The notes: generated from the sequence alone by a model not told the origin. 15,673 nt of DNA from Candidatus Thorarchaeota archaeon (GCA_003345545.1 PRDH01000079.1:1-15673), one strand, 5' to 3'; counted from the stretch's first letter, positions 1 to 15,673 are shown. Translations and numbers: made by a program.

Positions 1-305
1 AGATCCTCATCGATGAATGAGAGCGCTTTGATTCTTCCTTCTTCATGGCTTATCGATGGACTCGGAAGATTAAGCTGGTATGTCCCTGCCCATCCCGGCC
101 CTGACCAGTTGCCGGTGATGATTGCAGAATCAGTTTCATTCGATAATAGAGGAGCAAACGCAGTCTGAGCAATTTCAACACCTGGCTCAGGAATATCTAA
201 AGTGCTCGTTCCTGCCATCGAACTCAGTAAGAGGGGGACAGCGAGGCCAGAGGTCATCGCTGCAGTAGCGATGAGCACAATGGTAATGACTCCTCTCCTA
301 AACAC
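1..305 (-). CDS. Secreted or membrane-anchored hypothetical protein, 5' part (runs off the left edge)
   Basis: Manual translation of the minus strand is open from GTG 305 (alternative GTGs at 314/317, stop just upstream) to base 1: MFRRGVITIVLIATAAMTSGLAVPLLLSSMAGTSTLDIPEPGVEIAQTAFAPLLSNETDSAIITGNWSGPGWAGTYQLNLPSP... It has a basic N-terminus plus hydrophobic stretch, a GGTGA RBS at 315-311, and sequons NET and NWS. Absent from the ORF track because it is truncated. Confidence 0.8.
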   Translation of the reverse strand, partial: MFRRGVITIVLIATAAMTSGLAVPLLLSSMAGTSTLDIPEPGVEIAQTAFAPLLSNETDSAIITGNWSGPGWAGTYQLNLPSPSISHEEGRIKALSFIDED

Positions 306-434
306 CGCTTTCACCACTTACGACAAGTATTTCAAAATACACAAGGAGCTTTTTTGCTCTTAATTCTAACATTTGAGCTTCCAGACACCATGGTGAGCTA
401 GTCTTAGAACTAGACTAATCGAACGATTGCAGAG

Positions 435-872
435 CTAGATAGTGGGTCTGCTCCTCCACATACTCACAGCCTCGTACAAGAAAACGATTATCGAGAATGA
501 TGAGAAGACAACGAGTAGGATGAAATGGGGTGTCAGATACCATCCGAACAGCCACAATGCTCCAATAAGGTATGATATGGCGAAGAGCGAGTAGAACACA
601 TAGCGTGGGAGAAAAAAACCGTCCAGTCCAACAAAGAATCGGAGGATTCCAACTCTGATGTATTTTGTCACGCGAAATCCGTCGATCTGGTCCATCTCAA
701 CCAATTCGAGGTCTTCAAGCTTCTTCAGATGGTATAGCACCAAGCTTGGACTTGAGATTCCCATTCTCCGCTGGATTTGTCTTGCCGAGATTGGTTTTGT
801 CTGTCTAAGAAGAAAGAAGTATACTGCAAGAGTCTTCCCCTTCAAGTCATCCAAAGTTTGATCATCATCCAT
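435..872 (-). CDS. Membrane-anchored winged-helix (ArsR/MarR-like) transcriptional regulator
   Basis: N-terminal wHTH (TLAVYFFLL..PISARQIQRRMGISSPSLVLYHLKKLEDLELV) followed by two hydrophobic TM segments. ATG 872 is preferred over GTG 887 because GAGGGG lies just upstream of it. Confidence 0.85.
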   Translation of the reverse strand: MDDDQTLDDLKGKTLAVYFFLLRQTKPISARQIQRRMGISSPSLVLYHLKKLEDLELVEMDQIDGFRVTKYIRVGILRFFVGLDGFFLPRYVFYSLFAISYLIGALWLFGWYLTPHFILLVVFSSFSIIVFLYEAVSMWRSRPTI

Positions 873-1018
873 GCATGAACCCCTCACATACTAATCTGAA
901 GTGTAGCCATAATAATGATTCTAGAGATTGCGGTGTTACCTTGGTTTGTAGATGTCACAAGCCATATAACGAAGCTGAACCTAGCGCGAACCATCCTTAG
1001 GAAATGGAGACTCCACAT

Positions 1019-2341
1019 ATGAGTAAACACAAGGAACTTTACGATCAAGTCTTCCGTTTGTTGGAATCCCATGATGACTGGATGACAAAAACCATCAATC
1101 TCATTGCCTCGGAGAACGTGAGTTCGCCAGCAGTCAGATCAGCAATAGTGTGCGACTTCAGAGACCGCTATGCAGAGGGCTGGCCGGGAGAGAGAGTCTA
1201 TGCAGGATGCAAGTACATAGACCAAGTCGAGCTGATCACCATCGACCTTGCAAAGAAGCTGTTCAAGGCAGAGTTTGCAGATGTTCGACCAGTTTCGGGC
1301 GTCGTAGCAAATCTGGCTATGTATACGGCGGTCATGGAGCCACTGGACAGGATGATGGCACTGTCTATTGCCCACGGAGGCCATATCTCTCACGCAAGGA
1401 AGGACCTCGGCGGTACCGCAGGTCAGATTCGTGGCCACAAGGTGCGCAATTGGATATTTGATGACAAGGAGTTCAATATTGATGTTGATGCGAGTATCAA
1501 AGAGATAAGGGAACTACAAGGAAAAGGCGATGAGATCAAGTTCCTGCTCTTTGGTGCGAGTGTATTCCCATTTCCACACCCAGTAAAGGAGTTCCGTGAG
1601 ATTGCAGACGAGTACGGGATGACGATTGGGTATGACTCAGCTCATGTCTCTGGTCTGATCGCCAGTGGCTTCTTCCAAGATCCCCTGAGAGAGGGCGCAG
1701 ACATCGTGACAGCATCGACCCACAAGACAATGCCGGGTCCGCAGCACGGGATCATTTTGGCCAAGGAGAAATTTGCTGATGCTATCAAGCGGGCCTCATT
1801 CCCAGGTCTGCTGAGCAATCACCATCTGCACAATGTTGCAGGTTTAGCCATCGCGCTTGCAGAGATGACGGAGTTTGGAGTGGCCTATAGTAAGCAAATC
1901 ATGAAGAATGCTAAGGCACTAGCCCAAGCACTTCATGAGAGAGGCTGGCAAGTCATCGCCGAGCACAAGGGTTTCACTCAGTCACATGTAGTTCTTGTGG
2001 ATGTCACAGAAACCCCGTTGAGTGATGGAGCGGCTGTTGAAAAGACCCTGGAGAATGCAAACATAGTCATCAACCGCAATCTTCTGCCATGGGACAAGAA
2101 GAGAGGTCGGGACTATAAGACACCAGGCGGAATTCGACTTGGTACGAGCGAGATGACCCGACTGGGAATGAAGGAGTCCGAGATGGATGCAATTGCGGAA
2201 CTCATGACACGAGTGGTCATGAAGGGCGAAGATGTCAAGAAAATCGCAGCCGAGGTCGGAGAGTTCCGCAAGGACTACCAGAAGGTGCATTTTGCCTTCG
2301 AAACTGAAACTCCTGCCTATGCTCATCTCAGGTTCAGGTGA
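1019..2341 (+). CDS. glyA: Serine hydroxymethyltransferase, archaeal type
   Basis: Motifs INLIASEN, YAEGWPGERVYAGC, HGGHISH, YDSAHVSGL, STHKT (PLP lysine) and GIRLGT. ATG 1019 has GGAG upstream; the track start at 1004 is the alternative. Confidence 0.97.
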   Translation: MSKHKELYDQVFRLLESHDDWMTKTINLIASENVSSPAVRSAIVCDFRDRYAEGWPGERVYAGCKYIDQVELITIDLAKKLFKAEFADVRPVSGVVANLAMYTAVMEPLDRMMALSIAHGGHISHARKDLGGTAGQIRGHKVRNWIFDDKEFNIDVDASIKEIRELQGKGDEIKFLLFGASVFPFPHPVKEFREIADEYGMTIGYDSAHVSGLIASGFFQDPLREGADIVTASTHKTMPGPQHGIILAKEKFADAIKRASFPGLLSNHHLHNVAGLAIALAEMTEFGVAYSKQIMKNAKALAQALHERGWQVIAEHKGFTQSHVVLVDVTETPLSDGAAVEKTLENANIVINRNLLPWDKKRGRDYKTPGGIRLGTSEMTRLGMKESEMDAIAELMTRVVMKGEDVKKIAAEVGEFRKDYQKVHFAFETETPAYAHLRFR

Positions 2342-2373
2342 GGGTCCGATGATGCTCGGACCCCCTACGGGGG
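2342..2373 (+). promoter_or_regulatory. Two overlapping GC-rich hairpins in the glyA-mazG spacer
   Basis: GGGTCCGA-tgatgc-TCGGACCC (2342-2363) overlaps CCCC-TACG-GGGG (2362-2373, a cUACGg tetraloop). The structure is seen directly; function is unknown. Confidence 0.45.
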
Positions 2374-2379
2374 CATTGT

Positions 2380-2682
2380 ATGAGGATTGAAGATGCACAG
2401 GAAATGATGAGAAGAGTCTACCTCGAGAGGGACAGAGCCAGAGGAGTGAGGGGCACTCTTCAGAGGACAGAGGAAGAACTTGCGGAACTTAGCAGGGCTG
2501 TCCTCGAAGGGGGCAACACAGCAGCTCTGGAAGAAGAGGTGGCGGACGTCTTTGCATGGCTCTGCTCCCTTGCAAATCTTCTTACTATCGACGTGTCTGA
2601 GGCGTTCTACAAGAAGTACACAGATGCTTGTTCCAAGTGCAAACAGAGCCCGTGTTCTTGCCCTATGGAGTCCAGAGAGTGA
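2380..2682 (+). CDS. MazG-like NTP pyrophosphohydrolase with C-terminal Cys cluster
   Basis: EEELAEL...EEEVADVFAWLCSLAN fits the all-alpha NTP-PPase ExxE...ExxD pattern; C-terminal CSKCKQSPCSC. Confidence 0.9.
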   Translation: MRIEDAQEMMRRVYLERDRARGVRGTLQRTEEELAELSRAVLEGGNTAALEEEVADVFAWLCSLANLLTIDVSEAFYKKYTDACSKCKQSPCSCPMESRE

Positions 2683-2738
2683 TGAGTCAAGAGAATCATA
2701 GACTGAGCAGGTTCAGTCCATTCTTTGATTTCCTCTGA
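2679..2738 (+). ncRNA. Candidate box C/D 2'-O-methylation guide sRNA
   Basis: Perfect box C GTGATGA (2679-2685, overlapping the mazG stop), CTGA at 2703-2706 (D') and CTGA at 2735-2738 (D), spanning 60 nt. The segment before D' (AAGAGAATCATAG) is antisense at 12/13 positions to the LSU helix 69 sequence CUAUGACUCUCUU as I recall it. No clear C' box. Confidence 0.55.
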
Positions 2739-2817
2739 CCTGTGTATTGACACACGGATGTGTTTCAACAACATGGCTCAACAATTCTAGGTCTGATTCT
2801 CTGAACTATTAGAAGAG

Positions 2818-2825
2818 TTAATAAA
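2818..2825 (+). promoter_or_regulatory. Putative TATA box for Sec61-beta
   Basis: TTAATAAA about 50 nt upstream of ATG 2871. Confidence 0.5.
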
Positions 2826-2870
2826 CCAAACATCTTGTGGAGTCAGAGCGCTCAAGAGAAGGTAGTTAGA

Positions 2871-3065
2871 ATGCCGAAGACCGCTAAAAAGAAGAAAGGA
2901 AAGCGCGGAGAAGGACCGATGCCGAGCGGTGGAGCCGGCTTGATCAGATTCTTTGAAGACGAAACCCCAGGCATCAAGATAGGTCCCACTGTCGTCGTGA
3001 TAATCGCAAGTATTCTTCTGGTCGCTACGGTGATTGCACACATACTCTACCAAATAACAACCTGA
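2871..3065 (+). CDS. sec61b: Preprotein translocase subunit Sec61-beta
   Basis: Basic N-terminus, signature GAGLIRFFEDETPGIKIGP and a single C-terminal TM. ATG 2871 with upstream GAAGGT is preferred over the track start at 2835. Confidence 0.95.
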   Translation: MPKTAKKKKGKRGEGPMPSGGAGLIRFFEDETPGIKIGPTVVVIIASILLVATVIAHILYQITT

Positions 3066-3111
3066 GCAGGTCAATCTGGGTCACAGATTCAGATGGGACA
3101 TGCCCTAAGTG

Positions 3112-3118
3112 TTATAAG
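3112..3118 (+). promoter_or_regulatory. Putative TATA box for the rpl44e operon
   Basis: TTATAAG about 45 nt upstream of ATG 3161; AGGTGA RBS just before the start. Confidence 0.5.
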
Positions 3119-3160
3119 AGACTCTAAGCCGAATCGCACAGTCAAGACAGGTGACTCGCA

Positions 3161-3442
3161 ATGAAGGTAAAAGGCGAACTGAACAAGTACTGTCCACGCT
3201 GCCATAAATACACTGAGCATGCCGTGTCGATCGAGAAGGCTGGAAAGAGACGGAGCATGGCTCAAGGTGAACGTCGTATGAGGAAGAGGACAAAGGGCTA
3301 TGGATCATTCCCGAAGCCAATCCAGCACAAGTTCGCCAAGACAACAAAGAAGACTGTTCTGAAATTCAAGTGCAAGGAATGCGGCCACATCGTTTTGGGC
3401 AAGAGTATTCGAATGAAGAAGGTAGAGGTTGAACGAGCGTAA
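3161..3442 (+). CDS. rpl44e: 50S ribosomal protein L44e (eL42)
   Basis: YCPRCHKYTEH...GYGSFPKP...AKTTKK..LKFKCKECG zinc ribbon; first gene of a conserved archaeal cluster. Confidence 0.97.
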   Translation: MKVKGELNKYCPRCHKYTEHAVSIEKAGKRRSMAQGERRMRKRTKGYGSFPKPIQHKFAKTTKKTVLKFKCKECGHIVLGKSIRMKKVEVERA

Positions 3443-3453
3443 GGTGATTCTTA

Positions 3454-3654
3454 ATGACCAAGGGAGAGATAGTACAGCAACCAAGTTCGCGGTTCCTTAA
3501 GGTAAAGTGTCTTGATTGTGAGAACGAGCAGATTATCTTTGGGAATGCCACAACAGAAGTGAAATGTCTTAAGTGTGGAAAACTACTTGCCAAGCCTAGT
3601 GGAGGCAGAGCCAAGCTCGAGCCGATTGCAAGAGAAGTTGAAGTTCTTCCGTAA
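3454..3654 (+). CDS. rps27e: 30S ribosomal protein S27e (eS27)
   Basis: PSSRFLKVKCLDCENEQIIF...VKCLKCGKLLAKPSGGRA; AGGTGA RBS. Confidence 0.97.
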   Translation: MTKGEIVQQPSSRFLKVKCLDCENEQIIFGNATTEVKCLKCGKLLAKPSGGRAKLEPIAREVEVLP

Positions 3655-3666
3655 GGAGAAGAGAGA

Positions 3667-4461
3667 ATGGTATTCAAACGTGGCGAATGGCCAAATGTGG
3701 ACGACTATGCGATAGCAGTTGCTACCAAGGTCGCCGCATATGGAGCATACGTCACGTTGCCTGAGTATGGTGACAAGGAGGGCTTCATCCATATCTCCGA
3801 GGTCAGCAGTACATGGGTCAGAAATATACGTAACCACATCCATGAGAACCTGCGAGTCGTGGTAAAGATTCTGAAAGTCGATCCTGAGAAGATGCATATT
3901 GACTGCTCGCTCAGGCGTGTTTCTAATGAATCGAAGAGGGCCAAAAACAACGAGTGGAAACGCGCACAGAAGGCTGAGAAGATCCTTGAACTTGTAGCCA
4001 AGGAGAACGATATGACCCTCGAACAGGTCTATGAGAAGCTTGGCTGGCCAATCGAAGATGTCTTTGGCGAGATCTATACGGGACTTGAGCGAGCGGTGGA
4101 CGGGGGCATAGAGGCCCTCGATGAGGTTCAGTCCACAAAGAAACTGAAGAAACAGGTTGCAGACTTTGCAGCACAGAGAATCGAGATTCCATCGGTCGAG
4201 ATTGATGGTGAATTGACCATAAGCGTGCCAGGGCCAGAGGGTGTAGAGGTGATAAAGAAGGCCCTCACAGAGGGACTTGCCAAGGGAAAGTCACACGAGA
4301 AGTCAACAACTGAGATATACACTCTTGGCGCACCCAGATATAAACTCAGAATTGTCAGTCCTGACTACAAACAGGCGGAGGAGGTACTCTCCGAAGTTCT
4401 CGGTCTGATTCAGACGCAGGTTGAGCACGATTCTGGTACTGCAAGTTTTGTGAAGAAGTAG
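3667..4461 (+). CDS. eif2a: Translation initiation factor 2 alpha subunit (aIF2-alpha)
   Basis: S1 domain YGAYVTLPEYGDKEGFIHISEVSSTWVRNIR, IDCSLRRV and C-terminal GAPRYK; canonical gene order. Confidence 0.97.
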   Translation: MVFKRGEWPNVDDYAIAVATKVAAYGAYVTLPEYGDKEGFIHISEVSSTWVRNIRNHIHENLRVVVKILKVDPEKMHIDCSLRRVSNESKRAKNNEWKRAQKAEKILELVAKENDMTLEQVYEKLGWPIEDVFGEIYTGLERAVDGGIEALDEVQSTKKLKKQVADFAAQRIEIPSVEIDGELTISVPGPEGVEVIKKALTEGLAKGKSHEKSTTEIYTLGAPRYKLRIVSPDYKQAEEVLSEVLGLIQTQVEHDSGTASFVKK

Positions 4462-4464
4462 GGA

Positions 4465-4650
4465 ATGACAGTGGCGCATCTCTTCAAATGCACGAAATGC
4501 AACAGATACACTCTCAACCAGAGCGTATGTCCATCGTGCGGAGGTCCTGTGTCAGAACCCGGACCCCCGAAATACAGTCCTCAGGACAAATATGGTGTCT
4601 ATAGACGAAAAGCAAAACGCAAGAGCGTCACTGCACAAGATGTTTCGTGA
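4465..4650 (+). CDS. nop10: H/ACA RNP protein Nop10
   Basis: KCTKCNRYTL..VCPSCGG...PPKYSPQDKYGVYRR, directly after aIF2-alpha. Confidence 0.95.
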   Translation: MTVAHLFKCTKCNRYTLNQSVCPSCGGPVSEPGPPKYSPQDKYGVYRRKAKRKSVTAQDVS

Positions 4651-4660
4651 TGGATTGTCT

Positions 4661-4720
4661 TAGAGAGAAAGTGCGGCAACTGATAGTGAACCAGCTGTCG
4701 CATGATTCATACTCTTTCTA
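4661..4720. terminator. Long imperfect stem-loop between convergent nop10 and aglB; possible terminator or structured RNA
   Basis: GTGCGGCAACTG (4671-4682) pairs with CAGCTGTCGCAT (4692-4703), and outer TAGAGAGA (4661-4668) with TCTTTCTA (4713-4720). On the minus strand the inner hairpin is followed by TTTCTCTCT. Confidence 0.45.
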
Positions 4721-7462
4721 GTAGAGCTGGACTGGAACCCAGAATGTTCTCCATGGACTTGCAAAGATGGGCTCGCCAGTCTTGATGTTGTCCCACCATA
4801 GTAGTCTGATTTGGTAGTTCATTCCAGGAATCATCCCAAGGTCCTGGGGATCTCCGGACTTCAGCGGAAGTAGGAACTCGATGACGCCATTACCAGTCGC
4901 GAACTCGGTGGAGTTCGTGCCAGTGGAGTCCTGAGCCCAAGTACCATCATAGCGAATATGGCCATCGTAGGGCATACCGTTGTAATTCACTATTCGTATG
5001 TCGGAATCGAGAGGCATATCCTCAGGCGAGATCTGAATACCAAAGGCATCATCACCCACCGTGTAGTTGTCCATCTTGATTCCATAGTACATGTGGGTCG
5101 TGTTGGCCCTGGTGTAGATTTGGGATTTGTAGGTTCCAGCAAATGTGTAATCGAAACTGGGCGAAGAGAGCTCAGTTGTTGAGAGGCTACCGTCGAGTGA
5201 AACGCCAAGGTTGGTGCTCACCAGACCAGGAACCCAATCAGCCATTGTCCGGTTCAAGTATTGATAGTACATTGTGTAGTCGATCTCATAGATCTTGACA
5301 GTACCGTAGGCTGAGCTGATGAATGGGTTGACAAATGCACCGTGAAGGTCCACAGGCATGTGCTCCACCCAGTCTTCATCCTCCCAGAAGAGTTTGTCTA
5401 CCTCTATCCTGATGTCAGTGAGCCCAAGGTTGTTAGCCTCTGTTTCATCTTTTGGCTCGCCATAGGACATCAACTTGTAGATTGTTGAACTATAGAATGG
5501 CTCCTGAGTCGAATCATCCGAACCAAGGTATGTTTCATCATCGATGAATGTAGACCCAAACCTGTCCTCGGCGATACGGACCATCCATGGCCACTTGCCA
5601 TCATCGCCACCGAAATAAGTGGATCTGTGGCCCCAATACACCAGTACGTGTGTGGTGTTCCACAGTCTGAATGTCTTCAGTGATTCAGTAAGATTCAGTG
5701 CCATGAGCGCATATCCCATGAGTGCTATCTGCGTACTATTGAACGTCGCATTATCATCGATAGTCTTCGCGTCCGATCCACTATTTATCCAGTAGCCATA
5801 GTCCCACCAAGCACCTATGATGGACCCTGGAGGCAGGACATTCCGAATATAGGTGATAGCGTTCTGCCAATCAGTGGACTGACTGCTATCTGTGAGCGCC
5901 GCTGGCGCAAACTCTGGCCTGCCCACCTGATTTGAAACGTATTGTACGCCAAGTATCACATTGATAGAGAGGAGGAGGCCTATGAACGCAAAGGCCGCGA
6001 GAGCATGCTCAGAGGTGAGTGACGTACTCATCCTAAACCTACGCCTTTCAAACACAGACTTCTGTGTGACGACCTTTGCATAGGGCGCAAGTACGCTATA
6101 GGCAGCCACAGCTGCCAAGACTGCAACACCTGGACCAAGAATCATGCCCAGACGAATCATGCTTCCTGCAAAATAGACAGAGCTCAGGCCATAGATTACC
6201 ATTAGCCAGTCTTCATCACGACCTTTCTTGAACAGGAAGTACATTCCAAGTGGAAAGAAGAAGATTAGGATTAGCAGTGTGTTATAGAATGCACCCCACG
6301 GGCTGGGAAGGTGCTCTGCAACTGAGGCAAGAATCCTCTCATCCAGTCTCGTAAATGGGTTGATTACAGTAAGGAACTTTGACCCAAGAGTCAGAATCGG
6401 GTTCGAGGTGAAGGGTCGGATTGTTAGCGCATAACTTCCTACATAGAGCAAGTAGGCAATGACACCAACAGCTGGTGTAACTATTCCAAGGAGAATGGGC
6501 CTCATATGGGGTGAAAGCACACTTGCCGTGGCTTCTCGATAGTGGCCCACTCGGAGCCAGACCTCGTATAGAATGAGAACTGCGGCTACTCCGATAGGAG
6601 CCAAGGTCGTGAAAGAAGTCAGATTGTTAAAACCAACCCTTGGAATCAAGTTACCAATAAAGAGACCAAGTGATAGAGTGATCAGATAGCTCGAGAGTAA
6701 CCGTTTGCTATAGTGGCCCATCATGAGCATTATGAAAGCATAGAGAGCGAGCAGACCTAGTATGTACTCAGCTGCTCCCCAAGACACCATCAAGTATCCA
6801 AGAGAGAGACCTGCTCCAACAGAGGCTGTCAGGGAACCCCGTTTAAGACCTCTCATGAACAGGAACATAGTGAGAACAATGGCAAAGACACCCACAGATT
6901 CATTGTCATAGAAGCCTGCAACCGTTCTCTGGAGATATGCAGGAATGAAAGCAGCGAAGATGCTAGTAAACAGCCCAACTGTGTTATTCATAAGTTCTCT
7001 GCCGAGGAAAAATGCAATTACTACAGTGAAAGCACCCATGAATGCTGGGAAAGCCAAGGAAACGGTAAGAACATCTATCTTGATGCCCAATCCATTGAGC
7101 AGGAAGTAGAAGAATGAGCTTGTGAAGGGCACTCCTACATAACTGGTCCTGGCCATGTCACGGCCAAAGGGGACCCAAGTTGAATCATCATACCATGTGA
7201 AAAAGGCACTGAATCCATTCTCGGCCACATACCTAGTGACACGAATCTGAAACCAACAGTCGAAAGCGCGTGGGATAGGTTGAGAGTTGATTAGAGGCTC
7301 CAGACGCAGCGCGAGTGCAGCGATGAAAGTGATGATTAGAGTCACAATGATAAGGACTGAACCACGTGAGATCTTCGATTTCGGTCTATGAAATACCTGC
7401 TTCAGGAATCTTCCAGTGGACCTCTTTATCTTCTCAAACGACATGTGGAGTACTCTCTCCAT
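4718..7462 (-). CDS. aglB: Oligosaccharyltransferase catalytic subunit STT3/AglB, eukaryote-like, with extra C-terminal domain
   Basis: About 13 TMs, with RAFDCWF, AGFYDNE (DxE), SVAEH, WWDYG (5795-5809), DNATFNST and GDDGKWPWMVRI (DK motif). ATG 7444 is an alternative start. Confidence 0.96.
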   Translation of the reverse strand: MERVLHMSFEKIKRSTGRFLKQVFHRPKSKISRGSVLIIVTLIITFIAALALRLEPLINSQPIPRAFDCWFQIRVTRYVAENGFSAFFTWYDDSTWVPFGRDMARTSYVGVPFTSSFFYFLLNGLGIKIDVLTVSLAFPAFMGAFTVVIAFFLGRELMNNTVGLFTSIFAAFIPAYLQRTVAGFYDNESVGVFAIVLTMFLFMRGLKRGSLTASVGAGLSLGYLMVSWGAAEYILGLLALYAFIMLMMGHYSKRLLSSYLITLSLGLFIGNLIPRVGFNNLTSFTTLAPIGVAAVLILYEVWLRVGHYREATASVLSPHMRPILLGIVTPAVGVIAYLLYVGSYALTIRPFTSNPILTLGSKFLTVINPFTRLDERILASVAEHLPSPWGAFYNTLLILIFFFPLGMYFLFKKGRDEDWLMVIYGLSSVYFAGSMIRLGMILGPGVAVLAAVAAYSVLAPYAKVVTQKSVFERRRFRMSTSLTSEHALAAFAFIGLLLSINVILGVQYVSNQVGRPEFAPAALTDSSQSTDWQNAITYIRNVLPPGSIIGAWWDYGYWINSGSDAKTIDDNATFNSTQIALMGYALMALNLTESLKTFRLWNTTHVLVYWGHRSTYFGGDDGKWPWMVRIAEDRFGSTFIDDETYLGSDDSTQEPFYSSTIYKLMSYGEPKDETEANNLGLTDIRIEVDKLFWEDEDWVEHMPVDLHGAFVNPFISSAYGTVKIYEIDYTMYYQYLNRTMADWVPGLVSTNLGVSLDGSLSTTELSSPSFDYTFAGTYKSQIYTRANTTHMYYGIKMDNYTVGDDAFGIQISPEDMPLDSDIRIVNYNGMPYDGHIRYDGTWAQDSTGTNSTEFATGNGVIEFLLPLKSGDPQDLGMIPGMNYQIRLLWWDNIKTGEPIFASPWRTFWVPVQLY

Positions 7463-7623
7463 GCTCTTTCGAACTAGCAGGAGCGATTTTGTGATGCGCT
7501 AAAAAGGTTGTTGTTAATTATACAGTCGTCCTAACAACGATTACTTGCTGAATACGAAAACAATTGAGGGAATAGGGCCATGATGGGGTATCTCTGCCGC
7601 ATAATGTTTCGTGGAATGAGTGT

Positions 7624-8028
7624 CTATTCTGAAGCAATGAAAGTCCTGTACGCATCTGCCTTCATTAGCTTTGCCAGATCGGCTTTCAGATTCGAGGGCT
7701 TAATCTTGAACATCCAGCCCTTTCCGTAGCAGTCTTCGTTGACAATCTCAGGTGCATCCTCAAGCTCAGTGTTCACTTCAACGATTTTACCACTGACTGG
7801 TGAGAAAATATCAGACGATGCCTTCATAGACTCTACAAGTCCGCATTCCTCACCTGCTTTGACGACAGTGTCAACCTCAGAGATCTCGACAAATGTGATC
7901 TCGTGTAGGGAGTTCTGAGCATGGTCCGTTATTCCAACGACAACGATATCACCTTGAACCCTGGCATACTCATGGTCCTTGGTGTAATATAGTCCATCTT
8001 TGACTTCGGTGCCATCCATATAGTTCAC
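7624..8028 (-). CDS. gcvH: Glycine cleavage system H protein
   Basis: YYTKDHEY, VGITDHAQ, VESMKAS (lipoyl lysine) and PEIVNEDCYGKGW. Start is GTG 8028 or ATG 8019 (the latter has a GGTGA RBS). Confidence 0.96.
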   Translation of the reverse strand: MNYMDGTEVKDGLYYTKDHEYARVQGDIVVVGITDHAQNSLHEITFVEISEVDTVVKAGEECGLVESMKASSDIFSPVSGKIVEVNTELEDAPEIVNEDCYGKGWMFKIKPSNLKADLAKLMKADAYRTFIASE

Positions 8029-8054
8029 CAGCAGCCTCGGGTTATTGCATTCTG

Positions 8055-8060
8055 TTTAAA
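8055..8060 (-). promoter_or_regulatory. Putative internal TATA box for gcvH
   Basis: TTTAAA about 27-32 nt upstream of GTG 8028 in the 44-nt gcvT-gcvH spacer. Confidence 0.5.
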
Positions 8061-8072
8061 TCAGTTTGGATG

Positions 8073-9218
8073 TTACACGGTGCGCGATCCACCATACCTT
8101 TGAGGGTCGTAGAAGGGCCACTCGGCAATCTCGGCCTTCCGATGACGCCCCTTGATATCGATCTCAATTATGTCCCCTGTGTTGACTGTATTGGGGGGGA
8201 CATATCCAAGGCCTATCCCCTTGTTCAAGACTGGAGAAACACCCCCACTGGTTGTCTGACCGATTACGTTTCCATTCAGAAGAATAGGGTAGTGTTCGCG
8301 TGGGATTCCACGATCAATCATCACGAATCCGATACGCGTCTTCTTCACACCGTCTTCCTTGTGACTCCTGACTGTATCGAAGCCAATGTAGTGGGGTTCT
8401 ACCTTGAACTTGACGGCATACGGAATCTTGGCCTCAATCGGAGATGTTTCCTCGTCAAGCTCGTGACCATATAGAACAAACCCTGCCTCAAGACGAGTCG
8501 AGTCTCTGGCACCTAGGCCGCAGGGCTTGATACCAAACTCAACGCCCTGTGCAAGAAGATTCTCCCAGAAGGCTATGGCTCTCTTCTTGCCCTCATCAGT
8601 AAAGGGACAGTCTAGTATGAGAACCTCAGCACCGTCCTCACCAGTGTAGCCAGTTCTGCACAGGTATGTATCATATCCAGCAATATCAACGGGGTAGCAG
8701 GTAAATCTGTTGTACCCACTGAGATCGCGTCCTGCAATCTTGCTCAGTAGTTGGAGCGCTTTCGGGCCTTGCACAGCAATCATAGCAATCTCTGAGGACC
8801 TGTCTATAACCTTGACATCAAATGACTTGGAGTTCTTCGACAGATGCCTCTTGATCTTCGGGCCATTCGAGGCATTGGTGATCCAGATATACTCATCAGT
8901 GCCAATCCTGTAGAGCATCAGGTCATCATGTATGCCCCCGTGCTCGTTCAGGCACGTCGTGTAGTGTCCGTCATTTACATCGAGTTTGCTCACATTATTA
9001 GTAGTCATCTTCTGGAGGAATTCCGCGGCCTGTGGGCCTCTGATAAAGAACCGGAACATATGACTCGTGTCAAATATGCCGACTCCTTCTCTGACCGCCA
9101 TATGTTCTTCTCTGATGTCACTGTACCTGACAGGCATCTCCCACCCTGCAAAGGGAATCACATCGCCATGCGTTTTATGCCAGTCATAGAGCTGGGTTCG
9201 TTTCAACGCGTCACTCAT
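8073..9218 (-). CDS. gcvT: Glycine cleavage system T protein (aminomethyltransferase)
   Basis: LKRTQLYDWH, FAGWEMPVRY, FDTSHM, AVQGP, RTGYTGEDG and GLGARDSTRLEAG; GAGGT RBS. Confidence 0.97.
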   Translation of the reverse strand: MSDALKRTQLYDWHKTHGDVIPFAGWEMPVRYSDIREEHMAVREGVGIFDTSHMFRFFIRGPQAAEFLQKMTTNNVSKLDVNDGHYTTCLNEHGGIHDDLMLYRIGTDEYIWITNASNGPKIKRHLSKNSKSFDVKVIDRSSEIAMIAVQGPKALQLLSKIAGRDLSGYNRFTCYPVDIAGYDTYLCRTGYTGEDGAEVLILDCPFTDEGKKRAIAFWENLLAQGVEFGIKPCGLGARDSTRLEAGFVLYGHELDEETSPIEAKIPYAVKFKVEPHYIGFDTVRSHKEDGVKKTRIGFVMIDRGIPREHYPILLNGNVIGQTTSGGVSPVLNKGIGLGYVPPNTVNTGDIIEIDIKGRHRKAEIAEWPFYDPQRYGGSRTV

Positions 9219-9306
9219 TGAGATACCTCGTTCATTTCTTGGTTTGTGACTACATCAGCTACATTTTATCTCCTTCTATACAGACTCTGAATAGAGGCGA
9301 ACATGA

Positions 9307-10176
9307 TTGAGACTGCCCTATGTTGACGTGTCGGGGCTTCGGATTGGAGAGGGATATCCTGTTCGAATCATGGGAGTCCTTAACGTTTCACCGGAGTCGT
9401 TCTACAAGGACTCGGTTGCTATCGATGAAGACTCTATCCAGCAAGCCGTTGGTAGATTCGAGAGAGAGGGCGCAGATATCATCGACATAGGTGGAGCCTC
9501 AACAGCTCCCAGGAATATCTATGGCGCTCCTGAAGTAAGTGCCAGTGAGGAACTCAGACGGGTCACAGAAGCTATTGCCATCATAACTACGATGACCAAG
9601 ATTCCATTATCCATCGATACTGTTTCTTCTGTGGTGGCCAAAAAAGCACTTGATTTAGGAGCGTCGGTCATAAATGACGTGTCTGGATTGAGAGCGGACT
9701 CAAAGATGGCGAAGCTGGTGGCGGACAGAGCAGTTCCAGTCATACTCATGGCGAACTGTGGAGGCCCTTGTGTTAGCTATCAGGCTTCGATAGACTCGTT
9801 GAGAAACAGCCTCTCGATAGCCCTTGAAACAGGAATTGAATCAAGTATGACACTAGTTGACCCAGGGATAGGCTTTGGCAAGCAACCTGAAGTCGACTAT
9901 GAGATACTGCATAATCTGCATGCGTTTACTGCGCTTCATCGTCCCGTGCTTGTAGGTGTGTCCCGGAAGGCCTTCATCGGGAATAAGCTGGGACAACCAG
10001 ACCCCTCTGATCGACTTCTGGGATCGATTGCAGCAACCTCAGTAGCAGTATACAACGGGGCCAGTGTCATACGAACACATGATGTCAAAGAAACAAGAAT
10101 TGCAGTTGTAATAGGAGAAGCAATTCGAGGGAATGCACGGGAAAGGCGAAGGGACCAGATGGAGGACTCGCAATGA
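9307..10176 (+). CDS. folP: Dihydropteroate synthase
   Basis: IMGVLNVSPESF, DIIDIGGAST, SIDT, INDVSG, DPGIGFGK, SRKAFIG and RTHDV. TTG start, exact position uncertain. Confidence 0.95.
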   Translation: MRLPYVDVSGLRIGEGYPVRIMGVLNVSPESFYKDSVAIDEDSIQQAVGRFEREGADIIDIGGASTAPRNIYGAPEVSASEELRRVTEAIAIITTMTKIPLSIDTVSSVVAKKALDLGASVINDVSGLRADSKMAKLVADRAVPVILMANCGGPCVSYQASIDSLRNSLSIALETGIESSMTLVDPGIGFGKQPEVDYEILHNLHAFTALHRPVLVGVSRKAFIGNKLGQPDPSDRLLGSIAATSVAVYNGASVIRTHDVKETRIAVVIGEAIRGNARERRRDQMEDSQ

Positions 10177-10886
10177 GGTGGCTTGATTGGCAACCAGTCT
10201 ATCTTGATATCGTCAATAGACTGAACCTAGACCCAGCCATGGATCGAGAGGCAACAAGGCTGCTCACAGAGATACTGATGGAAGTCGAGCCGAATCCACT
10301 GCTTCGTCAGTTGCAGGAAAAAATCCAAGGTAAGACAGTTGTCATTTGCGGGGCAGGGCCTTCACTTGAAACACACCTTCAATCTGTGATGAGTACTAGA
10401 ATTGGCTCAAGTTTCGTCTATGTTGCAGCAGATGGTGCAGTGTCAGCTCTTCTGAATCTAGACTGTAAATGCAGTGTCATTACCACGGACCTCGATGGCA
10501 ATCTGGATGATATAGAAGAGGCCACAGGGGGCGGGGCAGTGACAATTGTCCATGCCCATGGAGACAATATGGACAAGGTGAGGGAAGTAGTTCCGAAACT
10601 GGGAACAGTGCTCGGAAGCACACAGGTGGAACCAACTGAACGTGCCTTTCTCTGGGGCGGCTTCACTGATGGTGACCGAGCGTGTCATATAGTAACAGAC
10701 TATTCACCAGACAGAATCATCCTCGCGGGCATGGACTTTGGTGGCCTCGTAGGAAAGTGGTCCAAACCAATGCATGAAACTCACTTCCCAGCGAGCAAAC
10801 GAAAGAGAATCAAACTCAGTATTGCTAAGCAGCTGATATCGTCATTGATAGAGCGAACAGCTATACCCTTCACTGTACTCAAGTGA
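10173..10886 (+). CDS. mptE: 6-hydroxymethyl-7,8-dihydropterin pyrophosphokinase, archaeal MptE type
   Basis: GAGPSL, AADGA, TTDLDG, VHAHGDN, GSTQVEP, GGFTDGDRA and LAGMDF motifs; ATGA overlap with the folP stop. Confidence 0.93.
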   Translation: MRWLDWQPVYLDIVNRLNLDPAMDREATRLLTEILMEVEPNPLLRQLQEKIQGKTVVICGAGPSLETHLQSVMSTRIGSSFVYVAADGAVSALLNLDCKCSVITTDLDGNLDDIEEATGGGAVTIVHAHGDNMDKVREVVPKLGTVLGSTQVEPTERAFLWGGFTDGDRACHIVTDYSPDRIILAGMDFGGLVGKWSKPMHETHFPASKRKRIKLSIAKQLISSLIERTAIPFTVLK

Positions 10887-10917
10887 GATTCGAGATGGGC
10901 ACGCGAAGGCATAATGC

Positions 10918-11340
10918 CTAGAGTTGGCCTGTCTTAATGGCCCACAGATAGCTGAAGATAAGGAATGCTACACCAGACATGATGATACCTAGAATCATGA
11001 GCCGGGTGGCATAACCTGGCTGAAATACATACTTTGATCCGTAGTAGATAAGACCAAGGCCTATCACGCCCACAAAAATGACAACCGATGCAACGACACC
11101 TTCCATACCGAGCTGCACATCAAGACCCGGAGCCACGAGAATAGGCGTTCCACCAGAGCTTCCTGCAATTGCAGGCGGGGTTCTCACGAGCGTGTATACA
11201 TTACCACCGAGGACGAATAAGACAGCAATGAGCATGAGGCCAAATATGACTGTGTCTGGAGGCCTGGTCGGCATCCTGAACTTGGGCCTTGAAAGCCTCA
11301 CTTTGGGTCGTAGAATGATTCTCGGCCACCAAGCTCGCAT
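10918..11340 (-). CDS. DC2/OSTC-like (OST3/OST6 family) oligosaccharyltransferase accessory subunit
   Basis: 140 aa, three TMs, Pro/basic N-terminus. GGNVYTLVRTPPAIAG and QLGMEGVVASVVIFVGVIGL align by eye with eukaryotic DC2 as recalled ([35 protein letters not shown]). No thioredoxin domain. Confidence 0.8.
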   Translation of the reverse strand: MRAWWPRIILRPKVRLSRPKFRMPTRPPDTVIFGLMLIAVLFVLGGNVYTLVRTPPAIAGSSGGTPILVAPGLDVQLGMEGVVASVVIFVGVIGLGLIYYGSKYVFQPGYATRLMILGIIMSGVAFLIFSYLWAIKTGQL

Positions 11341-11372
11341 AGTCTTACCTCAGGGGTTCGAATTTGCGTCTG

Positions 11373-11444
11373 CTTTTAAGAGTATCGAGAAATCAATCAC
11401 CGTACTAGTAGCAGACCTTCAGAATCTGCGGTGTGTATTTAAAA
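11373..11444. promoter_or_regulatory. Divergent promoter region of DC2-like gene and topA
   Basis: CTTTTAAG at 11373-11380 (CTTAAAAG on the minus strand, about 35 nt above the DC2-like ATG) and TTTAAAA at 11438-11444 upstream of the topA TTG. Confidence 0.45.
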
Positions 11445-11492
11445 CTCCGGAGCTTATTCTGCGTGAGAGGAAAGATAGAGAGGCGAAAAGCA

Positions 11493-13616
11493 TTGCCCCG
11501 ATTGATGGTCCTTACCGAAAAACCAACAGCGGCAAAGAAGATTGCTACCGCTCTTGACGAGAAAAGGTCACCTAAGGAGGTCAAGAGAGGAAAGACATCA
11601 TACTATGAATGCAAGAGAGGAAGTGATGAGCTCATTGTCACATATGCTCTGGGGCATCTCTTCGAGCTTCAGCAGGTTGAGAAGGGCTGGACTTATCCCC
11701 GCATGGAGAGTAAATGGGTTCCGAAGTATGAGGTCGATAAGAAGGCAACCAATACCAGACCAATCATAAACCTAATTCAGAAGTTATCACGAGATGTAGA
11801 TGGATTCATTGTTGCGACCGACTATGACGTCGAGGGCAGTCTGATTGGATATCTCGTCCTGAAATATGCCTGCAGAGCGGACCCGATGAGGGCACATCGG
11901 ATGCTGTTCTCTGCATTGACTGAAACGGATCTGGAGAAGGCCTATGATACCAGAGGCGCTCTGGATTTTCCAGTTATTGAGGCAGGCCATGTTCGCCATG
12001 AAGTCGATTGGTTATATGGTATCAACCTGACGAGAGCTCTGACTCTGTCCATCAAGAGAGCAGCTGGCTGGTTCAAGGTGGTTTCAACAGGACGCGTTCA
12101 AGGGCCAACTCTCTCATTCATAGCTCAGAGGGAGAGAGAGATCAATCTCTTCATCCCGACGCCATTCTGGACAATTCATGTGATTGGTGCTCACAATGAT
12201 GATGAGATTGAGTTGGAATACTCTAGGCGGCAGATCTCATCAGAGCGGGACGCCAACAGGATTGTGAGTGAGCTGAGTGGACAGAATGCAATAGTGAGCT
12301 CTATAGAAAAGCGGACTGTTACTCAGCAACCACATCCGCCATTCAATCTAAGTTCGCTTCAGGCTGAGGCCTACAGACAATTCGGTTTCAAGCCCAGCCG
12401 AACCCTTGCAATAGCGCAAGGGCTCTATCTTGATGCCCTAATATCCTATCCAAGAACAGATAGTGAGATGCTTCCTCCCACATTGGACATCAAAAACATA
12501 CTTACTGGCCTAGGAGGTATTAAGGACTATACGTCAATGGTGGCGACCATTCTAAGGGGGAATCTAGTACCGATTCAAGGAAAGAAGACGGATCCAGCAC
12601 ATCCGGCAATACATCCCACGGGAGAGCGACCAATCAAACAGCTACCACCGAGCGATAAGAAAGTCTTCGACCTCATCGTACGAAGATTTCTCTCGCTCTT
12701 TGGAGAGCCGATTATCAAGAATCATCTGAGAGCTGATATTAAGAGCGGCAATCATTGTCTATACGCAAGAGGGCTCCAGATTGTGAGAAAGGGATGGCTA
12801 GAGTTCTATGAGCCCTACTTCAAGCCCGAAGAGAGGGCGCTCCCTACTATTAAGGTGGGCGACACTATCCATCTTGTATCCGTAGACTCTGAGAACAAAT
12901 ACACGGAGGGGCCTGCCCGGTTCAACCCATCTAGCCTCCTGAAACTACTAGAGAGAAAGAATCTTGGAACAAAAGCCACAAGATCGAGTATTGTAGATTC
13001 AGTGAAATCGAGAGGATACACCCAAGGAGAGAGGTTTGAACTCTCTACTCTTGGATATGCTGTTTTTGAAACTCTGAACCAGTACGTCCCTGAGATGCTC
13101 TCACCAGAGATGACAATACGACTAGAGGTAGAGATGGAGCGCGTTCAGAGCGGTTTCAAGAGTCGGGAGAGTGTCGTCACTGAAGCAAAGAGCGAGCTCC
13201 TCAGAAATCTCGAGGAATTCAAGAACAAAGAGGACAAGATAGGCGAAACACTGGTCAAGGGGCTTCAGAGATATTGGAGGGACACCGAAGAACTTGGGCC
13301 GTGCCCAAAATGTGATGATGGTATCCTCAAAATCGTAAGGTCTCCAAAGACTGGAAAAAGATTCGTGGGATGCTCAAACTACAGGGAAGGCACATGCGAT
13401 CAGACATTTCCACTTCCACAGAAGGGAACTATTGCGCCTCTTGATGATGTCTGCCCGCATTGCAGCCATAGAATGATAAAGGTGATTTCTGGGCGGCGGA
13501 CATGGACCACGTGCATTAACTGGTCGAAATGCCCAGGAAGACAAGAGGACCTCAAGGCTCTGGATGAGAGAAGAGCCAAGAGGAATGGTGGTGCTGTTGG
13601 AGGACAGGAATCATGA
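11493..13616 (+). CDS. topA: Type IA DNA topoisomerase (archaeal TopA/Topo III type) with C-terminal Zn ribbons
   Basis: Toprim TEKP and ATDYDVEG, STGRVQGPTL, catalytic ISYPRTDS, AHPAIHPT, LGTKATR, and Cys4 ribbons (CPKC..C..C, CPHC..C..C). TTG 11493 with GAGG RBS is preferred over the track start at 11433. Confidence 0.96.
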   Translation: MPRLMVLTEKPTAAKKIATALDEKRSPKEVKRGKTSYYECKRGSDELIVTYALGHLFELQQVEKGWTYPRMESKWVPKYEVDKKATNTRPIINLIQKLSRDVDGFIVATDYDVEGSLIGYLVLKYACRADPMRAHRMLFSALTETDLEKAYDTRGALDFPVIEAGHVRHEVDWLYGINLTRALTLSIKRAAGWFKVVSTGRVQGPTLSFIAQREREINLFIPTPFWTIHVIGAHNDDEIELEYSRRQISSERDANRIVSELSGQNAIVSSIEKRTVTQQPHPPFNLSSLQAEAYRQFGFKPSRTLAIAQGLYLDALISYPRTDSEMLPPTLDIKNILTGLGGIKDYTSMVATILRGNLVPIQGKKTDPAHPAIHPTGERPIKQLPPSDKKVFDLIVRRFLSLFGEPIIKNHLRADIKSGNHCLYARGLQIVRKGWLEFYEPYFKPEERALPTIKVGDTIHLVSVDSENKYTEGPARFNPSSLLKLLERKNLGTKATRSSIVDSVKSRGYTQGERFELSTLGYAVFETLNQYVPEMLSPEMTIRLEVEMERVQSGFKSRESVVTEAKSELLRNLEEFKNKEDKIGETLVKGLQRYWRDTEELGPCPKCDDGILKIVRSPKTGKRFVGCSNYREGTCDQTFPLPQKGTIAPLDDVCPHCSHRMIKVISGRRTWTTCINWSKCPGRQEDLKALDERRAKRNGGAVGGQES

Positions 13617-13834
13617 AAGAGTGTCGAATCTGTGGTCGCGACGGTACTGAGGAGGACCTCTGTGAGTATCATAGCGCCGCCTATACTAGTCTCAAATCTG
13701 TCTTTGAGAAGTGGGCAGCGGCAGTGGAGGAACTGACCTGGGAGAAGTACATTGATAGTGTCAGGGAGCTCGAGAACACTGGGCAGTGGATTAGAGAAAT
13801 AATCGACGACATCAGGTCACAAGATGATTCCTGA
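13613..13834 (+). CDS. Small CCCH zinc-finger hypothetical protein coupled to topA
   Basis: CRICGR-x7-CEYH followed by amphipathic Trp-rich helices; ATGA overlap with the topA stop and GGAGG/AGGA RBS upstream. Confidence 0.8.
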   Translation: MKECRICGRDGTEEDLCEYHSAAYTSLKSVFEKWAAAVEELTWEKYIDSVRELENTGQWIREIIDDIRSQDDS

Positions 13835-14156
13835 GAAGAGATACTATCTCAAGCACCACTTCACGATTCATCTGTGCGATGCCTATGACGACCAGACAAG
13901 TTCGATTGGTCCAATATGCAACTCGCTCACTCACTGTTCGTACCAGAGCATTGTCAACTCCCATTGACAATAACCCCGTCGAAGTTGGTTCTGAACTTCC
14001 TTGCCCAGGTGGAATTGCTACTGCCGAGATGCCCAGCCTAAAACGTTCTTTGTCTGATATCAGTATCAGAAGTCCATTCTCAAGATCTAGAATCCGAACT
14101 CTAATTGTGCCCATGCTGGTTTCTGATGAGAACTCGGATATGTCATCAAATTTCAT
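13812..14156 (-). CDS. PAC4/PAC3-like proteasome assembly chaperone (putative)
   Basis: 114 aa with a beta-beta-beta..helix-beta-helix pattern. IRVRILDLENGLLILIS..LGISAVAIP..PTSTGLL..VRTVSERVAYWTNRTCLVVI resembles the PSMG4/PAC4 family pattern as recalled. Confidence 0.6.
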   Translation of the reverse strand: MKFDDISEFSSETSMGTIRVRILDLENGLLILISDKERFRLGISAVAIPPGQGSSEPTSTGLLSMGVDNALVRTVSERVAYWTNRTCLVVIGIAQMNREVVLEIVSLLRNHLVT

Positions 14157-14258
14157 GAGAGGTCACGAAATCTTCGGGGGACACTTGGTTAAATCAATAC
14201 CGAAACTTGAAGCAACATGGTTATCAATGCCAGCGGTTGATTGAGCCTTGGCACCCCC

Positions 14259-15673
14259 ATGACTGACAATGCTTCCAGATACACAGAGTACTTCCCATAT
14301 CCCTTGCCTCGACAAGGACAGAGTGAGATGATGACTGAGATTGAGACAGCCGTGGACACAGGGGTCAACATATGTGCTGAGGCACCAAATGGGTTTGGAA
14401 AGACATGCGTCACATTGAGCGCCATCCTTCCCTGGATCAAAGAGAATGCTGGAAAGGTGCTCTACTGCGCACGGACCCATAGACAACTGGATCGTGTCAT
14501 GGAGGAGATGCTGGAGATCTCAAGACATCAAGACGTGTCAGGGGTTTCATTCCGTGGAAGACGACACATGTGCCTGAATCAGTTCGTATTGGAAAATGCG
14601 GATATTGTTGCTCCCATAAGTGAGGTCTGTGGGCAGCTGAAGGCTACCGGCAGATGTTCATACTACGAAAAACTGAAGAAAACTGGAGATCCGGATGAGC
14701 TCCTGGAGGACTTGGCGGGAAAGGTTCTGACAGCTCCTGAAATTGTTAAGCTTGGAGAGAGCAAGGCGATGTGTCCGTATGAGATGGCCAAACGCTTGGC
14801 AAAAGTTGTGGATGTAGTCGCACTCTCATACTTGTACGTGTTTGATCCCTGGATACTCGAGGTATTCATTCCAGAACTCGGAACGCCGCCGTCAAAGATG
14901 GTTCTTGTTCAGGACGAGGCTCATAATGTCCCTGCGACTGCCTTGGACTCTGCAAGTGACTCCCTGACTGTAAGAGTTGTGAGACAGGCCACACGTGAAG
15001 TGGGCGATGGTCCGTATAGGGACACCACCTCCTTTGAATTCTGTCGCGCTCTCACAAGGAGAATGCTTGAACTCACTTCGGATATGAGGGAGAATGGAGA
15101 GAAGACGGTGGACCCTCAGGAGATTGTTGATTCAGTCACCGCTACTGCAGGACTGGATTCAACTGATAGAGTGCTCCATCATATGAAAGAGCATGGACTT
15201 GAGATAAAGAAGAGCCTGTTGAAAGCGGGCAAGTTCCCGCGTTCCTCCATTCATAGAGTCGGCGACTTCCTTTTGGAGTGGGTAAAGTGTGCTAAGAGAG
15301 AAGATTTTGCGTTTTTCTTGGCAAACATGATAGAGAGCGGCGAAGGCAAACGGGTGTCCCTTGATCGTGTTGCTTTGAACCCCACTTCTGTGACCTCACC
15401 AATTTTGAGTATGGTTCACAGCTCAGTCGCTGTCTCTGGTACGCTTTCACCATTGGATGCCTATGCTGAAATGCTCGGGCTCGGCTCCGATGTAGTCAAG
15501 GCAACATTCCGGAGCCCGTTTGCTATGAAGAACAGGCTTGGACTAGTGGTTCATGGGTTGGATACAACATTTCAGAATAGAAGTAGCTCGATGTATCAGC
15601 GGATTACGGATCATTGTTTAGCTGTAGCGAGTGTCACCCCTGGCAATACAGGGATATTCACAGCGAGTTATTC
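14259..15673 (+). CDS. xpd: XPD/Rad3-family Fe-S DNA helicase, 5' part (runs off the right edge)
   Basis: Manual translation from ATG 14259 (in-frame TTG at 14241 is an alternative): Q motif YFPYPLPRQGQ, Walker A EAPNGFGKT, ARTHRQL, four Fe-S Cys (HMCLN, EVCG, GRCSYY, MCPYE), DEAHN, SGTLSP and PGNTGIFTASY. Absent from the ORF track because it is truncated. Confidence 0.95.
   Translation, partial: MTDNASRYTEYFPYPLPRQGQSEMMTEIETAVDTGVNICAEAPNGFGKTCVTLSAILPWIKENAGKVLYCARTHRQLDRVMEEMLEISRHQDVSGVSFRGRRHMCLNQFVLENADIVAPISEVCGQLKATGRCSYYEKLKKTGDPDELLEDLAGKVLTAPEIVKLGESKAMCPYEMAKRLAKVVDVVALSYLYVFDPWILEVFIPELGTPPSKMVLVQDEAHNVPATALDSASDSLTVRVVRQATREVGDGPYRDTTSFEFCRALTRRMLELTSDMRENGEKTVDPQEIVDSVTATAGLDSTDRVLHHMKEHGLEIKKSLLKAGKFPRSSIHRVGDFLLEWVKCAKREDFAFFLANMIESGEGKRVSLDRVALNPTSVTSPILSMVHSSVAVSGTLSPLDAYAEMLGLGSDVVKATFRSPFAMKNRLGLVVHGLDTTFQNRSSSMYQRITDHCLAVASVTPGNTGIFTASY

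Follow-up and report, generated by a model that had tools for sequence, protein, structure and literature searches.

A putative DC2/OSTC-type oligosaccharyltransferase subunit encoded near STT3 and Sec61beta in a Thorarchaeota genome

RESULTS

Gene content of the window

Genes for Sec61beta, a eukaryote-type STT3 and a DC2/OSTC-like protein were confirmed to lie together within 8.5 kb of the window, by which is meant the whole 15,673-nucleotide stretch of Thorarchaeota DNA analyzed here. As judged from sequence, these are probably three genuine parts of a eukaryote-like secretion and N-glycosylation machinery, with the DC2-like protein belonging to a multi-subunit oligosaccharyltransferase (OST). 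A sequence-only reading of the same DNA had reported a Sec61-beta, a eukaryote-like STT3 and a DC2-sized protein with three transmembrane (TM) helices in this region, and all three were located where it had placed them. The genes are as follows.

2871-3065, plus strand: Sec61beta, 64 aa from ATG (Pfam PF03911)
3161-4650, plus strand: string of L44e, S27e, aIF2-alpha and Nop10 (Pfam PF00935, PF01667, PF07541 and PF04135)
4718-7462, minus strand: STT3, catalytic oligosaccharyltransferase subunit, 914 aa (Pfam PF02516)
7624-8028, minus strand: GcvH (Pfam PF01597)
8073-9218, minus strand: GcvT (Pfam PF01571)
9307-10176, plus strand: pterin-binding DHPS-like enzyme (Pfam PF00809)
10173-10886, plus strand: MptE-like kinase (Pfam PF01973)
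10918-11340, minus strand: DC2/OSTC-like OST subunit, 140 aa (Pfam PF04756)

The trio occupies three transcription units on two strands and is interrupted by eight unrelated genes (four one-carbon/pterin and four translation genes), which bears out the caveat about separate transcription units in the sequence-only reading. The L44e-S27e-aIF2-alpha-Nop10 string, located with short gaps between Sec61beta and STT3 and on the strand of Sec61beta, is context and no part of an OST. The DC2-like gene stands alone on its own strand, flanked by the MptE-like gene and a topoisomerase gene. Neither the co-directional, contiguous arrangement nor the linkage above that of unrelated neighbours that would mark an operon or a one-complex gene cluster was observed for the trio, and because the three are divided between strands or units, co-expression is not implied.

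The Sec61beta gene product matched Pfam PF03911 with an E value of 2.5e-13 (50.3 bits, cut-off 27), and the motif GGAGLIRFFEDETPGIKVGP is kept in the Thorarchaeota orthologues. An alternative start, an upstream TTG at position 2835, would give a product of 76 aa. One C-terminal helix was detected (residues 53-71 in 76-aa numbering), in keeping with a Sec61beta.

STT3 matched Pfam PF02516 (E value of 6e-49) and was the only STT3 found in the host genome (2.69 Mb, 93% complete). Its best relatives of solved structure in the PDB were eukaryotic STT3A, yeast Stt3 and STT3B, with E values of 4e-84 to 2e-76, while Pyrococcus AglB matched at about 3e-4 only. Three motifs were read from the translation.

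6305-6325, minus strand: SVAEHLP, aa 380-386
5789-5809, minus strand: WWDYGYW, aa 552-558
5570-5605, minus strand: DDGKWPWMVRIA, aa 620-631

These resemble the eukaryotic motifs SVSEHQP, WWDYG and DxxKxxWMxRI. The Pfam domain, the WWDYG and DK-type motifs and the eukaryotic best relatives, all found here, point to an STT3 of eukaryote type.

Assignment of the small subunit

The 140-aa protein had been proposed to fall within the OST3/6/DC2 family, and this placement held. It matched PF04756 (OST3_OST6) with an E value of 1.7e-9 (37.9 bits, cut-off 27), a six-frame search agreed and the nearest relative by both profile and fold was OSTC. The match was limited to positions 182-284 of the 294-position profile, i.e., to the membrane part. 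The following parts were recognized, all on the minus strand.

11254-11340: basic cytosolic N-terminal motif
11185-11253: TM1
11101-11184: outer loop
11038-11100: TM2
10936-11001: TM3

There are thus three hydrophobic helices, with nine lysines and arginines in the N-terminal 29 residues versus one in the outer loop, and the N terminus is predicted by the positive-inside rule to be cytosolic. Residues 4-29 are conserved, indicating that the start giving 140 aa is real. No thioredoxin domain was matched with Pfam, and the signal peptide, CxxC thioredoxin domain and four helices of Ost3/Ost6 proper were not found in this protein. An exhaustive search recovered 99 relatives, none of which has a thioredoxin domain, as well as one eukaryotic (MMETSP) OSTC-like transcript. 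The host genome contains a second PF04756 match, to the N-terminal part of the profile, which is an ordinary cytosolic thioredoxin without a helix.

Three profiles were compared with proteins in the PDB. An Asgard-only profile (A6) matched human OSTC over residues 10-144 of 149 (E value of 6.6e-20, 74.4 bits) and MAGT1 at 1.4e-5 (27.9 bits). A second profile (A2) scored 81.6 bits (4e-22) with OSTC versus 38.9 bits (6e-9) with MAGT1, yeast Ost3/6 being matched by neither A6 nor A2, and a profile restricted to Thorarchaeota (A3) matched OSTC at 2.4e-7 and nothing else. An AlphaFold2 model of the protein (pLDDT of 83.4) was used in a Foldseek search, for which the best five matches were OSTC chains and the sixth and seventh were MAGT1 and Ost6, with TM-scores of 0.5 to 0.67; identity in the OSTC structural alignments was just 17 to 19%. 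The model suggests a three-helix fold matching TM2-4 of Ost3 and TM1-3 of DC2. Profiles, predicted fold and topology together indicate that the 140-aa protein is of the DC2/OSTC type and not of the Ost3/6 type.

The protein resembles human DC2/OSTC, the subunit seen in the OST-A structures 6S7O (chain H), 8B6L, 8PN9 and 9N9J, in its length of about 140 to 150 aa, three helices, cytosolic N terminus and lack of a thioredoxin domain. An N-terminal basic/proline motif, a GG-x-Y end of TM1 and a Q-(F/Y)-x-x-E-G start of TM2 are common to both. The two differ in their membrane, which is the cell membrane for the archaeal host and the ER for human DC2. The human protein is reportedly a component of OST-A, a placement attributed to Shrimal et al. 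in 2017 and Braunger et al. in 2018. Yeast Ost3/Ost6 and human MAGT1/TUSC3 (PDB 6EZN, 7OCI and 6S7T) share PF04756 and the TM2-4 fold with the DC2-like protein but, unlike it, have a signal peptide, a lumenal CxxC thioredoxin domain and a fourth helix.

MagT1/TUSC3 were once proposed to be transporters, and the family carries the label "transporter family" in Pfam. A role for the 140-aa protein outside glycosylation, e.g., as a small transporter-like membrane protein, is nevertheless highly improbable in view of the end-to-end profile and fold match to the OSTC of solved OST-A complexes and the recurrence of its linkage with STT3 across five Asgard families.

Other subunits in the host genome

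A wider search for OST and TRAP homologues, as the sequence-only reading had suggested, was productive for one of the subunits. An OST1/ribophorin-I-like gene is present on a separate contig (G000:C77:814-3792, 996 aa), and its protein appears from sequence to be an OST1, having a Ribophorin_I domain, one helix and a cytosolic helical tail. The host protein itself scores under the Pfam reporting threshold, while an orthologue from the same genus, 60% identical, scores 31.4 bits for Ribophorin_I against a Pfam cut-off of 25. The C-terminal tail, which is cytosolic, matched PDB 8WHN (E value of 7e-8) and shares homology with the domain through which the MK-D1 protein binds ribosomes. Additional DOMON-like and FKBP domains are also present.

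Pfam models for KCP2 (PF09775), TRAP-alpha, TRAP-gamma, OST48 and Ost4 gave no match in the 93%-complete genome, so that the detected set is smaller than OST-A; small diverged proteins such as KCP2 can escape a search of this type. Unlike human OST-A, the host thus has neither a detected KCP2 (no PF09775 among the matches) nor a dedicated STT3A paralogue alongside the DC2-like protein, its STT3 being single. The SecY gene lies on a different contig from the DC2-like gene.

According to PMC11417166, the set of MK-D1 (Ca. Prometheoarchaeum syntrophicum) is like that of the host in comprising Sec61 alpha/beta/gamma, STT3, "OST3/6" and an OST1 whose cytosolic tail is helical. The host differs in being a member of the Thorarchaeota, in having an OST1 of approximately 1,000 aa with DOMON-like and FKBP domains and in lacking TRAP-alpha and TRAP-gamma among the Pfam-model matches.

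Gene order across Asgard archaea

Among Thorarchaeota contigs that are long enough, the arrangement recurs in 49 of 51 for STT3 and in 38 of 42 for Sec61beta, indicating that it is inherited, and the trio spans about 8 to 9 kb in nearly all of them. In a genome of 2.69 Mb, three named genes are unlikely to have come to share 8.5 kb by chance. Collinearity extends, however, to the unrelated intervening genes (glycine cleavage, pterin, topoisomerase and XPD). The distance from Sec61beta to STT3 is 1.65 kb in the window and 2.5 kb in another genome, G003.

Of 11 families sampled outside the Thorarchaeota, 4 have STT3 at 10 kb or less from the DC2-like gene: f3, f4 (in which they are divergent neighbours), f21 and, in one of its genera, f5. 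Linkage of STT3, Nop10, aIF2a, S27e and L44e recurs in f3, f4 and f21, but Sec61beta was not found after L44e in f3 or f21, and the whole trio lies within 12 kb, in another order, in one genus of f5. In 17 Loki-type f9 loci, and in most loci of f5, f12, f13 and f14, the 10 kb to either side of the DC2-like gene contained no STT3. Unrelated genes are likewise kept beside the DC2-like gene, namely, XPD in f3, f12 and f13 and GcvH/MptE in f9 and f24. The neighbourhood is therefore conserved within the Thorarchaeota and partly beyond, but as retention close to the DC2-like gene is roughly as frequent for unrelated housekeeping genes as for STT3, synteny says little about function.

The OST gene neighbouring Sec61beta is STT3 in the host versus OST1 in Loki-type genomes. 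Sec61beta directly adjoins a divergent OST1 in all eight of the f9 and f24 Loki-type genomes listing both, and the accession numbers of the two MK-D1 proteins are consecutive. An unrelated MazG gene always pairs with Sec61beta, indicating that adjacency in these genomes is an unreliable sign of function.

The constant 8- to 9-kb span in Thorarchaeota and the reordered trio in the f5 genus could reflect selection for co-regulation, with the trio forming a functional cluster for a translocon-OST complex. This is unlikely given the eight genes interposed among three units on two strands, the distance of STT3 in the 17 f9 loci and most f5, f12, f13 and f14 loci, the absence of Sec61beta after L44e in f3 and f21 and the equally good retention of XPD, topoisomerase and GcvH/MptE. 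The proximity is mostly inherited, being the remnant of an old Asgard block that also held housekeeping genes, and does not constitute an operon.

DISCUSSION

By homology to solved eukaryotic OST complexes, the DC2-like protein would pack on the STT3 membrane domain, in the place that Ost3/6 and DC2 occupy there; such binding is also suggested by gene linkage in families f1, f3, f4 and f21 and in genus g20 of f5. A multi-subunit OST in the cytoplasmic membrane would, from the same homologies, glycosylate chains leaving SecYE-beta. Against this picture stand the detection of fewer subunits than in OST-A and a glycoproteomic study of the cultured Asgard archaeon MK-D1, the abstract of which (PMC11284389) reports no clear ancestral eukaryotic traits. 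Contact of the DC2-like protein with SecYE-beta is plausible by analogy with the contact of mammalian DC2 with Sec61.

One tentative reading is that the DC2-like protein bridges STT3 to SecYE-beta in an OST-A-like, docked and co-translational enzyme, with the OST1 tail holding the ribosome. Consistent with this are a resemblance to OSTC that exceeds the one to Ost3/6 and extends to the cytosolic N-terminal motif, the homology of the tail to an MK-D1 domain that binds ribosomes, according to PMC11417166, and the repeated position of Sec61beta near an OST gene (STT3 here and in G003, OST1 in the eight f9 and f24 genomes, with consecutive accession numbers in MK-D1). Sec61beta is, however, also always paired with MazG, KCP2 was not found with its Pfam model in the 93%-complete genome and mammalian DC2 and Sec61 meet over a small interface (Shrimal 2019, PMC6761772); likeness to DC2 is no proof of an old contact.

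It is also possible that the DC2-like protein is solely an accessory of STT3, acting in stability or at the substrate groove without oxidoreductase activity, in an OST that is post-translocational and channel-free as in yeast. In yeast, where Ost3/6 takes up the same position, the OST is uncoupled from the channel (PMC6761772), and the linkage of the DC2-like gene is with STT3 (its divergent neighbour in f4) and not with SecY, which is on another contig. The profiles and N-terminal motif favouring OSTC over Ost3/6 and the presence of an OST1 tail with homology to a domain that binds ribosomes argue against this restricted role.

Much of the broader picture has been published. Eme et al. 2023 (PMC10307638) report Asgard OST and translocon homologues and describe "translocon-linked ESPs," and Carilo et al. 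2024 (J Biol Chem; PMC11417166) show binding of OST1 to ribosomes and propose an Asgard ribosome-Sec61-OST-TRAP assembly, with models superposed on human 8B6L; this docked-translocon working model for MK-D1 is the same as that proposed for the host. The idea in the sequence-only reading of a ribosome-Sec61-DC2-STT3 complex predating the ER is accordingly sustained as to the identities of the parts but not as to novelty, and its premise that archaeal AglB is usually a single-subunit enzyme fails for Asgard and TACK archaea according to these two papers. Overall, that interpretation is partly supported. The small subunit is termed OST3/6 or Ost3/Tusc3 in the available text of both papers, and a term search of that of Carilo et al. 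2024 (PMC11417166) returned neither "DC2" nor "OSTC." The new elements, the DC2-type assignment and the recurrent position of Sec61beta by an OST gene, are modest.

A more far-reaching proposal, which we hold to be doubtful, is that the Asgard "Ost3/6" proteins are DC2/OSTC orthologues and that the channel-docked OST-A architecture is ancestral. A DC2-type subunit, aided by the ribosome-binding tail of OST1, would have tethered STT3 to SecYE-beta, so that chains were scanned and glycosylated co-translationally at the cell membrane of archaea when there was as yet no ER. Thioredoxin-bearing Ost3/6 and the uncoupled OST-B and yeast-type complexes would be later eukaryotic derivatives, and the Sec61beta-OST gene neighbourhood (STT3 in Thorarchaeota and one f5 genus, OST1 in Loki-type genomes) would be a trace of the partnership.

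The window is a further Thorarchaeota case of catalogued Asgard parts, in which the name of one subunit has been sharpened to the DC2 type and in which gene proximity is unable to carry a functional argument. The matter bears on a step of eukaryogenesis, the rise of an ER translocon to which a glycosylation enzyme is attached. Were the small subunit of Asgard archaea a genuine DC2, the coupling of glycosylation to translocation would be older than the ER, and an order in which an OST-A-like complex came first and Ost3/6 later would become testable.

Gene content and order of the window

The window corresponds to contig C79 of a genome assembly of 2.69 Mb (82 contigs; 92.9% complete), and its gene order was taken from an ORF list and Pfam scans. 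The three genes that the sequence-only reading had brought together as a possible ancestral translocon-docked OST, encoding Sec61beta, STT3 and a DC2-like protein, are real and lie where that reading had placed them.

Genes of the window (from the ORF list and Pfam scans)
435-887, minus strand, wHTH regulator
1004-2341, plus strand, SHMT
2380-2682, plus strand, MazG-like
2871-3065, plus strand, Sec61beta
3161-3442, plus strand, L44e
3454-3654, plus strand, S27e
3667-4461, plus strand, aIF2-alpha
4465-4650, plus strand, Nop10
4718-7462, minus strand, STT3
7624-8028, minus strand, GcvH
8073-9218, minus strand, GcvT
9307-10176, plus strand, pterin-binding enzyme (DHPS-like)
10173-10886, plus strand, MptE-like kinase (pterin diphosphokinase)
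10918-11340, minus strand, 140-aa OST3_OST6-family protein (DC2-like)
11433-13616, plus strand, type IA topoisomerase
13613-14244, plus strand, two small ORFs
14241 to window end, plus strand, XPD-like helicase

Sec61beta is co-directional with the L44e-S27e-aIF2-alpha-Nop10 string, with gaps of 3 to 95 bp; STT3 is convergent with Nop10, with GcvT-GcvH 161 bp upstream of it; and the DC2-like gene is a sole minus-strand gene flanked by two plus-strand genes. The layout of strands and gaps gives three predicted transcription units, in agreement with a caveat of the reading. No Ost4-like micro-ORF was found in the STT3-GcvH gap, and the SecY and SecE genes are on contigs other than C79. One-carbon/pterin genes (SHMT, GcvT, GcvH, DHPS-like and MptE-like) cluster around STT3 (window 1004-2341 and 7624-10886). 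GcvH and MptE likewise remain next to the DC2-like gene in Loki-type genomes (family f9, a label resting on 78% identity between its DC2-like protein and one from a Lokiarchaeota MAG).

Sequence and fold of STT3 and the DC2-like protein

The 914-aa protein matches Pfam STT3 (E 6e-49) and is the one STT3 copy found in the genome. Against all solved structures, the best matches were a fungal-type STT3, human STT3A, yeast Stt3 and human STT3B (E 4e-84 to 2e-76), with Pyrococcus AglB at ~3e-4 in the same search. The motifs SVAEHLP, WWDYGYW and DDGKWPWMVRIA were read from the sequence, and they resemble eukaryotic motifs (SVSEHQP, WWDYG and the DK type). At sequence level, these matches and motifs bear out the description of this STT3 as eukaryote-like. 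Its C terminus extends ~185 residues beyond the usual end (after VKIYEI, aa 722-727; window 4718-5260), and several N-x-S/T sequons are present in the extension.

The 140-aa protein scored 37.9 bits against PF04756 (cut-off, 27), the match being confined to the membrane part of the profile (positions 182-284 of 294), and it thus falls inside the OST3/6/DC2 family. Its closest relatives, at 64-99% identity, come from MAGs labelled Candidatus Thorarchaeota, as do the 76 loci described below, which places the organism in this Asgard lineage. The protein contains three hydrophobic helices, with nine Lys and Arg residues in the N-terminal 29 residues versus one in the first loop. By the positive-inside rule, this charge distribution places the N terminus in the cytosol and the C terminus outside, matching the topology described for DC2 (Shrimal 2019, PMC6761772). 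Residues 4-29 are almost invariant among Thorarchaeota orthologues (W4, W5, P6, P12, R15, R18 and F21), indicating that the 140-aa start is real and that 118-aa database versions are truncated calls. Many database entries (P0096-P0122) begin at Met23 and so lack this conserved cytosolic motif, which consists of WWP followed by basic residues and prolines and is also present in eukaryotic OSTC.

An exhaustive search of 1.8 billion representatives yielded 99 relatives, nearly all of 85-240 aa. The longer ones carry cytosolic N-terminal extensions, one with HEAT repeats and a zinc ribbon, and a thioredoxin domain was absent from them. One of the 99 is eukaryotic, an MMETSP transcript of 148 aa that is OSTC-like in appearance. 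A second, more distant DC2-like copy (56-62% identity) was detected in a different neighbourhood in two Thorarchaeota MAGs (loci L074, JAEOTX010000154.1, and L077, JBHLRP010000096.1) that also hold the canonical gene (L040 and L026); it could be a paralogue or reflect bin heterogeneity.

Searches of the PDB with the DC2-like protein
Single sequence: human OSTC, E 0.002; MAGT1, none; yeast Ost3/6, none
Thorarchaeota-only alignment (A3): human OSTC, E 2.4e-7; MAGT1, none; yeast Ost3/6, none
Alignment of 29 diverse relatives (A2): human OSTC, E 4e-22, 81.6 bits, residues 9-144 of 149; MAGT1, E 6e-9; yeast Ost3/6, none
Alignment of Asgard-phylum loci plus Thorarchaeota proteins only (A6): human OSTC, E 6.6e-20, 74.4 bits; MAGT1, E 1.4e-5, 27.9 bits; yeast Ost3/6, none

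The OSTC alignments span the cytosolic N-terminal basic/proline motif. An AlphaFold2 model of the protein (pLDDT 83.4) was submitted to Foldseek, and the top five matches were OSTC chains from human and canine OST-A/translocon structures, followed by MAGT1 and yeast Ost6. The 140-aa protein belongs to the Ost3/6/OSTC superfamily, in which it is of the DC2/OSTC kind, not the oxidoreductase kind; the family match, the three helices and the OSTC-first profile and fold matches uphold its earlier description as a DC2-like three-TM protein. A complex prediction with SecY (L124:1279-2796, alignment A4), SecE (L125:1465-1650), Sec61beta (alignment A5) and the DC2-like protein (A2) as partner gave no verdict (score 0.00, in a run without controls) and neither supports nor contradicts a possible contact between the DC2-like protein and the translocon.

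Conservation of the neighbourhood

Loci recovered with the Thorarchaeota-only alignment numbered 76, all from Thorarchaeota, and the whole block was collinear in them: XPD, two small ORFs, topoisomerase, DC2-like, MptE, pterin enzyme, GcvT, GcvH, STT3, Nop10, aIF2-alpha, S27e, L44e, Sec61beta, MazG and SHMT. STT3 followed the DC2-like gene in 49 of the 51 loci with at least 7.5 kb downstream, and Sec61beta did so in 38 of the 42 with at least 9.7 kb. The conservation extends to the unrelated genes and amounts to general synteny within the clade.

Outside Thorarchaeota, 20 kb around the DC2-like gene was compared in 40 genomes from 11 other families of the phylum. STT3 lay within 10 kb of the DC2-like gene in 4 of these families (f4, f21, f3 and one genus of f5). 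The two genes are adjacent and divergent in f4 (gap, <280 bp), and XPD lies between them in f3, which has genomes of 1.3-1.4 Mb. No STT3 was found within 10 kb at the 17 Loki-type f9 loci or in f12, f13, f14, f24 and the other f5 genera. Unrelated neighbours were retained about equally often (XPD in f3, f12 and f13; GcvH/MptE in f9 and f24). One f5 genome (G003) has the DC2-like gene, STT3 and Sec61beta-MazG-topoisomerase arranged differently, all inside 12 kb, and Sec61beta was not found after L44e in f3 and f21. The neighbourhood is an old Asgard block, broken up in a different way in each lineage; it loosely links the DC2-like gene to STT3, as expected of partners, but does not single out the trio.

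An OST1-like protein and other subunits elsewhere in the genome

A Pfam Ribophorin_I search of the genome gave no match, which was a false negative, and weak matches were obtained in 3 of 13 same-family genomes. A same-genus protein of 993 aa (L163:979-3957:+) is above the Pfam cut-off and also has an FKBP domain; through this orthologue, which is 60% identical, an OST1-like gene was located on contig C77 (814-3792, minus strand; L164:811-3798:-). Its product begins with a signal-peptide-like stretch, contains DOMON-like and FKBP domains and a single helix around residue 840, and has a basic helical tail. The tail matches PDB 8WHN (E 7e-8 across 145 residues), the ribosome-binding cytosolic domain of MK-D1 OST1 (Carilo et al. 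2024, PMC11417166).

The OST1-like protein of this Thorarchaeota genus is ~1000 aa long, with DOMON-like and FKBP domains (FKBP_C, a PPIase, E 1.6e-7) in the outer part, followed by a region resembling ribophorin, a single helix and the cytosolic tail that resembles 8WHN. The fusion of a PPIase to an OST subunit calls to mind FKBP11, which binds the secretory translocon in humans (according to the title of PDB 9N9J).

Pfam models detected no TRAP-alpha, TRAP-gamma, OST48, Ost4 or KCP2 in the genome, which is 93% complete. A TRAP_beta-like domain in a 558-aa ORF (G000:C71:1612-1917; L165) scored 28.3 bits (cut-off, 22.4), but as the model also matches in Methanosarcina, the domain may be a generic beta-sandwich. 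A second PF04756 match (G000:C26:116867-117028; L002:1231-1761:+), a candidate for a detached thioredoxin half of Ost3, was rejected because it is an ordinary cytosolic thioredoxin (WCSPC) that lacks both a helix and a signal peptide. The N-terminal half of PF04756 gives above-cut-off matches to ordinary cytosolic thioredoxins in many genomes, and in E. coli and other controls; hence, genome-wide "OST3/6" counts from this model are inflated.

Sec61beta beside OST genes

Coordinates of Ribophorin_I and Sec61_beta matches were compared: in each of the eight f9 and f24 genomes for which both were listed, OST1/ribophorin I and Sec61beta are immediate neighbours in divergent orientation. The arrangement was confirmed on four loci, with gaps of ~120-155 bp and MazG after Sec61beta (L166, G008:C25; L167, G030:C1; L168, G089:C8; L169, G040:C27), and by coordinates in G049, G057, G071 and G094. 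The MK-D1 accessions of OST1 and Sec61beta are also consecutive (WP_147663064 and WP_147663065); Carilo et al. 2024 (PMC11417166) pass over this without comment, and their paper does not contain the terms "operon" or "gene cluster". Sec61beta therefore adjoins an OST gene in several lineages, but a different OST gene in each. This recurrence is suggestive of a link, but its weight is lessened by the fact that Sec61beta is paired just as constantly with MazG, an unrelated gene.

The small MazG-like pyrophosphohydrolase gene accompanies Sec61beta in all lineages examined (Thorarchaeota, f9, f24 and f5-g20, a genus of f5), upstream in Thorarchaeota and downstream elsewhere (window 2380-3065; L123:12804-13321; L166-L169), with no obvious functional link.

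Relation to published work

Eme et al. 2023 (PMC10307638) attribute Asgard Ost1 and Ost3 homologues to earlier reports and add Ost2, Ost4, Ost5, Swp1, Wbp1 and TRAP as "translocon-linked ESPs". For MK-D1, Carilo et al. 2024 (PMC11417166) listed Sec61 alpha/beta/gamma, OST1, OST3/6, STT3 and TRAP; they overlaid AlphaFold models on the structure of the human Sec61-OST-TRAP assembly, demonstrated targeting to the ER in human cells and found that the OST1 tail binds ribosomes. The translocon-docked model proposed for the window is partly supported: its parts were correctly identified, including the DC2-like small subunit, but it has already been published in general form, the gene proximity on which it drew is mostly inherited order, and the specific contact of the DC2-like protein with SecY is hypothetical. 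No paper calling an Asgard small subunit DC2/OSTC-type was found in the open literature searched, although one may exist. The contribution of this analysis is a modest refinement, the naming of one subunit of the Asgard machinery as being of the DC2 type.
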